Assembly: GCA_903857255.1 (NCBI GenBank)
Contig: CAIODY010000034.1
Location: 8,127 to 72,126 of the forward strand
Origin: an uncultured bacterium
GTDB taxonomy: Bacteria > Bacteroidota > Bacteroidia > Chitinophagales > CAIODY01
Length of the DNA stretch: 64,000 nucleotides
Reading direction: 5' to 3'
The position numbers and the translations under genes were made by a program. This document shows positions 1-64,000 of this stretch, piece after piece. A model generated the notes under the pieces. That model saw only the letters and a list, made by a program, of their open reading frames with translations. It made no database searches and was not told the origin of the DNA. Within the stretch, counting starts at the first letter, position 1. Each line of letters begins with the position of its first letter.

Positions 1-497
1 GCTACAAAGATAGGGTTGATTTCAGAATTATCAAACAGATACCATTTATCAACTGCAAAAACAAAATGCTTAAAAAAATTATCAATGCCTCGTTGGTAGC
101 GGCGTTCAATCACATTAATGGGAATATTGTGTCCGCCTTCGCTCACTCTTTTTTGCACTCGTTTTTTTGCCAACTCAACATTATTCAACCAAAAGAAAAG
201 CAAGATAACTTGATAACCTTTTGATTGTGCCAATTGAATGGTTTGCAAATAACTTTTGGTAGTTAAAGTAGTTTCAATGGCAAAATCTTTTTGTTGAAGT
301 AGCAATTCGTGAATGCGATGCAACATAATTCTGCCAGCTTCAAAAGCAACGGTTTCAGGTTGAAAAGGTGAAAGTCCTTTAGCAATAGAATCAGCATTTA
401 CAAATTCGTTGCAATGAATTATTTCGGGCAGAACAGTATTGCTGGCAGTAGTTTTACCTGCACCGTTGCAGCCTGCTATGATGTATAAATTTGCCAT
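1..497 (-). CDS. Zeta-toxin/PezT-like P-loop ATPase (COG4185 type); the C-terminal end runs off the window
   Basis: Own translation from the ATG at complement 495-497: MANLYIIAGCNGAGKTTASNTVLPEII... Walker A motif GCNGAGKTT. The frame stays open to base 1. It is absent from the ORF track because it is truncated. Confidence 0.6.
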   Translation of the reverse strand, partial: MANLYIIAGCNGAGKTTASNTVLPEIIHCNEFVNADSIAKGLSPFQPETVAFEAGRIMLHRIHELLLQQKDFAIETTLTTKSYLQTIQLAQSKGYQVILLFFWLNNVELAKKRVQKRVSEGGHNIPINVIERRYQRGIDNFFKHFVFAVDKWYLFDNSEINPIFV

Positions 498-589
498 TGA
501 TTAATTTCATCGCAAATATAAAACAAAGTTGCAGCAAACAATTATTTGAAAATGGTTGTCAGTGCCACCCATAAAAAAATCTCGAATCA

Positions 590-660
590 TCGCCCATTGC
601 CTCGGTTAGTGTCCCCACTAACCGAAATGGTGATGTTCGTGAGGACACGAACCTCGGCGA
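590..660. other. Compact structured intergenic element: two perfect hairpins closed by a short outer helix
   Basis: Pairings seen: tcggttagtg (602-611) with cactaaccga (616-625), a 10-bp stem; gttcgtg (635-641) with cacgaac (646-652); ccatt (594-598) with aatgg (626-630); tcgc (590-593) with gcga (657-660). On the minus strand the long hairpin has a GGGA (GNRA-type) loop and the element is followed by a T7 run. Confidence 0.3.
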
Positions 661-692
661 AGAGATAAAAATTGCTTCATAAAAATTAGTTT

Positions 693-1406
693 TTAGTTTG
701 TCAAGCCTATGTTTATACCCATTTGTATTGTTGGTAAAAGGTCAGTTTTTAGTTTAATGTTGTAAAATATTCTTGTATCAATACCATCAGATTCCCAATT
801 TTGTATTACTTCCGAAAATTGAGTTGAATTAACTGGATTGAAATCCGAGCGGATATACTTTAGTCGCAACCCCAAACCACCATAGAAATCAATTATAAAC
901 TTATTAATGTTAACTCTTTTTCCAACTAACCCATTCAGACTAAATACCTTTGTAAAATAAAAGGCATTATATTGAATCCCACTATTAAAAACATATGGGT
1001 AAACATCTGTATAATCGTATCTATAGTCGTGATAATATCGATAACAAAAAATAAGTTCAGAATAAATTGGATTTTTAATTTTTTCCATTCTCATTAAACC
1101 TAAGCCAATTTTATAATTCCCTTTCCCAGAATATTGTCCTTCAAAGCTATTTCCCTCATCACCATAATAAAAGACCTGCATCTTTGGTATATAATAAGAA
1201 CCTAAAATATCGAGATTTATATATCTACTAACTCTTCTCTCAATCCCCAATCTAAATTCACCAATAGTTATAGGCTGCAACAAATTCATCTTCACCGCCC
1301 ATCCATTCTTCCACGAAAAATGATAAGGTATAGTATCGGTTTTATTGCTTTGGCTATGTGCAGCTAAGGCAATAAAAAGCAAGGGAAAAAGAAATAGTTT
1401 TTTCAT
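693..1406 (-). CDS. Putative outer-membrane beta-barrel protein, tandem paralog A (DUF3575-like pattern)
   Basis: Signal peptide MKKLFLFPLLFIALAAHSQ. Shares the motifs YHFSWKNGWAVK, FYGGLGLR and C-terminal QMGINIGL with the ORFs at 1765-2460 and 2470-3132. Confidence 0.6.
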   Translation of the reverse strand: MKKLFLFPLLFIALAAHSQSNKTDTIPYHFSWKNGWAVKMNLLQPITIGEFRLGIERRVSRYINLDILGSYYIPKMQVFYYGDEGNSFEGQYSGKGNYKIGLGLMRMEKIKNPIYSELIFCYRYYHDYRYDYTDVYPYVFNSGIQYNAFYFTKVFSLNGLVGKRVNINKFIIDFYGGLGLRLKYIRSDFNPVNSTQFSEVIQNWESDGIDTRIFYNIKLKTDLLPTIQMGINIGLTN

Positions 1407-1741
1407 GTGGTAGGGGTTTTAAAGTTGATGGCATCTATAGCATAATATAAATCTTGTTCAGTCTGCGCTGTTGATTGATGATTATCATTTAATAATTTCC
1501 ATTCCATTGCCAATGTTGCCATATAATAGCCTAAATACCAAGGCTCATCCCCCGTACTCAATTCTTTGTTGACCCTATCACCCAATACTAATCCCGACCC
1601 ATTGCTACTGCCTTGAAACATAAAATTTTTCAATCGTTCTCTGTAAACCCAATATTTTTGTTTATTATCGTTAGTACCTCCAGCAATTAATTGAGAAATG
1701 CAAGAGAAGAAACAGATAAGTAAAAAGATTTTATTTTTCAT
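1403..1741 (-). CDS. Small secreted hypothetical protein, possibly the N-terminal remnant of a larger gene
   Basis: Signal peptide MKNKIFLLICFFSCISQLIA. Its stop overlaps the next gene's start (ATGA at 1403-1406). 112 aa with no recognisable complete domain. Confidence 0.4.
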   Translation of the reverse strand: MKNKIFLLICFFSCISQLIAGGTNDNKQKYWVYRERLKNFMFQGSSNGSGLVLGDRVNKELSTGDEPWYLGYYMATLAMEWKLLNDNHQSTAQTEQDLYYAIDAINFKTPTT

Positions 1742-1764
1742 GACTTTTGTTATTTGCTTATGAT

Positions 1765-2460
1765 TTAATTAACCTTTAACCCAATATTTATTCCTAATTG
1801 TAGAGATGGGATATACCCAAATTGAATAGTTTCTGGTAGCAATCCAATTCCGACTATTGTATGTGTTTCAGTTTGCCAATTAGTTGTAGAAATTATTGCC
1901 GATGAAGAATTTGAAGAAAATATACTTCTAATAAGTTTTGTTCTTAATCCTACTCCACCATAAAAATCAAAGACTAGCCTTTTTGTTTCCAAACGTTTGC
2001 CATAAAGAACCTGAAAGCAAGTTATTTGGTAATAGTATTGTTTAAAAATTTGAGGATTATCATTAGACAATGAGGCGTCTAATACACTTTTATAAAATGT
2101 CGATAATTCAAAGTAATTCGATTGTCTTGGAAATGGTAAAAAATATTTATAATCAATTCCCACCTTATACCCATCATACTTATTATTTATCGCATCATCT
2201 TTACTGAAAAACAAATTTGCAACTACATTAATAAATTTAGACCCAAAAATTTCAAAACTTGAATGATTTGTTATTTTCTTTTCGATATAGAATCTAATCT
2301 CTTCACCTGGTAAAATTTGTAGTGGTGCAATCTTAACTATCCATTTGTCGGCAAACGAAAAATGGTAATTAGTGGTATCCCTAATATTTTTATCCCCGCT
2401 GTACCCAAATGTTTTAATTGCAATAACTAACACAGAAAGCAGAATAAATATTTTCTTCAT
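1765..2460 (-). CDS. Putative outer-membrane beta-barrel protein, tandem paralog B
   Basis: Signal peptide. Motifs YHFSFADKWIVK, FYGGVGLR and QLGINIGL are shared with paralogs A and C. Confidence 0.6.
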   Translation of the reverse strand: MKKIFILLSVLVIAIKTFGYSGDKNIRDTTNYHFSFADKWIVKIAPLQILPGEEIRFYIEKKITNHSSFEIFGSKFINVVANLFFSKDDAINNKYDGYKVGIDYKYFLPFPRQSNYFELSTFYKSVLDASLSNDNPQIFKQYYYQITCFQVLYGKRLETKRLVFDFYGGVGLRTKLIRSIFSSNSSSAIISTTNWQTETHTIVGIGLLPETIQFGYIPSLQLGINIGLKVN

Positions 2461-2469
2461 TTTTGAATT

Positions 2470-3132
2470 TTATTTAGTTTTTAATCCAAAATTAATGCCT
2501 AATTGAATTGATGGAAAGAATGCGATTCCATCATGGTCAACATAATGATGCCATGGTGTTAAAATGGGGCTATCGGTATATTTTGTAAAAATTGTTTGAA
2601 CAAATTTTGTTCTTAGCCCAATGCCTCCGTAAAAATCAAAAAAAGCATTTTTGGCGTATTGTATTCTTCTTCCATAAAGAAATTGAATACAACCAACTTG
2701 ATAGAAATATTGTTCGTTCACTCCAATTAAGTTAAGGTGCTCATGAAAAGCATTATGATATTTTTTGTAAAAAACATCAACCTCAAAATAATTGTTAGTC
2801 TGTTTGATTAAATTAATGTAGGCAGCTCCAATTTTATAATTATCACTGCCAATATTTGTCTCTAAAAAAGCATCCCCACTTTGTACATTATCATAAAATG
2901 CATTTGATGGAAGTTTGTTAGTGAAATAGGCTCCAAACAATTCAACACTTTTATTCTTTGTGATTCTTTTTTCAACATAAACTCTTGCTTCAGCATCTAA
3001 CAAAGCAAAAGGTGCAACCTTTATAGCCCATCCATTTTTAAATGAAAAATGATAAGTGATAGAATCTTTTTTGCTTTGGCTTTTAGCATCCAAGGAAAAA
3101 AACATCAACAACAAAAGAATAAGTTTTTTCAC
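2470..3132 (-). CDS. Putative outer-membrane beta-barrel protein, tandem paralog C
   Basis: Signal peptide. Motifs YHFSFKNGWAIK, FYGGIGLR and QLGINFGL are shared with paralogs A and B. Confidence 0.6.
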   Translation of the reverse strand: MKKLILLLLMFFSLDAKSQSKKDSITYHFSFKNGWAIKVAPFALLDAEARVYVEKRITKNKSVELFGAYFTNKLPSNAFYDNVQSGDAFLETNIGSDNYKIGAAYINLIKQTNNYFEVDVFYKKYHNAFHEHLNLIGVNEQYFYQVGCIQFLYGRRIQYAKNAFFDFYGGIGLRTKFVQTIFTKYTDSPILTPWHHYVDHDGIAFFPSIQLGINFGLKTK

Positions 3133-3160
3133 ACTTCAAACTTATTACATTTTTTGTAAT

Positions 3161-3192
3161 AAAAAAATCCCGAAGCAGGGCTGCTTCGGGAT
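3161..3192 (-). terminator. Rho-independent terminator after the zinc-ribbon gene
   Basis: Hairpin atcccgaagcag-ggc-tgcttcgggat, followed on the minus strand by a T-run (plus-strand A-run 3161-3167). Confidence 0.7.
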
Positions 3193-3245
3193 TTTGTATT
3201 TTCATTGTACTTAATACCTAATACTTTGTACAACTGTTGTTGTAA

Positions 3246-3986
3246 TTACATATCAATAGCTTCATCTACCAATATTCTGCCGCAATGTTCGCAAGCAGTA
3301 ATTTTGCGGTGTTGCTTAATTTCCATTTGTTTTTGAGGAGGAATACGGTTGAAACAGCCGCCACATGCCCCACGGCGAATAGGCACCACTGCCAAACCAT
3401 TTCTATAATTTTTACGAATCTTATCGTAGCTCATCAATAAGCGTTCTTCAATATTTTCGCGATGATGCGTTGATTGGCTTAATAAATCATTTTCTTCCGA
3501 TTCCGTTTCATCAATCAAATCAGTCAATTCAGTTTTCTTAGCTTTCAAAAACTTTTCTTTTTCCTTAATGTGCTTTTGAGCAGCTTCTAAATTGCTTTGT
3601 TTCAATCTTAATTCTTCCGCCGCATCTTTAGCCCGTTTTTCATTCAACTGTGCTTCCAGTTTTTGCATTTCAATCTCTTTGCTCAATGCATCAAACTCAC
3701 GATTGTTCTTCACATTATCTTGCTGCTTTTCATATTTTTTAGCAGCCGCTTCGGCATCTTTCTTAGCCGCTTTGTGGTTGTTAATTACATCTTCCGCTTT
3801 TGTAACTTCTTCTTCCAAATGCTGAATACGCACTTTCAAGCCTTCCAACTCATCTTCCATATCTCTCACTTCCATTGGCAATTCACCACGAAGTGTTTTG
3901 ATTTCAGTAATTTTTGAATCAATTTTTTGCAATTGATACAAATCTTTTAATTTCTGTTCAGTGCTTATTTCTTTTATTGCAGCCAT
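3246..3986 (-). CDS. C4 zinc-ribbon coiled-coil protein (COG1579 type), the usual partner of Nif3
   Basis: Long coiled-coil region, then C-terminal CGGC...CEHC. Lies immediately downstream of the Nif3 homolog, a known conserved pair. Confidence 0.8.
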   Translation of the reverse strand: MAAIKEISTEQKLKDLYQLQKIDSKITEIKTLRGELPMEVRDMEDELEGLKVRIQHLEEEVTKAEDVINNHKAAKKDAEAAAKKYEKQQDNVKNNREFDALSKEIEMQKLEAQLNEKRAKDAAEELRLKQSNLEAAQKHIKEKEKFLKAKKTELTDLIDETESEENDLLSQSTHHRENIEERLLMSYDKIRKNYRNGLAVVPIRRGACGGCFNRIPPQKQMEIKQHRKITACEHCGRILVDEAIDM

Positions 3987-3987
3987 T

Positions 3988-5085
3988 TTATTGAAAATAT
4001 TTTATTGGATTAGTGCTAATTTTAGTTTTAAGGAGCGCAAAGGTAGGATATTTTTTTGATAAAATTTCAAATAATAAGTCCATTGTAAATTGCTCACTTT
4101 CATAGTGCCCAACATCGGCAATCACCAAGCTGTTTTCCGCATCAAAAAACTCATGATATTTAAAATCGGCAGTGATAAAGAAATCGGCTTTAGCTTGCTT
4201 GGCTTGGTCCAATAAAAAACTTCCCGAGCCACCGCAAACAGCAACTTTACGCACTTCCCTACCCAGCAATGCGGTATGACGAATGCAATCAGTTTTCAAA
4301 TTTTGTTTTATCAATTTCAAGAAATCAATTTCAGCCATTTCTTCACTCAATTCACCCACCATCCCGGCGCCAATTTGCGGATGCTCATTCTCTAACAAAT
4401 AAATATCGTAAGCCACTTCTTCATAAGGATGAGCAGCTAATAAAGCAGCTATTATTTTTCTTTCCAAATGCAACGGGAAAATAGTCTCTATTCTAACTTC
4501 ATTTTCATGGTGAGTTTTATTTCTTTCCCCAACAAACGGATTGGTGGTTTCATTGCCTTTGAAAGTGCCTATCCCTTCCACATTAAAACTGCATTCGTCA
4601 TAATTACTGATAGTACCGCAGCCTGCATCAAACAAAGCTTTTCGCACATCGTCAGCATGTGCTTTTGGAACAAAAGTTACCAGTTTTTTCAACTGATTGT
4701 TTTTGGGTGATAATATTTTGCAATTACGCAAACCCAATTTTTCAGCGATTTTATTATTTACACCAACCATCACATTATCCAGATTAGTGTGAATAGCATA
4801 GATAGCAATATTGTGTTGAATGGCTTTCATCACAACCCGTTCTACATAATTTTTTCCGTTTAATTTTTTCAATCCTTTAAAAATAATAGGATGGTGTGCA
4901 ATGATTAAATCTGCCTTTTGCTCGATGGCTTCATCCACAATTTCTTCTGTTGAATCTAAGCAAATTAATGCTTTGTGAACAGTAGAAGAAGAATTGCCAA
5001 CTATCAAGCCTGCATTATCATAACTTTCCTGTAAGCTGCTTGGTGCAATAGTCTCAAGATAATTTATTATTTCAGTTAAAATCAT
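3988..5085 (-). CDS. Nif3-like dinuclear metal-centre protein (YqfO/YbgI family)
   Basis: Motifs DNAGLIVG, AHHPIIF and VGHYESE. I moved the start to the internal ATG (MILTEIINYLE, 5083-5085) because the track's N-terminal extension covers a terminator hairpin at 5107-5142. Confidence 0.85.
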   Translation of the reverse strand: MILTEIINYLETIAPSSLQESYDNAGLIVGNSSSTVHKALICLDSTEEIVDEAIEQKADLIIAHHPIIFKGLKKLNGKNYVERVVMKAIQHNIAIYAIHTNLDNVMVGVNNKIAEKLGLRNCKILSPKNNQLKKLVTFVPKAHADDVRKALFDAGCGTISNYDECSFNVEGIGTFKGNETTNPFVGERNKTHHENEVRIETIFPLHLERKIIAALLAAHPYEEVAYDIYLLENEHPQIGAGMVGELSEEMAEIDFLKLIKQNLKTDCIRHTALLGREVRKVAVCGGSGSFLLDQAKQAKADFFITADFKYHEFFDAENSLVIADVGHYESEQFTMDLLFEILSKKYPTFALLKTKISTNPIKYFQ

Positions 5086-5106
5086 TTCAATATTTTTTGT
5101 AAAGAA

Positions 5107-5142
5107 AAACGGCTCGTGAAAAATTAATTCCATGAGCCGTTT
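5107..5142 (-). terminator. Probable terminator of the gldKLMN operon
   Basis: aaacggctc (5107-5115) pairs with gagccgttt (5134-5142). A T-rich tract follows on the minus strand. The 18-nt loop is long for a terminator. Confidence 0.45.
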
Positions 5143-5166
5143 AACAATTTTTTTATTCAATAAAAA

Positions 5167-6129
5167 TTAATAACTCCACAAATCGTGTTCGAAGTTAAAA
5201 ATTTCAGTTTTCACTCTTTCTCCTTCTAATAATGCATCTATACCGTTGGCATAATCAGCAATACGTTCATCATTTACGTTAGAAACCTTAATGATGTAGC
5301 TGCTGAAATAACGGAACTCCATGATGTCTTCCCAAGTCATTCTCACAGCATCATTTTGAGGATTGTAAATTTCTTTTTTTGCAAAAATAGGGCGCATATC
5401 GGGGTAGTAAACCCAATACATTGTCGTTAATAATGAACTTCCGCCTGAACTTAAATCCAAAATAGGCGCAATTCCTAAAATACGCACTTGCATAGTTGAC
5501 GTTTCTTCATCAAAAAACCAATCTTCCTTCAAGCGAAATTGATAAATTTTATTTACATCCAACTCACGAACTTTAGGTACATAACCTGTTACCTCACCAG
5601 TTGTAATATCTGTAACTGGCACTGTATCAACACCAGCGCCAATAGTTTTAATAGCAGAAATTTCTTTCTTAACTATAAAATCTTCATCATCAAAAGCGGT
5701 TACTTCACCGTTTAAAACTGCTCTATGAATAACATCAAAGAAGGTTTCATTAGGAAAATGATAAGGGAATTTAAAAGGCAAATTCATTTTCTCACGAACA
5801 TCAATTACTCTCCAAATTCTTTTTTGCCAAAAGATGTCAGCCTCACGAACATAATCATAAGGAATAATGCTTTTTTCCTTAAAATTATTTCGTTCGTAAA
5901 CTCCGTTCAATCTTTGTGAAACTGGTAATGGCTTTAATCCTCCGCTGGCTTGCACAGTAGAAGAATCCTTTCCATTAGGATTATTGGTAGAATCATCAGC
6001 CAACAATTTTACTGTTGACGACTGTTCAGCACCAAAATCTATTTTAGCGGTTTGTGCTGCCATCAATTTTGAATTGAAAAGCAGAACAACCATACCAAAA
6101 ACAACGAATTTTAAAATCTGTTTTTTCAT
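5167..6129 (-). CDS. gldN: Gliding motility / T9SS protein GldN (PorN)
   Basis: Signal peptide, motif DIFWQKRIWRVIDVREKMN, and position directly after gldM. Confidence 0.85.
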   Translation of the reverse strand: MKKQILKFVVFGMVVLLFNSKLMAAQTAKIDFGAEQSSTVKLLADDSTNNPNGKDSSTVQASGGLKPLPVSQRLNGVYERNNFKEKSIIPYDYVREADIFWQKRIWRVIDVREKMNLPFKFPYHFPNETFFDVIHRAVLNGEVTAFDDEDFIVKKEISAIKTIGAGVDTVPVTDITTGEVTGYVPKVRELDVNKIYQFRLKEDWFFDEETSTMQVRILGIAPILDLSSGGSSLLTTMYWVYYPDMRPIFAKKEIYNPQNDAVRMTWEDIMEFRYFSSYIIKVSNVNDERIADYANGIDALLEGERVKTEIFNFEHDLWSY

Positions 6130-6138
6130 ACGAATTGA

Positions 6139-7713
6139 TTATTGAATTATAACAGTTAATGGTGGCAATTTACGAGGTGTGCCATCGCAACCACGAGCAT
6201 AAATATTATCGAAAATAAATTGGTCGCCTGGTTTAGCAGAACCAACCCATCCTTTTATTTGGTCGTTAAACATATTACTGCTGATGCCAGTTGCAATTTT
6301 TGTATCCTGACGTTTTGCTGTGTAATAGCAGTCGTATTTAGTCACCTTAAAAGTACAATCAAATAAGAAGTCTTTCAACACAGCAGAAATACCTGCTTGC
6401 GCTTTAAAGTTAGTTGCAGGCATTTTACCACCCGAAAAACCCCCAATCTCTGCAATTGGGTCAGGAATACGTTTGATACGGAATGGGAAAGCACCAACTG
6501 AATTAACTTTACCATCAGCACTTTTGCCATTCAATGAAATTGAAGTAGTACCTGAACCTAAATTATCAACTTTAATAGTGTAATGACCAGCAGAAACTTT
6601 TGTTAATGCGCCGAAAGAGGTACTTGCATCTACTTTATCAGGTGTATAACCTGCAGCCGAAACCGTAATTGGGTTATCAACACCTATGTAAATCGCATTC
6701 ATTTTTTCAGCAGAAACAGAGCCAAAAGGTTTAATAACCTGGTATTTTTGAGGTTTGGAATTATAAACCTTTTCTTTTCCATCGGGTCCAGTAATTTTAA
6801 TAGTAACCTTATATTCATGCTCTCCTTCGCCGCCACCTAATGAAATCATACCTTTTCCACTTTCTACTTTCACTGGCGAACCATTGACAAGCACTGTTGG
6901 GCTTTGTTTAGTATCAAATGCGGATAAGAAAGCATTAGCTTTAAATTGTTGACCTTCGGCAATAATTGTAGGTCCATCAGGAACAACTTCAGCAGTTAAA
7001 GTATCAAATTTAAAATCAGTTTTACCAATCGTTTTTAACAATTCATCAATTACATCTGATTCGGCAGTACGAATATTTTGTTCAATTCCATTTAAAATAG
7101 TAACACCAGCCACAGCAGGTACTGAATGGAAATTATGAAACCACCATTTCTTCTCAATATCACCTTCCCCATCGGGATAATCATCAGCCCTTAAAGCAAT
7201 CTGTTTATCCAAACTAATCAAATAAGCTCCACTAACTCCTGGAATTCCTTTTAACAAATTCACCAAATTGTGTCGAGTATCATTAATGTTTTTTTGAACT
7301 TGCGAACCGATAGTTCCTTTCTCATCAGGACCAATAAAAATATCACCAGCAGCATCCAAATCCTTCTCATTTTTTAAGCGGTGAGTTTCGGGTTCGTAAC
7401 CTTCGGCTTTAGTAATAATTTGTTGTTTGTACTTTTCAATTTCATCAAAAAGCGCATCGGCAATTTTTTTAGCTTGCTTAGAACGGTCATAAGCCAATTG
7501 AGCTTTCCCTTTATTTAATTCATATTGGTCATCAATAATTTTATAAGTTAATTGATTTTTAGTTTTAAGTGCTGTTTGACCAGTAACAATACCATTATTA
7601 ACGATATTGAAAGCGTTCAAAATTTCAGCAGAAACGTTCATCGCCAGCATGGCTGTTAACACGAGATACATCATGTTAATCATCATCTGCCGAGGTTCTT
7701 TGGGCATTGCCAT
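6139..7713 (-). CDS. gldM: Gliding motility / T9SS protein GldM (PorM)
   Basis: N-terminus PRQMMINMMYLVLTAMLAMNVSAEILNAF is typical of GldM. Single N-terminal TM segment. Lies in gldL-gldM-gldN order. Confidence 0.9.
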   Translation of the reverse strand: MAMPKEPRQMMINMMYLVLTAMLAMNVSAEILNAFNIVNNGIVTGQTALKTKNQLTYKIIDDQYELNKGKAQLAYDRSKQAKKIADALFDEIEKYKQQIITKAEGYEPETHRLKNEKDLDAAGDIFIGPDEKGTIGSQVQKNINDTRHNLVNLLKGIPGVSGAYLISLDKQIALRADDYPDGEGDIEKKWWFHNFHSVPAVAGVTILNGIEQNIRTAESDVIDELLKTIGKTDFKFDTLTAEVVPDGPTIIAEGQQFKANAFLSAFDTKQSPTVLVNGSPVKVESGKGMISLGGGEGEHEYKVTIKITGPDGKEKVYNSKPQKYQVIKPFGSVSAEKMNAIYIGVDNPITVSAAGYTPDKVDASTSFGALTKVSAGHYTIKVDNLGSGTTSISLNGKSADGKVNSVGAFPFRIKRIPDPIAEIGGFSGGKMPATNFKAQAGISAVLKDFLFDCTFKVTKYDCYYTAKRQDTKIATGISSNMFNDQIKGWVGSAKPGDQFIFDNIYARGCDGTPRKLPPLTVIIQ

Positions 7714-7774
7714 AACTCAAATAAGATTTTTTTGTTAGTTAAATGATTTAAGAATATTTTGAGGGCAATTATTA

Positions 7775-8584
7775 TTATCTTGAACCGCTCATTGCGCTCA
7801 ACATATTGCCATAAACATTATTTAAGGCAGACAGATTTTTGCTTAATGAAGCCATTTGTTCTTTGTATTTAGCACTATCTTCCAACGAACTATTCATATT
7901 GTCCATTGCTTGAAGCAAGTTGCCATAATATTTATTCATGGCTTGCAAATGAGAAGTAGTGTCTTGCAACTCCAACTCATACATAGCATTCAATGAAGAT
8001 AAATTTTTAGTTACGCTTTGAATTTGCTCGTGAAATGCTTGTGCACCTGAACCCATTGAGCCAATTGATTTTACATTTTCAGCAGCTTCAACAAATGCAC
8101 CATTCATGGATGACAAAGTATTTGCGGCGGTTTTAGCACTTGATGCGTATTCATTAGTTGCTGCTACTGCATCAGAAATGTCGCTCATTTTATTGGCGTT
8201 GTCAGCAATTTTTTTGAAGCCGTCCCCTAATTTAGAAAATACTTCATCACTTACCCCAACTTTTTCCATCAAATTACCAACTTGTTCGTTCATTGGTGCT
8301 TGTGACGGATTTTTACGAACAAAAGTTTTATCTACTTCGGGTGCAATATCCAAATTTGGATGTACACGTTCCCAATAATAATCTTTATGAGGCGGAAGTA
8401 ATCCAAGCAACGCAAATAAAAAGGCTTCTACCAACATCCCAATCATCAACATTTGTGTTGCACCAGGCCAGTGAAGAATTTTAAACAAGGCTCCCAAAAT
8501 AACTACCGAGGCTCCGACACCGATGATGGCGTTTTTAAATCTTTTACCTCTTTCTGTTTCAAAAAAATGTGCAATACCCGACAT
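7775..8584 (-). CDS. gldL: Gliding motility / T9SS protein GldL (PorL)
   Basis: N-terminus with two TM helices (GASVVILGALFKILHWPGA). Synteny with gldK and gldM. Confidence 0.9.
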   Translation of the reverse strand: MSGIAHFFETERGKRFKNAIIGVGASVVILGALFKILHWPGATQMLMIGMLVEAFLFALLGLLPPHKDYYWERVHPNLDIAPEVDKTFVRKNPSQAPMNEQVGNLMEKVGVSDEVFSKLGDGFKKIADNANKMSDISDAVAATNEYASSAKTAANTLSSMNGAFVEAAENVKSIGSMGSGAQAFHEQIQSVTKNLSSLNAMYELELQDTTSHLQAMNKYYGNLLQAMDNMNSSLEDSAKYKEQMASLSKNLSALNNVYGNMLSAMSGSR

Positions 8585-8631
8585 AATTTTTAGTTGGTTT
8601 TTTTAGTTATGAAATTATTGTTGAAGAAAAA

Positions 8632-9912
8632 TTATTTTTGTAAATCACTTATTGAACGCCCTAAGAAAGTTTGAATACAACGGAATCCAATATAACATTT
8701 TGCAGTATCTTGAAATTCGTATTCACGAACACCGCATTGCAATTTGTAGCCAATATCTTTCCATGAACCGCCACGAATTACTTTGCGTTTCATGGCATTT
8801 TTATCATCATCTTTTGCAACATAGCTGATAGCTGATTCTAAATCGTGAGTGAAGGCGTAAGCATTTTCAAAATAAATATCTTCACACCATTCCGAAACAT
8901 TTCCAGCCATATTATACAAACCAAAATCATTAGGAAAATAGGCATCGGCTTTTACTGTGTAAACGCCACCATCTTCCAAATAGTTTCCTCTCATTGGTTT
9001 GAAATTAGCCAAAATACAACCTTTTGCATTTCTTAAATAAGGACCACCCCATGGGTATGGTGAGTTATCATGTCCACCACGAGCTGCATATTCCCATTCC
9101 GATTCATAAGGCAAACGGAAATCATCACCGCTCATTTTGTTATTCAAACGGTCGAAATCACTCATGAATCTTGTGCGCCAAATAGTAAATGCTTTTGCTT
9201 GTTTCCAATTTACGCCCACAACTGGATAATTATCAAATGCTGGATGACTAAAATAATTTCTTGTTAAAGGTTCATTATAAGCGTAAGTGTAATCATGAAT
9301 CCAACACATAGTGTCAGGATAAATATTTATGATTTCATTTTTCAAAAACTGATTTCTTGGTTTTTGACGATTTTCTTTTTTAGCCGCTTCTCTCCAATCA
9401 ATCCAAACGAAGTCATAATTCAATTTACCTGGGTCAACAGCTTTTTGCCCCCAATAACTATTTTCAGGTGTGTATAATAAATCAGCTAACTTATCTTTAT
9501 TATCTTCCAAATTCCAATCAATTTCTTTTTCCCAATTAATTCTTTCATGTTCACCACCTGGGTCTAACAAATAGTCATCCCCCAATAATTTATGAGCTAT
9601 CGAATCACGAACCCAATAAGCAAATTGGCGATATTCATTGTTAGTAATTTCAGTATTATCCATGAAAAAACCTTGTACAGTAATAGAACGTGGGCGTTGA
9701 ACCAATGTTCCGTTTACATCTTGGTCGCTGGGTCCAACATGCAATGTACCTGAATGCACATAAACCATTCCGTAAGGAATTTCAAGAGAATATTCAGGTC
9801 GGTCTAATACACCAAGCAACTGACCATTGTAACCTGAATGACCGCAACCAGCGGCGATTACACCAAAAATTGCGATAGCAATAAACAAACAATTTTTAAA
9901 TAATTTTTTCAT
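8632..9912 (-). CDS. gldK: Gliding motility / T9SS lipoprotein GldK (PorK), FGE-sulfatase fold
   Basis: Lipoprotein signal ...AAGC. Motifs VNWKQAKAF and RGGSW are typical of the formylglycine-generating-enzyme fold. Synteny. Confidence 0.9.
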   Translation of the reverse strand: MKKLFKNCLFIAIAIFGVIAAGCGHSGYNGQLLGVLDRPEYSLEIPYGMVYVHSGTLHVGPSDQDVNGTLVQRPRSITVQGFFMDNTEITNNEYRQFAYWVRDSIAHKLLGDDYLLDPGGEHERINWEKEIDWNLEDNKDKLADLLYTPENSYWGQKAVDPGKLNYDFVWIDWREAAKKENRQKPRNQFLKNEIINIYPDTMCWIHDYTYAYNEPLTRNYFSHPAFDNYPVVGVNWKQAKAFTIWRTRFMSDFDRLNNKMSGDDFRLPYESEWEYAARGGHDNSPYPWGGPYLRNAKGCILANFKPMRGNYLEDGGVYTVKADAYFPNDFGLYNMAGNVSEWCEDIYFENAYAFTHDLESAISYVAKDDDKNAMKRKVIRGGSWKDIGYKLQCGVREYEFQDTAKCYIGFRCIQTFLGRSISDLQK

Positions 9913-10121
9913 TATTAATGTTTAGGTTGTTAATTCTCGTCCACCCTTACAATTTGTTATAAGGGAGACAAAAGTAAACAGATAATTCAAATTTCCAAAT
10001 ACGCCGTGTATTGTATTTCAACACACTAAATAAACAACGAATTTAAAACTGAACAACTTTTTCTTTGAGTTTATACTGATAAAGATAAAAAAAGTTTCAG
10101 AAAATTGAAAAAAAAATTTTG

Positions 10122-11111
10122 TTACAAAAATCTTGGGTTGTAAACAATCTTGCCACGAGGTGGCGGTGGCGGTGGAATTAAGCGATAATGTAAGCCAATT
10201 TCATTGGAGCCAATTGAGGTATGATGTAAAGTTGAGATTGTTAAATCGTAAGAATAAACTGCAAATAATTCAGGTTTGATTTGATAACCGATGGTGAAAA
10301 TAATGGCATCGGCAGTTGTTCCAGAAAAACCTCGAAATCCTAAACCGCCTGTTATCATGCGTTTGTAAACGGCTAAGAAATTAAGGTCGAGTGTAGTTTT
10401 TGTTAAGTCAGATTTGAACAAAATGTTTGGCGAAATTTTCCAATTGTTGTTAATTTCTCTATTATACTGTGCTTGCAAATAAATTGTTGGCGGATATTTT
10501 ATTTGCCCCGAACCATTGCCTGTTGAGAACTTCAAAGGCACGGGTAATAAATGTTGCACTGCCAATCCAACAAAAAATTTATCAGTAATCAAACTTGTTC
10601 CAATACCTAAATCAGGTGCAAATGAATTCACTGTACCTGTTGGTAAGTCAGGGTCGTTGTGATTAATACTACCATCATCATAGCTGCCATCCGAAGCTCG
10701 AAGTTTATCGCCAAAAATACTGTATTGCAATAAACCTAATTGCACACCAGCATTCAAATAACCAAAACTGAATTTCTTTTTATAGGCATATTGCAGTTGC
10801 AAATCAGTGGAGCGATGTGCTGCTGCATAATCATTCACCAATGAAATTCCTACGCCACCTTTTAATTTCTCATCAGGCAATTGTGCATAAAACGATTGCG
10901 AAAATGGTTGCCCATTGAACAAGGTATATTGACTGCGAAATGAGCCGCCAGCAGCCAATCCATTATAGCTTCCCGCAAAAGATGGATTCCAAACAAACGA
11001 TAAAAATGGAGATTGAGAAAACTGTGCATCTTCTTGCGCTTGAATATTTTTCACATTTAAAAATGCGAAAAACAAACAAAACAAAACACCATATTTTATT
11101 TTAAAATTCAT
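10122..11111 (-). CDS. PorP/SprF family T9SS membrane protein
   Basis: Signal peptide followed by QEDAQFSQSPFLSFVWNPSFAG (the PorP/SprF N-terminal signature). Lies directly upstream of gldK. Unusual C-terminal PPPPPP tract. Confidence 0.85.
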   Translation of the reverse strand: MNFKIKYGVLFCLFFAFLNVKNIQAQEDAQFSQSPFLSFVWNPSFAGSYNGLAAGGSFRSQYTLFNGQPFSQSFYAQLPDEKLKGGVGISLVNDYAAAHRSTDLQLQYAYKKKFSFGYLNAGVQLGLLQYSIFGDKLRASDGSYDDGSINHNDPDLPTGTVNSFAPDLGIGTSLITDKFFVGLAVQHLLPVPLKFSTGNGSGQIKYPPTIYLQAQYNREINNNWKISPNILFKSDLTKTTLDLNFLAVYKRMITGGLGFRGFSGTTADAIIFTIGYQIKPELFAVYSYDLTISTLHHTSIGSNEIGLHYRLIPPPPPPRGKIVYNPRFL

Positions 11112-11153
11112 TCAAAAAATCGAGCAACAAACGTAATCAGTTTTTAGCATAAC

Positions 11154-11194
11154 GCAAAAAAAGCCGAATACTTATAATGTTAAGCATTCGGCTT
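11154..11194 (-). terminator. Rho-independent terminator after hppD
   Basis: aagccgaat (11161-11169) pairs with attcggctt (11186-11194). A T-run follows on the minus strand. Confidence 0.65.
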
Positions 11195-11218
11195 TTTCAA
11201 AATCATTTAAAATGAAAA

Positions 11219-12355
11219 TTATAAATTTCCTCTCAATGCTTGTTCACGTTCGATGGATTCAAACAAAGCCTTGAAGTTGCCTTTACCAAAGGATTGTGCG
11301 CCTTTGCGTTGAATAATTTCGAAAAACATCGTTGGTCTATCTTGCACAGGTTTTGTGAAAATTTGCAACAAATATCCTTCGTCATCACGGTCAACCAAGA
11401 TGCCTAATTTTTTTAGTGGCGCAATTTCTTCATCAATTTTTCCTACACGTGCAGTTAGTTCTTCATAATAAGAATCAGGTACTGATAAAAATTCAACTCC
11501 TCTGGAAGTCAGTTCTGTAACGGTTTTCACGATGTCGTGTGTTGCCACTGCAATGTGCTGTACGCCTTGACCTTGATAAAAATCTAAGTATTCTTCAATC
11601 TGCGATTTCTTTTTTCCTTCGGCTGGTTCGTTAATTGGAAACTTGATGAAACCATTGCCATTACTCATTACTTTGCTCATCAATGCGGAATATTCTGTTG
11701 AAATATCATTGTCATCAAACGATAATAAATTGTAAAAGCCCATTACATTTTCATAAAAACTTACCCAAGTATTCATTTCATTCCAACCCACATTACCGAC
11801 ACAATGGTCAACGTACAACAAGCCAACATCATTGGTTTTGAGTTTGTTTTCCCATTTTTTAAAACCTGGTAAAAAATCGCCTTTATAATTTTTTCGTTCA
11901 ACAAAAATGTGAACGGTATCGCCATACAAATGAATACCGCTGCGTTTCACTTCACCCATTTCATCTTTTTCAATCGTCGGTTCCATAAAAGATTTTGCAC
12001 CACGTTTCACAGTTTCGTTGTATGCTTGCTCGGCATCATCCACCCACAAAGCCAATACACGAACGCCATCGCCATGTTTGCGATGATGTTCAGCAATATA
12101 ACTTTCAGAGTTTAATGCTGATGTAAGCACCAATCGAATTTTGCCTTGTTGCAAAACATAACTGCAACGGTCTCTTAAACCTGTTTCCAAACCTGCATAA
12201 GCAACGGGTTGAAAGCCGAAAGCATTTTGATAATACAAAGCCGATTGTTTTGCATTACCAACATATAATTCAATATAATCAGTGCCGTTGATGGGTAAAA
12301 AGTCCGCAGCTGTATTGGCATTCGGACGAGATGAATAAGCTGTTGCTGTTGACAT
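11219..12355 (-). CDS. hppD: 4-hydroxyphenylpyruvate dioxygenase
   Basis: Two VOC-type repeats; GVQHIA and FFEIIQR motifs; about 378 aa. Confidence 0.9.
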   Translation of the reverse strand: MSTATAYSSRPNANTAADFLPINGTDYIELYVGNAKQSALYYQNAFGFQPVAYAGLETGLRDRCSYVLQQGKIRLVLTSALNSESYIAEHHRKHGDGVRVLALWVDDAEQAYNETVKRGAKSFMEPTIEKDEMGEVKRSGIHLYGDTVHIFVERKNYKGDFLPGFKKWENKLKTNDVGLLYVDHCVGNVGWNEMNTWVSFYENVMGFYNLLSFDDNDISTEYSALMSKVMSNGNGFIKFPINEPAEGKKKSQIEEYLDFYQGQGVQHIAVATHDIVKTVTELTSRGVEFLSVPDSYYEELTARVGKIDEEIAPLKKLGILVDRDDEGYLLQIFTKPVQDRPTMFFEIIQRKGAQSFGKGNFKALFESIEREQALRGNL

Positions 12356-12399
12356 AAAAATTATTTTTGAGTTTAAATCTTTTACAAAATTACGAAGAA

Positions 12400-13245
12400 T
12401 TAATAATCGCCCAACGTTTCGGGCAATTGTGCTAAGGCATTTGCCAATTGCTCATCATTTGGTGCAATGCCATGCCACGAATGGTCGTGCATCATAAAAT
12501 CGACACCAAAGCCCATGGTTGTTTTCATCAAAATCATTTGCGGTTTGCCATCGCCCACATTTTCTTTACAGCGTTCCAAAGTGCTTACAACATCGAACAT
12601 ATCATTGCCATTCATCTGAACAACGCTCCAGCCAAAGGCTTTGAACTTGGCTTCCAAATCGCCATTCGCCATTACCTTTTCAGTTGGTCCATCAATTTGT
12701 TGCAAATTCCAATCAACAATCGAAATTAAATTATCCAATTTATGATGTGCTGCAAACTGCGCTGATTCCCAAATCTGACCTTCCTGCAATTCGCCATCGC
12801 CGTGCAAACTAAAAACTAAGTTTTTGTCGCCATTCATTCGTTTGCTGAAAGCTGCTCCACAAGCCACACTCATACCTTGCCCCAAAGAACCCGATGCAAT
12901 GCGGATGCCCGGCAAATGGTCGTGAGTAGTTGGATGCCCTTGCAATCGAGTATTCAATTTTCGGAAAGTGCTCAATTCTTTCACTGGAAAATAACCAGCA
13001 CGAGCCAAAATGCTGTACATCACTGGAGAAATATGTCCGTTGCTTAAAAAGAAAACGTCTTCATTTTTTCCTTCCATTTTAAAATCTGGATTATGCTGCA
13101 TTACCCTAAAATAAAGGGCTGTAAGCACATCAGCACAACCTAATGAACCACCAGGATGACCACTTTTTGCACCATGAACCTGACGTAAAATATCTCTTCT
13201 TACTTGACTTGCTGTTTTTTCTAATTGAGCTATATCTGGTGACAT
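12400..13245 (-). CDS. Transketolase, N-terminal (TPP-binding) subunit of a split enzyme
   Basis: Motifs SGHPGGSLG and HGDGELQEG; 281 aa. No C-terminal subunit is adjacent. Confidence 0.85.
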   Translation of the reverse strand: MSPDIAQLEKTASQVRRDILRQVHGAKSGHPGGSLGCADVLTALYFRVMQHNPDFKMEGKNEDVFFLSNGHISPVMYSILARAGYFPVKELSTFRKLNTRLQGHPTTHDHLPGIRIASGSLGQGMSVACGAAFSKRMNGDKNLVFSLHGDGELQEGQIWESAQFAAHHKLDNLISIVDWNLQQIDGPTEKVMANGDLEAKFKAFGWSVVQMNGNDMFDVVSTLERCKENVGDGKPQMILMKTTMGFGVDFMMHDHSWHGIAPNDEQLANALAQLPETLGDY

Positions 13246-13315
13246 AATTTTTTATTTGAGATTGCAAATGAACGTATGTTTTGATAAAATCTTCGATGAA
13301 CTTTTCAACGAATGT

Positions 13316-14806
13316 TTATAGCACACTCCAACTCACCGAACCATCTTTTTCATCTTTTAATTGAATGCCTTTTTCTGCTAATTGATTTCTGATTAAATCG
13401 CTGGTGGCAAAATCTCTTTTTGCTTTTGCTTCTTTTCGCAAATTGATTAACACCTGCAAAGCTTCATCCAGCTTATTGTTGGCGGCAGTTGTATTTTCAT
13501 TTTTCAAACCAAAAATATCAAATAAATAGTCGTGTAAATTTTTTTTCAACGAATCAATCCCAGCCTGACTTATTTCTGATGACTTGATTTGTCCGCCTTT
13601 CAATGAATTTACAATCGAAGAAAGTTCAAACAAATTCGCAATCGTTTTTGCCGTATTGAAATCATCATCCATGAAGTCTTTACAACCAATTACTAAATTT
13701 TCAATCTTCAAATCCCAATCTGTTTTGTTTGAATTCCTAATTCCTAATTCATAATTCTTAATTTCTTCCTCCGCTTCCATCAAGTATTTCAAGCCCTTTT
13801 CAGCATCTTGCAATCCTTTTACATTAATGTCCAATTCAGAGGAATAATGCGATTGCAAAAATAAAAACTTCAACACACTCGGCGCATAACCTTTATCCAA
13901 CAATGGATGATTGCCTGTTACAAATTCCATTGGCAAAATAGAATTACCCAAACTCTTACTCATTTTTTGTCCGTTGAAATTGAGCATGTTGGTATGTAAC
14001 CAATACTTTGCTCCACCGTGATTGCAGCTACCTGTGTTTTGTGCAATCTCACATTCGTGATGCGGAAATTTCAAATCCATTCCACCACCATGAATGTCAA
14101 ATTGTTCGCCCAAATATTTTGTACTCATCGCCGAACATTCTAAATGCCAACCCGGAAAACCCTTTCCCCATGGGCTGTTCCACTGCATGATGTGTTCTGG
14201 TGATGCTTTTTTCCAAAGTGCAAAATCAATCGAATTTCTTTTTTCTTCTTGTCCGTCCAAATCGCGATAACCAGCCATCAACTCATCAATATTTCTTCCG
14301 GATAGAGTGCCATAGCCGTGTTCAGCGTTATATTTTTTTACATCAAAATAAATCGAACCATTCACTTCATAAGCAAAACCATTTTTCAAAAGCGTTTCAA
14401 TCATCTCAATTTGCTCAATGATATGACCTGTAGCGGTTGGTTCTATTGTTGGAGGAATCGTGTTGAAAGCATCCATGATGCGATGAAAACTCACTGTATA
14501 TTTCTGAACAATTTCCATTGGTTCCAAACTTTCTAACTTCGCTTGCGATTCCATTCTGTTCACCCCTTCGCCCCGTTCATTGGTCAAATGCCCAGCATCA
14601 GTGATGTTGCGGACATAACGCACTTTGTACCCCGAATAAGTGAGATAACGATAAATCATATCAAACGAACAAAATGTTCGCAAATTTCCAACATGCGGTT
14701 CGCTGTAAACAGTTGGTCCGCAAACATACATGCCCACGTGTGGCGGATGTAGCGGTTCAAATTTTTCTTTTATTCGGGTAAGTGTATTGTAAATATGGAG
14801 CGACAT
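13316..14806 (-). CDS. cysS: Cysteine--tRNA ligase
   Basis: HIGH-type motif (PHVGN), KMSKS motif and CGPTVY. Confidence 0.95.
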   Translation of the reverse strand: MSLHIYNTLTRIKEKFEPLHPPHVGMYVCGPTVYSEPHVGNLRTFCSFDMIYRYLTYSGYKVRYVRNITDAGHLTNERGEGVNRMESQAKLESLEPMEIVQKYTVSFHRIMDAFNTIPPTIEPTATGHIIEQIEMIETLLKNGFAYEVNGSIYFDVKKYNAEHGYGTLSGRNIDELMAGYRDLDGQEEKRNSIDFALWKKASPEHIMQWNSPWGKGFPGWHLECSAMSTKYLGEQFDIHGGGMDLKFPHHECEIAQNTGSCNHGGAKYWLHTNMLNFNGQKMSKSLGNSILPMEFVTGNHPLLDKGYAPSVLKFLFLQSHYSSELDINVKGLQDAEKGLKYLMEAEEEIKNYELGIRNSNKTDWDLKIENLVIGCKDFMDDDFNTAKTIANLFELSSIVNSLKGGQIKSSEISQAGIDSLKKNLHDYLFDIFGLKNENTTAANNKLDEALQVLINLRKEAKAKRDFATSDLIRNQLAEKGIQLKDEKDGSVSWSVL

Positions 14807-15243
14807 TATTGATTGTTCAAATAATTTTGAATGAATTGTTTGGGTGTAAGAATGGGAATTTTCGAGTGCTTAAAATCTTTTGTATTTCGAGTTACGATGC
14901 AATCAGCACCATAGTGAAATGCTGAATAATAGTGCATTGCATCTTCCCAATCAAAAAAATTGGAAGCCAAAGCTTCATCAACAATTTTTTGGTTGGATGG
15001 CGTAATTTGAACAAACGTTAATGCTTTTATCAATGCTTGTTTGGCTTGATTTTCAGAATATTCTTTTCGCAAAAAAGATTTTGCAAAAGCAAGTGTGGTA
15101 ATATTTGTGCAGACAATAATTTTATTGAAATCAATTAATGTAAACACTTCTTTTGCATGTTGCTTATCCAACGAATCACGATGTTTGCAAACGAAATCAA
15201 GAAACACATTTACATCCACATAAACTGTTTTGTATTTTATCAT
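14806..15243 (-). CDS. PIN-domain ribonuclease toxin (VapC-like)
   Basis: N-terminal acidic YVDVNVFLD, plus DWEDAMHY and IVTRNTKDF. 4-nt overlap with the upstream antitoxin ORF. Confidence 0.75.
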   Translation of the reverse strand: MIKYKTVYVDVNVFLDFVCKHRDSLDKQHAKEVFTLIDFNKIIVCTNITTLAFAKSFLRKEYSENQAKQALIKALTFVQITPSNQKIVDEALASNFFDWEDAMHYYSAFHYGADCIVTRNTKDFKHSKIPILTPKQFIQNYLNNQ

Positions 15244-15491
15244 CCATGCTTTTTTAACAGTTCTTGATAAATAATTTCATCATCAGATTCGGGCCAAGCA
15301 CCTAATGCTTCGCCGCTTATTTCTTGAACTCGAGGACTGATTTCAATTCTATCCACTTTCTCTTTTTTTTCTGTCAAAGAATTTAAAAAGTTTTGTACCA
15401 ACGCTGAAACGCTGGTGTGGTGCGTTTCGGCATATTGTTTTGCTTTTTTGATGACGTTTTTATCAAAACTTAAAGTTAGCTTTGCATTCAT
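15240..15491 (-). CDS. Antitoxin (DUF6364-like) of the PIN toxin
   Basis: 83 aa. LTLSFDKNVIKKAKQYAETHHTSVSALVQNFL is typical of small antitoxins paired with PIN genes. ATGA overlap with the toxin. Confidence 0.7.
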   Translation of the reverse strand: MNAKLTLSFDKNVIKKAKQYAETHHTSVSALVQNFLNSLTEKKEKVDRIEISPRVQEISGEALGAWPESDDEIIYQELLKKHG

Positions 15492-15553
15492 ACATTTCAG
15501 TTTATACGTACAAAGATACTTGTTTTACGTACAAATCCAAAACTTGAAAAATA

Positions 15554-16171
15554 TTGCCGCAACATCTCGAAATAAAAACGCTTGATTCGCATTTGATGGT
15601 TTGGAAAATCATTGAACCGATAAATTATTTTGAAGAAAAATTATCGAATTGGCAAAACGATTTTCATCAAATAAAAAGTGAAAAGCGAAAATTACAATTT
15701 GCTGCAAGCCGCTATGTGGCTGCATTACTCACCAATATTTTTGATGCTTCGCAATTTGCCAACGCTGAAGACCGAAGACCATTTATCAAAAACTCTGCAT
15801 TGCAAATTTCCATTTCGCACGATGAAAATTGGGTGGCAGTAATTGTGTCAAAAAACAAAGTGGGCATCGATATTTTTTGCCCCACCGAAAAAGTTTTTCG
15901 AGTGGCGCACAAATTTTTAAGCGATGAAGAAAAAACATTTTTGCAAAATTATTTTAGCAACGAAAATGAAAACCTAAAATGGTACAGCATGCTTTGGTGT
16001 GTGAAAGAAACAGTGTTTAAATGGATGAGAAAAGATGGCGTTGAATTTAAAGAAGATATGCTGCTGCAAAAAATTGAATCGGCTGAAATATGGATGAACA
16101 CTGCATTCTGCGGCGAAATAAAAGTGCAAACAAAATTTGAAAAAGAATTTTGTTTGAGTTGGTTAGCCTAA
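15554..16171 (+). CDS. 4'-phosphopantetheinyl transferase (Sfp type)
   Basis: Motifs ISISHDENWVAV, GIDI and WCVKETVFKW. TTG start as given in the track. Confidence 0.8.
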   Translation: MPQHLEIKTLDSHLMVWKIIEPINYFEEKLSNWQNDFHQIKSEKRKLQFAASRYVAALLTNIFDASQFANAEDRRPFIKNSALQISISHDENWVAVIVSKNKVGIDIFCPTEKVFRVAHKFLSDEEKTFLQNYFSNENENLKWYSMLWCVKETVFKWMRKDGVEFKEDMLLQKIESAEIWMNTAFCGEIKVQTKFEKEFCLSWLA

Positions 16172-16274
16172 CTAAAATTAGGTATAGCAGCATTTTTATT
16201 TTGACGCTTGTTAATTAATTCCTAAATTTGGAAACTATTCCATTTTTCAACGGCTCATAAATCCCATTTCACCC

Positions 16275-19200
16275 ATGAAACTGAACGCCGAAACCCTATC
16301 GTATTTTAATCAATCTACCCATTGCATCTGCATTTGCAAACAAGCAAAAAACAAAAATTTGGAAACCGAAATTCAGGTAGTTTATCTGAACGACAGATTT
16401 CGAGAACATTTTAAAATAGCAGCGTCTAAGCCTTTGTATGTAAAGCCGCAAGATTTTTTTCCTGAATTGCTAAATAATGATTTGATTCATTTGGTAAAAG
16501 AAGTTTTTGAAAATGGGCAAGCCAAAGAGTTTACAATCAAATCTGAAATACCGAAAGTAGGCGAACTTTTTTTAGATACACAATTGCTGAAGTTTCAGAA
16601 TTATGTTATCATCAAATTCAAGAACAATAAATCTTCTAAGCAAATTGAAAAGGAATTGCTCGATAAAGATTTGATGCTGAAGGATGCGTATAAGTTATTA
16701 AAAATGGGTTCGATGTCGATTGATTTGAAAACAAAAAAAATTTCAACATCACTCGATTTGAATGAATTACTTGAATTACCAGCAGAGAAAACTTATTTAA
16801 CCTATGATGAGTATTTAAACCTAATCTCACCCGATGACAGAAGCGAATCGGAAGCCAACCAAAAGATTATATTAAATGGCGGAACAGTAAATGTTGAGCG
16901 AAAAATAATTACCCCAAAAGGCAACATAAGATATTTGGAATCTGCTGCCAAAGCCATTTTTGAAGACGGAAAAGCTGTTAAAATAATTGGCACTATACGA
17001 GATATCACCAAACGAAAAGAAGAAGAAATTTTCATCAAAAAAACCGAAGAAAAATTAATTGAAAAATCAAAAATGTTGGGAGAGGCTCATCGCCTTTTAA
17101 ACATGACAACATTTAAAATTGATATGGCAACAGGTATCATGCATTCTGATTTTGATTTTCAAGAATTTTTTGAAATGACCAAAAGTGATGAGCCATTTAC
17201 CATCCCTACATTGATGAGTTTTTTCGATGCAAAAGACCAAGAAGAAATAAAAGCTAATGAACAACGAATATTAAATGGTGATGGTAATGTTTTTATTAAG
17301 GAGAAAAAAATTACTACTGCCAAAGGCAATATCAAATATGTTGAAATAGCAGACAGAGCAATATTTGAAGATGGAAAATGCGTTCATGTTGTCGGTACTT
17401 TTCGAGATATTACAAAGCGAAAAAAAGAAGAATTATTTTTGATGGAAGCTGAAAGGAAATTAATTGAAAATTCTAGACTAACTGATATCTCTCATGCTTA
17501 TCTGAAGATGGGAACTTATCACATTGATTTAGCAACAAAAACAATTTATTTTTCACAAAACCTTGCCAATGTTTTAGAGTTGCCAATTAGTCAAAACCAA
17601 ATTTCATTTCTCGATTATTTAAACTTAATTCATCCAGATGAAAAAACTGAAGCAGCCGAACGGCTAAAGAAAAATTTATTTGAACATACACCTTATACTT
17701 TAGAACGAAGGATGATAACTGGAAAAGGAAATGAAATTATTACTGAAATTACAGGTTATCCAATTATTGAGGATGGCAATTGCATTAAATTCATTGGCAC
17801 TTTAAGAGACATCACTCAAAAGAAAAAAGCAGAACAACTGCTGATTGATACGCAAAAAAAATTAGAACAGAGTTTACAGCAAACAGAACATGCACATAAG
17901 ATTTTGGACATGTGCACTTTTGTTACAGATTTGAAAACAGGCATCAATCATACCAATTATGACTTTTCCGTTGTTTATGAATTAAGCGAAAAGAAGCCAT
18001 ACTACACTATTCAAGACTACTATAAATATTTAAGTACCGAAGATAAAATTGCAGCAGCCGAAAATCTAAAAGAACTAGTAAACGAAGGAAAACCATTTTC
18101 ATCAGAAAGAAAAATTATTACTGAAAAAGGAAACATCAAATATATAGAACTAACAGGTCAACCTATTTATGAAGATGGAATTGTAACAAAATTTTTAGGC
18201 ACATTCCGAAATATTACTGAAAGAAAAGTAGCCGAATTGAAATTACAAGAAACAGAAAAAAAATTGAGCAGCACCTTAAAAATGCTGAATGAAGCTCATG
18301 AATTATTGGATATGGGCGCTTATACAGTTGATTTAATTACCAAAAAGGTTACATCCGAATTAGACATCAATGAATTGTATGATTTGCCAGAAGGCAATAC
18401 CGAATTCACACTGGATGATTACTTTAAATACATTCAAAAAGACGAGCAAAAAGAATCGGAAGAAACATTTGTTCGATTAATTGAGCATGGCACACCATTT
18501 ACAAAAGAACGTAGAATCACTACTGCTAAAGGAGTTGACAAGTATGTTGAAATAACTGGAAACCCTGTTTACGAAAACGGAAAGGTTACAAAAATTACTG
18601 GTACATTTAGAAATATCACTGCCAGAAAACATCAAGAGATTCATCTAATTAACACCGAAATAAAATTATTAGAGGCGCAAAGTTTATTACAGATGGGCAC
18701 TTTTGAAGTTGATTTAATCAATAAAAAAACAGAGCATTCGCTGGAACTGTGTGATATACTGGAGTTTGATGAACCAACAATGATTAATGATACAATTGAA
18801 TTTTTAAGCTATGTACATCCTGACGAACGACAAATAGCAGATGAACACATGAAAGCACTCATCACAGGCTGCACTGATGATTACAAGGTGGAGCGAAAAA
18901 TGCTAACAAAAAAAGGCAATGTTAAATACATGGAAGTGGTTTCAAGACCAATAATAATAAACGGAAGAGTAATGAAATTTGGCGGCACATTTAGAGATGT
19001 TACTGAAAAAAAATTGCAAGAAATTTGGATGGAAGAAAATCAGCAACGCTTGAAAGAAGCCAGCCTATTGCTTCGCAACGGCACTTTTTCATTGGATATG
19101 GAAACCAAATTAGTAACAGTTTCAGATGAAGTTTTAGAAATTGTAGATAACAAAATTCCAAAACAATTTTCCGCCACCGAATTTTTCAATTACTTACCTG

Positions 19201-20954
19201 AATCAACAAGAAAAAATTATTACGAAAAATTTATTGAAAAATTAGAAAACAATTTGCCAGTAAAAGATATAGTGAAGTTGAAATTTGCTGATGAAACACA
19301 TCGCTATTTTGAAGTAACAGGAAAATTATCGGAAAACAAAAAATTTTACAAAGGCAATTTCCAAGATGTAACTGAACAACATGAAAAAGATAAGGCTTTG
19401 CATCAAAGCGAAGAGCGATTCAGAATGTTGTTTGAAAACACACCATCTATGTATTTCATCATGGATGAACAAGGCACAATTGTTTCTGTCAATCAGTTCG
19501 GAGCAGATACTTTGGGCTATAAAAAAACTGATTTAATCAATCAATATCATTCCATTTTATTCCATCCATCCGACAAATATTCAGTTGCCAAAAACCTTGA
19601 ACTATTAAAGCTTTCACCAAAAAATTATATGCAGTGGGAAGCTCGGAAAATCAAGAAATCGGGTGAAATAATTTGGGTAAAAGAAACTGCAAGAATTACC
19701 AAAAGTCAAAGAGGCGAAAACATTTATTTAATCGTTTGCGAAGACATCACCAGCGAAGTTCAAAATAGAATTTTGGTAAACAAAAAACAAACTGAATTAA
19801 TTAAAGCAAAAGAAAAAGCCGAAATGGCAGCAACCGAAAAATTGCATTTCACCAGCATCATGAGCCATGAAATAAGAACGCCATTGAATGCGGTAATTGG
19901 CATGAGTAATTTATTGCTAATGGAAAATCCACGTAAAGACCAAATCAGTGAATTAAATACACTGAAATTTTCAGCCGAAAATTTATTAATGCTGGTAAAT
20001 GATGTGTTGGATTATAGCAAAATTGAGGCAGGAAAAGTTGAGTTAGAAAAATCGCCATTCGAAATTCGTCAGTTGATTTATAACATTCGTAGCAGCTATA
20101 AATTCAAAGCCGATTCAAAAGAAATTTTCATCAACACATTCATTGATGAAGAAATCCCAACGATGCTAATTGGCGATGTGATGCGACTTGGGCAGGTGTT
20201 GAACAATTTAATTTCCAATGCAATTAAATTTACCGATAAGGGATTTGTAGAAATTTCGCTTCGCAAAATTCAGTATGCAAAAGATAGTGAAGTAAAAATC
20301 AGATTTGAAGTAATTGACACAGGCATTGGTATCCCGAAAGAAAAACGACAACTTATTTTTGATAGTTTTTCGCAAGCAGCTTTAGATACGTCAAGACGAT
20401 TTGGTGGTACTGGTTTGGGTTTGACCATCACTAAAAAATTGATTCAATTATTTGGCAGCGAAATTTATGTTGAGAGTGAAATTGACAAAGGCTCAACTTT
20501 TTATTTCGATTTAGTTTTTGAAATTGCACCACAACAAAAATTTGAAGTAATTGAAATTGATGGAATAAAAAATGATTTAACTACTTCAAAAAAAGTTTTA
20601 TTGGTGGAAGATAATCACATCAATAAAATCGTAGCCACCAAATTTTTGAATAAATGGAACTTGAATGTAGAAACTGCTATCAACGGAAAAGAGGCGTTGA
20701 AAAAATTAGATGCGAATCATTACGATTTGATTTTGATGGACTTGCACATGCCTGAAATGAGTGGTTTGGAGGCTTGCAGAATAATTCGTAATCATGAGAA
20801 TGTATCGTTTAAAAACATTCCAATCATTGCTTTAACGGCAGCAGCCATTGATAATGAAAAGGAAAAAGTTTTATCAGAAGGCATGAACGATTACATCAGT
20901 AAACCATTCAATCCAGAAGAATTGAAAGAGAAAATTTTCAAACATTTGTCATAG
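16275..20954 (+). CDS. Hybrid sensor histidine kinase/response regulator with multiple tandem PAS modules
   Basis: Seven repeated ~135-aa modules, each ending GT(I/F/L)R(D/N)(I/V)T, then one canonical PAS. H-box SHEIRTPLN (about nt 19866). HATPase motifs DTGIGI and GGTGLGL. C-terminal receiver (LILMDLHMPEMSG). Confidence 0.9.
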   Translation: MKLNAETLSYFNQSTHCICICKQAKNKNLETEIQVVYLNDRFREHFKIAASKPLYVKPQDFFPELLNNDLIHLVKEVFENGQAKEFTIKSEIPKVGELFLDTQLLKFQNYVIIKFKNNKSSKQIEKELLDKDLMLKDAYKLLKMGSMSIDLKTKKISTSLDLNELLELPAEKTYLTYDEYLNLISPDDRSESEANQKIILNGGTVNVERKIITPKGNIRYLESAAKAIFEDGKAVKIIGTIRDITKRKEEEIFIKKTEEKLIEKSKMLGEAHRLLNMTTFKIDMATGIMHSDFDFQEFFEMTKSDEPFTIPTLMSFFDAKDQEEIKANEQRILNGDGNVFIKEKKITTAKGNIKYVEIADRAIFEDGKCVHVVGTFRDITKRKKEELFLMEAERKLIENSRLTDISHAYLKMGTYHIDLATKTIYFSQNLANVLELPISQNQISFLDYLNLIHPDEKTEAAERLKKNLFEHTPYTLERRMITGKGNEIITEITGYPIIEDGNCIKFIGTLRDITQKKKAEQLLIDTQKKLEQSLQQTEHAHKILDMCTFVTDLKTGINHTNYDFSVVYELSEKKPYYTIQDYYKYLSTEDKIAAAENLKELVNEGKPFSSERKIITEKGNIKYIELTGQPIYEDGIVTKFLGTFRNITERKVAELKLQETEKKLSSTLKMLNEAHELLDMGAYTVDLITKKVTSELDINELYDLPEGNTEFTLDDYFKYIQKDEQKESEETFVRLIEHGTPFTKERRITTAKGVDKYVEITGNPVYENGKVTKITGTFRNITARKHQEIHLINTEIKLLEAQSLLQMGTFEVDLINKKTEHSLELCDILEFDEPTMINDTIEFLSYVHPDERQIADEHMKALITGCTDDYKVERKMLTKKGNVKYMEVVSRPIIINGRVMKFGGTFRDVTEKKLQEIWMEENQQRLKEASLLLRNGTFSLDMETKLVTVSDEVLEIVDNKIPKQFSATEFFNYLPESTRKNYYEKFIEKLENNLPVKDIVKLKFADETHRYFEVTGKLSENKKFYKGNFQDVTEQHEKDKALHQSEERFRMLFENTPSMYFIMDEQGTIVSVNQFGADTLGYKKTDLINQYHSILFHPSDKYSVAKNLELLKLSPKNYMQWEARKIKKSGEIIWVKETARITKSQRGENIYLIVCEDITSEVQNRILVNKKQTELIKAKEKAEMAATEKLHFTSIMSHEIRTPLNAVIGMSNLLLMENPRKDQISELNTLKFSAENLLMLVNDVLDYSKIEAGKVELEKSPFEIRQLIYNIRSSYKFKADSKEIFINTFIDEEIPTMLIGDVMRLGQVLNNLISNAIKFTDKGFVEISLRKIQYAKDSEVKIRFEVIDTGIGIPKEKRQLIFDSFSQAALDTSRRFGGTGLGLTITKKLIQLFGSEIYVESEIDKGSTFYFDLVFEIAPQQKFEVIEIDGIKNDLTTSKKVLLVEDNHINKIVATKFLNKWNLNVETAINGKEALKKLDANHYDLILMDLHMPEMSGLEACRIIRNHENVSFKNIPIIALTAAAIDNEKEKVLSEGMNDYISKPFNPEELKEKIFKHLS

Positions 20955-22151
20955 TTGCTTATTCAAATGTTTTGCTAAACAATAACCCATACTAAAATTT
21001 GCTTGCAGCAAATAGCCGCCAGTTGGTGCATCCCAATCTAACATTTCACCGATGCAAAAATGTTGAGGCAGTTTTTTCAATTCAAAATCAGTATTGATTT
21101 CATTCAGTGAAATTCCTCCAACTGTTGAAATGGCTTCGTCAATTGGAGCTAAACCAACAACTTTTATTGGTAAACTTTTTATCGCTTTTACCAAAGTATT
21201 CATGTTGGTAAATTCTTCTTTGCTTAAATAAAATTTTAAAATTGCAGTGGCAGTTTTACTCAAGCCGATTTTTGTTTCTAAATGATTACTCAAGGAATTT
21301 CTTTTGGGCTGATTCAATTTTTCTAAAACTTCTTGATGACTGAAAATAGGCTTGAAATCTACACAAATTGTAGTTTCCGCATTTTCACTCAATAGTTTTC
21401 TAATTGTTGAAGTCAACGCATAAACTGCGCCGCCTTCCAATCCGAATTTTGTGATTACCACTTCGCCTTTCAGTTCTTTATCACCACATTTTATAGAAAT
21501 ATTTTTTAGTGATTGCCCTTCGGCAATTTTTAGAAAATCCTTTTTCCAATCAATTTTCACGGCACAATTTGAAGATTGAAATGGAATAACTTGAATTCCT
21601 TTTTTCTCAAAATAATTTATCCAACTCCCATCAGAACCTGTAACTGACCAGCTTTTTCCGCCTAAAGCAAATACAATTTTATCTGCTGAAATAGCTTCAA
21701 CTCCACTATTCGTTTCGAATTGCAATTCATTATTTTCAGTCCAACCTTTCCATAAATATTGCGTTTTGATTTGAACATTTTTCTTTTTCAAAACTTCTAC
21801 AATTGCATTCAACACTTCAATCGGTTTACTATTTTTTTCTGGAAATACTCTGCCGCTTGTACCTATGAAAGTATCGATACCAATAGCTTTCAGCCAACTG
21901 ATTAAATCGTTGTTAGAAAATTCAGTAATTATTTTTTTTAAAAAATCAGCAGGTTTGTAGCGTTGAATAATTTTTTGTAAAGGCTCTGAATGTGTGATGT
22001 TTAATCCGCCATCGCCAGCCACTAAAAATTTTCTACCCAATGCTGCATTGCGTTCATAGATGGTAACATCGAATTTATTTTCATCCAAATGCGCCGCTAA
22101 CATCAGTGCTGATGCACCTCCTCCAATAATTGCAATAGATTGTTTAGGCAT
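20949..22151 (-). CDS. FAD-dependent oxidoreductase of the HI0933/BaiN family
   Basis: N-terminal dinucleotide motif IAIIGGGASALMLA; about 400 aa; C-terminal family pattern. Confidence 0.8.
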   Translation of the reverse strand: MPKQSIAIIGGGASALMLAAHLDENKFDVTIYERNAALGRKFLVAGDGGLNITHSEPLQKIIQRYKPADFLKKIITEFSNNDLISWLKAIGIDTFIGTSGRVFPEKNSKPIEVLNAIVEVLKKKNVQIKTQYLWKGWTENNELQFETNSGVEAISADKIVFALGGKSWSVTGSDGSWINYFEKKGIQVIPFQSSNCAVKIDWKKDFLKIAEGQSLKNISIKCGDKELKGEVVITKFGLEGGAVYALTSTIRKLLSENAETTICVDFKPIFSHQEVLEKLNQPKRNSLSNHLETKIGLSKTATAILKFYLSKEEFTNMNTLVKAIKSLPIKVVGLAPIDEAISTVGGISLNEINTDFELKKLPQHFCIGEMLDWDAPTGGYLLQANFSMGYCLAKHLNKQL

Positions 22152-22268
22152 TGGTTAAAATCAAAAAGTTTTGAAAAAAACAAAATAGTTGTTGAGTTAA
22201 TACAAATCAAACTTGCTTAACAATGACCAACAAAATTTCAATTAGGCATCACTATAATTTTAAGTTCA

Positions 22269-25200
22269 TCATTTAAATGCAATTTGCTTGGTATCGGCTT
22301 CGGCTACTTTATTGAAAAAATCTTTGAAAGCATTGTAATCAGCTGGGTTTAAAATATCAGCAGTCGCTTTCATTTCACGGGTGACTACAATTTTTCCGGC
22401 ATGACTATAATCATAATTCAAATGATATTCAGCCACCGAACAAGTTAAATTAACCGAAGCAGGTTTTTCTTGCAAAGCTACACCAGCAGGCAATTCGATA
22501 GTCAATTGCTCCATATTGTAAGGGATTGGATTATATGCCCAAGTCAAAAACGGATAGTTGCGTTTCTCCAGCGAAATAAAATCTAACGATTCTACTGCAT
22601 CGGTCCAAGGCAGGCGAAATATTTTCATGCCAGCCACTTCGTTCACTGCTTTTTTCACGGTGAATGAATATTCCATTTTCACCGTGTCTTGCAATTTTTT
22701 CAAATCGCCCAATTTCAAATAATTCAATTTGGTAGGTGTGCTAAAACTGCCCGATACATTTTGGGTTAAAGTTTTCTCCCTTTCTTCCTGCCCTAAATCA
22801 ACATAATCACTTCGTAATGAAGATGCCATTGCACCCCAACGAGTAATGTTTCGGCTGAAAGTCATATCATTATTTTGAAAACTAATTGTGCCCGTTCTTT
22901 CCACCCGATTATGAATGATAGTTGGCAAATCAATTTTGGTTAAAGTGCTTGCTGCTTCGTCATTATCACGAGGGATAAACAAACTGTTGGCTCTAAAATC
23001 TTCTGATGGCAAATTTGCAAATGCTAATTTTTGGTCAGTGAGTTCGATGTAATATTTTTTATCGCCCAAAGTCAGCAATGAAATGCAATGATTAAAATCC
23101 ATCGAAGGCAAATGCAAATGATTTTCGCCATTGCTTCGAGTATCAACCAACACCAAATTAGCTTTCAAACCAGCTTCTTTACACATGGCTACAAACAGCG
23201 TAGATACATCTTTGCAATCGCCCAATTTAGTGGCTAATGTTCGGGCAGCTTTTTGCGGAATGATAGCGCCGTGCATAAACGATATATTGCTGTAAGCAAT
23301 GTTGGTAGCAATATAATTGTAAATCAGTTTTGCTTTTTCTAAATCAGTGAAGTTGGTTTTATCTTTCAATAAATCAGCTACTACTTCTTTCACTTCAAAA
23401 TCTTGTTTGGCTTTTGATGAAGATAAATCACTGTACCAATTGCTCATAAATTTCCAATCAGGAATGCTTGATAAACTCAAGGTTGGTGCAACATCCACTA
23501 GTTCAGGCATATATGGTTCTGATTTTATCGCCGCTTGATTTTCTAATTGCCAAGTGTACAACTTCATGCCTTCCAGATTTTTTATCGCAGGCTTTAAATC
23601 ACCATTTAGTATTTCGTATTGAAATGTTTTTCCATCAGGCACCAAAATGCTGTAACGGGCTTTGGCCGATGGAATGCCATATTGAAAATGAAACTGGTCC
23701 CAGAAATATTGCGATAGTTTTCCAGTAGCATAGCTTTCAATTTTATACAACAAATGAATCGCATCACCAACCTCTAAATTAGTGAACACCACTGTGCCAT
23801 CGTTTTCTTCGGCTTTCACACGGCTGCCATCAGCTTTTAATAATTCAGCTTTATCCAATACCACACGTTGCGAATAAGGATTGTAGCCAATTTGATATTG
23901 TTTCCAAGTTTCAATGCCCGATTGATTAAAAACTTTCACCAACAATTCTTCTTTTTGTTCAGATGCATTTTCAGGATAAATGATGCGTTGTGTTTCGTTT
24001 AATAAAATAATACTGTTGTCATTCGGGTAATCTTTAGCCGTTGGTGAATTCTTGTACAAGTCATAAGCATCAGCCGTTTCGAAGTTTTCATACAAATCTT
24101 TTTTGCCCTCTAATTTTCGCAAGGCAGCTCTTGAATCGTAATCAGTTGGTGCATAGCTAATCGCTTTTTGATAAGCAGCTTTGGCTTCCTCAGTTTTATT
24201 CATAGCTTCAAAAATCTTTCCTCTATCAGCAAAATAAGCCCCTACATAAGGAGCTAATTCCAACGTTTTATTGTTCCAATTCAATGCTTCTGTATAGTTT
24301 TGCGTTTCATAATACACATCACTCAATTGGCTGTAAAAGCCCACCGCATAAGGGAAATCAGTGGTTCGTTTCCTCATCATATCCAACGCATCAGCTTTGC
24401 TGCCATTTTTAAACAAATGTTCAATCAGCATTTTTTCAGCTTGTTCGCTGTAATACTTTTTGCAAAAATCTTTTACAATTTTAATTGCCTTGTTTTCATC
24501 TTTCGATTTATTCAATTCAATGTTGTAAGCCAAATTCATCAGCTCTTCATTTTCAGGATGTTCAGCATACATTTTCTTACCAAATTCAATCAATTCAGGA
24601 ATTTGTTTTTTATTCGCAAACAAGCCCAGTTGATAGGTTTCCACTAAATAATCATCATGGTAAATGGTTTTAATTTTATCCATCAACTTAGCCGTTTCAT
24701 CATAATCTTCCCGATTATTGGCTTCGCTAATTTTCAATTGCAAAGCTTCTAACGATTCGGCATCGGTGCGTTTTATCTTTTCTTGTTCTTTAGTTAAATC
24801 AGTTTGGTTTTTATCACGAGCATAAGCTTCAATCATTCTATCGCTGATGTAAGTATTGTTAGGTGCCAATGTTTGTGGATGCTTCAGCACTTTTCGGGCA
24901 TCGTAAATTTTATCATTTCGCATCAACACATCAGCATACAGCAATAAATTGGTTAAATCATCTGGCTTGTTTTTTAATTCTTTTTCAAAAAAATCTTCGG
25001 CAAATAATGGCTCTGCAACAATCTTGTAATCAGCAGATTTGTTGTATTCTTGTGTTTTGTTAGAAGAAGTAATGCCGCTGATTGGATTACCTTTTTCATC
25101 AGTGAGGCGGATTAAAAAATTAGCAGCATTCGTTTCGCTTTCGCCAATCTGCACCAAGAAACGATTGTAGCCTTTGTTCAATTTTATTTTCTGATTGTAA

Positions 25201-26021
25201 ATATCTAAATCAGCATTTCGTTCGGTTGCTTCGCTTAAAATATTGCAATCATTTACCCATATTTTCATTGAGCCGCTGCATCCAGCACGTAAAGTAACTT
25301 CCTGCTCTGTTGCGCTATACACATAGGTTTGAGCAAACATGATGGAGTTATCAATACTAAAATAATAATCGAAATAAAACCATCGGTCATCGCGTTGAAA
25401 CGGCGGCGCAAACCATTTTACAGCAGCACCCACTTTATCTTTAAATTCTTCATCGGTTTTATTTTTCAATGCACCCCATTCTTTATTAAAACCACTTCCG
25501 CTGGTATTATCAAATGTGCCTAACACTTGCCAGTTATCAATACTTCCAATTTTATCATACTCATTTTTGCGTTCTTTAAATTTGTTGATGCTTTCAAAAT
25601 GATGCCCCAAAGCCACATGTGCCATGGCTTTCAGCGTTCCATGTGCTTTGGTATCATTGATAATTTGATTCAAAAATTTAACTTTTGGTTCGCTCAAATT
25701 TGCCCGTGAGCCATACAAAATCGGCATACTCCAATACGCATATAAATACGGGTAAGGATTGTTGGATGAATTATAAAACTGTGTGAAAGTTTGAAATGCG
25801 CTATCGTTTTTATTGCAAGTCCATTGCACCATCATCAAGCCCAAATAGGCTTTGTCTTTATTCGGTTCATTATCCTCGATTGCTTTTGCAAAAAGCATTT
25901 TGGCTTCATTGCGTTGGTTGTTATTAAAGGCTTGCCAAGCTTTTTCATAATTACCAGCGAATGTTTTGATGGAGATGAAAGCCGCAATGGCAGTAAGTTG
26001 CAGTGGTTTGCTAAAATTCAT
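22269..26021 (-). CDS. Large secreted TPR + DUF3857-like + transglutaminase-like domain protein
   Basis: Signal peptide and TPR-like repeats. Transglutaminase-core Cys context GDCKDVSTLFVAMCKEAGL. Confidence 0.7.
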   Translation of the reverse strand: MNFSKPLQLTAIAAFISIKTFAGNYEKAWQAFNNNQRNEAKMLFAKAIEDNEPNKDKAYLGLMMVQWTCNKNDSAFQTFTQFYNSSNNPYPYLYAYWSMPILYGSRANLSEPKVKFLNQIINDTKAHGTLKAMAHVALGHHFESINKFKERKNEYDKIGSIDNWQVLGTFDNTSGSGFNKEWGALKNKTDEEFKDKVGAAVKWFAPPFQRDDRWFYFDYYFSIDNSIMFAQTYVYSATEQEVTLRAGCSGSMKIWVNDCNILSEATERNADLDIYNQKIKLNKGYNRFLVQIGESETNAANFLIRLTDEKGNPISGITSSNKTQEYNKSADYKIVAEPLFAEDFFEKELKNKPDDLTNLLLYADVLMRNDKIYDARKVLKHPQTLAPNNTYISDRMIEAYARDKNQTDLTKEQEKIKRTDAESLEALQLKISEANNREDYDETAKLMDKIKTIYHDDYLVETYQLGLFANKKQIPELIEFGKKMYAEHPENEELMNLAYNIELNKSKDENKAIKIVKDFCKKYYSEQAEKMLIEHLFKNGSKADALDMMRKRTTDFPYAVGFYSQLSDVYYETQNYTEALNWNNKTLELAPYVGAYFADRGKIFEAMNKTEEAKAAYQKAISYAPTDYDSRAALRKLEGKKDLYENFETADAYDLYKNSPTAKDYPNDNSIILLNETQRIIYPENASEQKEELLVKVFNQSGIETWKQYQIGYNPYSQRVVLDKAELLKADGSRVKAEENDGTVVFTNLEVGDAIHLLYKIESYATGKLSQYFWDQFHFQYGIPSAKARYSILVPDGKTFQYEILNGDLKPAIKNLEGMKLYTWQLENQAAIKSEPYMPELVDVAPTLSLSSIPDWKFMSNWYSDLSSSKAKQDFEVKEVVADLLKDKTNFTDLEKAKLIYNYIATNIAYSNISFMHGAIIPQKAARTLATKLGDCKDVSTLFVAMCKEAGLKANLVLVDTRSNGENHLHLPSMDFNHCISLLTLGDKKYYIELTDQKLAFANLPSEDFRANSLFIPRDNDEAASTLTKIDLPTIIHNRVERTGTISFQNNDMTFSRNITRWGAMASSLRSDYVDLGQEEREKTLTQNVSGSFSTPTKLNYLKLGDLKKLQDTVKMEYSFTVKKAVNEVAGMKIFRLPWTDAVESLDFISLEKRNYPFLTWAYNPIPYNMEQLTIELPAGVALQEKPASVNLTCSVAEYHLNYDYSHAGKIVVTREMKATADILNPADYNAFKDFFNKVAEADTKQIAFK

Positions 26022-26154
26022 GGAGAAGAAATATTAAGACGCTAAAGTATTTACGATAGGCTAATTTTCAAGAATTATTTTGTGATTTAATTCTACACCA
26101 ACTTTAATCTTTCAATTGTTAAACATCAACAGTAAAAATATGGTAGTTGTTTAA

Positions 26155-26190
26155 GCACAAAAAAAGGCGAAATTTTTGGTTTCGCCTTTT
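26155..26190 (-). terminator. Rho-independent terminator after the OmpA-family gene
   Basis: ggcgaaa (26166-26172) pairs with tttcgcc (26180-26186). A T-run follows on the minus strand. Confidence 0.65.
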
Positions 26191-26212
26191 TAAAATTTTG
26201 TCCCATAATCTG

Positions 26213-27682
26213 TTATTTCAACTTCATTTCCACTCTTCTGTTTTGTGCTTTATTTTGCAAAGTAGTGTTAGCTACTAAAGGCATTGTATCGCCAAACCCT
26301 TTAGCAGTCAATCGTGCAGCATCAATTCCTTTTTTCACTAAATATGCTTTCACAGCATTGGCACGTTTATCACTTAATTCTAAATTCTTTTTTGCATCGC
26401 CTACATTATCGGTATGTCCGTTAATATCTAATTTGTAATGGGCATTTTCTTTCAACACAATTATAGCCTTATCTAACGAAGCATAAGAAGAACTCAACAA
26501 CATTTCGCTACCAGTAGCGAAATTGATATTGTGAATTAATACATCCAGCTTTTGTTGGTCTTCTACTTTTACCGTTTGCATAGGACAGCCATTATTTTCA
26601 ATAGTGCCTTTTACATCCGGACATTTATCATCTTTATCAGCCACACCATCGCCATCTTTATCAGGGCAGCCATTGGTAGCAGCAGTTCCCCTTTCATTTG
26701 GGCAAGCATCTTTAGTATCTGGAATGCCATCACCATCTGCATCTGCAGGGCAACCACTGTTGGCAGCTACACCAGCCACAGTAGGGCATTTATCCATGTA
26801 ATCAGGCACGCCATCACCATCTGTATCAGGGCAACCATTGGTAGCAATTGTTCCTTTTTCATTCGGGCAATAATCTTTGTCATCTGATATTCCATCGCCA
26901 TCCGTATCAGGGCAACCATGCAATTCGATAGAACCTTTTACGGTTGGACATTTATCAAAATAATCAGGTACACCATCACCGTCAGAATCAGCAGGGCAAC
27001 CTTGTTCATTCACTTTCACACCCATTGCTGTATTCGGACAATTGTCTTTCCAATCAGGCACGCCATCACCATCGCTATCTCGTTTGGTATGAATTGGAAA
27101 ATTGAAAACAAAACCCAAAGTGTGTTGAGCAAATCTATCCCCTTTGCCATTCATCAAGCCATCAATTTCATCATTTTTAGTAATGCCATAAACTGATTGC
27201 AATTGAAAATGAATATCCTTCGCTAAGCGAATTTTTATACCATAACCCAATTCAAAAGCCAATGCAGATGTACGCCCGATGGTATATTCTGAATTTGCAA
27301 ACATCGCTGCCGAGCCGATTAAAAAATAAGGTGCAATACGAGCATCTTCTTTCAAAAATTTTCCATTGTTCAATTTCAAATGCAAACGAACACCATAATC
27401 AAAAAAATTACCATCGAAATGAACCGAATCATTTTTGTGAAATGCCCAATTAGAATAATTTACAAACGCAAAACCATCTAAATATGGATTGATATAATAA
27501 CCAACAGAGAGACCATAGGTTGATTTTTCAGTGTTGAATTGATAAAATAAATTATCACCCATATCGCCGCGATAGCCCGAGAAACCTGCATGTAAGCCTA
27601 ATGCCCATTTATCAGTTTTGTCTTGGCTAAATGCCAATGATGCGCAACAAATCACGACAATAAAGAGTAGAATTTTCTTCAT
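26213..27682 (-). CDS. OmpA-family outer membrane protein with six thrombospondin type-3 (calcium-binding) repeats
   Basis: N-terminal beta-barrel region. Six D(S/T/A/K)DGDG(V/I)(P/S/A)D...CP repeats. C-terminal OmpA domain (NRRVEMKL). Confidence 0.9.
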   Translation of the reverse strand: MKKILLFIVVICCASLAFSQDKTDKWALGLHAGFSGYRGDMGDNLFYQFNTEKSTYGLSVGYYINPYLDGFAFVNYSNWAFHKNDSVHFDGNFFDYGVRLHLKLNNGKFLKEDARIAPYFLIGSAAMFANSEYTIGRTSALAFELGYGIKIRLAKDIHFQLQSVYGITKNDEIDGLMNGKGDRFAQHTLGFVFNFPIHTKRDSDGDGVPDWKDNCPNTAMGVKVNEQGCPADSDGDGVPDYFDKCPTVKGSIELHGCPDTDGDGISDDKDYCPNEKGTIATNGCPDTDGDGVPDYMDKCPTVAGVAANSGCPADADGDGIPDTKDACPNERGTAATNGCPDKDGDGVADKDDKCPDVKGTIENNGCPMQTVKVEDQQKLDVLIHNINFATGSEMLLSSSYASLDKAIIVLKENAHYKLDINGHTDNVGDAKKNLELSDKRANAVKAYLVKKGIDAARLTAKGFGDTMPLVANTTLQNKAQNRRVEMKLK

Positions 27683-27728
27683 AAAAAATAGATTTTGATT
27701 AAATTGAAAAACAAAAGTAGAAATTTAT

Positions 27729-28787
27729 TTAGTTAAAATTACGAATCAACGCTGCCAGTTTTTCAACACCTGCCATCGGCATTGCATTATAAATTGAAGC
27801 TCTGAAACCGCCTGCTGTTCTATGTCCTGCGATATTGATAATTTCGTTGGATGCAGCTGAGTGCATAAATTTTTCTTCCAACAATTTTTCCTTTGCTTTA
27901 AAAACAATATTCATTTGGCTGCGAAATTCTTTTTCCACTTCGCAAATAAAATTAGGATTGGCATCAATCGCTTCGTACAACATTTTTGCTTTTAAATTAT
28001 TATTGGCAAAAATGTTTTTCAAAGTTTGTTTTTTCATCCATCGCAACATCAAAAGGCTTATGAACACTGCATATACGGATGGTGTACTATAAATTGATTT
28101 TGCATCAACATGATTTTTGAAATTGAAAATAGCTGGCACATTTTCATTTATTTTTTCCAACAAATTTTTCTTCAACAGCACTATGTTGCTACCAGCAGTT
28201 CCCAGATTTTTATGGGTGCTTGCATAAATAAAATCGAATTGATTGTAGTTAATTTTTCGACTCAATATATCACTACTCATGTCGGCAAACAGAGGAATAT
28301 TAAATTTTTCAAAGTTTTTCCATTGTGTTCCTTCAATGGTGTTGTTGGTAGTAATGTGCAAATATTCTGCGTCAATATTTTTTGTTACGAAGCTTGGAAT
28401 GTAGTTGTAATGCCTATTTTCAGACGATGCAATGATTTTTACCTTGCTAAAATATTTTGTTGCAGCAATTGCTTTTTCGCTCCAATAACCTGTGTTTACA
28501 AATGCTGCTGATTTATTTTTTGTTAGAAAATTCATTGGTATCATGGCAAACAAATTACTTGCGCCACCGCTTAAATAAAGAATTTCAAAGTCATCATTCA
28601 ATTCACACAATTCTTTTAACAGCGATTTTGCTTCGTCTAAAATTTCTTCATACAAATAGCTGCGGTGTGAAATTTCTAAAATGCTTTGATGAGCTTTGTA
28701 ATGTAAAACAGCTTCTGAAGCCTGTTGTAGCACTTCAGGTGGTAACATTGCAGGACCAGAATTAAAATTGTAAATCATCTTTTTCAA
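27729..28787 (-). CDS. serC: Phosphoserine aminotransferase
   Basis: N-terminus FNSGPAMLPPEVL; PLP-lysine context STHKNLG. Confidence 0.9.
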   Translation of the reverse strand: MKKMIYNFNSGPAMLPPEVLQQASEAVLHYKAHQSILEISHRSYLYEEILDEAKSLLKELCELNDDFEILYLSGGASNLFAMIPMNFLTKNKSAAFVNTGYWSEKAIAATKYFSKVKIIASSENRHYNYIPSFVTKNIDAEYLHITTNNTIEGTQWKNFEKFNIPLFADMSSDILSRKINYNQFDFIYASTHKNLGTAGSNIVLLKKNLLEKINENVPAIFNFKNHVDAKSIYSTPSVYAVFISLLMLRWMKKQTLKNIFANNNLKAKMLYEAIDANPNFICEVEKEFRSQMNIVFKAKEKLLEEKFMHSAASNEIINIAGHRTAGGFRASIYNAMPMAGVEKLAALIRNFN

Positions 28788-28789
28788 AA

Positions 28790-30361
28790 TTAAGGTGGTG
28801 TGATTTTAAAAATTTGCAAGCCGTAAATTTTACCTTCCGTGATTTCTTTAAAATTATAAAAACTTTTCAAACTATCACTTTGGTCTGTCTTCCAATGCCA
28901 ATAAAAATAATAGTTGATGTTGTTTTTTTGCAACTCGTTTTTCAATCTTTCTCTTTCATTCCAATGCACTGGGTTGATAATTACATTTTGCAAATCGGTT
29001 GCAAAACATGCGTACTGCGTATCATCGTAGTTTCCACCTTCGCCCAATACAATCCCTTTAAGTTTAAAATCGTTTTTCAATCGCATTGAAATTTCATGAA
29101 CATATTTTTCCCTATTATTCAATTGCAGAGCAAGTGTAATCGGGAAAAGATAAAATGAAATTAAAAAAAAACTGACCAATCCGATTTTAAAAACTCGAGA
29201 AAACCCATTATTTAAAATCCATTGCTCAATAAAAACACACCCGAAAATTATTGTCAGAAAATTCAAAATAAAATAATACCGATACTCACCATGCATCAAC
29301 CAATAACCCGAACAATAAACTGGCATGCTCAGCAAAAATATTTTTAGATTTTTTTTCTGATGAGTATCATTTGTTTTTTGAAATACAGTAATAGCAGTTA
29401 TTAAAAGCAATGTGAAAACAAAAACACTAAATTGATTTATTATTTCCCAAAATGCAACTAATGATTCTTTGATGTGGTTTATCTCAAATAATATGGTGCT
29501 TTTCGAATCAAAAAAGCTCACATATTTTCCTTGCACGTAAAAAACATCTTCTGTAAAATCTGTAGCTGATGAATTAGATGGAAACAAAAAAAAATGTTGC
29601 GATGAATTTATATTACGAACCCAATTGTTCAGTTCTAATGAAATATCAATTTTGCCCGAAGTGCAGTAAATTAGCCCTATTTGATACTTCTGGCTGATAA
29701 AAAAAATCCATGGCAATGCAAAAATGAAAAATGAAATAAACACAACTGCTGCATTTTTAATTTTCCAATCATTGTTTTTGTGAAAAAAAACTATGCAAAC
29801 CAAAAAGTGTAATAAAAAAAATGGAAAGAAATAGTACTTTGAGAAATAACAAAATGCTGCTGCAACTCCCAACAAAATTGCCTGCTTTACATTTTGCAAA
29901 TATTCATCCTTAAAAATCAGAAAAAAATAAAAAAATAACCCTGCCAACAAACAAATATCCACTGCTATATCAAACAGGGAATAGAGAAGCAACAGACCAG
30001 TAGCAGTAAAGGTTACAGCAATTTTCAATCGTTTGTTTTTTATTGAAAAATTACTTAAAATATTAAAAGTAAAAACTGATAAAAATCCAATCAAAACGCT
30101 TGCAACTTTGGCAGCAATAATTTTATTTAAGCCAACTAATAAAAATGGCACAATGCACCATGAAATCATCGGACTCCAAAATCCGTTGATGGCATCTTTA
30201 AAATTTCCATTTGCATATTTCACAGCTATATTCGTGTATGATTCTCCATCAGGGTCAACAAAATATTTGTAGTGTGGAAATAAAACAATTGCCATTATTA
30301 AATATAATGCAGTGCAAAAAATAAAATAATTTTTCTCGGTATATGCAATCAGTTTTTTCAT
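28790..30361 (-). CDS. Polytopic membrane glycosyltransferase, GT-C/GT39 (ArnT/PMT-like)
   Basis: More than 10 predicted TM segments. First-loop acidic motif VDPDGESY. ATGA overlap with the murF stop. Confidence 0.6.
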   Translation of the reverse strand: MKKLIAYTEKNYFIFCTALYLIMAIVLFPHYKYFVDPDGESYTNIAVKYANGNFKDAINGFWSPMISWCIVPFLLVGLNKIIAAKVASVLIGFLSVFTFNILSNFSIKNKRLKIAVTFTATGLLLLYSLFDIAVDICLLAGLFFYFFLIFKDEYLQNVKQAILLGVAAAFCYFSKYYFFPFFLLHFLVCIVFFHKNNDWKIKNAAVVFISFFIFALPWIFFISQKYQIGLIYCTSGKIDISLELNNWVRNINSSQHFFLFPSNSSATDFTEDVFYVQGKYVSFFDSKSTILFEINHIKESLVAFWEIINQFSVFVFTLLLITAITVFQKTNDTHQKKNLKIFLLSMPVYCSGYWLMHGEYRYYFILNFLTIIFGCVFIEQWILNNGFSRVFKIGLVSFFLISFYLFPITLALQLNNREKYVHEISMRLKNDFKLKGIVLGEGGNYDDTQYACFATDLQNVIINPVHWNERERLKNELQKNNINYYFYWHWKTDQSDSLKSFYNFKEITEGKIYGLQIFKITPP

Positions 30362-31647
30362 TCTACAATTTTTTCCAAAGTCATACCACGTGAGCCTTTT
30401 AATAAAAATGTGTGTTGCTGAAATTGATTTTCATACAACCAATTTTTTACTGCCTGATGATTTTCAAAACACAAAAATGAAGTTGGTCTGTTTTCAGTTT
30501 TTGCAAATTCGTTTCCAACTAAAATCACTTTTGCAAATTTTAAATTTTGTAACAACTGAATAATTTGCTGATGCTCAAACTGGCTGTGGTTGCCCAATTC
30601 AAACATATCACCCAAAATGGGAATTTTATTTTCCAATGGTAATTGTGCAAAACTTTCCAATGCTAATTTCATGCTGCTCGGGTTAGCGTTGTAACAATCT
30701 ACAATAAAATTGTTGCCATTTTTTTCTACCCATTGCGAACGATTATTGGCTGGTTTATAATTTTCAACCGCATTTTTTATTTGTGACGAACTCACACCAA
30801 AATAGCTGCCAACACAGCTTGCAGCAATTATGTTGATGAGATTATAATTACCCGAAAGTTGCGATTGAAGAGAGAATTTTTCTTCGTTGATTTTTATTTC
30901 TGCTTCTAAAAAAGGAAATGATTTTTTGATAGAACCGAAGCACCCAACTTGCAAACTATCACTATAAAATATTTGCTGTAAACCAACTGATGCAGTTTTT
31001 AAATCAATATCACTTGCGTTTACAAATGCAGTGCCATCAATGATTTTCAGGTAATCAAACAATTCAGCATTGGCTTTTTTTACACCTTCAATATTTCCAA
31101 AACCTTCTAAATGGTCTTTGCCATTATTCGTAATTAAGCCAAAATTTGGTTCAGCAATTTCACACAACCGTTTTGTTTCCAACAAATGATTGGCACCAAT
31201 TTCAATCACTGCAATTTCAGTATTCATCGGCATTTTGAGCAAAGTGATGGGAACACCAATATGGTTATTAAAATTGCCAAATGTTGTATACACTCGATAT
31301 TTTTCACTCAAAACTTTGCTTACCAATTCTTTGGTTGTTGTTTTTCCATTTGAGCCACCAATCGCAATTACTGGAATTGAAAATTGCTTGCGATGATGAT
31401 TAGCTAATTGTTGCAAACATTGCAAAACATCATCCACCAAAATACATTTTTCATTTAACACAAATCCATTTTCATCTACCACGACATAAGCTGCACCAGC
31501 ATTTAGAGCTTGTTGAGTAAATTCATTGGCATTAAATTTTTCACCTTTCAACGCAAAAAAAATATCGCCCGAATTTATTTTTCGGGTATCAGTGGTGAAC
31601 TGAAACTTTTGTTGAAGAAAAATTTTATAAAGATTTTCGATGGTCAT
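30358..31647 (-). CDS. murF: UDP-N-acetylmuramoyl-tripeptide--D-alanyl-D-alanine ligase
   Basis: Motif GGSNGKTTTKE and Mur ligase architecture. The start is taken at the internal ATG (MTIENLYKIF, 31645-31647), which removes the 32-nt overlap with ubiX. Confidence 0.9.
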   Translation of the reverse strand: MTIENLYKIFLQQKFQFTTDTRKINSGDIFFALKGEKFNANEFTQQALNAGAAYVVVDENGFVLNEKCILVDDVLQCLQQLANHHRKQFSIPVIAIGGSNGKTTTKELVSKVLSEKYRVYTTFGNFNNHIGVPITLLKMPMNTEIAVIEIGANHLLETKRLCEIAEPNFGLITNNGKDHLEGFGNIEGVKKANAELFDYLKIIDGTAFVNASDIDLKTASVGLQQIFYSDSLQVGCFGSIKKSFPFLEAEIKINEEKFSLQSQLSGNYNLINIIAASCVGSYFGVSSSQIKNAVENYKPANNRSQWVEKNGNNFIVDCYNANPSSMKLALESFAQLPLENKIPILGDMFELGNHSQFEHQQIIQLLQNLKFAKVILVGNEFAKTENRPTSFLCFENHQAVKNWLYENQFQQHTFLLKGSRGMTLEKIVE

Positions 31648-31660
31648 TTTTTCAAAAAAA

Positions 31661-32227
31661 TTATTCGCCCCATTTAAATGATTTTGTTTCAAAATCGGCT
31701 AATTGCAAAACACGGTCAATTACAGTAGCAGCAACCTGTTCAAGCGTTTGAGGTTTGGAATAAAACGATGGCGTTGCTGGGCAAATGATGCCACCAGCCA
31801 ATGTTATTGTTTCCATGTTTTTGATATGAATTAAATTCAGTGGCGTTTCACGAGTTACTAAAATTAATCGTCTTCTTTCTTTCAACATTACATCAGCAGC
31901 TCGGGTGATTAAATCATCCGAAATTCCGTTGGCAATTCTACCTAAAGTCCCCATCGAGCATGGACAAACAATTAATGTATCATAGCCAGCAGAACCACTT
32001 GCCAACGGCGAACTAAAATCATTTTTATCAAAAAATTGAAACGAATATTTTTTGAAATCTTCATTCTCTAGTTCCAATTTCCAAACTTCTTTGGCGTTAT
32101 TACTCATTACTATTCCGCATTTTTCAATTGTTGCTGAAAGCTGCGAAAGCTTATCCAATAATACTTTGGCATAAATACTTCCGCTTGCACCTGTAATAGC
32201 TATACCAATTTTTCGAGTTGAGTTCAT
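31661..32227 (-). CDS. ubiX: UbiX-family flavin prenyltransferase
   Basis: Motif IGIAITGASGSIYA; 188 aa; flavoprotein fold pattern. Confidence 0.9.
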   Translation of the reverse strand: MNSTRKIGIAITGASGSIYAKVLLDKLSQLSATIEKCGIVMSNNAKEVWKLELENEDFKKYSFQFFDKNDFSSPLASGSAGYDTLIVCPCSMGTLGRIANGISDDLITRAADVMLKERRRLILVTRETPLNLIHIKNMETITLAGGIICPATPSFYSKPQTLEQVAATVIDRVLQLADFETKSFKWGE

Positions 32228-32348
32228 GCTTCAAATATCTGCTTTTTCAATTTAAAATTGTTTGCTAAAAAAATATTTTGACAATTTGCGAAATGGTTTA
32301 TTTTTGTTGCATCTTTAATTACAAAAAACATTTACTCAATATTCAAAA

Positions 32349-32753
32349 ATGGAAAACAACAACGGAAGCGACAAGCGAATGAATGACAGTGTTTACTCTC
32401 AAAAATTTAGAGCAGGAAAGCGTCGCACATATTTTTTTGATGTTCGCAGCACCAGAGGAAATGACTATTTCATCACCTTAACAGAAAGCACCAAACGTAC
32501 TGATGGCAATGGTTACGACAAACATAAATTGTTTTTGTACAAAGAAGATTTCAATGAATTTTTAGCATTATTGAATCAAACTATCAATCATGTAAAAACA
32601 GAATTGATGCCCGATTATGACTATGATGAATTTGCAAAACGCCGGGCTGAAGCACAAAAAGCTTGGGAAGAACAACGTGCAAATGGTGGTGGCGAAACTT
32701 CTACATCAGCCGAACATCAGGAAGATGACCACAGCGATGTAGATAAATGGTAA
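32349..32753 (+). CDS. PUR-alpha-like nucleic-acid-binding protein (DUF3276 family)
   Basis: FRAGKRRTYFFDVRSTRGNDYFITLTES is characteristic of Bacteroidota DUF3276 proteins. Confidence 0.75.
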   Translation: MENNNGSDKRMNDSVYSQKFRAGKRRTYFFDVRSTRGNDYFITLTESTKRTDGNGYDKHKLFLYKEDFNEFLALLNQTINHVKTELMPDYDYDEFAKRRAEAQKAWEEQRANGGGETSTSAEHQEDDHSDVDKW

Positions 32754-33105
32754 TCGGATTTTTTTGTTTTATGCAACAACTAACAAAACATCACAGCCGA
32801 AGTAAAGTCAGCTAATATTATTCCAAAATCAATTTTCATCCATCTGATTAAAACTAACAGTGTATTTACTTTTAAAAAACTCTTATGCCTTCATTAAGCC
32901 ATAAGTGAGAAATAAATACTTAAAAAACATTGTGGTGATTTCTGAAATTTCTGAACGTATTGTTTTGAAATTATTTGGCAAACGCAAAAAATAAATAGCT
33001 GACGTAACTACTGTTGGGCATTGAAAAAATATTTATGGCTAAAAAATCAGTCGAATTTTTTCTATCTGCCCATTCATTCTCTATTTCTTTTCTTAAAAAA
33101 TTAAA

Positions 33106-34305
33106 ATGAAACTTTTCCCCAACTTAGTAAAAGGTGTAACCGAATCGCTACAATTTATTTTTGAAAAAAATTATCAAGCCGATAAAGTGCTTGATTATTT
33201 ATTTAAAGGCAATCCAAAATGGGGTGCTCGTGATAGAGCTTTCGTTGCTGAATCGGTGTATGATATGGTTCGTAGCTGGCGCAAGTTGTGGGCGATTTAT
33301 GAAAATGAAATTACTTTTCACGAACCAAAATTGATGCGCTTGTTCGCCATTTATTGGTTGTTGAAAGGCAATGATTTGCCACCTTGGGAAGAGTTTAAAG
33401 GCATTGATAAGAAATATATTTTTGATAAAGCCAAACAAAATTTTCCACGAGCAATTGAGTTTTCATTGCATGATGAATTGGATGAAATTGGTTATGTCGA
33501 ATTGGGTGAACAATGGGAAAAAGAATTAGCGGCAATGAATCAGCCAGCGAATATTGTGTTGCGAACCAACACTTTAAAAACCACCAAACGTGAGCTTCAA
33601 AAGGCTTTGCAACGCGATGATATTTTGACTTTGCCTGTTGATGAAGCACATGACGCATTAGTATTAAACGAACGAAAAAATGTTTTTGCACACCCACTTT
33701 TCAAGCAAGGTCATTTTGAAGTGCAAGATGCAGGCTCACAAATGATTGCTCAATTTTTGGATATTCAACCAGGTATGAGAGTGATTGACGCTTGTGCAGG
33801 TGCAGGCGGAAAAGCCTTGCACATTGCAGCTTTGATGGAAAACAAAGGACGTATTGTAGCAATGGATGTAGAAGAAAAAAAGTTGGCAGAGATGCGTCAA
33901 CGAGCCAGAAGAAATGGTGTGAGCATCATCGAAACAAAATTAATTGAATCCTCAAAAACAATAAAAAGATTAAAAGATACTGCTGATAGATTGTTGATGG
34001 ATGTGCCTTGCAGCGGTACTGGCGTGATGAAACGCAACCCTGATGCAAAATACAGAATTGATAAAAAATTCATCGAGCGATTACTGATTACGCAACAAGA
34101 TATTTTGCAACGCTATTCGCAAATGCTGAAACAAAAAGGGTTAATGGTATATGCTACTTGCAGTTTACTGCCTTCGGAAAATAAAATGCAGGTTGAAAAA
34201 TTTCTAAAAGCGAATGCTAACTTTGAATTGATTGATGAGAAAACCCTTTATCCATCAGCATTTGGCTTTGATGGATTTTATATGGCACGATTAAGAAAGA
34301 ACTAA
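33106..34305 (+). CDS. RsmB/NOP2/Sun-family rRNA cytosine-C5 methyltransferase
   Basis: SAM motif DACAGAGGK; catalytic motifs DVPCSGTG and ATCS. Confidence 0.85.
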   Translation: MKLFPNLVKGVTESLQFIFEKNYQADKVLDYLFKGNPKWGARDRAFVAESVYDMVRSWRKLWAIYENEITFHEPKLMRLFAIYWLLKGNDLPPWEEFKGIDKKYIFDKAKQNFPRAIEFSLHDELDEIGYVELGEQWEKELAAMNQPANIVLRTNTLKTTKRELQKALQRDDILTLPVDEAHDALVLNERKNVFAHPLFKQGHFEVQDAGSQMIAQFLDIQPGMRVIDACAGAGGKALHIAALMENKGRIVAMDVEEKKLAEMRQRARRNGVSIIETKLIESSKTIKRLKDTADRLLMDVPCSGTGVMKRNPDAKYRIDKKFIERLLITQQDILQRYSQMLKQKGLMVYATCSLLPSENKMQVEKFLKANANFELIDEKTLYPSAFGFDGFYMARLRKN

Positions 34306-35042
34306 AATTTTTTCTGAATCAAAAATTTCTCCACCTCAATTTGCTTTTTCCCCCAACTCAATTCTTTGGTTTCAACCATTTCGGTTAGTTCGTATAACAA
34401 ATGTAGTTGCTCATCAGGAGTGAGATTGCTGTTATCCACCTCAATCGCATCATCGGCTTTTCGCAGCGGACTTTCTTCTCGGGTAGAATCAATTCTATCC
34501 CGTTCTGCCAAATTATTTAGCACTTCATCCAACGAATTATTGAAGCCTTTGGCAAGCAATTCGTCATGCCGTCTTCTGGCTCTAATCATTGGATAAGCCG
34601 TGAGAAATATTTTTAGTTCGGCATCTGGAAACACAGTGGTACCAATATCTCTACCGTCCATCACTACTCCTTTTGTGGCACCAATTTTTCGCTGTTGCGC
34701 TACCATGGCTTGCCGAACAGATTTGATGGTACTCACTGGCGAAACAAAACTGCTCACTTCCATGGTTCTAATTTCTTGTTTCACATTCATACCATTCAAC
34801 CAAATTTCGGGAGCAGATTTTTCATTTAATTCAAAATGCAAATGAATATTTTTCAACGCTTCTGTTACCGCATTTTCATTTTCAATGGCAATGTGATTAC
34901 GCAAAAAATAAAGCGTTACGGCACGATACATTGCTCCTGAATCTACGTAAATATAATTTAGTTTTTGAGCTAATTGCTTTGCTACTGTGCTTTTTCCGCA
35001 ACTTGAAAAACCATCAATAGCCACAATTATTTTTTTGCTCAT
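34302..35042 (-). CDS. cmk: Cytidylate kinase
   Basis: P-loop IAIDGFSSCGKSTVAK and motif DGRDIGT. Confidence 0.9.
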   Translation of the reverse strand: MSKKIIVAIDGFSSCGKSTVAKQLAQKLNYIYVDSGAMYRAVTLYFLRNHIAIENENAVTEALKNIHLHFELNEKSAPEIWLNGMNVKQEIRTMEVSSFVSPVSTIKSVRQAMVAQQRKIGATKGVVMDGRDIGTTVFPDAELKIFLTAYPMIRARRRHDELLAKGFNNSLDEVLNNLAERDRIDSTREESPLRKADDAIEVDNSNLTPDEQLHLLYELTEMVETKELSWGKKQIEVEKFLIQKKF

Positions 35043-35078
35043 AAAATTTTAAATAGAAAAATGGAGTGATGAAAGAAA

Positions 35079-35660
35079 TTATTTTTTCTCTTTAGAGTAA
35101 GCTTCATTCATGCCTTTCAGCACATCAGGTGTTACATCCAATTCATCTTTTGCAAATAAAATTCCGCTACCTTTTTGATAACCTAAAATGTAATCAAAGT
35201 TTTTTTCTTTATTATAATTTTTCAAATAATCATGAATCTGATTAGCCAATTTATCATTCATGTCCTGCAATTTTTTTCCGTAGGCATCCTGCAATTCTTC
35301 TTTGCGTTGCATTAAGTTTTGTTGCTTGCGTTGCAAATTTTCTTGCGTCGATTGTGCTTGTGATGCAGTCATACTTGATACTTTAGCTTGTGCATCTTCA
35401 TATTCTTTTTGTAATGCAGCCGCTTGAGCATTCAATGAATTTGAATTATTTTCTTCTTCAGCTTTCAATTCATTTTTTGTTTTTACAAAAAAATCATAAT
35501 GCTCTAAAAGCGTATCGGTGTTGATGTACGCAATGTGCATGTCTTTCAAATTCATCGCAGATGGCTTTGCGTCAGCATTTGGCGATTTGAAATGAAAATA
35601 ATACAAGACTGCCACTGCAATTGCCAACACCACATTTAACCCGATTGATAAATTTTTCAT
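35079..35660 (-). CDS. OmpH/Skp-family periplasmic chaperone
   Basis: Signal/anchor segment followed by a long coiled-coil, Q/K/E-rich region; about 190 aa. Confidence 0.75.
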   Translation of the reverse strand: MKNLSIGLNVVLAIAVAVLYYFHFKSPNADAKPSAMNLKDMHIAYINTDTLLEHYDFFVKTKNELKAEEENNSNSLNAQAAALQKEYEDAQAKVSSMTASQAQSTQENLQRKQQNLMQRKEELQDAYGKKLQDMNDKLANQIHDYLKNYNKEKNFDYILGYQKGSGILFAKDELDVTPDVLKGMNEAYSKEKK

Positions 35661-35682
35661 GCTTTTATTTTTTGAAAATTAA

Positions 35683-36015
35683 TTAAGAGATTTTTTTTAC
35701 AACACCTGTGTTTTCGCCAAACATATTGGCAAAGGTTTTCATGTTCAATGCCGCTTCTTCGTTGCCAGTAGAGCGTTTCAGCGTATCAGCCATGGTGTGC
35801 AGCGTTTGATAAAAATACAAATTCATTTCTTCCACAGGCATTTCTTTTGTCCACAAATCAATTTTCAAAGTTTGTTTGGCATCACCATCCCATAATGAAA
35901 CCATCATCGCTTTGCAATCCTGTGGCTGGTTTCCAGCTTGTGATGCTTGCCACGTAATTTTTTCGGGCATTTGTTGTTTGTCTAAATCGATGTCGAAAAT
36001 AATTTGATTGGGCAT
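35683..36015 (-). CDS. gldC: Gliding motility protein GldC
   Basis: IFDIDLDKQQMPEKITWQAS...MMVSLWDGDAKQTLKIDLWTKEMPVEEMNLYFYQTL matches the GldC pattern as I remember it. The start is placed at the internal ATG (MPNQ, 36013-36015); the track's 55-aa extension looks non-coding. Confidence 0.8.
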   Translation of the reverse strand: MPNQIIFDIDLDKQQMPEKITWQASQAGNQPQDCKAMMVSLWDGDAKQTLKIDLWTKEMPVEEMNLYFYQTLHTMADTLKRSTGNEEAALNMKTFANMFGENTGVVKKIS

Positions 36016-36316
36016 TTTTAAATTCTGAATTTGGCTGCAAATGTAAGGCTTGAAATTTTTATTGTGGCAGAAAAAATGAGTAGAAAAAATTGTAGCCATG
36101 TTGGTAGAAATTAAAAACTGCTGTTGGATTTGTGGCAGGGATTGAAGCGAAAATCCTTTTGCTGCATAGGTTTTGAGCATTGGGCAAAAGATTGTAGCGG
36201 AAAGCCCGTGTGCCGCCCAACAAAATATTTTTGTGGAAGAAAAGATGCGCTATTCCTTTTGTAACAAAACATTGCAGCAAATCTGCTATTTTTGTTTTCG
36301 ATAAAAATGAAATGAA

Positions 36317-38698
36317 ATGACGAACGAAAAAGAAAAATCAGTTTTGGCTTTTGAAGATTTTAAAAAAGAAGTTTTAAAAGATTTTCAAGTTGCTTGCGAA
36401 AGCCGTGAAGCAAGTTTGCTTGGGCGAAAAGAAGTGCTGACGGGCAAAGCCAAATTTGGAATTTTTGGTGATGGGAAGGAATTGCCACAAATAGCCATGG
36501 CAAAGGCTTTTAAGAATGGTGATTGGCGTAGTGGTTATTACAGAGACCAAACTTTTATGTTGGCTGCCGAGATGGTTTCGATGCAAGAATTGTTTGCACA
36601 ATTATATGCTCATCCTGATGTGAATGCCGAACCAAATAGTGGTGGAAGGCAGATGAATGCTCACTTTGCAACACGATTAATCAATGATGATGGAAGTTGG
36701 AAATCATTAACCGATAAAAAAATCACATCGGCTGATTCGTCACCAACGGCTGGGCAAATGACTCGTAGCTTGGGTTTGGCGTTGGCTTCAAAAAAATTCA
36801 GAGAAATAAATCAATTAAAATCGTTCAATAATTTTTCGGAAAATGGTAATGAAGTTTGCTTTGTAACCATTGGCGATGCTTCCACTTCCGAAGGTCATTT
36901 TTGGGAAACCATTAATGCTGCTGGTGTTTTGAAAGTGCCGTTGGCAGTGTGTGTGTGGGATGATGGTTATGGAATTTCAGTTCCGAAAAAATATCAAACC
37001 ACCAAAGGCAGCATTAGTGAGGCTTTGAGCGGTTTTGAAATCAACGAAAACGGCGATGGCTTTTTAATTTACAAAGTGAAAGGCTGGGATTATGCGGCTT
37101 TGTGCGAAGCATTTACCGAAGGAATTTCGCTTTGCCGAAAAAATCATACGCCAGTTTTATTTCACATTGAAGAAGTTACGCAGCCGCAAGGGCACAGCAC
37201 CAGCGGTTCTCACGAGCGTTACAAATCACCTGAAAGATTGCAATTTGAAAAAGATTTTGATTGCATCGTGCAAATGAAAAAGTGGATGTTGGCAAATGCC
37301 ATCGCAAATGAAGATGAAATAAAAACGATTGAAGAAAATGCCAAACAAACTGTTTCATCGGCGAAGCAAGCGGCTTGGAACGCTTATCAGCAGCCGATTA
37401 AACAAGAAATTGCAGAAGCATGTGCAGCGTTGGATAATTTAATCAACGAAAATATTTTGGTTGAATTAGCAACGCAAATCAAACAAAATTTGCAAAGCAT
37501 TAAAGAACCTTTCCGCAAAGATATTGTGAGTGCATTAAGAAGAATTTATGCTGAAGCATCAGCTTATAATGCTTCATCTGTAAGCACTTTGAAAAATTTA
37601 ATTGACCAATACAAAGCGGAAAATAAATATCGCTACACCACAAATTTGCATAGCGAAACACCTTTGAATGCAATGAAAGTGGCAGAAGTGAAAGCGCAAT
37701 TCGATGAACAATCACCTGTGTTGAATGGCTTTGAAATTTTAAATAAATTCTTCGATGAAACATTTGCCAACAACCCGTTGGTAGTGGCTTTTGGCGAAGA
37801 TTTGGGACATATCGGCGATGTGAATCAGGGCTTTGCTGGCTTGCAAGAAAAGCATGGCATCGAACGAATTTTTGATGTAGGTATTCGTGAAGCAACTATC
37901 ATGGGACAAGGCATTGGCTTGGCGATGAGAGGCATCAGACCGATTGCCGAAATTCAATACTTGGATTATTTGCTGTATGGTTTGCAACCGTTGAGCGATG
38001 ATGTGGCAACGCTGCAATATCGCACTGCTGGCGGACAACGAGCGCCTTTGATTGTGCGTACTCGTGGACATAGATTGGAAGGAATTTGGCATACAGGTTC
38101 GCCCATGCAAATGATTTTGGGCTCACTTCGAGGGATGTATTTTTGTGTGCCACGAAATATGACACAAGCCGCTGGCATGTACAACACTTTGCTAAAAAGT
38201 GATGAACCAGGTTTAGTGATTGAATGTTTGAATGGTTATCGTTTGAAAGAAAAATTACCGAATAATATTGCTGAATTTACTGTGCCATTTGGTATGCCCG
38301 AAATTCTGCAAAGTGGCTCTGATGTTACGTTGGTAACGTATGGTAGTTGTGTTCGCATTGCACAAGAAGCGATGGAAATGCTACATAAAAAAGGTGTTTC
38401 GGTAGAGTTGATTGATGTGCAAACTTTACTACCATTCGATGTGAATCATTCGATTGTGGAATCGTTGAAAAAAACTAACCGCATTTTATTTTTTGATGAA
38501 GATGTGCCGGGTGGCGCATCTGCGTACATGATGCAACAAGTGATTGATGTGCAAGGCGGCTATTATCATTTAGATACGCCAGCCAAATGTTTGAGTGCTG
38601 TGGCAAACCGCAGTGCGTATGGAACAGACGGTGATTATTTCTGCAAACCCAGTGCTGATGATGTGTTTGATGCGGTGATGGAGTTGATGAGTATTTGA
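36317..38698 (+). CDS. Fused alpha/beta E1 component of a TPP-dependent 2-oxoacid dehydrogenase
   Basis: TPP motif IGDASTSEG in the N-terminal half; transketolase-like pyrimidine-binding half and C-terminal domain; 793 aa. Confidence 0.85.
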   Translation: MTNEKEKSVLAFEDFKKEVLKDFQVACESREASLLGRKEVLTGKAKFGIFGDGKELPQIAMAKAFKNGDWRSGYYRDQTFMLAAEMVSMQELFAQLYAHPDVNAEPNSGGRQMNAHFATRLINDDGSWKSLTDKKITSADSSPTAGQMTRSLGLALASKKFREINQLKSFNNFSENGNEVCFVTIGDASTSEGHFWETINAAGVLKVPLAVCVWDDGYGISVPKKYQTTKGSISEALSGFEINENGDGFLIYKVKGWDYAALCEAFTEGISLCRKNHTPVLFHIEEVTQPQGHSTSGSHERYKSPERLQFEKDFDCIVQMKKWMLANAIANEDEIKTIEENAKQTVSSAKQAAWNAYQQPIKQEIAEACAALDNLINENILVELATQIKQNLQSIKEPFRKDIVSALRRIYAEASAYNASSVSTLKNLIDQYKAENKYRYTTNLHSETPLNAMKVAEVKAQFDEQSPVLNGFEILNKFFDETFANNPLVVAFGEDLGHIGDVNQGFAGLQEKHGIERIFDVGIREATIMGQGIGLAMRGIRPIAEIQYLDYLLYGLQPLSDDVATLQYRTAGGQRAPLIVRTRGHRLEGIWHTGSPMQMILGSLRGMYFCVPRNMTQAAGMYNTLLKSDEPGLVIECLNGYRLKEKLPNNIAEFTVPFGMPEILQSGSDVTLVTYGSCVRIAQEAMEMLHKKGVSVELIDVQTLLPFDVNHSIVESLKKTNRILFFDEDVPGGASAYMMQQVIDVQGGYYHLDTPAKCLSAVANRSAYGTDGDYFCKPSADDVFDAVMELMSI

Positions 38699-38723
38699 TT
38701 AGCGAATTAGAAGATGAGAAAAT

Positions 38724-39218
38724 TTGAAAATGATAAAAGGCAAGATTAATACTTTCGGATTTTGGTTATACCCAATAATGATAGTGTTTTATTTTGGGTT
38801 GTTTATTTTTATGCTTTTAATTAATGAAAGCCAAAAAGATTTTATCATTAGCAGTATTTTTTGTTTCTTTTGGATTGCTATATCATTCCCAATATTTTGG
38901 AAAAACAAATTGATAACTATTGACACTTCAAATTCAAAAATCATTTTCACTCAGGTAATCACTCGACAAAATGAAATTTACAATTTCAATGAAATTGAAG
39001 GTTACGTTGATGTAATTAAAAAGCCATCACGTGGCAAATCATTTAGAGTTTTGTATTTGATGCAAAACAAAAAAATTATCAAGAAAATTTCAGCATTTAC
39101 TTTCTCGAACTTAGATGAATTGGAAAGTGGGTTAAAGCCCATAAAATATTTTGGGCGAATTAATGACTCGTATTCTCTTCGATTCAAAACTTTATTTAGA
39201 AAAGATATAACAGTATAA
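38724..39218 (+). CDS. Hypothetical membrane protein (2 TM segments plus a small soluble domain)
   Basis: ORF with two hydrophobic helices. No family recognised. Confidence 0.45.
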   Translation: MKMIKGKINTFGFWLYPIMIVFYFGLFIFMLLINESQKDFIISSIFCFFWIAISFPIFWKNKLITIDTSNSKIIFTQVITRQNEIYNFNEIEGYVDVIKKPSRGKSFRVLYLMQNKKIIKKISAFTFSNLDELESGLKPIKYFGRINDSYSLRFKTLFRKDITV

Positions 39219-39242
39219 CAAAGCTCCGTTCTTTAAAAAACC

Positions 39243-39626
39243 ATGCACAAAAAATATTTCACACTTTACGCCATTGCAGTTGTTGTATTAATTGCAATTT
39301 ATTTTTCGCTTTTAAAATTCAAGGCAACTGACATGCAATTGCATACTGACTTTTTGCTTTGTGCAATTTTCTTTGCAGTACTTTCTCCATTACTTTTTTT
39401 ATTCGGTGTGAAAGGTTTACAATCGAAAAACAATATTGGATTTATGAGTTTTTTCTATGGCAGTTTTATGATTAAACTCTTTTTGTCACTTGGCTTTGTG
39501 ATGATTTATTTATCGCAAATAAAAAACGTACAATGGTCATTCATAGCCGTTTTCGGGCTGTGCTACTTTTTATTTAGCGGCATTGAAACTGCTTGCTTGA
39601 TGATGGGTACAAAGAAAAAAGACTAA
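39243..39626 (+). CDS. Hypothetical small membrane protein (about 4 TM segments)
   Basis: ORF with four hydrophobic segments. No family recognised. Confidence 0.45.
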   Translation: MHKKYFTLYAIAVVVLIAIYFSLLKFKATDMQLHTDFLLCAIFFAVLSPLLFLFGVKGLQSKNNIGFMSFFYGSFMIKLFLSLGFVMIYLSQIKNVQWSFIAVFGLCYFLFSGIETACLMMGTKKKD

Positions 39627-39631
39627 ACCAA

Positions 39632-40372
39632 TTACCAGTTTCCTTCTTTTAGCAATTCAGTTTGCATAATCTCAAACGCATGCTGTTTAAGCGTTTCGGC
39701 ATCACGCCATTTTAATCCTTGCGCTTTTAATACAGGTAAATATTTTACGTTAATAAATCCAGGGCGAATTTTTAAAGCACTAAATCTGTTCAAAATTTGT
39801 TGCGTTCCTGTAATAATAAAAGGCTGAATATTGGTTTGTGTTTCAATCGCAATACGGAATGCGCCATCATAAAAACTTGCTAATGGCTCATCGCCCATAT
39901 TAAAAGTTCCTTCTGGAAAAATTACTACCGATGTGCCTCGAACAATTTGTCGTTTCAATAATTTCACACTTCTTGCTCGGTTATAAGGGCTGCTTCTATC
40001 CACCGAAATTGCCAGCGAACGATAGATTGGACCGAACAACGGAATCTTCCCCATTTCAGCCTTGCCTAAGGGTTTGAAGTATTTTGGAATAGCAATAAAA
40101 ATCAAAGCTGCATCCATATATGAACGATGATTGGCAATAAAAATTTCCGACTCATCTTCAATAATATTTTCTTTTCCTTTTACTCTGATTCGGATAAAAC
40201 AAACGATGAAGAAAATTTTTGTCCAACCTCTATTGATTTTAAAAATCACTTCGCTGCAACGTGGTTCGGGCAATAATTGGCAAATCATAATTAATGAAAA
40301 AGCAATTAGCAACGACACCACAAAAAAACTCACAACCCATACTCGGTATGGAAACCAAATAATTTCTTTCAA
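39632..40372 (-). CDS. plsC: 1-acyl-sn-glycerol-3-phosphate (lysophospholipid) acyltransferase
   Basis: Motifs NHRSYMD and FPEGT. Confidence 0.85.
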   Translation of the reverse strand: MKEIIWFPYRVWVVSFFVVSLLIAFSLIMICQLLPEPRCSEVIFKINRGWTKIFFIVCFIRIRVKGKENIIEDESEIFIANHRSYMDAALIFIAIPKYFKPLGKAEMGKIPLFGPIYRSLAISVDRSSPYNRARSVKLLKRQIVRGTSVVIFPEGTFNMGDEPLASFYDGAFRIAIETQTNIQPFIITGTQQILNRFSALKIRPGFINVKYLPVLKAQGLKWRDAETLKQHAFEIMQTELLKEGNW

Positions 40373-40446
40373 CTTTTTAAACTTAAATTTTGACGAATGT
40401 TGGTGAAGGTAATAAATACGAATGGCTTATTGTAAGCCATGAAAGA

Positions 40447-41436
40447 TTAATATGCCCATTTAATCCAAATGCTGCCCCATGTAAAGCCGCCACCAAAGGC
40501 AGCTAACAAGATATTGTCACCTTTTTTTAATTGACTTTCATAATCCCACAAACAAAGTGGAAGTGTGCCGCTTGTGGTATTTCCATAACGATGAATATTC
40601 AACATCACTTTTTCATCGGGCAAGCCACAACGCTTGGCGGTGGCGTCAATAATGCGTTTGTTGGCTTGATGCGGCACGAGCCATGCAATATCATCGCCTG
40701 TTAAATTGTTGCGTTTCATGATTTCTTCCGCCACATCAGCCATGCCGACAACGGCGAATTTAAAAACTGATTGACCTTCTTGATAAACAAAATGTTGCTT
40801 AGCTGTTACTGTTTCCATTGTAGGCGGATAGGCACTTCCACCAGCTTTTTGATGCAAATGTTTACATCCACTTCCATCACTTTTTAAAATCGAATCTTGA
40901 ATTCCTAAACCTTCTTCATTGGGTTCTAACAAAACTGCACCGGCTCCATCGCCAAAGATGACACAGGTTTGACGGTCGGTATAATCAATAATGGCACTCA
41001 TTTTATCAGCACCAACAATCACAACTTTTTTATGTGTGCCTGCTTCAATAAATTTTGAACCCGTTGCCAGAGCATATAAAAACCCACTGCAAGCGGCGTT
41101 GATGTCGTAGCTCCAAGCATTTGTTGCACCCACTTTATCGCAAATAATATTGGCTGTGGCAGGAAAAATCATATCGCCAGTTACGGTGGCACAAATCAAT
41201 AAATCAATTTCATCTGCTTTTATTCCACGTTTTTCCAACAAACGATTAACGGCTGCAATGCCCATCACACTTACGCCCTGACCTTCGCCTTTCAAAATTC
41301 TACGCTCTTTAATTCCTGTTCTTGAGGTTATCCATTCATCGTTGGTGTCCACCATTTTTTCTAATTCTTGATTCGTCAAAATATAATCGGGCACATAGCC
41401 AGCAACGGCGGTGATGGCGGCAGAAATTTTATTCAT
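40447..41436 (-). CDS. fabH: Beta-ketoacyl-ACP synthase III
   Basis: Active-site context AACSGF, with HQAN and GNTSSG-type motifs. Confidence 0.95.
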   Translation of the reverse strand: MNKISAAITAVAGYVPDYILTNQELEKMVDTNDEWITSRTGIKERRILKGEGQGVSVMGIAAVNRLLEKRGIKADEIDLLICATVTGDMIFPATANIICDKVGATNAWSYDINAACSGFLYALATGSKFIEAGTHKKVVIVGADKMSAIIDYTDRQTCVIFGDGAGAVLLEPNEEGLGIQDSILKSDGSGCKHLHQKAGGSAYPPTMETVTAKQHFVYQEGQSVFKFAVVGMADVAEEIMKRNNLTGDDIAWLVPHQANKRIIDATAKRCGLPDEKVMLNIHRYGNTTSGTLPLCLWDYESQLKKGDNILLAAFGGGFTWGSIWIKWAY

Positions 41437-41536
41437 GAAAATTATTTTAAGAAAACAAAAGTAAAAATAGTAGCGACAAATTTTACAAGCATTTTTGAAT
41501 ACTTAATTTCTCTTTCAACTTTATAACTTCACAAAC

Positions 41537-43372
41537 TCACAATTCAAATTCCCAAACCGTTCGGTAAGTGCCATGCGTTTCGATATAAGTCAGAAATGAA
41601 TTATAAAATGCATCACCACCAATAGTTGCGCTATCACCAATCACATACAATTGTTCTTTTGCTCGTGTAATGGCAACATTCATGCGCCGATAATCTTTCA
41701 AAAATCCAATATCATTTTCATCATTGCTGCGAACCAACGAAAGAATTATCGTTTCTTTTTCTTGCCCTTGAAAACTATCAATGGTGCTAATTCGCATGGT
41801 TGGTAAAATTTCTTTTCCAGCAGCCACTTGACCTGAATAAGGCGAAATCACTGCTGTTTCAGTAGGATTCAAATTTTCATTTTCTATCAGTTTTTGAATC
41901 AATCGCAATTCTCCTTCATTTTGCAAACTCGTGCCATCGCTGCCTTTTGTTTCATTAAATCCCGAACCTGCGGTATCAATAAAACAAATATGCTGGGCAA
42001 TATTATTGAGGTGCGATGCGGTTTTCAGCAAGCCTTCATAAAAATAATTGCTCGAAAATTGTGCAATAGATTCCCTCATTCGGTATTGTGTATTCAACAA
42101 AAAAACTTGCGAAATTTTCGTAAAACTCACTTCTAAAATAGAGCGATTGAAACCTAATTTCATCGCATCACGACTTAGAACTGTAGGAGGTAATTGTAAA
42201 TGGTCGCCAGCTAATACATATTTTTCAGCAAACGGAAATATACACCAAGCCAACGGTTCAAGGCATTGCCCAGCTTCGTCAATCACTAAAGTTTGAAATT
42301 TTATTCCTGCAATTTTTGAATCATTCAAACCAATAGGTGTTCCTAAAATCACATCCGCTTCTTCATACAATTTTTGTTCGTTGTAAGCCTGAATATTTTT
42401 TATTTCGGCTCGAATATTTTTCACTTCTTTAAATAATAAATTGCGTTGCTCACGTTCGGCTTTTCCAAAACTTCGTTTGTATTTCAAAGCCATTCGGCGA
42501 AATTGTTCGGCTCTAAATTTTAGTTCTTTAATTTCTTTTTGTTGTTTACTATTCGCCAATTTTCCTTCGGGTGTGTGTTGGAAAATTGTTTCATCTACTT
42601 TGCTACTATTGCCCACTCGAAGTATCTTCAAACCTTGTGCTATTAAGCCTTTGGCAATATTATCCATTGCTGTATTACTCGGCGCAGACACTAAAATCTT
42701 TTCTTCTTTTTGTACTAATTGAAAAATAGCTTCTACCAAAGTGGTTGTTTTTCCTGTACCTGGCGGACCATGCACAATCGTCATTTCTTCATTTTGAATA
42801 ATGGCATTTACTGCTTGTTGCTGACTTTCATTTAATCGATTATTTCTGAAAGAAACGTTTTCCAACCTCACCCCAACCCTCTCCAAAGGAGAGGGGGCCG
42901 TGGCATGAATTTTATCAAACAATTTAAAAAGCGGTTTATTGCTTTCCAAATTACTCAATATCTCTTTCATAATGGAAGTGGTGTGTTGGTCGGGTGCTAA
43001 TTTTATGCCTACGCCAGCATCTTCAATCCAATCAGGAAAGTCGGGCGCAAAGAGGCGAAACTCACCGCTTCTGCCTTCTACATTCAACAAAATTCCTTTC
43101 ACAGGTTGTTCGCCATTGATGAAACATTCAATCGCAGTTCCATCTCTAAACCGATTAGTTTCGGCAGGAAAATTTAATCGGAAACTGATTTCAGGATAAT
43201 CGGCATAGCCAAATGTTTTTCGTGTAACCACAATTGGATGCAATGCCAAACCTTCTGCCTTCAAGGATTTCAGGCTATGTTGTTGGTCGAGGCTATATCG
43301 TTTTATTTCTTCGGCTTCTTCTAAATTGATACATTGAATGAGCTTTTGAATTTGTGGATGACTGGATGGCAT
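41537..43372 (-). CDS. Superfamily-1 helicase, Upf1/IGHMBP2-like
   Basis: Walker A GPPGTGKTTT, DEAGQ box and C-terminal SF1 motifs (VDSFQGQE, NVAITRAK). Confidence 0.85.
   Translation of the reverse strand: MPSSHPQIQKLIQCINLEEAEEIKRYSLDQQHSLKSLKAEGLALHPIVVTRKTFGYADYPEISFRLNFPAETNRFRDGTAIECFINGEQPVKGILLNVEGRSGEFRLFAPDFPDWIEDAGVGIKLAPDQHTTSIMKEILSNLESNKPLFKLFDKIHATAPSPLERVGVRLENVSFRNNRLNESQQQAVNAIIQNEEMTIVHGPPGTGKTTTLVEAIFQLVQKEEKILVSAPSNTAMDNIAKGLIAQGLKILRVGNSSKVDETIFQHTPEGKLANSKQQKEIKELKFRAEQFRRMALKYKRSFGKAEREQRNLLFKEVKNIRAEIKNIQAYNEQKLYEEADVILGTPIGLNDSKIAGIKFQTLVIDEAGQCLEPLAWCIFPFAEKYVLAGDHLQLPPTVLSRDAMKLGFNRSILEVSFTKISQVFLLNTQYRMRESIAQFSSNYFYEGLLKTASHLNNIAQHICFIDTAGSGFNETKGSDGTSLQNEGELRLIQKLIENENLNPTETAVISPYSGQVAAGKEILPTMRISTIDSFQGQEKETIILSLVRSNDENDIGFLKDYRRMNVAITRAKEQLYVIGDSATIGGDAFYNSFLTYIETHGTYRTVWEFEL
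42866..42904. repeat. GC-rich palindromic mini-element embedded in frame in the helicase gene
   Basis: Sequence cctcaccccaaccctctccaaaggagagggggccgtggc. It contains ccctctcc (42877-42884), aaa, ggagaggg (42888-42895). 27 of 39 bases are G/C by hand count, in an AT-rich gene. It encodes TAPSPLERVGVRL. Confidence 0.55.
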
Positions 43373-43423
43373 TTATTGAAAATAAAAAAGGCTTCTGAAA
43401 TAAGAAGCCTTTTTAGTAAAAAA

Positions 43424-44866
43424 TTATTTTGTTCTGTTTCGTAAAAATTGAAATAATAAGCGCATGCCGTATCCAGTACCGCCTTTGCCCCAATAGCTGG
43501 CTTCGGCAAATGCAAACGATGGACCAGCAATATCATTATGCACGTAAGGATAATTGGTGAAATTTTCTAAAAATTTTCCAGCAGTCATCGCACCACCGTC
43601 AGCACCACCAACATTTTTCAAATCAGCAATGGATGATTTCATGCGGTCGCCATACTCTTCCCAGAAAGGCATTTCAGCGCCACGTTCATAAACCTCATCA
43701 CCAGCTTTTTTAAATTCGCTCATCACCTTTTCGTCTGCATTGCCCATGATGGCATGCCCCCAAGGTCCTATCAATCGGGCTGCTGCACCAGTTAGTGTTG
43801 CAAAATCAATTACCAATTCAGGATTATATTGTTGCGCATAACTTAATGCGTCAGCCAAAATCATTCTGCCTTCGGCATCGGTGTTCAACACTTCTACAAA
43901 AAGCCCGTTATGCATTTTAATAATGTCGCCTGGTGTGTATTCTGAACCGTTGATTCTATTATCGGTTGAAGGAATTAAACCAATCACATGCAAATTCAAT
44001 TTCAATTTTGCAATTGCCATGAAAGTGCCCAACACCACTGCTGCGCCGCCCATATCGCTTTTCATGTGGTCCATCGAATCGGGTGTTGGTTTAATGCTTA
44101 AACCGCCAGTATCATACACCACACCTTTGCCCACCAACACAATTGGTTTTTTGTTCAAAGGCTTTGCTGGCTTGTGTTCCAAGATGCTGAATGTAGGCTC
44201 GATGGGACTGCCCATATTCACAGCCAACAATCCACCAAAATTATTTTGTTTGATTTTTTTCTTGTCCCAAACTTCGGCTTTGAAACCATATTTTTTTGAG
44301 GCTTTTAAAACTTCTTTGCCCAAATCAACGCTACTTAATGAAATCACAGGTTCATTTACTAAATCACGAACTTGATACATCACTTCGCAAATAGTGTTTA
44401 AAGTTTCTACTTCGTTTTTCAATTTTGCATCACCAACTACATTAATAGTTTCTAAAGAATTTTTCTTTTTTGAAGCGTCTTTGAAATATTTGATGAACTG
44501 ATAATTGCTCAACGCCATTCCTTCGGCAACATATAATTGTGCATTAGCGATATGCGATGCATTTACAACATCAACAGTTTTTGTTTTGTATTTATTCAAT
44601 GATGCAGTTGCGCCATTAGCTGCTTTGCGCAAGGCTTCATGCGTTAAATGCAATTGTTTTTTTTCATCAGCCACCAATACAAAAACCATTTTTCCATTTT
44701 CATGAAGTAAGAAAGAATGGTTTTCTTGTTTGATTTGAGCAGCAATAAAATTGCTATTTTCTTTGCTCAATTTGATAGTAGCAGGAATAGAAGATTTTTT
44801 ATCTAAAATCAAAACCAAATTATTTTTTTCGTTGGCTTTGCTCGAAAACAAAATTGCTGTTGGCAT
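43424..44866 (-). CDS. pepA: Leucyl aminopeptidase (M17)
   Basis: Motifs VGKGVVYDTGG and NTDAEGR. The start is probably the internal ATG (MPTAILF, 44864-44866). Confidence 0.9.
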   Translation of the reverse strand: MPTAILFSSKANEKNNLVLILDKKSSIPATIKLSKENSNFIAAQIKQENHSFLLHENGKMVFVLVADEKKQLHLTHEALRKAANGATASLNKYKTKTVDVVNASHIANAQLYVAEGMALSNYQFIKYFKDASKKKNSLETINVVGDAKLKNEVETLNTICEVMYQVRDLVNEPVISLSSVDLGKEVLKASKKYGFKAEVWDKKKIKQNNFGGLLAVNMGSPIEPTFSILEHKPAKPLNKKPIVLVGKGVVYDTGGLSIKPTPDSMDHMKSDMGGAAVVLGTFMAIAKLKLNLHVIGLIPSTDNRINGSEYTPGDIIKMHNGLFVEVLNTDAEGRMILADALSYAQQYNPELVIDFATLTGAAARLIGPWGHAIMGNADEKVMSEFKKAGDEVYERGAEMPFWEEYGDRMKSSIADLKNVGGADGGAMTAGKFLENFTNYPYVHNDIAGPSFAFAEASYWGKGGTGYGMRLLFQFLRNRTK

Positions 44867-45176
44867 AAATTTAATAGAGATGTGGTTTAAAAAATTATTA
44901 AGGCTCAAATGTAATTAATCATCGTGAGAATTGAGGCAATAACAATTATTTAAGGGTTTTTACGGAGTGTTGTAAGCGAAACCATGCAACCAAAAGGCTT
45001 TGAAAGCAGTCTATCTTTATAGCAACAAACAAAAACACTATGCTACTATATTTTACCATATCATTAATCGCTTGGGTAAGCATCGGAAAAATGTTGAAGA
45101 ACATTTTTAGCCATCATTAATTTTTTCTGAAAATAAAACCCACAGCCAACAGCAATCCTGTTATTTTTGCAAACAA

Positions 45177-45623
45177 ATGTTTACAGAAATCAACAATAGA
45201 GCGGCTTCATTTCACTTCAATTTATTAGATAAATACGAAGCTGGTTTGCAATTGACTGGCTCCGAGGTTAAATCTATTCGTCAAGGCAAAATCAACTTGG
45301 GCGATGCTTTTTGCTATTTTCAAGGTGGCGAATTGTGGATTAAAAACATGCACATCAGCGAATATAAATTAGCCAACATCAACAATCACGACCCAATGCG
45401 TATCAGAAAATTGTTGTTGAATAAAAAAGAATTGAAAAAATTACAAACCAAAGTAAAAGAGAAAGGTTACACGATTATTCCCACACGAATTTTTCAAAGT
45501 GAAACAGGTTTTTTGAAAATGGAAATTGCTTTGGCAAAAGGAAAAAATGTTGCCAGCAAAAAAGATTCCATCAAAGAAAAAGACATCAAAAGAGAAACGG
45601 ACAGATATTTAAGTACACGATAA
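45177..45623 (+). CDS. smpB: SsrA-binding protein
   Basis: YEAGLQLTGSEVKSIRQGK and a basic C-terminal tail. Confidence 0.9.
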   Translation: MFTEINNRAASFHFNLLDKYEAGLQLTGSEVKSIRQGKINLGDAFCYFQGGELWIKNMHISEYKLANINNHDPMRIRKLLLNKKELKKLQTKVKEKGYTIIPTRIFQSETGFLKMEIALAKGKNVASKKDSIKEKDIKRETDRYLSTR

Positions 45624-45626
45624 TTT

Positions 45627-46064
45627 TTATTTCACACCACTACTTCCAAAGCCACCTGCGCCTCTTTCAGTTTCGGTGATAACTTCAATAGCTTGCCAAT
45701 CAACGGTTTCATGCTTAGCAACAATCATTTGAGCAATTCTATCAGCGTTGTTGATTGTTTGATGTTCATCAGAAAGATTAATCATTGGCACACCAATTTC
45801 ACCTCGATAATCGGCATCAATTGTTCCAGGAGAATTTATAACAGTCAATCCACGTTTCAACGCTAAGCCGCTTCGGGGGCGAACTTGTGCTTCATAACCA
45901 ATTGGCAATTCAATAAATAAACCAGTTGGAATTAATTTTCTTTCCAAAGGTTTTAAAGTAATTGGTTCGACGATGAATGCTCTCAAATCCATGCCAGCAG
46001 CAGATTTGCTTTCGTAAGCAGGCAATGGATTGTTGGATTGATTGATGATTTTTATCTGGAGCAT
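45627..46064 (-). CDS. dut: dUTP diphosphatase
   Basis: Motifs AGMDL, RSGLA and [11 protein letters not shown]. Confidence 0.95.
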
Positions 46065-46080
46065 TTTGTTCTTATTTTAT

Positions 46081-46650
46081 CTATAAACCTAAAAATTCTT
46101 TCACCAAAATTTCTGCTTCTTTTAAAGTAATTGCTAAATTATCATTCAAAATAGTTACATCAAAATGAGGTGCATGGCTAATTTCGTGTTCGGCTTTGTC
46201 CATTCGTTCTTGCAAACTTTTAGCATCTTCGGTGTTGCGATTTTGCAAGCGTTGAGCCAATGTTAAAATATCGGGCGGCTTAATAAAAATCGCCAAAGTT
46301 TCGGTGGGATATTTTTCTTTGATGTGCAACCCACCCACCACATCTACATCAAAAATCACATGTTTTTTTTCGTTCCAAATGCGTTGCAATTCACTCTTCA
46401 AAGTGCCGTAATACTTGCCTTCGTAAACCATTTCCCATTCTACAAATTCATCGTTTTCGATTTTATTTTTAAAATCATCGGGCGACATAAAATAGTAATC
46501 AACGCCATCTTTTTCGTTGGCTCGTTTTTCACGGGTTGCGGCACTTACTGAAAAAGCCAACTGTGGCAAATGTTGCAGCAAATGCTTTACCACTGTGGTT
46601 TTACCAGCACCGCTTGGCGCAGCAACAACTATTAATTTTCCATTTTGCAT
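46081..46650 (-). CDS. gmk: Guanylate kinase
   Basis: P-loop APSGAGKTT and YYGT motif. Confidence 0.95.
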   Translation of the reverse strand: MQNGKLIVVAAPSGAGKTTVVKHLLQHLPQLAFSVSAATREKRANEKDGVDYYFMSPDDFKNKIENDEFVEWEMVYEGKYYGTLKSELQRIWNEKKHVIFDVDVVGGLHIKEKYPTETLAIFIKPPDILTLAQRLQNRNTEDAKSLQERMDKAEHEISHAPHFDVTILNDNLAITLKEAEILVKEFLGL

Positions 46651-46713
46651 AAAGGGAAGGCGAAGGTAAAAAGAAAATGAGGATGGAAAATTAAATTATT
46701 GCTTATTAATAGC

Positions 46714-47277
46714 CTATTTATCCGAATTCAAAACCTCTTCAATTTTGTAATAAACTTCAATTAGGGTTTTATAATTCGGGTTGGATTTGTGAAACAAAAA
46801 TGAAGTGTAAAGTATCTGACCTTCATTCAGTTTTATTTCGTTGTCAATCTTCACAATTTTGTTTCTGAATTTCGATTTTTCGTACCAACGATTAAACACA
46901 TTGAATCGCAACTTTGATTTTTCATTTTCATCCGAACAGATGTAAACCAAAGCATTTTCAATGTTTGCAAAAAATTGTTCGATAATTGTTTCAATAGTAA
47001 TCGAAACGCCTGCATCCAAAGGTTCTGTTTCATCAGTTGCTTTGTCAATCACAATCTGATAAATGTTCGGAATTTCAACTTCTGCAATGGTTGAAAAAGT
47101 GTGGTCAACTACAAAAGCTATCCGATATAAAATAGAATTTTTGGTAGTGAAATTATAAGTGTTGGTGATGTTGTCGAAAACAAAATTATAAGGGCTTTGC
47201 AAAATGAATTCCTTTTTTTGTAAGCGATGACAAAGATTTTTTGCCTTTGATATAGGCAACAACATCTTCCTTATCAA
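46714..47277 (-). CDS. DUF6169-like hypothetical protein (start uncertain)
   Basis: The pattern SPYNFVF...YRIAFVVD...ALVYICSDENEKSKLRFNVFNRWY resembles what I recall of DUF6169. The track start is a TTG. The region overlaps a 48-codon ORF in another frame. Confidence 0.5.
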   Translation of the reverse strand: MIRKMLLPISKAKNLCHRLQKKEFILQSPYNFVFDNITNTYNFTTKNSILYRIAFVVDHTFSTIAEVEIPNIYQIVIDKATDETEPLDAGVSITIETIIEQFFANIENALVYICSDENEKSKLRFNVFNRWYEKSKFRNKIVKIDNEIKLNEGQILYTSFLFHKSNPNYKTLIEVYYKIEEVLNSDK

Positions 47278-47332
47278 CCATCATTTTTGAAAGTGATTTA
47301 AGAATATCGGCTTTTTTTATTCTTTTCTTCAT
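47186..47332 (-). CDS. 48-codon ORF upstream of, and overlapping, the DUF6169-like gene (either a separate small gene or its frameshifted N-terminus)
   Basis: Own translation: MKKRIKKADILKSLSKMMVDKEDVVAYIKGKKSLSSLTKKGIHFAKPL*. The frames meet at an A7 run (plus-strand T-run 47213-47219). Confidence 0.3.
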   Translation of the reverse strand: MKKRIKKADILKSLSKMMVDKEDVVAYIKGKKSLSSLTKKGIHFAKPL

Positions 47333-47649
47333 GATGCAAAATTAACTATTAAATTTGCTAAATAACAACAATTATTTTAGGGTTAAATGCAACGGCACTG
47401 CTCAATTCAATGCTTTAATAAAGAACATTGACAATGGCTGAAAGACAAACTTTATAAATTTTCAAGAACATGAAAAAACAAATTGAAACAAGAAGTTACC
47501 AAGCCACAACGCTAAAAGGCTATGCGGCAGCTTGGCGACAACTAATACAGCTTAACTTCTACGGTCACAAAAAGAGAAGAAAAAGTACCTTAATAAATTG
47601 GTTTTCTCTTGTCTTTTTTCTATCTTAGAAGCAATAACAAACCTACTTT

Positions 47650-48288
47650 ATGTACGAGCCAAAATATTATTACTTTGATGAAATATACTTTGAAACTATT
47701 CTTTTTGATGACACAACTGACGTGACAATTTTTGGGTATGTAAATGACAAGGAAAAGGACGAATTATTTTGTTGTGATTTTATTTGTCAGTTTTCAGTGT
47801 TGTATGATATTTTATTTTTTTCTGGAAATGATGGCGAAATTTTGATGAATGAAATAAGTGAAAAATTATCGCATGATTTGGAAATACCTACAGAGATAGA
47901 TGTTGTAGAGATTTTAGAAGACCCTTTGTTAATTGACAAACTCCTTCTTAAAGTTTATAAAACACATGAAAAAGATGAGTTTGGTATTTGGAAAGAATCA
48001 AATGAATCTTGTTATTTCATTGATGAAATTATCGATGAAAGCAAGCATCTTAAACCAATTACGGAAGAAGATTTGGACAAAGCTTTAGAGCATGTGAACT
48101 CATTAGAATATGCCAAAGAACAATTTGAAGAACACATGTTGCTTCTAAACAATGGCTACAAATATTACTTGCAACTAATTGAAAAAGAATTTACAGAAAA
48201 GGATGCAAGAAAAATGAGTGGATTAAAAGATGAATTGCTTTTTAGAATTGCATATTATTACAACAAAATAAAACAAAATGAAAAATGA
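47650..48288 (+). CDS. Strongly acidic hypothetical protein
   Basis: 212 aa with D+E clearly exceeding K+R by eye. ATGA overlap with the next gene. No family recognised. Confidence 0.5.
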   Translation: MYEPKYYYFDEIYFETILFDDTTDVTIFGYVNDKEKDELFCCDFICQFSVLYDILFFSGNDGEILMNEISEKLSHDLEIPTEIDVVEILEDPLLIDKLLLKVYKTHEKDEFGIWKESNESCYFIDEIIDESKHLKPITEEDLDKALEHVNSLEYAKEQFEEHMLLLNNGYKYYLQLIEKEFTEKDARKMSGLKDELLFRIAYYYNKIKQNEK

Positions 48289-48992
48289 AAATCAAAAAAC
48301 TATTTGATGAATTAGAAGCGAAGTACAAAAAAGAAAATGGACAAAGCATTTTTGATGAATCGGGAATGATAATGATTAAAGAAAATCAAAAATTAAATTT
48401 TGGTTTTTTTCCAGCAGGTTCAGGAATATTTGTGCCGAATAAAAGTAAAATTCAAGAAGCAGAAATTGAAGAAGGTGGTGCCATGATTTTAGGAAATGAT
48501 TTTGGAACTCTAACTTATCTAGACAAAATTAACAATGGCGATAAAATTGAAGGAGGTAGTTCAACAATTAGAAATTTGAAAAAACTTGGGCTGGAGAATA
48601 AGTCTTTTCATACCAACTTTTATTTGGGAATTCGTGATGATAAAACTCATGAAGGAACAACAATGACTGACAGAATTGCGCCTCTGGAACAAAACTATAA
48701 GAGCTTTTGTTTCAGATTTTTCTTGAAACAATTAGAAATAATAAATCCTAAAGTGGTGGTTTGTTTGGGACATGATGTTAGGTTGGCACTTGCTGAAAAT
48801 GTACAACAGTTCGCTATTTGGAAATCAAAAAGTATTTCGTTTAAAAAACTTTATTCAACAGATAATTTTGTAATTAATGTTGATGATGAGTTAGGAAAAC
48901 GAAAATTCATTGTTATTCCTCACCCATGTTTCGCCAGCAATTTAAAGAAAAATTACGTTGATAAAATTCTAAAAGAATTGACTTTAAATTAA
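48285..48992 (+). CDS. Divergent uracil-DNA-glycosylase-superfamily-fold protein
   Basis: AMILGNDFGT resembles UNG motif A (ILGQDPY). PKVVVCLGHDVRLAL and VIPHPCFAS resemble the UDG-fold core strand and motif B (HPSP). This is pattern recognition only. Confidence 0.45.
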   Translation: MKIKKLFDELEAKYKKENGQSIFDESGMIMIKENQKLNFGFFPAGSGIFVPNKSKIQEAEIEEGGAMILGNDFGTLTYLDKINNGDKIEGGSSTIRNLKKLGLENKSFHTNFYLGIRDDKTHEGTTMTDRIAPLEQNYKSFCFRFFLKQLEIINPKVVVCLGHDVRLALAENVQQFAIWKSKSISFKKLYSTDNFVINVDDELGKRKFIVIPHPCFASNLKKNYVDKILKELTLN

Positions 48993-49048
48993 AGTTTGCA
49001 AATGAAAATCTAACTCAAAAAATACCTCAAAATATTATTTTCAAACTT

Positions 49049-49056
49049 GTACCTTT
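49049..49056 (+). promoter_or_regulatory. Bacteroidota -7 box (TAnnTTTG) upstream of korA
   Basis: tacctttg lies 66 nt upstream of the korA ATG. No clear -33 TTG. Confidence 0.3.
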
Positions 49057-49122
49057 GCGCCGCAAAAAGTCAAACGACTTTTGTGTTCAATCAACAATCA
49101 ATCAATCGTAAATCAAAAATAG

Positions 49123-50976
49123 ATGAGTGCTACAATCGAAAAATTAAGTGATGTTGTCATAAAATTCGCTGGCGATTCGGGCGATGGAATGCAATTAACA
49201 GGTGGTCAGTTTACCAATGCTGCTGCATTGTATGGCAACGACTTGGCTACTTTCCCCGATTTTCCTGCCGAAATTCGTGCGCCACAAGGCACTATTCCTG
49301 GTGTTTCGGGCTTTCAATTACATTTTAGTTCAAACGAAATTTTTACACCTGGCGATAATTGCGATGTATTAGTTGCCATGAATGCTGCGGCTGTAAAATC
49401 AAATTTATTCAACTTAAAAAAAGGTGGAATTATCATTGTAGATACCAATGGTTTTGATGCAAAAAATTTGCGCTTGGCAAATTATGCCGAAGGCGCAAAT
49501 CCTTTAGAGGATGGCACTTTGGATGGTTATAAACTCTACAAAATTGATGTTACGAAATTAACTCGTGAAGCATTAGCCGACATGGCTGGCTTGGGCATGA
49601 AAGAAAAAGACCGCTCGAAAAATATGTTTGTGTTGGGTTTTTTATATTGGATGTATAATCGCAACATGGATTTTACCATCAATTTCTTGACAGAAAAATT
49701 TGGTAAAAAACCAGAGATTTTAGAATCGAATATAAAAGTGTTGAAAGCTGGTTACAATTATGGCGACACCACTGAAACTTTCATGACACGATATGAAGTG
49801 CCAAAAGCAAAAGTTGAAGCTGGAACTTATCGCAGCATCATGGGTAATCAGGCTGTGGCCATGGGTTTTGTGGCTGCTTCACAAAAAAGTGGCTTACCAT
49901 TATTCTTAGCTTCTTACCCAATCACACCAGCATCAGATATTTTACACGACTTATCAAAATATAAAAACTTTGGCGTACGCACTATGCAATGCGAAGATGA
50001 AATTGCATCTATCTGTGCAGCCATAGGAGCAGCTTACGGCGGAAACTTAGCTATTACAACATCTTCAGGACCTGGCATTGCGTTAAAAGGTGAAGCGATT
50101 GGTTTGGCAGTGATGATGGAATTGCCATTAGTTGTTGTAAATATTCAACGTGGTGGACCTTCTACAGGTTTACCAACTAAAACTGAACAAGCAGATTTAT
50201 TACAAGCATTATATGGTAGAAATGGCGAATGCCCTATGGTAGTGATTTCTACGTCAACACCAAGTGATTGTTTTGAAGTTACAATTGAAGCATGTCGCAT
50301 CGCTTTGCAACACATGGTGCCTGTTATGTTATTGAGCGATGGTTATATTGCCAATGGTGCAGAGCCTTGGAAATTCCCTAAAGCCAGTGATATTGCGCCT
50401 ATCGAAGTAAAATTTAAAACAAAATTGGATGAAGGCGAAACAAAATTTTTGCCTTACAAACGCGATGAAAAATTAGGTCGTCCGTGGGTAACACCTGGAA
50501 CGCCAGAGTTGATGCACCGTTTGGGTGGTTTAGAAAAACAACATGAAACAGGTAATGTAAGCTACGACCCTGAAAATCATGAATTCATGATTAAAATGAG
50601 AGCTGCAAAAGTGGAGAAAGTAGCTGATTATATGCCTTTGCAAAAAATTGAAGTGGGTGCTGAAAAAGGAAAAATATTAGTGTTGGGTTGGGGTTCAACT
50701 TATGGTTCGATTAAATCAACAGTGTTAGATTTGATTGCCGAAGGTTATTCTATCAGCCATGCACACGTTCGCTACATGAATCCGTTGCCAAAAAATTTGG
50801 GTGATGTGTTGAAAAATTTCGAACACGTAATTATTCCTGAAATCAACAGCGGACAATTTATTAAAGTGGTTCGTGATAAATATTTGGTAGATGCAAAAGG
50901 TTATAACAAAACACAAGGAACACCAATTTCAAAAACAGAATTGAAGGAATTTATTAAGACCAATTATAGCAAATAA
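49123..50976 (+). CDS. korA: 2-oxoglutarate/2-oxoacid:ferredoxin oxidoreductase, alpha subunit
   Basis: N-terminus VIKFAGDSGDGMQLTG; 617 aa; followed by the beta subunit. Confidence 0.9.
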   Translation: MSATIEKLSDVVIKFAGDSGDGMQLTGGQFTNAAALYGNDLATFPDFPAEIRAPQGTIPGVSGFQLHFSSNEIFTPGDNCDVLVAMNAAAVKSNLFNLKKGGIIIVDTNGFDAKNLRLANYAEGANPLEDGTLDGYKLYKIDVTKLTREALADMAGLGMKEKDRSKNMFVLGFLYWMYNRNMDFTINFLTEKFGKKPEILESNIKVLKAGYNYGDTTETFMTRYEVPKAKVEAGTYRSIMGNQAVAMGFVAASQKSGLPLFLASYPITPASDILHDLSKYKNFGVRTMQCEDEIASICAAIGAAYGGNLAITTSSGPGIALKGEAIGLAVMMELPLVVVNIQRGGPSTGLPTKTEQADLLQALYGRNGECPMVVISTSTPSDCFEVTIEACRIALQHMVPVMLLSDGYIANGAEPWKFPKASDIAPIEVKFKTKLDEGETKFLPYKRDEKLGRPWVTPGTPELMHRLGGLEKQHETGNVSYDPENHEFMIKMRAAKVEKVADYMPLQKIEVGAEKGKILVLGWGSTYGSIKSTVLDLIAEGYSISHAHVRYMNPLPKNLGDVLKNFEHVIIPEINSGQFIKVVRDKYLVDAKGYNKTQGTPISKTELKEFIKTNYSK

Positions 50977-51022
50977 CAATGAACAAATATCAATTGAAAT
51001 ACAAAATTGCGCCTTAATTGTT

Positions 51023-51052
51023 AATTGATATTTGCTAATTGAAAATTGTAAA
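51023..51052 (+). repeat. Direct repeat, copy 1, flanking the four-helix-bundle insert
   Basis: aattgatatttgctaattgaaaattgtaaa. 29 of 30 bases are identical to 51436-51465, including a 23-bp perfect core. Confidence 0.8.
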
Positions 51053-51054
51053 AG

Positions 51055-51407
51055 ATGGCTAGTGGAAGTGAAAATATTATTTTGCAAAAAACATTTTCTT
51101 TTGCTGTCAGAATTGTAAAGTTGAATTGGTTTTTGATAGAGAAGAAAAAAAGTTTGTGCTTGCCAAACAAGTTTTAAGAAGCGGCACTTCGATTGGTGCT
51201 AATGCCGAAGAAGCCGTTGCAAGCCGCAGTAGAAAAGAGTTTATAGCTAAGTTTGGAATTGTTTATTCAGAAGCTAAAGAAACCAAATATTGGCTACGAC
51301 TTTTAAAAGAAACAGAATTGATTGATGAAAAAATGTTCTTATCACTGCTTGATGATTGCGAAGAAATAATAAAGATTGTTTTCAAAATCATTGAGTCATC
51401 AAAATAA
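51055..51407 (+). pseudogene. Four-helix-bundle protein (23S rRNA intervening-sequence protein family), frameshifted
   Basis: Frame 1 (51055-51177): MASGSENIILQKTFSFAVRIVKLNWFLIEKKK... Then the track ORF (51126-51407): ...EEKKFVLAKQVLRSGTSIGANAEEA...EAKETKYWLRLL. Together they reconstitute the family pattern. The frames switch at the A7 run 51145-51151. Confidence 0.7.
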
Positions 51408-51435
51408 TAAATTAATAACTGATTAGCGGTTTCCA

Positions 51436-51465
51436 AATTGATATTTGCTAATTGAAAAATGTAAA
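51436..51465 (+). repeat. Direct repeat, copy 2, immediately upstream of the korB start
   Basis: aattgatatttgctaattgaaaaatgtaaa. See copy 1. Confidence 0.8.
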
Positions 51466-51470
51466 TTAAC

Positions 51471-52496
51471 ATGAGTGAAGTAATTGAAAAAGCAGCATTA
51501 ACAAGTAAAGATTTTGCCAACGACCAAGATATTCGTTGGTGTCCAGGTTGCGGTGATTATAGTATTTTGAAACAAGTGCAAACCATTTTGCCGCAGGTTG
51601 GGGCATCGTTGGAAAACACCGTGTTTGTAAGCGGAATTGGCTGTAGTAGCCGTTTCCCGTATTACATGAACACCTATGGATTGCACACCATTCATGGTAG
51701 AGCAACTGCTATTGCAAGTGGCTTAAAAGCATCCCGACCTGATTTGGATGTGTGGATTATCAGCGGCGATGGCGATAGTATGAGCATTGGCGCAGGACAC
51801 ACCATTCATTTGTTGCGCAGAAATTTAAACGTGAATTTTTTGATTTTCAATAATCAAATTTATGGTTTAACAAAAGGGCAATATTCGCCAACATCCGAAG
51901 AAAATAAAATTACCAAATCTTCGCCGATGGGTTCTATCGACCATCCATTTAATCCTGCTGCATTGGCTCTGGGAGCCGATTCGAGTTTTGTGGCAAGAAG
52001 TGTGGATAGAGACCCAAAACATTTGCAAGAGATTTTAAAACGAGCACATGCACACAAAGGAACTTCGTTTGTAGAAATTTATCAAAACTGCAACATCTTT
52101 AATGACGGGGCTTTTGAGGTGTTTACCGAAAAAGGAACGAAAAAGATGCACACACTTTTAGTAGAAAATGGCAAGCCATTAATTTTTGGCGACAACAACG
52201 AATTGGGAATAAAATTAGATGGTTTTACACCTAAAATTGTAAACTTAAACGAAGGCAATTCTGCCAATGATTTATGGATACATGATGAATCGGAATTGAT
52301 GAAAGCATCGTTGTTGGTTCGCATGTTCGACGACCCAGCAAAAGAAGGTGCAATGCCTCGACCATTTGGTGTGTTTTATCAAAACGATAGATTGGTGTAT
52401 GAAGATGTAATGCATGCTCAAATTGCTACAGCCATGGCTAAACCTGGCGATTTGGATAAATTAATTGCTGGCAAAGAAACTTGGACAGTGAATTAA
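51471..52496 (+). CDS. korB: 2-oxoglutarate/2-oxoacid:ferredoxin oxidoreductase, beta subunit
   Basis: Motif CPGCGDY and TPP motif SGDGD. Confidence 0.9.
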   Translation: MSEVIEKAALTSKDFANDQDIRWCPGCGDYSILKQVQTILPQVGASLENTVFVSGIGCSSRFPYYMNTYGLHTIHGRATAIASGLKASRPDLDVWIISGDGDSMSIGAGHTIHLLRRNLNVNFLIFNNQIYGLTKGQYSPTSEENKITKSSPMGSIDHPFNPAALALGADSSFVARSVDRDPKHLQEILKRAHAHKGTSFVEIYQNCNIFNDGAFEVFTEKGTKKMHTLLVENGKPLIFGDNNELGIKLDGFTPKIVNLNEGNSANDLWIHDESELMKASLLVRMFDDPAKEGAMPRPFGVFYQNDRLVYEDVMHAQIATAMAKPGDLDKLIAGKETWTVN

Positions 52497-52522
52497 TTTT
52501 TGAAGAAATAATTTCATAAAAA

Positions 52523-52557
52523 ATGCCGAACAAAAAATTTTGTTCGGCATTTTTTTA
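52523..52557 (+). terminator. Rho-independent (bidirectional) terminator between korB and the SPFH gene
   Basis: atgccgaacaaaa (52523-52535) pairs with ttttgttcggcat (52538-52550). It has a T7 run downstream and an A-run upstream. Confidence 0.8.
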
Positions 52558-52572
52558 TTTAGATATACAAAA

Positions 52573-53502
52573 TTATTTCTGCGGCAAATTCACCTTATTC
52601 AATCCCATAATTTGGTTCATAGTTTTTTGCATTCCTTCGGCACTGCCATCTAAGAATATCACATTGCCTTTCCCTAATTCAGCAAAGTTCTTAATGGCTT
52701 CTGTCCACATGCTAAACATGATGACATTGGTATCTAAATTAGCTTGTTTCATTTCTTCGGCGGCTTGACTCATGCCTTTTGCCACCTCTTCACGAAACAA
52801 TGCAACGCCTTGCCCACGAAGTTGTGCAGCTACACGTTCGGCTTCAGCAGCAATTTTTATAGCATTTCCTTCAGCTTCGGCAGCCTTAGTTTTTGTGATT
52901 AATAAAGCTTGTCCTTCGTTTTCAGCAGCGGCTTTCAAATTGTTACTGGCAACCACTTTACTCATACTTGCCATGATGGCTTCATCAAAAGTGATATCAT
53001 TGATTTGTAAATCTTGCAAATGATAACCCCAAGTTTCTAATGTGGCATCAATTTGTTCTTTTACAAACTCAATAATTTCACGGCGTTGAACCAATATTTC
53101 TGCTTGTTTTTTTGTTGCAACAAATGAACGAATACTTCCTTCAACAGTCCTTACCAAAGCCTGCATCAAATCACGGTCGCTGATGAATTTGAAAGCCACA
53201 TTTTTAATGGTTTCTTCAGCAGTATTCAATACTGAATATAATAACATGGATTTGAAATAAACATTTGCTTGGTCAATCGTTACAGCCTGAAACTCCAATT
53301 CCACCGAGCGATTTTGAATACTCACTCGTTTGTAAACTTGTTCAACCAATGGCAGTTTGAAATTCAACCCTGGTGCTAATACTCGGCGAAATTTACCAAA
53401 CATGGTAACTACACCAATTGTACCTTGTTGAATGGAAACAAAACTTCCGAATAGTGCGATAACTATTAATGCTGGAAACCAAATAATTTGAATGAGTTGC
53501 AT
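52573..53502 (-). CDS. SPFH/band-7 (prohibitin-like) membrane protein
   Basis: N-terminal TM segment, SPFH core and an Ala/Glu-rich coiled-coil tail. Confidence 0.85.
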   Translation of the reverse strand: MQLIQIIWFPALIVIALFGSFVSIQQGTIGVVTMFGKFRRVLAPGLNFKLPLVEQVYKRVSIQNRSVELEFQAVTIDQANVYFKSMLLYSVLNTAEETIKNVAFKFISDRDLMQALVRTVEGSIRSFVATKKQAEILVQRREIIEFVKEQIDATLETWGYHLQDLQINDITFDEAIMASMSKVVASNNLKAAAENEGQALLITKTKAAEAEGNAIKIAAEAERVAAQLRGQGVALFREEVAKGMSQAAEEMKQANLDTNVIMFSMWTEAIKNFAELGKGNVIFLDGSAEGMQKTMNQIMGLNKVNLPQK

Positions 53503-53563
53503 AAAAACAATTGTTTGAAATTTATTTTATTGAAAGCAAAGGTATAAGAAACAAGTGGTTAAA

Positions 53564-53593
53564 ATAAAAAAGGTTGATTGAAATTAATCAACC
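53564..53593 (-). terminator. Rho-independent terminator after the Lys-rich repeat gene
   Basis: ggttgatt (53572-53579) pairs with aatcaacc (53586-53593). A T-run follows on the minus strand. Confidence 0.6.
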
Positions 53594-53621
53594 AACCTTT
53601 TAAAATTTTGCTCAACAAAAA

Positions 53622-54113
53622 TTACTTGCTATCAGGAGTGATATAAGATTTGTTACCGTTTTTGTTAATGTAATATTTTCCACCACGAGGACCAGTGTGA
53701 ACTGATTCACCATTTGGACCATGCAATTTAGGGTCAACTGCATCAGTTGTTTTTACAGCCGATTCAGCTTTATCTTTCTTTTCAGAAACTTCTTTTTTAG
53801 TTGTTGCGCCTTTTGCTTCAGCTTTTGCTTTGCCTTCTTTTTTCATCGAAGCCCCTGTTACTTCGGCTTTTTCTTTTTTCTCAGCAACTTCTTTTTTGGC
53901 TGTTGCACCTTTTGTTTCAGCCTTTGCTTTGCCTTCTTTTTTTATTGCTGTGCCTTTTGCTTCAGCTTTTTCTTTTTTCACTTTACCTTCTTTTTTTACC
54001 TCTTTTTTCGCTTCTGTTTTTGCTTTTGTATCAGCTTGAGCAGCAAATGATTGTTGACCGAAAAGTAATACCACAACTATTGCAGCACTTACCAAGAATT
54101 TTACTTGTTTCAT
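53622..54113 (-). CDS. Secreted Lys/Ala/Glu-rich tandem-repeat protein with a C-terminal GPRGG-YY motif
   Basis: Signal peptide MKQVKFLVSAAIVVVLLFGQQSFAAQA (start moved to ATG 54111-54113). Repeats KKEGKAKAE(T/A)KGAT(A/T)KKEV(A/S)EKK(E/D)KAE. Tail HTGPRGGKYYINKNGNKSYI. Confidence 0.6.
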   Translation of the reverse strand: MKQVKFLVSAAIVVVLLFGQQSFAAQADTKAKTEAKKEVKKEGKVKKEKAEAKGTAIKKEGKAKAETKGATAKKEVAEKKEKAEVTGASMKKEGKAKAEAKGATTKKEVSEKKDKAESAVKTTDAVDPKLHGPNGESVHTGPRGGKYYINKNGNKSYITPDSK

Positions 54114-54186
54114 TTTAATTTGTTTGTTTGTTTGGGTATGATTTAGCGAATATCGTGCCAATAATTTTATTAAAGAAGAAATAAAG

Positions 54187-55518
54187 CTATATTTTTTTCA
54201 ACTTCCATCGTCCTGATTTTAAATAAAAAATACTGAGTAATACCAATGATGTCCAATAAAACAATTCACTTGCCCAAGCCCAAGTAAGTGATAGTTGCAG
54301 GCGATTGACAAAGCCAAATACATAAGCACAATACACCAACACCGAAATAAATTCTGCTAATAAATTAAACATGGTATTGCCAGTGCCTTGCACCCCCTGA
54401 AAAACCACAGTTGAAAATGATAAAAATAAAATCGCTACACCCAGCATATACAAAGGCTCAATTGCACCATTAATCAAAACAATTTTATTGGTATAAATAT
54501 GCATAATTGGTTTTGCAAACAGCCATAATAAAATCACAAAAAACAAGCTAATTAAAAAGCTCAACATGCCTGCACTTTTGATAGTTTCAATCACTTCATA
54601 TTTTTTGCCTTCACCAATTTTATTACTCACCAGACTATTACAACTGCTAGCAATTGCCCAACAACTAATGGTGAACAAAAACAAAATGCTTCGCATAATA
54701 TTGGCAATGGCAACTGTTTGTTCGCCCATATTTTCTAACACAATAAAAAATAAATACCAAGCACCAAAACTAAAACTATACTGCAAAACCAATGGTGATG
54801 ATAGTTTGAGCAATTGCTTAAATTTTTCTTTTTCAAATTTTGTTTGAAATGAAAAATTATACTGTCTAAAATAATTGTGTAAAAACAAATTGTATAACAA
54901 CACCGCCAAACCACCCAACTCGGCTATAATACTGGCAATGGCAGCACCATCAGTTTGCAAAGCAGGAAAATGAAAATGCCCGAAAATCAAACTATAATCT
55001 AAAAAAATATTGATAGCAGCAGTCACCAATGTGCTGTAAGTAATCACTTTTGTTCTGCCCAAACCAATATAAAATGCATTGAGTGTGCTGATAAAAACGG
55101 TGAATAAAATCCCCCAACTTCGATATTTTAAAAACGAAATACTTTTATCAAAAACACTTTTTGAGTGAATCACTTTTGCTAAAATTATTTCAGCACCAAA
55201 TTGCAAAACCAGAAATGCAACTACGGCGTAAACACACATGATAACAATGTTGTGCATCGTTAGCGAACCAATTTCGCTGAATCGTTTTTCGCCTAATCTT
55301 CGGGCAACTAATATTTGTGTGCCATTGCTAAAACCCCATGACAATACACTTAGCAACATATAAAACAAACCACCCATTGCGCTTACCCCTAAAGATTCTT
55401 CGCCCAATCTGCCCAAGAAAGCAGTGTTGGTAATCTGAATAATATTTTGCGACACCATTCCAATCATGATTGGAAAAGCAATGAGCAAAATTTGTTTGTA
55501 GGTTTTAAAATTGAACAT
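54187..55518 (-). CDS. MATE-family efflux transporter
   Basis: 443 aa with about 12 TM segments and a typical MATE N-terminus (ILLIAFPIMIGMVSQNIIQITNTAFLGRLG). Confidence 0.85.
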   Translation of the reverse strand: MFNFKTYKQILLIAFPIMIGMVSQNIIQITNTAFLGRLGEESLGVSAMGGLFYMLLSVLSWGFSNGTQILVARRLGEKRFSEIGSLTMHNIVIMCVYAVVAFLVLQFGAEIILAKVIHSKSVFDKSISFLKYRSWGILFTVFISTLNAFYIGLGRTKVITYSTLVTAAINIFLDYSLIFGHFHFPALQTDGAAIASIIAELGGLAVLLYNLFLHNYFRQYNFSFQTKFEKEKFKQLLKLSSPLVLQYSFSFGAWYLFFIVLENMGEQTVAIANIMRSILFLFTISCWAIASSCNSLVSNKIGEGKKYEVIETIKSAGMLSFLISLFFVILLWLFAKPIMHIYTNKIVLINGAIEPLYMLGVAILFLSFSTVVFQGVQGTGNTMFNLLAEFISVLVYCAYVFGFVNRLQLSLTWAWASELFYWTSLVLLSIFYLKSGRWKLKKI

Positions 55519-55618
55519 AAAAATCTAACGGCGAAATTAAACATCTTACCGAACTGTCGGTTATCATCTTCATTTAAACTTCAATTCTCTATATTTGCCG
55601 CCACAAAAAAAATCAGCA

Positions 55619-56776
55619 ATGATAAATTTCGATAACACTGAAATTGCTTTTAAAATAAAAAGTAAAAGTGCTTTGCAAAAAGCCAATTTTTTATTTGGCA
55701 TGATGAATAATCAATCGTTGGTAAAGATAGGAACATCAATGGCGCAAATGGCTCTCAACCTGCATTTGCCAGTAAAAACGTTGATTAAAAAAACAATCTT
55801 CGAACAATTTTGCGGTGGTGAAAGTTTGGAAGAATCGAAAGTGATTGTTGATGAATTGAAGAAATATCAAGTGCAATCTATTTTAGATTATGCCATTGAA
55901 GCGAAAAGTGGAGAAGCCGAATTTGATAACACTTTGAAAGAATTGATGCATGTAGTTGATTATGCAGCATCGGCCAATGTTCCTTTTGTGAGTGTGAAAG
56001 TTACAGGCTTGGCAAGATTTGAATTATTAGAAAAACTGCAAGCCAAACAACCATTAACAACAGATGAACAAGAAGAATTTCGTCGAGTAAAAAATAGAAT
56101 GCTCACACTTTGCCAAAGTGCATTCGATAAAAATATTGCAGTGTTGGTGGATGCTGAAGAAACCTGGATTCAAGACCCAGTGGATGCTTTGGTAAATGCC
56201 ATGATGCTTCAATTTAATAAAACAAAAGCAGTAGTATATAACACGGCACAACTGTATCGTCATGATAGATTGGAGTTTTTGAAAAAATGTATTGCACTTT
56301 CAAAAGAAAATAATTTTATTTTAGGGATGAAATTAGTTCGTGGTGCATACATGGAAAAAGAACGCAAACGTGCAAAGGAAATGGGCTATCCCTCTCCTAT
56401 TCAACCCAATAAAGAAGCGACTGATAAAGATTTCGATTTAGCCGTAGCTGCTTGTTTAGATGCTATTCAGCATGTTGCTTTTTTCTGTGCATCGCACAAT
56501 GAATTATCGCATCAAAAGGCTGTTGAGATAATGCTGCAAAAAAATATTCAGCACCATCATTTAAACATTTATTTTTCGCAATTGTATGGCATGAGCGACC
56601 ACATCACTTTCAACATGGCACAAGGTGGATACAATGCTTGCAAATATTTACCGTTTGGTCCTGTTGGCGATGTGATGCCTTATTTAATTCGCCGAGCACA
56701 AGAGAATACAGCTATTGCAGGGCAAATGAGCCGTGAATTGAAATTGATTAAAAAAGAAATTGAAAGAAGAAAATAA
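55619..56776 (+). CDS. Proline dehydrogenase
   Basis: Monofunctional PRODH pattern (FDNTEIAF..., LVRGAYMEKER, YLIRRAQEN). The start is taken at the first ATG. Confidence 0.85.
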   Translation: MINFDNTEIAFKIKSKSALQKANFLFGMMNNQSLVKIGTSMAQMALNLHLPVKTLIKKTIFEQFCGGESLEESKVIVDELKKYQVQSILDYAIEAKSGEAEFDNTLKELMHVVDYAASANVPFVSVKVTGLARFELLEKLQAKQPLTTDEQEEFRRVKNRMLTLCQSAFDKNIAVLVDAEETWIQDPVDALVNAMMLQFNKTKAVVYNTAQLYRHDRLEFLKKCIALSKENNFILGMKLVRGAYMEKERKRAKEMGYPSPIQPNKEATDKDFDLAVAACLDAIQHVAFFCASHNELSHQKAVEIMLQKNIQHHHLNIYFSQLYGMSDHITFNMAQGGYNACKYLPFGPVGDVMPYLIRRAQENTAIAGQMSRELKLIKKEIERRK

Positions 56777-56783
56777 CTAAAAT

Positions 56784-57758
56784 ATGCAAATCATCCGTCG
56801 CCCACGTATTCTTCGTCAATCGCCAGCTATCAGAGCCATGGTGAGTGAAACCATTTTATCGCCCAACGATTTTATTGTTCCACTTTTTATCAACGAAGGA
56901 AAAAATTATAAAGAAGAAATTTCTTCGATGCCTGGTTATTACCGCATGAGTTTAGACAACATCGAAAAAGAAGTGAAAGAGTTGTGGCGTATGGGTTTGA
57001 AGTGTGTTTTATTATTCATCAAATGCGATGATAAATTAAAAGATAACAAAGGCACTGAAGCATTGAACCCTGATGGATTAATGCAACGCAGCATTAAAGC
57101 CATCAAAAATGTTTGCCCTGAAATGTGTGTGATGACTGATGTTGCACTCGACCCTTTTTCCATTTATGGGCATGATGGCATAGTTGAAAATAATGAAATT
57201 GTAAATGACCCAACTGTAGAAGTATTGGCACAAATGAGTGTATCGCATGCCGCTGCTGGTGCTGATTTCGTAGCACCAAGCGATATGATGGATGGAAGAA
57301 TTTTAGCCATTCGTGAGGCATTGGAAGAAAATAATTTTACCAAAACAGGCATCATGGCTTACAGCGCAAAATATGCTTCTTGTTTTTATGGTCCTTTCCG
57401 TGATGCGTTAGATTCTGCACCTGGTTTCGGTGATAAAAAGTCTTACCAAATGAATCCTGCTAACCGAATTGAAGCAGTGAAAGAAGTGATGATGGATATT
57501 GACGAAGGAGCTGATATTGTCATGGTGAAGCCGGCTTTGAGCTACTTAGATATTATCAGAGAAGTGAAAAATATTTCTGATGTGCCTGTGAGTGCTTATC
57601 ATGTAAGTGGTGAATATAGCATGATTAAAGCCGCCGCCGCCCGTGGTTGGCTGAATGAAGACCAAACCATTTTAGAAACAACACTCTCAATCAAACGTGC
57701 AGGCGCTGATTTAATCGCCAGTTATTTTGCAAAAGATGTGGTGAGATTGTTGGGGTAA
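56784..57758 (+). CDS. hemB: Porphobilinogen synthase
   Basis: RRPRILRQSPAIRAMV; active-site region VMVKPAL. Confidence 0.95.
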   Translation: MQIIRRPRILRQSPAIRAMVSETILSPNDFIVPLFINEGKNYKEEISSMPGYYRMSLDNIEKEVKELWRMGLKCVLLFIKCDDKLKDNKGTEALNPDGLMQRSIKAIKNVCPEMCVMTDVALDPFSIYGHDGIVENNEIVNDPTVEVLAQMSVSHAAAGADFVAPSDMMDGRILAIREALEENNFTKTGIMAYSAKYASCFYGPFRDALDSAPGFGDKKSYQMNPANRIEAVKEVMMDIDEGADIVMVKPALSYLDIIREVKNISDVPVSAYHVSGEYSMIKAAAARGWLNEDQTILETTLSIKRAGADLIASYFAKDVVRLLG

Positions 57759-57774
57759 TTGAACTTTCTATTAT

Positions 57775-58449
57775 TTAAGAAACATACTCAAATTTGTAAC
57801 CAACCCCTTTAATCGTTTTAATCACTTCATCTCCTAATTTGCTTCTTATCTTTCTGATGTGAACATCAATAGTTCTATCCCCAACATACACATCATCGCC
57901 CCAAACACGGCTCAATATCTCATTTCTATAAAAAACTCTACCAGGTTTTGAAGCTAATAAACTTAAAAGTTCAAATTCTTTTCTTGCCAAATCAACGGGT
58001 TTATCTTTTTGGAAAACCACATATTGTTCTTTATCAATCACAATATCACCATAAGCCATTTTAGAAGTATTGCCACTGTCGGCACTTCTTCTTAATAAAG
58101 CATTCACACGACTAATCAGCAATCGGGGTTTGATAGGTTTAGCAATATATTCATCAGCACCCACCTCAAAGCCTTTCAGTTCACTTTGTTCATCATCTAA
58201 AGCAGTTAAGAAAGCAATCAAGCAAGTTTTTAATTCAGGTAGCTTTCTGATTTGCTCACAAGCTTCAATACCTGTTTTTTCAGGCATCATAATATCTAAC
58301 AGAATTAAATTAGGTTTGTGTTTCTTCGCCAATTCAATAGCTTCGTTGCCATTTTTACCTGTAATCACCTCATATCCTTCTTTTGAAAGATTATAAGCGA
58401 TGAAATCTAAAATATCAATCTCATCATCTACTACTAAAATTTTAGCCAT
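57775..58449 (-). CDS. OmpR/PhoB-family response regulator (orphan: no kinase adjacent)
   Basis: Receiver domain (ILVVDDE, LILLDIMMP) plus winged-helix domain (VHIRKIRSKL, GVGYKF). Confidence 0.9.
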   Translation of the reverse strand: MAKILVVDDEIDILDFIAYNLSKEGYEVITGKNGNEAIELAKKHKPNLILLDIMMPEKTGIEACEQIRKLPELKTCLIAFLTALDDEQSELKGFEVGADEYIAKPIKPRLLISRVNALLRRSADSGNTSKMAYGDIVIDKEQYVVFQKDKPVDLARKEFELLSLLASKPGRVFYRNEILSRVWGDDVYVGDRTIDVHIRKIRSKLGDEVIKTIKGVGYKFEYVS

Positions 58450-58675
58450 GCTTTTTTTTTATGTTTACAAAGTTCGTTGAAAGCTTTTATTAACCCAATG
58501 TTTTTCTCATTAACTTAATGTTACTAAAAGCGATGAATTGAGCAATGACATTTATTTTATTAAAAACAACAGATAAGTAAAGGCAATAGTCTCCAACAAA
58601 TAATTGAGAAAGAATAAATAGGTTTCTGCTTTTGAAAAACTGCGAAAGATTTTACTGAAGCAGTGCAAAAAAAAA

Positions 58676-58705
58676 TTTGTTGTTTCAAACTTTTTTCTAT
58701 TTTTG
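58676..58705 (+). promoter_or_regulatory. Probable Bacteroidota sigma-A promoter (-33 TTTG, 18-nt spacer, -7 TATTTTTG)
   Basis: tttgttgtttcaaacttttttctatttttg. The -7 box at 58698-58705 lies 26 nt before the ATG. A similar segment recurs at 60226-60256. Confidence 0.45.
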
Positions 58706-58731
58706 TTAAAACATTTAATTACTATTATTTT

Positions 58732-59628
58732 ATGAAGAAAAACGCTTTACTTTTTTTCGCTGCTTTGGCAGTAGGTTATGTTACTTTAACTGCTTATCAT
58801 GCTGGCGCAGGCAATAGTGGCTGGGATTGCACTGGTGCTGAAACAGGCTTGAGCAACCCAACTGGTTGCAAGGGTAGCGGTTGTCATGCATCAAGCACTA
58901 CCGCTAACATTGGTGTTACTTTAGAATTAGATTCGGCTGGTGTTGCCACTACTCGTTATGTAGCAGGTATGAATTACACCGTAAAAATTACTGGCACAAA
59001 CAATGGAAGTACTTCATTGCCAAAATTTGGTTTTCAAATTGGTTGTATTACAGGTTCTACTGCACAAGCTACACCAACTAATGCAGGTACATGGGCAACT
59101 ACAGGCTTACCTGCTTCTACACGTTATACAGGGGCTTCAGCTAATAATTTTGTAGTCAATGTGGTGGAGCAAAGTGCAGCTATTGCAGCCACTTCGGGTA
59201 GTGGTGGTAGCGGAACTACTTATACCAACTCATTTACTTGGACTGCGCCTGTTGCAGGCACAGGCACTATCTCTTTTTGGGGGGTGTTAAATGCAGTGAA
59301 TGGCAATGGCAATCAAGATTCGGGTGATTTGTGGAATACTACTTCCTTAGTAATTTCTGAAAAAACTGCATCAGGAATTAATGAGGTGAATGCTTTAAAT
59401 TTAAACATCTATCCTAACCCTACGCATCAAACTTTAATGGTAAATTGTGCAACACCAGTGCAAACTATGGAAGTGTTTGACATGATGGGTCGCCATGTGA
59501 ATGTGGCTTATACTGCCAATGAAAATCATTATGCATTAAATGTTAGCGAATTAAATGCAGGTATTTATTTCGTTAAAGCATTAGATAGTAAAGGTGCTAT
59601 TGCCTTAGAAAAGTTTATTAAAGAGTAA
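58732..59628 (+). CDS. T9SS-exported protein, paralog 1: N-terminal C-X4-CH motif, reeler/DOMON-like beta-sandwich pattern, type-A sorting CTD
   Basis: Signal peptide MKKNALLFFAALAV. GCKGSGCH (58867-58887). FGFQIG and FTWTAPVAGTGTISFWGV pattern. C-terminal IYPNP...LNAGIYFVK... (T9SS CTD). Confidence 0.7.
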   Translation: MKKNALLFFAALAVGYVTLTAYHAGAGNSGWDCTGAETGLSNPTGCKGSGCHASSTTANIGVTLELDSAGVATTRYVAGMNYTVKITGTNNGSTSLPKFGFQIGCITGSTAQATPTNAGTWATTGLPASTRYTGASANNFVVNVVEQSAAIAATSGSGGSGTTYTNSFTWTAPVAGTGTISFWGVLNAVNGNGNQDSGDLWNTTSLVISEKTASGINEVNALNLNIYPNPTHQTLMVNCATPVQTMEVFDMMGRHVNVAYTANENHYALNVSELNAGIYFVKALDSKGAIALEKFIKE

Positions 59629-59658
59629 TTGTAAATAGGTTTTGTTGTTTTTAGAAAT

Positions 59659-59694
59659 GAAACTCACTTTTGAAATATAGAGTGAGTTTTTTTT
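59659..59694 (+). terminator. Rho-independent terminator
   Basis: gaaactcact (59659-59668) pairs with agtgagtttt (59681-59690). A T-run follows. Confidence 0.7.
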
Positions 59695-59796
59695 GCCTTA
59701 TAAATGAAGGATGCAAAAAAAACATTACAGGCATTAAACCTTGCTTTTAATTTGTAGTCTTCTTAAGGCAAATGTTTAAACAACGACTAAAATAAA

Positions 59797-60207
59797 ATGG
59801 ACAGAAAACAATTTTTAAAATCAACTCTTTTATTAGGTGGATTAGGCTTAGCAGGTTCGGCTTTATTAATTGAAAGCTGTAAAAAATCAAGTAATACTGC
59901 TGCTGTTAATTTCACTTTAGATTTATCGCAATCAGTCAATTCAGCATTAAATTCAGTTGGGGGTTCTGTTGCATCCAATAATGTAGTAGTGATTTGCACT
60001 GCCACAAATACTTGGGTAGCCTTATCGCAATTGTGTACGCATCAAGGTTGTTCGTTAAGTTATTCCAAATCGGCTAAGCAATTAATTTGCCCATGTCATG
60101 GCGGCACTTTTGATACAAGTGGAAATGTAGTTTCGGGCCCACCGCCTTCTGCCTTAACTAAATATACAGTTACTAAAAGCGGAACAGTATTAACTATTAC
60201 AGGCTAA
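59797..60207 (+). CDS. Small exported Rieske [2Fe-2S] lipoprotein
   Basis: Rieske ligand motifs CTHQGC and CPCHG. N-terminus DRKQFLKSTLLLGGLGLAGSALLIESC (Tat-like or lipoprotein signal). Confidence 0.85.
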   Translation: MDRKQFLKSTLLLGGLGLAGSALLIESCKKSSNTAAVNFTLDLSQSVNSALNSVGGSVASNNVVVICTATNTWVALSQLCTHQGCSLSYSKSAKQLICPCHGGTFDTSGNVVSGPPPSALTKYTVTKSGTVLTITG

Positions 60208-60356
60208 AATTTAATCGACAAATATTTTGTTGTTTCAACATTTCTTGTTTTTTTTGTACTTACTGAAACGAGTGATTTTTGTCACTTTTAAAATTGATTA
60301 CTACATCTATTTTTGCAAAAATTATCATTTACTAAAAACAACATCAAAACATCAAA

Positions 60357-61166
60357 ATGAAGAAAATTACACTCTTAACTACTGTAGCTATAATTGCTGC
60401 TTTGTTTATCAATGTAAACAACAATCGTGTTAACTCAAGAAGCAGCGGCGCACCTGCTGGTAATGCAGGCAATCCATCAGCAGGCAATTCTAATTGTTAC
60501 ACTAGTTGCCACAATGAAACAGTTGCCAATCTTTCATCAACACAAGGTGGTGTAACACTTTCACTTCGTGGTGTAGCTGCAACAACTGGCTATTATCCTG
60601 ATTCTACTTATACGGTTACGTCATCAATTTCTGTATCAGCAAGTGGGCACGGGTTTCAAACTACAGCCGAATCTTCTTCAGGTTTTGCTGGAACATTCAC
60701 AGCAGGTTCGGGCAATAAAGTTACAGGCACTAATTATGTAACACATACTTCTCCAATTAGCTCAACACCAGCATCATGGTCTTACACTTGGAAAGCACCA
60801 AGCGCAGGTAAAGGAACGGTTACATTTTATTCAGCCTTTATGACTTACAATGTTCATACATATTTATCTACTTCTGCTTTTACTGAATTAACACCAGTGA
60901 ATACAACAGGCATTAAAAATTTGGATGAATTTGCATTCTCAATTTATCCTAATCCAACAGTTCATAAATTCAATATTTCAGTACCTGAATTGAATAGCTC
61001 ATCAACCATTGAAATTTATGACATCGCAGGAAAATTAGTTCAGCATTTAAACTTTGAAGCAGCTAACAATATCGAAGCAAACATTAGCAATTTGAATGCA
61101 GGAATTTATTTTGTGAAATTAACAGCAGGTAACAAAACAGGCATTTCTAAATTAATAAAACAATAA
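60357..61166 (+). CDS. T9SS-exported protein, paralog 2: SSGAP...C-X3-CH motif, reeler/DOMON-like pattern, type-A sorting CTD
   Basis: Signal peptide. SSGAPAGNAGNP...CYTSCH (60495-60512). GHGFQTTA and WSYTWKAPSAGKGTVTFYSAF. C-terminal IYPNP...LNAGIYFVKL. Confidence 0.7.
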   Translation: MKKITLLTTVAIIAALFINVNNNRVNSRSSGAPAGNAGNPSAGNSNCYTSCHNETVANLSSTQGGVTLSLRGVAATTGYYPDSTYTVTSSISVSASGHGFQTTAESSSGFAGTFTAGSGNKVTGTNYVTHTSPISSTPASWSYTWKAPSAGKGTVTFYSAFMTYNVHTYLSTSAFTELTPVNTTGIKNLDEFAFSIYPNPTVHKFNISVPELNSSSTIEIYDIAGKLVQHLNFEAANNIEANISNLNAGIYFVKLTAGNKTGISKLIKQ

Positions 61167-61178
61167 CTAAATCTTATA

Positions 61179-61213
61179 ACAGCAGTTGCATAACTTGCAT
61201 CTGCTGTTTTTTT
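61179..61213 (+). terminator. Rho-independent terminator
   Basis: aacagcag (61179-61186) pairs with ctgctgtt (61201-61208). A T-run follows. Confidence 0.65.
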
Positions 61214-61229
61214 AAAACACCCAATCAAC

Positions 61230-61619
61230 ATGAAGAAAAACTTACTCTTTGTTATGGTAATAGTTGTTGCAGCCTTATTAATGAATAATGCTTGCAAAAA
61301 AGATAAAGCACAAGCAATTGTTGCAACTGCTAATGTACCAGATACTTGCTCTGCAATTACTTTTACTAAAACGATTATGCCCATCATTACAACCAGTTGT
61401 GCAACAGGCTCTAAATGCCATGGTGCTGGCTCATCGCATAATGTGTATTCTAATTACGCAAGCATTAGCAGTGAAGTAACTAATGGTTTTTTAACTGTAA
61501 GTAGCAATCAAATATTGGGTAAAGGCATTGATATGACTGGTCCGTTAAATGGCAATTTAACGCAATCGCAAATCAATCAATTTATTTGTTGGCTAAATAG
61601 TGGCGCACCAAATAATTAG
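61230..61619 (+). CDS. Small lipoprotein with a cytochrome-c-like (PSCyt/haem-binding-domain-like) pattern but non-canonical C-X5-CH
   Basis: Lipobox LLMNNAC. FTKTIMPIITTSCATGSKCHG (Cys...Cys-His at 61398-61421). C-terminal QFICWLNSGAPNN. Confidence 0.55.
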   Translation: MKKNLLFVMVIVVAALLMNNACKKDKAQAIVATANVPDTCSAITFTKTIMPIITTSCATGSKCHGAGSSHNVYSNYASISSEVTNGFLTVSSNQILGKGIDMTGPLNGNLTQSQINQFICWLNSGAPNN

Positions 61620-61669
61620 TTGGAACACTAATTGCATCTTGTTGTTTTATAATCAAAATCAAATCAATC

Positions 61670-62227
61670 ATGAAAAATTATTTTTTAGTTCTCGTTAGTT
61701 TTTTGTTTGCTTTTTCAACTGTAAAAGCACAAGACATTTACATTGCACCAACTGCCTCTATCGGTTTTTTCTCTGCCACATCTATGGAAAATATTGATGC
61801 AAAAACAAAAGAAGCTTCGGCAGCTATTAATGTGAAAACCAAAAAGATTTTCTTCAAAGTAAAAAACACTTCCTTCATTTTTAAAAGTAGTTTGATGCAA
61901 GAGCATTTTAACGAAAACTATATGGAAAGTGAAAAATTTCCATTCACTCAATTCAATGGTGAAATTGTAGATGCACCTAATCAAGATTTCACAAAAGATG
62001 GTGCTTACGAAGTAACTGTAAAAGGCAAAATGACTTTGCATGGCGTTGAAAAAGAATACACTACCAAAGGTTCTATTGTGGTGAAAGATGGTAAAATAAG
62101 AGCGCAAGCTAAATTCAATATCAAAATGGAAGACCACAAAATAAAAATACCAAGTGTGGTTGGTGCAAATATTGCTGAACAAGTGGAAGTTAATGTTGAT
62201 GCCACTTTTGAGCCACAAAAAAAATAA
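61670..62227 (+). CDS. YceI-family (polyisoprenoid/lipid-binding) periplasmic protein
   Basis: Signal peptide. EHFNENYMESEKFPFTQFNG and GKMTLHGVEKEYT match the YceI-like pattern. Confidence 0.75.
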   Translation: MKNYFLVLVSFLFAFSTVKAQDIYIAPTASIGFFSATSMENIDAKTKEASAAINVKTKKIFFKVKNTSFIFKSSLMQEHFNENYMESEKFPFTQFNGEIVDAPNQDFTKDGAYEVTVKGKMTLHGVEKEYTTKGSIVVKDGKIRAQAKFNIKMEDHKIKIPSVVGANIAEQVEVNVDATFEPQKK

Positions 62228-62239
62228 TCAATTCGTTTT

Positions 62240-62276
62240 AAACCCTGCAAGATTTTATTTTGCAGGGTTTCTTTTT
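62240..62276 (+). terminator. Rho-independent terminator
   Basis: aaaccctgcaa (62240-62250) pairs with ttgcagggttt (62260-62270). cttttt follows. Confidence 0.75.
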
Positions 62277-62308
62277 CAAATTTCCAACTTAAACAAATCA
62301 ATACCAAC

Positions 62309-63256
62309 ATGAAATTTTTGTACCTCTTTTTATTGGCTGCATTGGCAACCACTTCATTAAAAGCACAAGATGATTTAAGCAATTTATTTAAAGACGATAA
62401 AAAATCACACGACCCTGTTACAGCCACTTTTAAAACTACGAGATTAAACATGGGACATTCCATCGAAGTAGTAGGTAAACATCAATTAGATGTTAGAATT
62501 TCACACGTTTTTGGTGAAGTGCATAATACATCAAGCACGGCTGATTTACATTCCTTATATGGTTTAGAAAGTATTTCAAATGTGCGTATTGCTTTTGAAT
62601 ATGGTGTTACAGATAAATTAACAGCAGGCTTTGGTCGCAGCAAGGGTTTTGGTGCAGCTAAAGAATTATACGATGGCTTTTTAAAATACAAATTATTGCG
62701 CCAAACCATTGACAACAAAATGCCTGTAACTGTAACATTGGTGGGCACTGCACAAGTGAGTGGAATGATTGCATCTACCGACCCTACCAGTGAAACCAGC
62801 TATGGTAATTTTTCTCAACGTTGGAGTTATTCAACACAAGCATTAATCGCTCGTAAATTCAGCGAAAAATTATCATTGCAAATAATGCCAACTTGGATTC
62901 ATCGCAATTATGTGGTGGCAGCAAATACTTTAACAAATTTACCTGCTGATGAAAATGATATGTTTGCCATTGGTGTTGGCGGCAGATATAAATTTAGTAA
63001 ACGTAGTGCCATCATTATTGATTGGTTTATGCCTTTTAGCAATTACCGAACACAAGAACACAAACAAGGATTGTATTACAATCCACTTGGAATAGGCTAT
63101 GAGATTGAAACTGGCGGACATGTGTTTCATTTAAGCTTAGTAAACACAGGTGGATTTTCCGAACAAGATTTTATTTCCAACAGCCCAACATCATGGACTA
63201 AATGGGGATTCCGTTTAGGATTTAATATCAGCCGTTGGTTTACTATCGGGCACTAA
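62309..63256 (+). CDS. Outer-membrane beta-barrel protein (DUF5777-like)
   Basis: Signal peptide. TFKTTRLNMGHSIEVVGKHQLDVRISHVFG resembles the DUF5777 N-terminal pattern as I recall it. Alternating beta-strand pattern. Confidence 0.6.
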   Translation: MKFLYLFLLAALATTSLKAQDDLSNLFKDDKKSHDPVTATFKTTRLNMGHSIEVVGKHQLDVRISHVFGEVHNTSSTADLHSLYGLESISNVRIAFEYGVTDKLTAGFGRSKGFGAAKELYDGFLKYKLLRQTIDNKMPVTVTLVGTAQVSGMIASTDPTSETSYGNFSQRWSYSTQALIARKFSEKLSLQIMPTWIHRNYVVAANTLTNLPADENDMFAIGVGGRYKFSKRSAIIIDWFMPFSNYRTQEHKQGLYYNPLGIGYEIETGGHVFHLSLVNTGGFSEQDFISNSPTSWTKWGFRLGFNISRWFTIGH

Positions 63257-63283
63257 TTTTTGTTTCAAAAAAAATAATTTTAA

Positions 63284-63312
63284 AAGGCAATCATTTATGA
63301 TTGCCTTTTTTA
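63284..63312. terminator. Bidirectional rho-independent terminator
   Basis: aaggcaatca (63284-63293) pairs with tgattgcctt (63298-63307). It is flanked by an A-run and a T-run, between convergent genes. Confidence 0.75.
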
Positions 63313-63324
63313 TTTCCATCAATT

Positions 63325-63681
63325 TTACGAATGATAAACTCGTGAAGCGATAATTTTTCCATTTTCAATTACTAATATTTCACCTACTCGTAAATCAGGT
63401 TCATTGGGCGTTTGACGAATATACTCCATAAAAATTTGTTCGTCATCAGCAGTCAATTTAATCACTTCATAATGCAAATTGGGTAAGCGATTAAATGCAT
63501 CAGCCCACCAATTTCGTAAAGCAGCTTTTCCTTTTATCCATCCATTAGTTTCAGGTTGATGAAGTTTTAATTTGGGGCTGTAATGCTCGGCATTATCATC
63601 ATACAAACTCAATAACTTTTTTAAATCGTGTTGATTAAAAGCTTCGAACCATTGATTGGCTATATGTTTTAAGGAATTCAT
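63325..63681 (-). CDS. NTF2/SnoaL-like fold protein
   Basis: 118 aa from the ATG at 63679-63681. WFEAFNQHDLKKLLSLYDDNAEHYSP is typical of SnoaL-like/NTF2 proteins. Confidence 0.65.
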   Translation of the reverse strand: MNSLKHIANQWFEAFNQHDLKKLLSLYDDNAEHYSPKLKLHQPETNGWIKGKAALRNWWADAFNRLPNLHYEVIKLTADDEQIFMEYIRQTPNEPDLRVGEILVIENGKIIASRVYHS

Positions 63682-63737
63682 GATAAAATAAAAAAACAAA
63701 GATAGTTTTCAATTGGCAATAGAAATAAAAAAGCAAT

Positions 63738-63745
63738 TACCTTTG
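63738..63745 (+). promoter_or_regulatory. Bacteroidota -7 box (TAnnTTTG)
   Basis: tacctttg lies 41 nt upstream of the ATG at 63787. Confidence 0.3.
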
Positions 63746-63786
63746 AACAGACTTATAGCAACAATTCAGCAACGATAATTTAACCG

Positions 63787-64000
63787 ATGAAACCAAAGCA
63801 CCCAAAAGAACTTCCATTTTTATTATACGCCGATGCTAATGGCAAAGTATTTGAAGATACCACGATGTACATGGCTGGCAGAAGTGGTTGGGATGCTGTT
63901 GTACCCGAATTAGAAGATTTAATTGAGATGCCCGAAGGCAGTGAATTTTATGTTTTGCCTGGTAGAAAAGCAGCAGGCTTTGATGTAGAAACTGGCGAAT
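63787..64000 (+). CDS. Hypothetical protein, N-terminal part only (runs off the window); possibly the N-terminal region of a Bacteroidota radical-SAM-family protein
   Basis: Own translation: MKPKHPKELPFLLYADANGKVFEDTTMYMAGRSGWDAVVPELEDLIEMPEGSEFYVLPGRKAAGFDVETGE. The family assignment is from memory only. Confidence 0.35.
   Translation, partial: MKPKHPKELPFLLYADANGKVFEDTTMYMAGRSGWDAVVPELEDLIEMPEGSEFYVLPGRKAAGFDVETGE

Follow-up and report, generated by a model that had tools for sequence, protein, structure and literature searches.

DNA glycosylases have been recognised as defence enzymes only in 2024-2026, with the Brig1-3 and Dag families, and such defences were found mainly through functional screens because the enzymes have diverged beyond sequence recognition. 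Three members of the UDG superfamily are proven anti-phage effectors: Brig1 (PMC11078745), Brig2 (10.1101/2025.10.29.685425), and Brig3 (10.64898/2026.02.25.707755). The same three reports describe single-gene defences, one of which has an accessory protein encoded in its operon.

A locus resembling these systems lies between gmk and korA in the window, by which we mean the whole 64-kb stretch of DNA that was analysed. With moderate confidence, we read it as an acquired islet of two cassettes, the second of which (cassette B) would encode a Brig-like defence glycosylase and a new accessory partner, a function that we infer. Its features are as follows.

46684..48992, no strand: the entire insert (about 2.31 kb), defined against the empty gmk-korA site of the relative L027
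46714..47202, minus strand: DUF6169 gene (162 aa, pI 4.99, PF19666), the downstream gene of cassette A
47186..47332, minus strand: gene for a 48-aa basic protein (pI 10.25), the upstream gene of cassette A, sharing 17 nt with the start of DUF6169
47333..47591, no strand: non-conserved part of the spacer, holding most of a 52-codon ORF (47470-47628)
47592..47649, plus strand: conserved 58-bp region upstream of p212, comprising the 3' half of a hairpin and then a U-run
47650..48288, plus strand: p212 (212 aa), the upstream gene of cassette B, from a family without description
48285..48992, plus strand: UDG-A, encoding a UDG-superfamily protein (235 aa, pI 8.9), its start overlapping the p212 stop (ATGA, 48285-48288)
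49050..49057, plus strand: korA -7 promoter box TACCTTTG, a pattern match in the flank just right of the junction, outside the insert

A first-pass annotation of this DNA had described a small accessory islet inserted between the housekeeping genes gmk and korA, and every open reading frame that it listed was recovered with its coordinates. Pfam bears out the naming of the flanks, with matches to Guanylate_kin for gmk (8.6e-43) and to POR/POR_N for KorA. Comparison of the junction with L027, a close relative (Gmk 96%, KorA 97%) and the closest one in which gmk and korA have remained adjacent, shows the insert to be accessory: the gmk-korA gap there is 190 bp and the whole block is missing, so the genes do not sit at the same locus as they would in an ancestral region. 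In blastn alignments, positions 1457-2048 of L027 correspond to 46091-46680 of the window and positions 2079-3845 to 48995-50761; read by eye, the junction holds some 28 bp of unrelated sequence where the block would be. The stretch TTTTCAAAC..TACCTTTGCGCCGC around the korA -7 box is conserved in L027 and in L024. At a GC content of 0.298, the block lies below the 64-kb average of 0.350 (sd 0.021) and below every other 2.3-kb window; its AT-richness, previously judged by eye, is genuine, though modest. Since L027 lacks the block, its GC content is the lowest, and both gene pairs occur elsewhere in unrelated neighbourhoods, the description as a small accessory islet is correct, and on this comparison positions ~46684-48992 are a horizontally acquired accessory block in a Chitinophagales-like Bacteroidota genome from freshwater. 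Several independent metagenome contigs carry the islet as well. It is surrounded by housekeeping genes, not by a recognisable defence island, and dut and gmk, both of nucleotide metabolism, are among them.

As had been reported, there is no sign of a mobility apparatus: the search for tRNAs across the whole 64 kb found none, the ends of the block carry no convincing repeats, direct or inverted, and no target-site duplication, and every gene called in the roughly 6 kb to each side is of a cellular family, none being an integrase. By its want of an integrase or transposase, a tRNA target, and direct repeats, the block falls outside the classical definition of a genomic island or integrative element. 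Gain here and loss in L027 are not polarised by an outgroup because gmk lies next to korA in no other relative; in other near relatives korA is preceded by accA-DUF6913 or feoB, and judged by gene order the site is a synteny breakpoint too. The block might instead have been ancestral to the lineage of the window and L027 and deleted in L027, or be what erosion has left of a larger mobile element or prophage after loss of its mobility genes, and this history would accommodate the unpolarised indel, the missing integrase, tRNA, and target-site duplication, the unrelated bp at the empty site, and the distant DUF6169 relatives (26-29%) carried by two faecal 'Bacteriophage sp.' contigs that lack annotation. 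It is nevertheless improbable, given that both cassettes are self-contained in other contexts, that the composition of the block departs from that of its flanks, and that p212 and UDG-A had no relatives in IMG/VR or by tblastn against phages (INPHARED) and plasmids. It concerns only the past of the block and does not conflict with the function proposed for it.

The islet had been taken as one unit, a view that did not survive comparison with other loci, which indicates two independent, sharply bounded two-gene cassettes, arranged tail-out, each recurring separately. The cassette A pair is present in three unrelated contexts (L106, L107, and L108) without p212 or a UDG. DNA identity is 81-84% within each cassette: positions 47356-46724 of the window match L106 1788-2419 at 80.9%, and block 47592-48297, spanning p212, matches L020 574-1279 at 83.8%, with sharp edges and a fall to background level beyond both of them (0.25-0.58 to the left of 47600). 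In L020 and L021, p212 (80% amino acid identity) adjoins an ammonium-transporter gene and there is no DUF6169.

The minus-strand gene of cassette A that had been called DUF6169-like is indeed of that family, ORF 46714-47277 matching PF19666 at 1.1e-14 (54.7 bits against a gathering threshold of 27). Its homologues (n = 164) are nearly all of 162-168 aa, those listed carry PF19666, and in an alignment with 29 further members the window protein shows 57-78% identity to them. Given this family length, the gene is 46714-47202, complete at 162 aa and without a frameshift. A frameshifted DUF6169, tried as a 205-aa fusion with the 48-codon ORF across an A7 run, was rejected; homologues cover the DUF6169 part only (79%). 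The overlapping 48-codon ORF has also held up. Its homologues overlap the DUF6169 start from upstream in L106 (48 aa), L108 (49 aa), and L107 (uncalled), and all of them terminate in ...TKKGI(H/K)FAKP(L/I). A basic 48-49-aa upstream partner stands beside DUF6169 in all four contexts examined, and by this conservation the ORF is a partner gene and no accident, one that appears in no annotation we found. PF19666 has no known function, and the literature searched held no mention of it. The DUF6169 profile returned nothing significant against PDB sequences; the IMG/VR scan and plasmid tblastn yielded no relatives, and phage tblastn only two weak matches. Both cassettes resemble type II toxin-antitoxin systems in consisting of two small overlapping genes, carried as a mobile unit between housekeeping genes, and cassette A looks like a toxin-antitoxin-like pair; no cassette protein matched a known toxin-antitoxin family in Pfam, PADLOC, or NCBIfam. 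Searches of the islet proteins against PADLOC, NCBIfam, and PHROG brought no useful match.

The two cassettes are divergent around an AT-rich spacer, previously put at roughly 300 bp and here measured at 317 bp (47333-47649, GC 0.315). The 52-codon ORF noted within it exists at 47470-47628 but is probably spurious as a gene: only its final ~35 bp lie inside the 47592-48297 block common to L020, it was called on just one of several identical contigs, and it was rejected for want of conservation in L020. The conserved 47592-47649 is likely the promoter or leader of p212. The hairpin upstream of p212 forms part of the minimum free energy fold of the spacer (z = -2.06), and Rfam returned nothing above threshold on the islet, its sole match being a sub-threshold patAB-leader (E 0.25). 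Bacteroidota -7-like boxes (TAnnTTTG) occur at 47337-47344 (minus strand) and 47350-47357 (plus strand); a scan for sigma-70 promoters carries no information in Bacteroidota.

The downstream gene of cassette B, translationally coupled to p212, had been described as encoding a UDG-fold protein. Its AlphaFold model (pLDDT 86.9, pTM 0.87) matches UdgX, the Thermotoga and Thermus family-4 UDGs, TDG, and SMUG1 in a Foldseek search of the PDB at probabilities of 0.98-1.00 (1.00 to UdgX, family-4 UDG, and TDG; best E 3.8e-6). Against Pfam UDG (PF03167) it scores 7.7e-5 and 23.2 bits, just below the cut-off of 24.3; 72 homologues were collected, and PF03167 is recorded for about 14 UDG-A homologues. 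We are confident from the model that UDG-A belongs to the UDG superfamily at the level of fold. Residues L69, G70, N71, D72, F73, and G74 (GNDFG being motif A), together with H213 and P214 of HPC, are invariant in 64 UDG-A sequences, and in the model strand E66-70 leads into motif A and strand E206-211 into the HP dipeptide. By motif position, D72 would be the counterpart of the family-1 catalytic Asp.

UDG-A shares its alpha/beta fold with the family 4 UDGs and UdgX, including the placement of motif A after beta-1 and of HP after the last core strand. It differs from them in motif A, which is GE(A/G/Q)PG there and GNDFG in UDG-A, and in the absence of the four-Cys Fe-S (4Fe-4S) cluster signature; among the 64 sequences C160 alone is invariant, and C142 nearly so. 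TM-scores to these enzymes are ~0.45-0.5 at 16-20% identity, and the NCBIfam models for family 4 UDG (TIGR00758 / NF040953) give 18.9 and 21.2 bits, below their cut-offs of 125.3 and 250. Compared with Brig1-3, UDG-A is likewise a small UDG-fold enzyme with catalytic-type residues kept, sporadic, and lying in AT-rich, apparently acquired DNA; Brig2 relatives have also been reported in AT-rich regions. Unlike Brig1-3, its locus lies outside a defence island. No sequence homology to Brig1 was detected when the 64-sequence profile was aligned by hhalign (probability 0.3, E 0.22) with the Brig1 sequence from a machine-read PDF of the paper's supplement; Brig2 and Brig3 were compared by description only.

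Sporadic occurrence is also seen in the loci where UDG-A homologues (46-50% identity) stand without p212, namely L009, L010/L011, and L012. That of L012 is between housekeeping genes. That of L009 is near a UvrD-nuclease and a DUF433/DUF5615 gene pair, which we take to be of toxin-antitoxin type; GajB matches of this UvrD-nuclease reflect generic UvrD similarity and were excluded as defence evidence.

p212, previously noted as an acidic protein, has a pI of 4.40 and 50 D+E residues against 23 K+R. The acidity resides in a beta-rich N-domain (~1-135) with a net charge of -23, and this domain is acidic in all 16 close homologues (-19 to -28); the C-domain is helical, carries the motif ARKxSGLKDELLFRIA, and is neutral to basic. 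Cluster representatives of the family number 166, and a metagenome scan with the p212 profile found four loci. p212 matched no family in Pfam, NCBIfam, PADLOC, or PHROG, and its profile gave nothing significant against PDB sequences. With its predicted model (pLDDT 84.1), fold searches of the PDB and BFVD returned weak OB/SSB-like matches (E at least 3e-3, TM 0.2-0.3 on the query), and no structural match to Ugi, p56, SAUGI, or any DNA mimic. Since the fold has no significant match, the role of p212 is guesswork.

Cassette B resembles Brig3 in that the glycosylase gene overlaps that of an accessory protein in an operon of two genes (10.64898/2026.02.25.707755). The likeness does not extend to the accessory proteins: BapA is encoded downstream and is a DNA-binding, ASCH-fold hydrolase, whereas p212 is encoded upstream, acidic, and without an ASCH domain, and homology of p212 to BapA was rejected on these grounds.

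A repair function would make UDG-A a lineage-specific housekeeping glycosylase acting on uracil, hypoxanthine, or an oxidised base, p212 a cofactor such as an OB-fold-like DNA-binding helper, and the block variable core genome. The fold and motifs of UDG-A agree with those of repair UDGs, the N-domain of p212 has its OB/SSB-like matches, the locus sits amid nucleotide-metabolism genes, and the three islet families are absent from the plasmids searched, as are p212 and UDG-A from the phages searched. We nonetheless consider it very unlikely. The OB matches are insignificant, an N-domain at a net charge of -23 would be a poor ssDNA binder, the block is of low GC and missing from a 96-97%-identical relative, the UDG-A family is scattered over unrelated contexts, and the comparison with L020 shows the glycosylase gene swapped behind a closely similar p212.

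Such swapping is seen across p212 loci. An overlapping gene lies downstream of p212 in the window, L003, L013, L017, L020, and P0087. It encodes UDG-A (41%) in L017-19 and a second clade, UDG-B (29% to UDG-A; Pfam UDG 9.1e-9), in L020-21. The partner in L003-8 is a DUF1643 protein (4.8e-26), a family that Pfam places in the UDG clan; that of L003 has no PDB sequence relative, shows MUG-like GINPS and HPxHPS motifs by eye, and gave a probability of 0.2 when aligned with A2 by hhalign, and the IMG/VR scan held no DUF1643 relatives. The 165-aa partner in L013-16 (phrog_5018 1.3e-9, weak PDDEXK_5) is possibly a PD-(D/E)XK nuclease, and the L013 module adjoins an AlwI-type restriction-modification system. 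In P0222 the N-domain of p212 is fused to a full Csm6, the only Pfam match among the terminal (N/C) extensions of long p212 relatives. Partners are basic in four of five cases (pI 8.6-8.9), and divergent p212 genes in L104 and L105 have no recognisable enzyme partner. This census covers about eight contexts, not the 166 family representatives.

From these partners one could sketch a broader system, which we put forward tentatively: p212 would define a modular immune or toxin-gating system of two components, undescribed to date and mostly of Bacteroidota, in which a hyper-acidic beta-domain protein precedes one of several interchangeable effectors that attack nucleic acids (two UDG clades, DUF1643, a PD-(D/E)XK-like nuclease, or Csm6 by fusion). 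p212 would then serve all of them as gatekeeper or sensor, perhaps in the form of a DNA-mimic plug freed on infection, and recombination exactly where p212 meets the effector gene would exchange one effector for another.

The pairing of an acidic protein with a basic DNA enzyme also recalls toxin-antitoxin and Ugi-type systems. Cassette B, and perhaps cassette A, could be a toxin-antitoxin system in which the glycosylase is a toxin damaging self DNA and p212 a Ugi-style DNA-mimic antitoxin, acting in post-segregational killing or abortive infection. The upstream position of p212, as for an antitoxin, with its 4-nt ATGA overlap fits this, as do the charge of its N-domain in all homologues and the mostly basic partners; a generic DNA mimic could manage different DNA-binding enzymes, and the neutral-to-basic C-domain could bind DNA for autoregulation. 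What makes this rather unlikely is that the partners of cassette B, unlike those of type II systems, can each stand alone: the bicistronic overlap is present, yet UDG-A without p212 is evidently tolerated (L012, L010/L011, and L009), where a toxin would never be without its antitoxin, and orphan p212 exists (L104, L105). p212 is, moreover, much larger than Ugi, p56, and SAUGI and matches none of them in fold.

We therefore return to the Brig-like defence reading of cassette B. The first-pass annotation had suggested a defence or addiction islet, and the Brig precedents and two-gene architecture are consistent with that; the defence part of the suggestion went without a PADLOC hit (0 defence-model matches for the five islet ORFs and five relatives' partner proteins scanned), and the function is argued by analogy. 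UDG-A would be an active monofunctional DNA glycosylase, with Asp72 of GNDFG predicted to stand where family 1 and 2 UDGs have their catalytic Asp/Asn, and with His213 as part of the HP motif. In the manner of Brig1-3, the enzyme may excise a base from invading, probably modified, phage DNA; base removal would leave abasic sites, and these would stop replication. p212 would be an accessory partner, translated first from a common transcript, whose acidic N-domain may gate the basic DNA enzyme or widen its range. It would not be strictly required, since each gene of cassette B is also found alone.

The locus adds to the UDG superfamily a clade without detectable similarity to Brig1, and with it an unannotated conserved partner family (166 cluster representatives) whose members move in company with interchangeable DNA enzymes. 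The constant 48-aa basic partner of DUF6169, seen in every context examined, is the first context clue for that family. If all else fails, the islet is a clean case of small cassettes dropped at synteny breakpoints without integrases. If p212 does gate or direct its enzymes, it would provide a handle on hidden effectors through guilt by association, and may be a natural glycosylase regulator of interest for base-editing tools.

Between gmk and korA, in the freshwater Chitinophagales-like Bacteroidota genome that is the source of the window, ORF calls and Pfam searches found the ORFs reported in the first-pass annotation as it had described them. The main features, with coding GC, are:

46081-46650, minus strand: gmk (Guanylate_kin, 8.6e-43), GC 0.38
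46714-47202, minus strand: DUF6169 gene of cassette A, GC 0.31
47650-48288, plus strand: p212, encoding the 212-aa acidic protein of cassette B, GC 0.28
48285-48992, plus strand: UDG-fold gene, encoding the 235-aa UDG-A of cassette B, GC 0.30
49050, plus strand: korA -7 box, TACCTTTG
49123-50976, plus strand: korA (POR/POR_N), GC 0.38

The same islet, identical, is present on several independent metagenome contigs. Its AT-richness, originally judged by eye, is borne out by a GC plot: 46681-48994 has a GC content of 0.298 against a mean of 0.350 over the 64 kb (sd 0.021 for 2.3-kb windows), the lowest of all 2.3-kb windows.

Scanning genomes with KorA yielded 80 loci, the closest relatives being Bacteroidota and Chitinophagales MAGs. 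Besides the window, gmk adjoins korA in only one of these, L027 (CAIQHW010000191), whose Gmk and KorA are respectively 96% and 97% identical to those of the window. At this junction, which the first-pass annotation had proposed comparing among relatives, the insert is missing and the gmk-korA distance is 190 bp. By blastn, L027 1457-2048 corresponds to window 46091-46680 and L027 2079-3845 to window 48995-50761. Read by eye, the left homology stops near 46683 and the right homology restarts at ~48993, directly after the UDG stop codon; the empty site is filled by ~28 unrelated bp, and no target duplication was seen against the window junctions. The islet is a presence/absence polymorphism between the window and L027 which, with no polarising outgroup, may represent gain or loss.

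The korA -7 box and its surroundings are retained in L027; L024 shares this conserved region with the window and L027, and L022 has a variant form of it. The KorA proteins of L022 and L023 are 98-99% identical to that of the window, and no homology to the window was found upstream of their korA genes. Since near relatives carry differing genes at this position (gmk; accA and a DUF6913 gene in L022; feoB in L024), the 5' side of korA (49000-49122) is a synteny breakpoint among them. Downstream, between korA and korB, a 93-aa four-helix-bundle gene (51126-51407, plus strand) lies inside the korAB operon (23S_rRNA_IVP, 2.3e-21; TIGR02436, 3.4e-25). This gene is also polymorphic, being present in L023 and L025 and missing from L022, L024 and L026, where korB lies within ~100 bp of korA.

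No tRNA was found across the 64-kb window, no direct or inverted repeat of note at the islet ends and no integrase among the flanking genes, in agreement with the first reading. The accessory islet then proposed is supported by its absence from L027, its minimal GC and the recurrence of its cassettes elsewhere; the safest statement is that it is an accessory block built of two mobile two-gene cassettes.

Other parts of the window also stand out. A second low-GC block (693-3132, minus strand; 1-kb windows at 0.29-0.30) contains four consecutive ORFs (237, 112, 231 and 220 aa), none of them matched by Pfam; this block, too, may be an accessory insert. A 523-aa ORF without a Pfam match (28790-30361, minus strand), in a further low-GC stretch (~0.295-0.306), is flanked by class-V aminotransferase and Mur ligase genes. 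The sole Rfam family over threshold is the Flavo-1 sRNA (36130-36215, plus strand; 57.6 bits, gathering score 42).

In cassette A, a 48-codon ORF overlaps the DUF6169 start by 17 nt. The two were considered as one frameshifted gene, but relatives matched a trial fusion over the DUF6169 part only and are almost all 162-168 aa; the DUF6169 gene at 46714-47202 is therefore intact. Homologues of the 48-codon ORF occupy the same place relative to DUF6169 in three differing neighbourhoods: L106 (MKKKLKKSDILQSLSKMMVDKEDVVAYIKGKKSLSSLTKKGIHFAKPI), L107 (present, uncalled) and L108 (49 aa). At the DNA level, window 47356-46724 matches L106 1788-2419 at 80.9%. The 48-aa protein is basic (pI 10.25) and DUF6169 acidic (pI 4.99); a literature search found no mention of DUF6169. 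The L108 pair (4017-5501) adjoins a SUKH-4 immunity-family gene and is inserted beside the housekeeping cluster yceD-rpmF-plsX. Two unannotated 'Bacteriophage sp.' contigs from human faeces, MT836080.1 (9601-9996) and MT836892.1 (705-1112), encode distant relatives of DUF6169 (identity 26-29%, E 1e-6 to 1e-7).

In cassette B, p212 overlaps the UDG-fold gene by ATGA. L020 and L021 encode a p212 with 80% amino acid identity, adjoining an ammonium-transporter gene. DNA identity between L020 and the window is mostly 0.8-0.95 from ~47600 to ~48300, dipping to ~0.6 at 48020-48130, and falls to background on either side. As p212 is nearly unchanged while the downstream UDG gene of L020 is only 29% identical to that of the window, the effector gene has been exchanged behind p212. 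Most of the 52-codon ORF of the first-pass annotation falls outside this conserved block, and the ORF is probably no gene. Directly upstream of p212, a hairpin followed by a U-run (47560-47625, plus strand) has its 3' half inside a 58-bp block conserved with L020; its only Rfam match is a sub-threshold patAB-leader (E 0.25), and it may act either as a leader or as a terminator that insulates p212.

Downstream partners of p212 in the loci inspected (overlapping p212 in all but the last line)
Window, L017-19: UDG-A
L020-21: UDG-B, a second UDG clade
L003-8: DUF1643, with GINPS and HPxHPS motifs
L013-16: 165-aa protein with a phrog_5018 match and a weak PD-(D/E)XK match
P0087: cut gene
L104, L105 (divergent p212): none recognisable

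DUF1643 may share the UDG fold. From its sequence, the 165-aa partner is possibly a PD-(D/E)XK protein. The L013-16 module adjoins an AlwI-type restriction-modification system; in L013 (64-4364) and L014 the pair is directly followed by genes for an HTH controller, a D12 methyltransferase and an AlwI-type endonuclease.

A full profile search gave a p212 family of 166 cluster representatives, mostly ~200 aa, some bearing unannotated helical extensions. In P0222 (546 aa) the p212 N-domain (residues 1-149) is in frame with a complete Csm6 (CARF, 6H, HEPN), either a real fusion or gene-calling read-through. No model in Pfam, NCBIfam, PADLOC or PHROG matched p212. In its structural model (pLDDT 84.1) the N-domain is rich in beta structure and the C-domain is helical; fold searches of the PDB and BFVD returned only OB/SSB-like matches, all sub-threshold.

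UDG-A has 72 homologues of ~225-250 aa, and L69-G-N-D-F-G74 and H213-P214 are invariant across 64 sequences compared. In its confident model (pLDDT 86.9) the first motif follows strand 66-70 and the HP follows strand 206-211. By motif position, D72 is presumably the counterpart of the family 1 catalytic Asp (GQDPY) and of the family 2 Asn (GINPG). Foldseek retrieved UdgX, family-4 UDGs, TDG and SMUG1 with probability ~1, at TM of just ~0.45-0.5 and 16-20% identity. UDG-A fails the family-4 criteria, with NCBIfam scores far under cut-off, a GNDFG motif and no four-Cys cluster, and no homology to the Brig1 sequence was detected. The family is scattered: it stands alone between housekeeping genes in L012 (a Mucilaginibacter chromosome), in L009 comes after an unrelated gene of 115 aa, with a DUF433/DUF5615 pair and a UvrD-nuclease close by, and is surrounded by unknown genes in L010.

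The best-supported reading of cassette B is Brig-like, in which the divergent UDG-fold glycosylase would remove a base characteristic of invading DNA, with p212 as its accessory. UDG-superfamily enzymes are known to excise bases of invading DNA (PMC11078745; 10.1101/2025.10.29.685425; 10.64898/2026.02.25.707755): alpha-glucosyl-hmC for Brig1 (PMC11078745), thymidine derivatives for Brig2 (10.1101/2025.10.29.685425) and 5hmC for Brig3 (10.64898/2026.02.25.707755). BapA, the operon partner of Brig3, targets DNA and not the enzyme (10.64898/2026.02.25.707755); p212 is not BapA-like. Cassette B is named here as a candidate for glycosylase-based defence with an undescribed partner family, and the defence or addiction role first suggested for the islet is plausible. 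A strict toxin-antitoxin module is a weakened alternative because p212 and UDG-A each occur alone elsewhere, and the distribution of these genes makes a repair function unlikely. No p212, UDG-A or DUF6169 family matched IMG/VR or plasmids, and phage records gave only two weak DUF6169 matches among the islet families.

A role for p212 as a gatekeeper or DNA mimic is kept alive by its acidic domain, its basic partner enzymes and its partner swapping. The N-domain is strongly acidic, carrying a net charge of -19 to -28 in 16/16 close homologues; the C-domain ranges from neutral to basic, and the partner enzymes are mostly basic. If p212 is a general gatekeeper of swappable effectors, the family would be of greater interest.

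Follow-up and report, generated by a model that had tools for sequence, protein, structure and literature searches.

The window analysed here, which is the whole stretch of 64,000 nucleotides of contig CAIODY010000034.1, contains an AT-rich islet in which two overlapping genes, A and B, are found together with a DUF6169 gene (Table 1). The GC content of the islet is 0.28–0.31, in comparison with 0.35–0.42 in its flanks. The A-B cassette is surrounded by housekeeping genes in the window, including dut at 1.6 kb; no defence gene was found near the cassette within the window, nor flanking repeats, RNA families or terminators that could mark its borders. Homologs were found for both A and B and the identical pair was present on 12 metagenomic contigs from the same population, so both can be considered real genes and not chance ORFs. 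The ATGA overlap of the two ORFs, already noticed in the initial annotation, was confirmed in its coordinates and strands and implies that A and B are translationally coupled. A sigma-70-type scan of the region preceding A gave no sites above those of shuffled sequence, Bacteroidota-type promoters falling outside that scan. The DUF6169 gene is disfavoured as a part of the module, since the flanks around the nearest homologs of A are not the same.

Table 1. Features of the A-B locus (positions within the window).
Feature	Positions	Strand	Remarks
Gene A	47650-48288	+	212-aa acidic protein, unannotated family
Gene B	48285-48992	+	235-aa divergent UDG-superfamily protein, probable DNA glycosylase (from sequence and model)
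ATGA stop/start overlap of A and B	48285-48288	+	ATG of B at 48285-48287, TGA of A at 48286-48288
DUF6169 gene	46714-47277	-	Pfam assignment; divergent from gene A
Intergenic region between DUF6169 gene and gene A	47278-47649		Presumed promoter of the A-B operon
Doubtful 52-aa ORF	47470-47628		Inside the DUF6169/A intergenic region
AT-rich islet between gmk and korA	46714-48992		Holds the DUF6169 gene and the A-B cassette

The initial annotation had suggested a UDG fold for B and quoted three of its peptides, AMILGNDFGT (residues 65–75), PKVVVCLGHDV (155–165) and VIPHPCFAS (210–218), all of which are indeed present. A Foldseek search with the AF2 model of the protein (pLDDT 86.9, pTM 0.87) retrieved UDG-superfamily structures: the best PDB matches were UdgX, family-4 UDG, TDG and SMUG1 (E from 4e-6 to 1e-2), and all 36 matches with E ≤ 1e-3 were enzymes of this superfamily. 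TM-scores against family 4 UDG and UdgX structures ranged from 0.45 to 0.57. The Pfam UDG family PF03167 matched B with E = 7.7e-5 and 23.2 bits, about 1 bit short of the 24.3-bit cut-off, which is passed by close relatives (28.4 bits for L059 and 36 bits for L056). A search of PDB sequences with the B profile gave marginal family-4 UDG matches only; a relative from the same superfamily, 29% identical to B, matched S. tokodaii UDG with E = 5.5e-6, with its FFTNV aligned on FITNV and its CxxFLxxQIxIxxPKxIxxLG segment also included in the alignment.

Members of the UDG superfamily (UNG, MUG/TDG, SMUG1, family 4/5, and UdgX) share an alpha/beta fold built around a central parallel sheet, and their active-site elements follow a fixed order: strand 1 leads into the motif A loop, strand 2 is followed by an Asn, and the HP motif B lies near the C-terminus. 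The same order, motif A loop, Asn and then HP motif B near the C-terminus, is found in B, whose motifs are G70-N-D72-F-G74, FxT110-N111-FYLGxR, C160-L-G162, and H213-P214. A single-sequence search recovered 72 homologs of B, and GNDFG (Asp72), TN (Asn111), and HP (His213) are invariant among 64 homologs, a set of positions that includes the Asp and the His (D72 and H213) picked out by the first reading of the sequence. From what is established on UDGs, we take D72, N111, and H213 to be the Asp, Asn, and His typical of their catalytic site. Judging from sequence and model, B resembles the UDG motifs more closely than chance would explain.

Assignment to the described families was tried and discarded. 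Family 1 UNG is recognized by its GQDPYH and HPSPLS motifs; B has GNDFG as motif A and IPHPC as motif B, there was no UNG among its PDB sequence matches, and the sole UNG-type structure in its fold list (5gn2) was a weak match (E = 4.5e-3, TM 0.3). Family 4/5 UDGs and UdgX are characterized by a four-cysteine 4Fe-4S cluster and a GE(A/G/Q)PG motif A. B contains three cysteines in total (C142, C160, and C215), none of them before residue 142, so that it cannot hold such a cluster, and the NCBIfam family-4 models reached 19–21 bits against cut-offs of 125–250. Relative to family 4 UDG and UdgX it also exhibits an N-terminal extension of about 60 residues with an invariant GFFP(L)GxG. B is a UDG-fold protein, apparently of an undescribed subfamily, probably related to family 4 without its Fe-S cluster, that combines the catalytic Asp of family 1 with a Gly at the position of the UNG Tyr. 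In UNG this Tyr excludes thymine, and the combination suggests that B may accept 5-substituted pyrimidines.

The protein encoded by gene A is strongly acidic, as had been pointed out initially, with 50 D+E vs. 23 K+R, a pI of 4.40 (8.9 in B) and a net charge of about −27. Most of this charge is concentrated in residues 1–130 (net −25, pI 4.05), a beta-rich N-domain that is followed by a hypervariable linker (131–160) and by a conserved helical tail with the motif ARKxSGLKDELLFRIA. Among the closest homologs the linker has 30–39% identity, vs. 80–89% for the N-domain. A charge density like that of the N-domain is typical of DNA mimics such as Ocr, ArdA, and Ugi; none of these, nor p56 or SAUGI, showed fold likeness to A among the PDB and BFVD Foldseek matches listed for its AF2 model (pLDDT 84), which were weak SSB/OB-fold matches only (E about 4e-3). 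The search of PDB sequences with the A profile returned nothing.

No Pfam, NCBIfam, or PADLOC family was found for A, and a Pfam scan of 16 members gave scattered noise; NCBIfam and PHROGs provided no informative match for either A or B, and the PADLOC-DB v2 models matched neither A, B, nor the alternative B partners (in L059 only the neighbouring ZacA/ZacB matched). Within A we detected no HTH, RHH, AbrB, or other DNA-binding autoregulatory domain, and no catalytic motif or enzyme family. The family grew from 16 members in a single-sequence search to 57 in a profile search and to about 166 clusters or representatives at 50% identity. By its sequences this is an unannotated and undescribed family, found ahead of UDG-fold enzymes in many bacteria. 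A search for domain fusions (Rosetta stone) gave long forms of 380–475 aa with unannotated extensions only. In one protein, P0139, the N-domain of A is linked with a complete Csx1/Csm6; it was set aside as fusion evidence, since the junction contains an internal Met and read-through is the likely origin.

Thirteen informative A contexts, the window included, could be compared. A PF03167-type UDG-fold gene lies immediately downstream of A in six of them (the window, L045, L049, L056, L059, and a gene start in L058), a DUF1643 gene in another one (L002) and a nuclease-like gene in yet another (L041). Counting DUF1643, a putative member of the Pfam UDG clan, the pairing is seen in 7 of 13 contexts; with so few UDG-fold genes in any genome, it cannot be attributed to chance. 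An hhalign comparison of an eight-sequence DUF1643 alignment with A3 was not significant (E = 0.16), and placed NLYxxR on TNFYLGxR, WG on CLG and GHPRHP on IPHP. The nuclease-like partner is a 165-aa protein with a weak Pfam PD-(D/E)XK match (E = 0.044) and a match to phrog_5018, of unknown function; it had no match among PDB sequences. In all seven fully readable pairs (L058 is incomplete) A overlaps the downstream gene by 1 to 17 nt (L002, L041, L045, L049, and L059 besides the window), with ATGA again in L056.

The A genes of the window and L056 are 80% identical, vs. 29% for the UDG genes that follow them, and L045 and L002, with A proteins 56% identical, continue with a B-family gene in the former and DUF1643 in the latter. 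By sequence comparison, it is evident that the effector is exchanged while A stays conserved. In three other contexts (L048, L040, and L051) A was kept and the downstream gene was either absent or reduced to a 38-aa remnant; in L051 A precedes dnaN. Several of the UDG proteins linked to A have pI values of 6.2–6.5 and are not basic. The pairing of an acidic protein with a UDG-fold enzyme put forward by the initial annotation has held up as a conserved linkage, with mostly overlapping genes and at least two UDG lineages of 29% identity, whereas the likeness to known inhibitors has not.

The reverse association is a different matter. Because it was pattern-based, the scan of 185,579 species genomes gives a minimum: it detected B-family genes at 31 loci, none of which has an A gene. 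A toxin/immunity pair, one of the initial suggestions, is not borne out in an obligate form by this distribution, and the existence of B-family loci without A indicates that B is neither an obligately neutralised toxin nor intrinsically lethal. Upstream of these other B-family genes we found U1 ('MWDQFFDGYCPESKL'), U2 ('IEGEFFYC'), a DUF6036 nucleotidyltransferase, or no small gene at all; U1 and U2 were considered as remote A homologs and rejected, hhalign showing no relation. Several genomes contain solitary B-family genes (e.g., L008, where B comes after dnaN, L011, L015, and L016). Relatives of B are present in Bacteroidota, Planctomycetota, and Gemmatimonadota, and a distant B-like clade occupies a fixed chromosomal position in Poribacteria (thiC - B-like - oxidoreductase), where it looks like a housekeeping gene.

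The distribution of the A-B cassettes is patchy and island-like, and the flanks of the closest ones differ between loci. One of them (L059/60) is located 49 nt upstream of the Azaca genes ZacA (8e-91) and ZacB (2.5e-134), with a WYL/WCX regulator nearby, and another (L041/42) adjoins a type II R-M system (HTH-Dam MTase-RE_AlwI). With these two neighbourhoods, the anti-phage setting proposed at the outset can be rated as plausible. A phage origin was also considered and is unsupported, as a pattern scan of IMG/VR gave no relative of A or B; the DUF1643 contigs of the phage collection carry no A homolog either.

UDG-fold glycosylases are a recent addition to the anti-phage effectors, with Brig1 in 2024 (PMC11078745) and Brig2 (bioRxiv 10.1101/2025.10.29.685425) and Brig3-BapA (bioRxiv 10.64898/2026.02.25.707755) in 2025–26. 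The reading that we favour, tentatively and at somewhat less than an even chance, is that A-B is a small mobile module in which a Brig-like glycosylase is joined by a new regulatory partner, directed against foreign or modified DNA and working in genetic conflict. The locus would be a self-contained, horizontally mobile two-gene cassette, from which A would be made first and, through translational coupling, in a fixed proportion to B. B would be a catalytically competent UDG-superfamily DNA glycosylase. It would flip a base of the pyrimidine type, probably uracil or a uracil/thymine derivative substituted at position 5, out of the DNA and remove it, which creates abasic sites. A would then be a dedicated partner controlling DNA-acting effectors, most likely by binding of its acidic N-domain to the DNA-binding face of the effector, and would keep the enzyme locked, like a safety catch or an immunity-type inhibitor, until it is freed by a trigger, e.g., infection. 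An inhibition of B by A is plausible. The genetic conflict in question would most likely be Brig-like anti-phage defence or the activity of an addiction module. A more specific version, in which A belongs to a DNA-mimic-like safety-catch family holding interchangeable effectors (UDG-fold, DUF1643, or PD-(D/E)XK-like) that are freed on infection, is possible and yet doubtful.

Three other functional roles have to be weighed against this module under regulation by A. A could aid B without any inhibition, as BapA does with Brig3, either by acting on or recognising the substrate (e.g., taking off or reading a decoration of the base), by bringing B to replication intermediates through the OB-like domain of A, or as a sensor of a phage component. 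This we consider rather unlikely. It is true that the ORFs of Brig3 and BapA overlap and that BapA widens the range of Brig3 (bioRxiv 10.64898/2026.02.25.707755), that homologs of B are found, and are presumably functional, where A is missing, as one expects of an optional add-on, and that the SSB/OB matches of the A beta-domain, weak as they are, are consistent in two libraries. However, the net charge of −25 on that domain speaks against nucleic-acid binding, BapA with its basic cleft and two ASCH-like barrels does not resemble A, in which no catalytic motif or enzyme family was found, and the A clade with a non-UDG, nuclease-like partner is more in keeping with a generic controller than with a substrate-specific helper. 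There is likewise a small probability that B is a housekeeping or back-up glycosylase for uracil or damaged pyrimidines and A a repair cofactor, with no role in conflict. Such a function would suit the canonical Asp, Asn, and His kept in B, the housekeeping neighbours and the proximity of dut in the window, the synteny in Poribacteria and the vicinity of dnaN to B in L008 and to A in L051, but is difficult to reconcile with the very patchy distribution, the AT-rich islet, the different genomic places and swapped effectors among close relatives, the cassettes beside Azaca and R-M systems and the decayed copies.

A pure addiction module of type II, in which B damages the host DNA, a labile A neutralises it and the islet is stabilised with no anti-phage role, seems quite improbable. 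The polarity of an acidic upstream and a basic downstream gene, their translational coupling, the mobility of the cassette and the orphan A copies, one with a decayed downstream gene, all agree with it; against it stand the frequently solitary B-family genes, the lack of a recognised DNA-binding autoregulatory domain in A, the several A-linked UDG proteins that are not basic and a literature in which we found no UDG-fold TA toxin. Finally, A and B might be chance overlapping neighbours with no functional relation, given that A is missing beside most B homologs and that some A homologs have no partner. This is scarcely credible and effectively refuted by the comparative data, since overlapping A-UDG arrangements recur with UDG lineages only 29% identical and with DUF1643 as well.

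To our knowledge, one accessory protein of UDG-fold anti-phage glycosylases has been known so far. The A family of about 166 clusters, unannotated until now, has members coupled to UDG-fold genes across effector swaps, and a regulation or inhibition of such enzymes by A, if real, would explain how a glycosylase able to damage the genome is kept harmless in the cell. A could then provide a broad-spectrum protein inhibitor or controller for glycosylase tools such as base editors, and a searchable marker gene for new DNA-targeting effectors. If the safety-catch reading is true, this would be the first glycosylase-based TA or abortive-infection module, with a generic inhibitor that tolerates the swap of its effector.

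Among known systems, type II TA and immunity-effector cassettes share with A-B an acidic gene upstream that overlaps the gene of a DNA-targeting enzyme, effectors that are exchanged while the partner is conserved, and the occurrence of orphan partners and of decayed effectors. In type II TA the toxin is inviable without its cognate antitoxin, which carries a DNA-binding autoregulatory domain; in spite of the TA-like layout and polarity we do not classify A-B as such, as B genes are often alone and A yielded no HTH, RHH, or AbrB match. Ugi, p56, and SAUGI, small acidic DNA mimics that bind the DNA groove of UNG, are also genetically tied to a UDG-fold enzyme. They have 56–112 aa, vs. 212 aa in A, which has no similarity to their folds among the PDB and BFVD matches listed, is host-encoded in the operon of the enzyme itself and pairs with non-UNG-type enzymes; we do not class A with any of these known inhibitors. 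Family 4 UDG and UdgX are the best structural matches of B and have colinear motifs, differing in the 4Fe-4S cysteines, in motif A and in the N-terminal extension of B.

The closest parallels are found in the Brig systems, whose hallmark is that they protect against phages with modified bases. Like B, and as judged from their descriptions, Brig1 and Brig2 have a divergent UDG fold with family-4 UDGs as best structural relatives (S. tokodaii UDG is the best match of Brig1 and is matched by B too, 4zby) and are patchy and tied to islands or mobile elements; Brig2 homologs have been reported in Bacteroidota, Planctomycetota, and Gemmatimonadota (bioRxiv 10.1101/2025.10.29.685425). Unlike A-B they are single-gene systems, Brig1 has a Glu in place of the Asn of canonical UDGs (PMC11078745), which B retains, and there was no Brig structure among the best 50 PDB fold matches of B. 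BapA is described as a pair of ASCH-like beta-barrels that carries a catalytic Asp, a basic cleft for DNA and glucosyl-hydrolase activity (bioRxiv 10.64898/2026.02.25.707755), whereas A, compared with it by description only, combines a single, very acidic beta-domain with helices and lacks a catalytic signature. The glycosylase comes first in Brig3-BapA and the partner first here. Both consist of a UDG-superfamily gene overlapping the ORF of a partner of previously unknown function in a defence-type context and, by analogy, B may also be a glycosylase that can act alone and is modulated by its partner.

The two genes of the pair, A (acidic protein) and B (divergent UDG-fold protein), overlap by ATGA as the initial annotation had proposed, the window reading ...AAAAATGAAAATC... 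with the B start ATG at 48285-48287 and the A stop TGA at 48286-48288. The three peptides quoted there (AMILGNDFGT, PKVVVCLGHDV and VIPHPCFAS) are all found in B, and the strong acidity ascribed to the upstream protein is borne out, with 50 acidic versus 23 basic residues, a pI of 4.40 and a net charge of about -27 (the pI of B is 8.9). This negative charge is located in residues 1-130 of A (net -25, pI 4.05), the C-terminal 62 residues being neutral. The gene order around the pair is pepA, smpB, dut, gmk, DUF6169 / A, B / korA, IVP-like gene, korB and band-7, and the identical pair with the same neighbourhood was recovered from 12 metagenomic contigs, so that it is stable in its population.

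Positions of the genes and loci discussed, and genes found downstream of A (L numbers, loci of A or B relatives in other genomes or contigs; P numbers, A-family homologs)
Feature	Location	Strand	Details
ORF A	window 47650-48288	+	212 aa
ORF B	window 48285-48992	+	235 aa
dUTPase gene	window 45627-46064	-	1.6 kb from B
DUF6169 gene	window 46714-47277	-	shares islet with A-B; Pfam E=1e-14
korA	window 49123-50976
23S_rRNA_IVP-family gene	window 51126-51407	+	93 aa, four-helix bundle; local GC dip
korB	window 51471-52496
U1/U2 examples	L001 5652-5999; L013 2919-3239; L006 5535-5936; L007 5628-5990; L010 3-404
Poribacteria B-like loci	L026, L029, L031, L032, L034, about 5890-6750
B homolog directly 3' of dnaN	L008 4825-6708
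Solitary A directly before dnaN-recF-dciA-gyrB	L051 4001-6016
Duplicated segment 3' of solitary A	L040 6648-6930
Azaca region beside A-UDG pair	L059 5487-8568 and onward; L060 2442-5523		complete-looking ZacA, ZacB, helicase
After A: B-family UDG gene	window; P0088 (L045-47); P0097 (L049-50); P0115 (L059-60)		overlap 4 to 17 nt
After A: UDG-fold gene	P0074 (L056-57)		ATGA overlap as in window; Pfam UDG 36 bits
After A: start of gene of L056 type	P0075 (L058)
After A: DUF1643 protein	P0076 (L002-05, L037)		E=4.8e-26; overlap 1 nt
After A: 165-aa protein	P0085 (L041-44)		weak PD-(D/E)XK match
After A: unrelated unknown proteins	two further contexts		separated from A by gap
After A: 38-aa remnant or nothing	three further contexts

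At the level of sequence the evidence for B as a UDG is suggestive but weak: the Pfam UDG model gave E=7.7e-5, one bit below the gathering score, NCBIfam family-4 UDG models matched weakly and a PADLOC search gave no match. We retrieved 72 homologs (identity 39-51%) from a 5.8-billion-protein set, and an alignment of 64 sequences left F41-F42-P43, G47, L69-G70-N71-D72-F73-G74, E89, F108, N111, G115, Q149, P155, C160, G162 and H213-P214 invariant. The AlphaFold2 model built from this alignment is confident (pLDDT 86.9, pTM 0.87), and at E<=1e-3 Foldseek against the PDB returned solely UDG-superfamily enzymes, in the order UdgX, family-4 UDGs (T. maritima, T. thermophilus, S. tokodaii), then TDG and SMUG1 (TM 0.45-0.57); with D72 and H213 invariant, the divergent UDG fold initially proposed for this protein is upheld. 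A 29%-identical relative (L056 type) matches S. tokodaii UDG by sequence (E=5.5e-6), with cfFTNVimGaRP over vfITNVVKCRPP and the helix-strand C..fL..QIeIlkPKliivLG aligned to its counterpart. The invariant positions, the fold match and this alignment together show that the conserved blocks of B are the usual UDG elements in their usual order, with GNDFG as motif A, TN providing the strand-2 Asn and HP as motif B; B is a UDG-fold protein with intact catalytic motifs. Judged by what is established for the superfamily, the Asp at the third position of motif A would correspond to the residue that activates water in family 1 (GQDPY), and the terminal Gly is presumably that of families 2 and 3 (GINPG, GMNPG). 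The Tyr of UNG at that position excludes 5-substituted pyrimidines; with Gly instead, B may take uracil or 5-substituted uracil/thymine derivatives. Strict membership of family 4, family 5 or UdgX is ruled out, since the three cysteines of B, none ahead of residue 142, are too few for a 4Fe-4S cluster. An N-terminal extension of roughly 60 residues carries an invariant GFFP(L)GxG.

Protein A had no family match in Pfam, NCBIfam or PADLOC, no informative family in PHROG and no match in the PDB by sequence. A single-sequence search gave 16 homologs and a profile search 57; an exhaustive HMM search gave 166 representatives (at 50% identity), and all members examined have a pI of 4.3-4.6. In the AF2 model (pLDDT 84), residues 1-130 form a beta-rich domain with two inserted helices, which is followed by a linker of low confidence and a C-terminal tail of four helices; the best-conserved motif of A, ARKxSGLKDELLFRIA, lies in this tail. 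Between proteins whose N-domains are 80-89% identical, the hypervariable linker (131-160) reaches 30-39% identity. Foldseek against the PDB and viral models gave nothing at E<=1e-3, and Ugi, p56, SAUGI, Ocr and ArdA were absent from the matches listed; the best ones (E about 3e-3 to 1e-2) were consistently SSB-type OB folds, a weak hint that the modelled beta-domain may be OB-like.

We surveyed 13 informative, distinct contexts of A homologs, window included. A UDG-type neighbour in 6-7 of them cannot be chance, UDG-fold genes being few per genome. Behind P0088, P0097 and P0115 the B-family genes give HMM E values of 1e-65 to 1e-90 and 41-48% identity to B. The identities of A and of the downstream genes are strongly discordant in pairwise comparison: P0074 (locus L056) is 80% identical to the window A, while its downstream UDG-fold protein is 29% identical to B (hhalign probability 98.9%), and the A proteins of L045 and L002 are 56% identical, nearer to each other than either is to the window A, and precede a B-family gene and DUF1643, respectively, two proteins without detectable similarity. 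The downstream enzyme has thus been replaced more than once while A was conserved. A is a dedicated partner that goes with UDG-fold genes and, in one context, with a nuclease-like gene, the overlaps implying translational coupling. In L040, the short duplicated segment encodes 'ESFRRSWCSKSLQIKLF' twice and may be a repeat element that took the place of the partner gene. In P0139, the A N-domain (residues 4-149) runs straight into a complete Csx1/Csm6 CARF-HEPN protein (PADLOC E=8e-90), with an internal Met at the junction; the acidic domain may truly be fused to a further effector here, or the protein may result from read-through following a truncation.

A was next to none of the 31 B-family genome loci examined, a number that is a lower bound (pattern-based scan). 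Their hosts are Chitinophagaceae, Mucilaginibacter, Saprospiraceae and Sphingobacteriales, with distant relatives in Planctomycetota, Poribacteria, Acidobacteriota and Gemmatimonadota. Many have a different short gene upstream, in most cases for a mildly acidic protein, namely the unannotated U1 (about 106-115 aa, motif 'MWDQFFDGYCPESKL') in five loci and U2 (about 120-133 aa, motif 'IEGEFFYC') in three, and a DUF6036 nucleotidyltransferase in one, and several have no partner gene. U1 and U2 showed no relation to A by hhalign and may be its functional analogues. In Candidatus Poribacteria, a distant B-like clade has the fixed synteny thiC - B-like - Gfo/Idh/MocA oxidoreductase, an arrangement that points to vertical descent and a housekeeping function in this lineage; the L032 copy is broken into two ORFs.

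The A-B cassette is patchy, mobile and sometimes found within defence islands. In the window it lies in a 2.3-kb AT-rich islet between gmk and korA (GC 0.28-0.31 versus 0.35-0.42). DUF6169 was not found beside the closest A homologs. The flanks of these homologs differ from the window (Amt-like transporter, short-chain dehydrogenase), and A and B therefore travel together. In L059/60, ZacA (8e-91), ZacB (2.5e-134) and a helicase, an Azaca anti-phage system (bioRxiv 10.1101/2025.07.10.664194), begin 49 nt downstream of the A-UDG pair. In L059, a WYL/WCX regulator is located upstream of the pair, and two tandem 110-aa genes, one an S-AdoMet synthetase C-terminal fragment, stand just ahead of A. 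In L041/42, A and the nuclease-like gene adjoin HTH, a Dam-type methyltransferase and a RE_AlwI system. Around the cassette we detected neither flanking repeats nor RNA families nor a convincing terminator, and a pattern scan of IMG/VR found neither family. The dnaN adjacency in L008 and L051 may point to a hot spot for insertion near the origin or to a link with the clamp. The closeness of the window dUTPase gene to B, not seen at other B loci, is probably coincidental. The 23S_rRNA_IVP-family gene is inserted between korA and korB.

From the UDG fold, the coupling, the effector swaps and the patchy mobile spread we infer that the cassette would be a conflict-type module that has a DNA glycosylase as its effector, comparable to the Brig glycosylases, and A as the controller. 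An inhibitor or safety-catch role is the single most likely mechanism for A, favoured by the very high negative charge of its N-domain, its position upstream of the effector, the variety of DNA-acting partners that it tolerates, the survival of orphan copies and the conservation of its N- and C-domains before swapped effectors. We hold it only tentatively, because B homologs thrive without A and because BapA (the accessory partner of Brig3), the sole partner precedent for such glycosylases, is a helper and not an inhibitor. That precedent speaks for A as a helper of B, a live alternative, as is a repair cofactor. That the cassette represents an effector-immunity system of a new kind is the less probable reading. 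UDG-fold defence glycosylases are already known (the Brig glycosylases), one of them with an overlapping accessory gene; the literature and libraries searched describe neither the B subfamily nor the A family, nor how systematically the latter is coupled to UDG-fold genes, and it is above all in these last two that the newness lies.

Follow-up and report, generated by a model that had tools for sequence, protein, structure and literature searches.

The 30-nt direct repeat that bounds a four-helix-bundle (4HB) gene between korA and korB is not a duplicated target site, and the result worth pursuing is a family-wide DNA signature of 4HB genes: paired arms of tandem 7-nt repeats, about 32 nt long, that adjoin the start and stop codons. 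In the window, by which we mean the whole 64-kb stretch of DNA analysed, the korA-korB spacer (50977 to approximately 51455) is probably best read as a stem-loop cassette of the type found in rRNA intervening sequences (IVSs), with one arm duplicated, that has replaced the native spacer.

A repeat search confirmed the direct repeat described in the first-pass annotation. The two copies, AATTGATATTTGCTAATTGAAAATTGTAAA (51023-51052) and AATTGATATTTGCTAATTGAAAAATGTAAA (51436-51465), are identical at 29 of 30 positions (97%) and lie 413 nt apart; as described, copy 1 ends 2 nt before the ATG of the 4HB gene at 51055, and copy 2 ends 5 nt before that of korB at 51471. Profile matches bore out the identification of korA and korB as the subunits of a 2-oxoacid:acceptor oxidoreductase, and the view of the region between them as a derived insertion, a cassette of about 0.4 kb carrying a TIGR02436/PF05635 4HB gene and bounded by the direct repeat, also stood. 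The 23-nt core of the repeat was found at two sites only in the 64 kb when three mismatches were allowed, where shuffled sequences gave an expectation of zero, and neither a further 4HB gene nor a further repeat copy was found elsewhere in the window. Leftward of the repeat, 50990-51022 and 51403-51435 compared by eye gave only weak similarity (about 11 of 17 positions in the 'loop'). The window contains just six lag-7 arrays, all short, and the repeat is therefore not a ubiquitous genomic motif there; besides the arms described below, the interval 49000-53500 holds only short two-copy repeats of 14-24 nt. The operon and the parts of the cassette are as follows.

49123-50976, + strand: korA, alpha subunit (TIGR03710, E 3.3e-197)
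50967-50995, + strand: arm A, a '(-)' heptamer array with units AGCAAAT, AACAATG, AACAAAT and ATCAATT (inverted repeats I1, I2 and I7)
50996-51013, + strand: predicted hairpin loop, from arm A to proximal arm A′ (RNA fold)
51014-51052, + strand: proximal arm A′, a '(+)' heptamer array, TTAATTG x5 (TRF, direct repeat D2)
51055-51407, + strand: 4HB gene (TIGR02436/PF05635), frameshifted (profile matches, frame analysis)
51408-51435, + strand: 28 nt from the 4HB stop codon to the distal arm, with no clear array, conserved in the related locus L086
51436-51470, + strand: distal arm A′, a '(+)' heptamer array (direct repeat copy 2; likeness to Lacinutrix and locus L160)
51471-52496, + strand: korB, beta subunit (TIGR02177/NF008820)
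52518-52555, no strand: perfect 18-bp palindrome 3′ of korB (inverted repeat I6, terminator scan)

The repeat is itself a tandem heptamer array with the unit AATTGNN. In the proximal array, which holds repeat copy 1 and stops 2 nt short of the 4HB start codon, TRF detected a period of 7 and 5.1 copies (51014-51049), with units AATTGTT, AATTGAT, ATTTGCT, AATTGAA and AATTGTA. The distal array (AATTGAT, ATTTGCT, AATTGAA, AAATGTA and AATTAAC) includes copy 2 and reaches the korB ATG. Arm A has the opposite polarity to these arrays, and its sequence complements each of the two repeat copies, at 51023-51048 and 51436-51454 (81-89%; I1/I2/I7). It overlaps the 3′ end of korA, the final codons of which (AGC AAA TAA) lie within the arm; the Ser codon is AGC in the window and in L086, and TCG or TCA in relatives that lack the insert. 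The arrangement reads as A, loop, A′, ORF, A′, so that the direct repeat would be the 3′ arm present twice. The predicted RNA fold of 50955-51060 has a 14-bp core stem and outer pairs (-17.7 kcal/mol, z -2.3). In the predicted fold of the whole unit (z -3.0), arm A is divided: its 3′ half is paired to the proximal A′ copy, and its 5′ half, which takes in the korA codons AGCAAAUAA, to the distal copy, so that the ORF is enclosed. A search of 50800-51600 against Rfam gave no match.

The terminator scan detected no terminator-like site between korA and korB, and the perfect palindrome 3′ of korB is likely to be a bidirectional terminator of the operon; korA, the 4HB gene and korB therefore probably form one transcript. 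A sigma-70 promoter scan returned 16 sites against 12.9 expected, with a consensus that does not apply to Bacteroidota, and was uninformative; no evidence of a promoter belonging to the cassette was found.

Junctions without the insert were reached through KorB homologues (L167/L168, L169/L170, L171/L172 and L056). Five such relatives have korA-korB spacers of 39-100 nt and no 4HB gene; in L167/L168, KorB is 98% identical to that of the window at the amino acid level and korA 93% identical at the nucleotide level. BLASTN of the window against L167 showed homology ending at the korA stop codon (50976) and resuming at 51455, about 15 nt before korB. At 78% nucleotide identity the L056 spacer was too diverged to align, and L167, L169 and L171 were used instead. 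Neither the 30-nt repeat nor an AATTG array was present in the spacers of L167, L168, L169, L171 and L056, and three of the insert-free spacers share another conserved motif, TAATCAGTG.... The first-pass annotation had taken the repeat for the native korB translation-initiation region, duplicated on insertion, and had proposed looking in relatives for an empty site with one repeat copy. Empty sites exist, and none carries the repeat: relatives that lack the insert also lack the repeat at the junction, and have in three cases a different shared sequence. A target duplication is further contradicted by the recurrence of the repeat and its 7-nt period beside 4HB genes in unrelated operons (the Lacinutrix thi operon and L160). 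The repeat does hold up as a clue to the mobility of the family, for a different reason than the one proposed: its significance lies in the heptamer arms and not in a duplicated target.

The korA genes of the window, L086, L167 and L169 are roughly equidistant (90.5-93.2%) and the outgroups L171 and L056 are empty, indicating that the cassette is a gain in the lineage of the window and L086. It predates the separation of these two lineages. Large korA-korB gaps in five other loci (L058, L068 and L074-L076) consist of tandem arrays or proline-rich N-terminal extensions of KorB and contain no 4HB genes. A solo array may have been present in an ancestor outside the sample, as korA has diverged by about 7% even in the nearest relatives that lack the insert. 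Part of the repeat could be host-derived, since the right copy ends in 12 or so nucleotides (GAAAAATGTAAA) similar to the relatives' own A-rich native leaders.

The heptamer arms were then compared over the family. Eighty metagenomic loci encoding 4HB relatives were collected and the 61 with full flanks were analysed; these are the best tblastn matches to one 4HB sub-clade, and other phyla are represented by seven plasmid loci. The flanks of korB (n=76) and random 360-nt intervals of the same loci (n=173) served as controls. A lag-7 tandem array was present in at least one flank of 87% of the 4HB genes, against 5% of korB flanks and 7% of random intervals. Inverted flanking arms with a score of at least 14 accompanied 82% of the 4HB genes and none of the controls (0/76 and 0/173); direct flanking repeats reaching the same score were found at 6 of the 61 genes (10%) and again at 0/76 and 0/173 of the controls. 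The signal is specific to the period: at lags of 5, 6, 8 and 9 no more than 2% of loci score 10. Median arm length is 32 nt; the upstream arm ends at a median of 13 nt before the ATG, and the downstream arm usually starts at the stop codon (e.g. ...AATTCGTAA ttcgtaattcgtaatt). Heptamer units vary from locus to locus (AATTACG, AATTAGG, AATTGAC, GAAAGTG and others), and the two arms within one cassette match.

The loci with direct repeats that were inspected are all compound, having an extra copy of an arm, mostly in the order A, A′, ORF, A′ and in one case A, ORF, A, A′. The window belongs to this minority of approximately 10%, and L160 shares both its layout and its AATTGTN units. In L137 a complete hairpin module stands on either side of the ORF, and heptamer hairpins with no ORF were found in operon spacers, one between fliQ and fliR beside a 4HB cassette (L134) and others at L122, L140 and L159. 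Mismatches in 56 arm pairs were of the G:U type in 32 cases and of the A:C type in 42. With no excess of G:U, selection on the sense RNA is not favoured, and an origin of the arm symmetry at the DNA level is equally possible. None of eight typical cassettes matched an Rfam family.

The arms travel with the gene. In Lacinutrix a 4HB gene with 62% amino acid identity to that of the window is wedged into the operon thiC-thiE-4HB-thiD, between an upstream arm CAAATAACAATTTGCA and a downstream arm AATTGTTCATTGCCAATTGATAATTGTA, so that both arm types of the window are present. The sequence CAAATAACAAT is common to arm A of the window and the Lacinutrix upstream arm, and distal A′ is identical to the downstream arm at 23 of 28 positions, in register; the arm in L160 is similar. 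Across 63 cassettes, similarity of the heptamer units follows identity of the 4HB proteins (Mantel r = -0.38 for heptamer distance against protein identity; none of 2000 permutations was as extreme), a signal that could in part be host phylogeny. Where related cassettes occupy unrelated contexts, homology covers the arms and the ORF only, extending over 412-417 bp for L121/L132, 437-449 bp for L147/L159 and 457-464 bp for the Nostoc pair L182/L187. The arms are thus borne by the cassette and are not host sequence.

On the Nostoc punctiforme plasmid pNPUN02 the arrangement is (CAATTCG)4.7, ORF, (TTGCGAA)4, and inverted heptamer arms were also found on plasmids of Euhalothece, Chlorohelix and Bernardetia. 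A Treponema plasmid has the layout A, A′, ORF, A′, and on an Anabaena plasmid a 4HB gene lies between cas2 and cas1. Bacteroidota, Cyanobacteriota, Spirochaetota and Chloroflexota are the phyla in which such cassettes were seen. Neighbouring genes are mostly co-directional with the 4HB gene (56/60 upstream, 40/46 downstream and 34/42 on both sides), at gaps from the ORF of about 42 and 49 nt that are mostly filled by the arms. As the arm pair is symmetric under reverse complementation, this orientation bias must come from the ORF, which suggests that the 4HB protein is expressed by read-through now, or was at the time of insertion.

The 4HB gene of the window is not intact. The frame that opens at the ATG at 51055 supplies the N-terminal 31 codons and terminates at 51175, and the coding sequence continues in the -1 frame (ORF 51126-51407), owing to a 1-nt deletion at an A7 run (51145-51151). 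The 93-aa ORF as it stands matches PF05635 with E 2e-21 over profile positions 25-104 only, and an end-to-end match to TIGR02436 is obtained only by reconstruction across the A7 run: the resulting 117-aa protein scores 97.6 bits (cut-off 24; E 4.5e-28) over profile positions 2-108 of 109. A profile built from relatives of the window protein matches PDB 2RLD at 2e-47. An intact allele (P0001; 117 aa, 97% identical) from another sample, with the same korA-4HB-korB arrangement, reads ...EKKKEFV... and has GAG at the site of the deletion, indicating that the window lost one G and thereby acquired the A7 run. Four independent metagenome assemblies, each matching the window at 100% over 601 bp, show the same lesion; the frameshift is therefore real and not a sequencing error. 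A programmed frameshift was considered and rejected: relative to the upstream frame the A7 run does not fall into an X XXY YYZ register, and comparison with P0001 shows a simple deletion of G; low-level rescue by transcriptional slippage is possible and not needed.

The cassette and its direct repeat are also found in L086, which relative to the intact allele carries an in-frame deletion of 21 nt at the same place as the frameshift. Compared with the window at the nucleotide level, the korA and korB flanks of L086 are about 92% identical and its cassette, gaps excluded, about 94-95%. The right repeat copy of L086 is the same as the left copy of the window; the two ancestral copies therefore matched at all 30 positions, and the copies have since accumulated four substitutions in 120 nt between the two lineages, approximately the neutral rate. 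The 4HB gene is decaying in the window lineage, through the frameshift here and the deletion in L086, and this fits a selfish passenger rather than a host function.

The clearest indication of how such a cassette enters its target comes from Nostoc. The pNPUN02 cassette (L182:535-991) takes the place of 300 nt midway in a 138-aa gene that is intact on N. flagelliforme plasmid pNFSY05 (L186), and the junctions of the filled and unfilled sites show no duplication. Three more plasmids match the query with similar coverage and span, which suggests that the gene is intact there too; other plasmids lack the gene. No transposase or integrase was found with the window cassette: the 4HB gene is the sole ORF of the insert, and no recombinase domain was present in the neighbouring genes. 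Insertion looks like a patch or replacement, by gap or break repair or by double crossover, rather than transposition through staggered cuts. The window resembles the Nostoc case in that the native spacer has been replaced and not split. Homology at a heptamer array most likely drove the gain of the extra A′ copy, whether an arm was duplicated or an A-loop-A′ hairpin already in place served as the site of integration or gap repair.

With no terminator, and no evidence of a promoter of its own, the cassette would be read in the sense direction as part of the korA-korB transcript. Arm A could then pair with proximal A′, giving a local hairpin immediately before the start codon of the 4HB gene, or with distal A′, giving a long-range stem that loops out the ORF in the manner of an rRNA IVS. 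Whichever A′ copy is left unpaired would provide, with its A-rich 3′ end, a leader for the ORF downstream of it. By analogy with rRNA IVSs, RNase III might cleave out the looped cassette.

Taken together, the observations allow a wider and more tentative proposal: that PF05635/TIGR02436 genes with paired heptanucleotide-array arms constitute a cross-phylum class of stem-loop cassettes of about 0.41-0.45 kb, patched sense-wise into transcribed DNA by array-guided replacement (break or gap repair), with no transposase and no target duplication. If this proposal is true, ORF-less hairpins, arrays of the STRR/TAACTGA type and rRNA IVSs are relatives or remnants of the cassettes, the 4HB protein might recognise its own heptamer arms, and the 30-bp repeat of the window is the scar of an array-guided integration.

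The second A′ copy might instead be kept by selection. Arm A can sequester only one copy at a time, and an RNA switch of this kind would toggle or balance translation of the 4HB gene and korB, or guarantee korB an unstructured, A-rich leader. The ends of both copies 2-5 nt before a start codon agree with such a function, as do the predicted division of arm A between the two copies and the occurrence of the A, A′, ORF, A′ layout in at least seven independent loci, one on a spirochaete plasmid. Regulation of the 4HB gene is, however, not selectable in a lineage in which it is a pseudogene in the window and carries a deletion in L086; the copies diverge at about the neutral rate, and most cassettes work with no direct repeat. 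We therefore consider a selected leader duplication unlikely.

Improbable to a similar degree is the origin of the repeat from two adjacent elements, an ORF-less A-loop-A′ hairpin or decayed first cassette already in the spacer and a second element that brought the ORF and another A′. Hairpins with no ORF in operon spacers (L134 at fliQ-fliR, L122, L140 and L159) and the modules on each side of the ORF in L137 provide precedents. The 30/30 identity of the ancestral A′ copies favours a single recent duplication, however, and no hairpin-only relative was found among the insert-free korA-korB junctions examined.

The target-site duplication proposed at the outset, in which a mobile 4HB gene would have entered the native korB leader at cuts staggered by 30 nt and the leader would have been copied as the gaps were filled, now seems very improbable. 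It would account for a near-perfect direct repeat, perfect in the ancestor, that adjoins both sides of a single-gene insert, and for the likeness of the last 12 or so nucleotides of the right copy to the relatives' A-rich leaders. Against it stand the empty junctions, none of which has the repeat and three of which have another conserved spacer in common, and the finding of the same arm sequences around 4HB relatives in other operons. Inverted rather than direct flanks are the rule in the family (about 80% of members), the filled and unfilled Nostoc sites differ by a 300-nt loss of target and no duplication, and a transposase is missing from the cassette. Chance or low-complexity similarity in AT-rich intergenic DNA, to which a 35% G+C window and an AT-rich repeat might seem prone, can be dismissed as wholly improbable, as shuffles expect no matches, none of the 173 and 76 controls has direct flanking repeats scoring at least 14, and the repeat is conserved in L086.

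Members of the 4HB family occur inside rRNA genes, cas operons and housekeeping operons. The family is very large, with more than 7,800 proteins at E <= 1e-10 in a search limited to 8,000 candidates, and to our knowledge neither a function nor a mode of spread is known for this '23S rRNA IVS protein' family. Besides the arm signature, the present analysis supplies a unit of homology (arms and ORF), a strong preference for the sense orientation and, from Nostoc, a single clean case in which insertion replaced target sequence. The signature allows cassettes to be found and delimited automatically and filled sites to be paired with empty ones, and it may account for some of the intergenic heptamer arrays that have been a puzzle in cyanobacteria and Bacteroidota. 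It also carries two warnings for annotation: 4HB genes inside operons are to be regarded as passengers, and arm sequence can be annotated in error as the N-terminal part of the gene that follows, as in Lacinutrix thiD.

Among known systems, transposon target-site duplications and the repeat duplication made by Cas1-Cas2 at CRISPR arrays resemble the window insert in its flanking direct repeat of about 30 nt. They differ in that the empty sites here have no single-copy target, the repeat being borne by the element, in that the cassette has no transposase or integrase, and in that the Nostoc pair records a loss of target. MITEs and REPINs are alike in size (about 0.4 kb), inverted arms, intergenic location and ORF-less hairpin relatives, whereas the cassette carries a conserved protein gene in a fixed orientation and arms that are tandem heptamers of variable copy number, and no trans-acting transposase was identified for it.

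Avd, the accessory protein of diversity-generating retroelements, belongs to the same Pfam family as the 4HB protein (PMC10053308), and the two share a homologous four-helix-bundle fold. Unlike those retroelements, the window has no reverse transcriptase or template/variable repeat nearby; among genes within about 6 kb of the 4HB gene no RT domain was found, the neighbours being POR, TPP_enzyme_C, Band_7, MatE, Pro_dh and ALAD. Genes annotated as 23S_rRNA_IVP also lie within cas operons, for example between cmr3 and cmr2, and have been taken to indicate a possible CRISPR function (PMC3936711). There too a single 4HB gene is wedged between co-directional operon genes; here, unlike in that account, 4HB insertions are seen in kor, thi, fli and R-M operons as well, which suggests generic intercalation.

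STRRs are intergenic heptanucleotide repeat arrays of cyanobacteria. Heptamer repeats of TAACTGA have been described in Beggiatoaceae, Cyanobacteria and Bacteroidetes (PMC4679880). Both resemble the cassette arms in being intergenic tandem 7-nt units that often end a few nucleotides before a start codon, and in their patchy distribution over Cyanobacteria and Bacteroidota; they differ in having been described as direct repeats with no cargo. No link of heptamer arrays to 4HB genes or to paired inverted arms was found in the searchable, non-subscription literature.

The cassette is also closely comparable to 23S (and 16S) rRNA IVSs that contain a PF05635 ORF, such as those of Leptospira and Coxiella. 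Such IVSs have also been reported from CPR bacteria (bioRxiv 10.1101/2024.02.27.582315). The window cassette falls outside that class by its location, as it lies in the spacer of an mRNA operon and not in an rRNA helix; its arms are tandem heptamer arrays, one of them present twice, and their pairing into a stem is a prediction. In other respects the two are alike: the window ORF encodes the same protein family and lies between complementary arms, in the loop of a possible stem, inside a transcribed unit, and its occurrence is sporadic among close relatives.

The end of korA differs between loci with and without the cassette, a four-helix-bundle gene flanked by complementary heptamer arms. The penultimate korA codon (window 50965-50976), which specifies serine, is AGC in the window and in L086, the locus carrying the same cassette, and TCG or TCA in the insert-free relatives L167, L169 and L171. 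Because the AGC form gives the end of korA a longer complementarity with the ATTTGCT unit of the arms, comparison of these loci suggests that the last korA codons were reached by the cassette event, or by later selection.

Two of these insert-free relatives were compared with the window across both genes. In L169 (aligned with window 48992-52523), nucleotide identity was 92% in korA and only 80% in korB; the corresponding values for L167 were 93% and 90%. The kor operon is a mosaic on these alignments, and recombination seems to have had its breakpoint in the korA-korB spacer or close to it. Spacer contents also varied among other lineages. The L058 spacer (3507-3850) is filled by a heptamer array of approximately 340 nt (CGAAATG / ACGGAAT / TAGGAAT) without a four-helix-bundle gene, that of L068 (3664-3990) contains tandem repeats of other kinds, and those of L075 and L076 contain proline-rich, repetitive N-terminal extensions of KorB.

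Most of the Chitinophagaceae loci retrieved with KorB (L001-L055) had korB with no korA upstream; in Chitinophaga niastensis, for example, that position is taken by an ORF of 114 aa together with a gene of 740 aa in divergent orientation. The two subunit genes appear to be unlinked in this clade. At L044 (35-1066), from a lineage with unlinked korA, a four-helix-bundle gene and two small ORFs lie immediately upstream of korB, and our guess is that the small ORFs are a toxin-antitoxin pair.

Repeats were also observed within coding sequence elsewhere in the window:

13732-13763, within the minus-strand ORF 13316-14806: clean heptamer array, AATTCCT x 4.6, in cysS (cysteinyl-tRNA synthetase)
53622-54161, minus strand: 179-aa Lys/Ala/Glu-rich protein, downstream of the Band_7 gene

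AATTCCT is an array type found elsewhere beside four-helix-bundle genes. In cysS the array is in frame and translates to ...EIKNYELGIRNS...; when aligned with the CysRS structure 6UJD, the encoded stretch falls on a variable linker whose length is unchanged. The 179-aa protein is made of tandem repeats of 45 and 99 nt (TRF scores 153 and 308, respectively) located at 53763-53979.

Four-helix-bundle cassettes were found at other loci. In a fliP-fliQ-fliR operon (L134, 1249-4075), the fliP/fliQ gap holds a cassette, and the fliQ-fliR spacer is occupied by a heptamer hairpin lacking an ORF (GAATTAGG... / ...TTCGTAA xn). In the Lacinutrix thi operon (L174-L176, 1485-1915), the downstream arm (AATTGTTCATTGCCAATTGATAATTGTA) lies within the 5' end of the called thiD gene, which begins 1 nt past the four-helix-bundle stop codon; the annotated N-terminus of Lacinutrix ThiD is probably arm sequence. 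On Nostoc flagelliforme pNFSY06 (L187, 1-422), the cassette is adjoined, on the opposite strand, by a gene for an Rpn-family recombination-promoting nuclease/putative transposase, an association that may be coincidental. Four-helix-bundle genes were also intercalated between cas2 and cas1 on Anabaena cylindrica pANACY.01 (L179), between hsdS and hsdR in Monoglobus (L180), where the gene is unannotated, and between helicase and N-6 methylase genes in Chlorohelix (L183). Defence operons seem often to be hosts of these genes.
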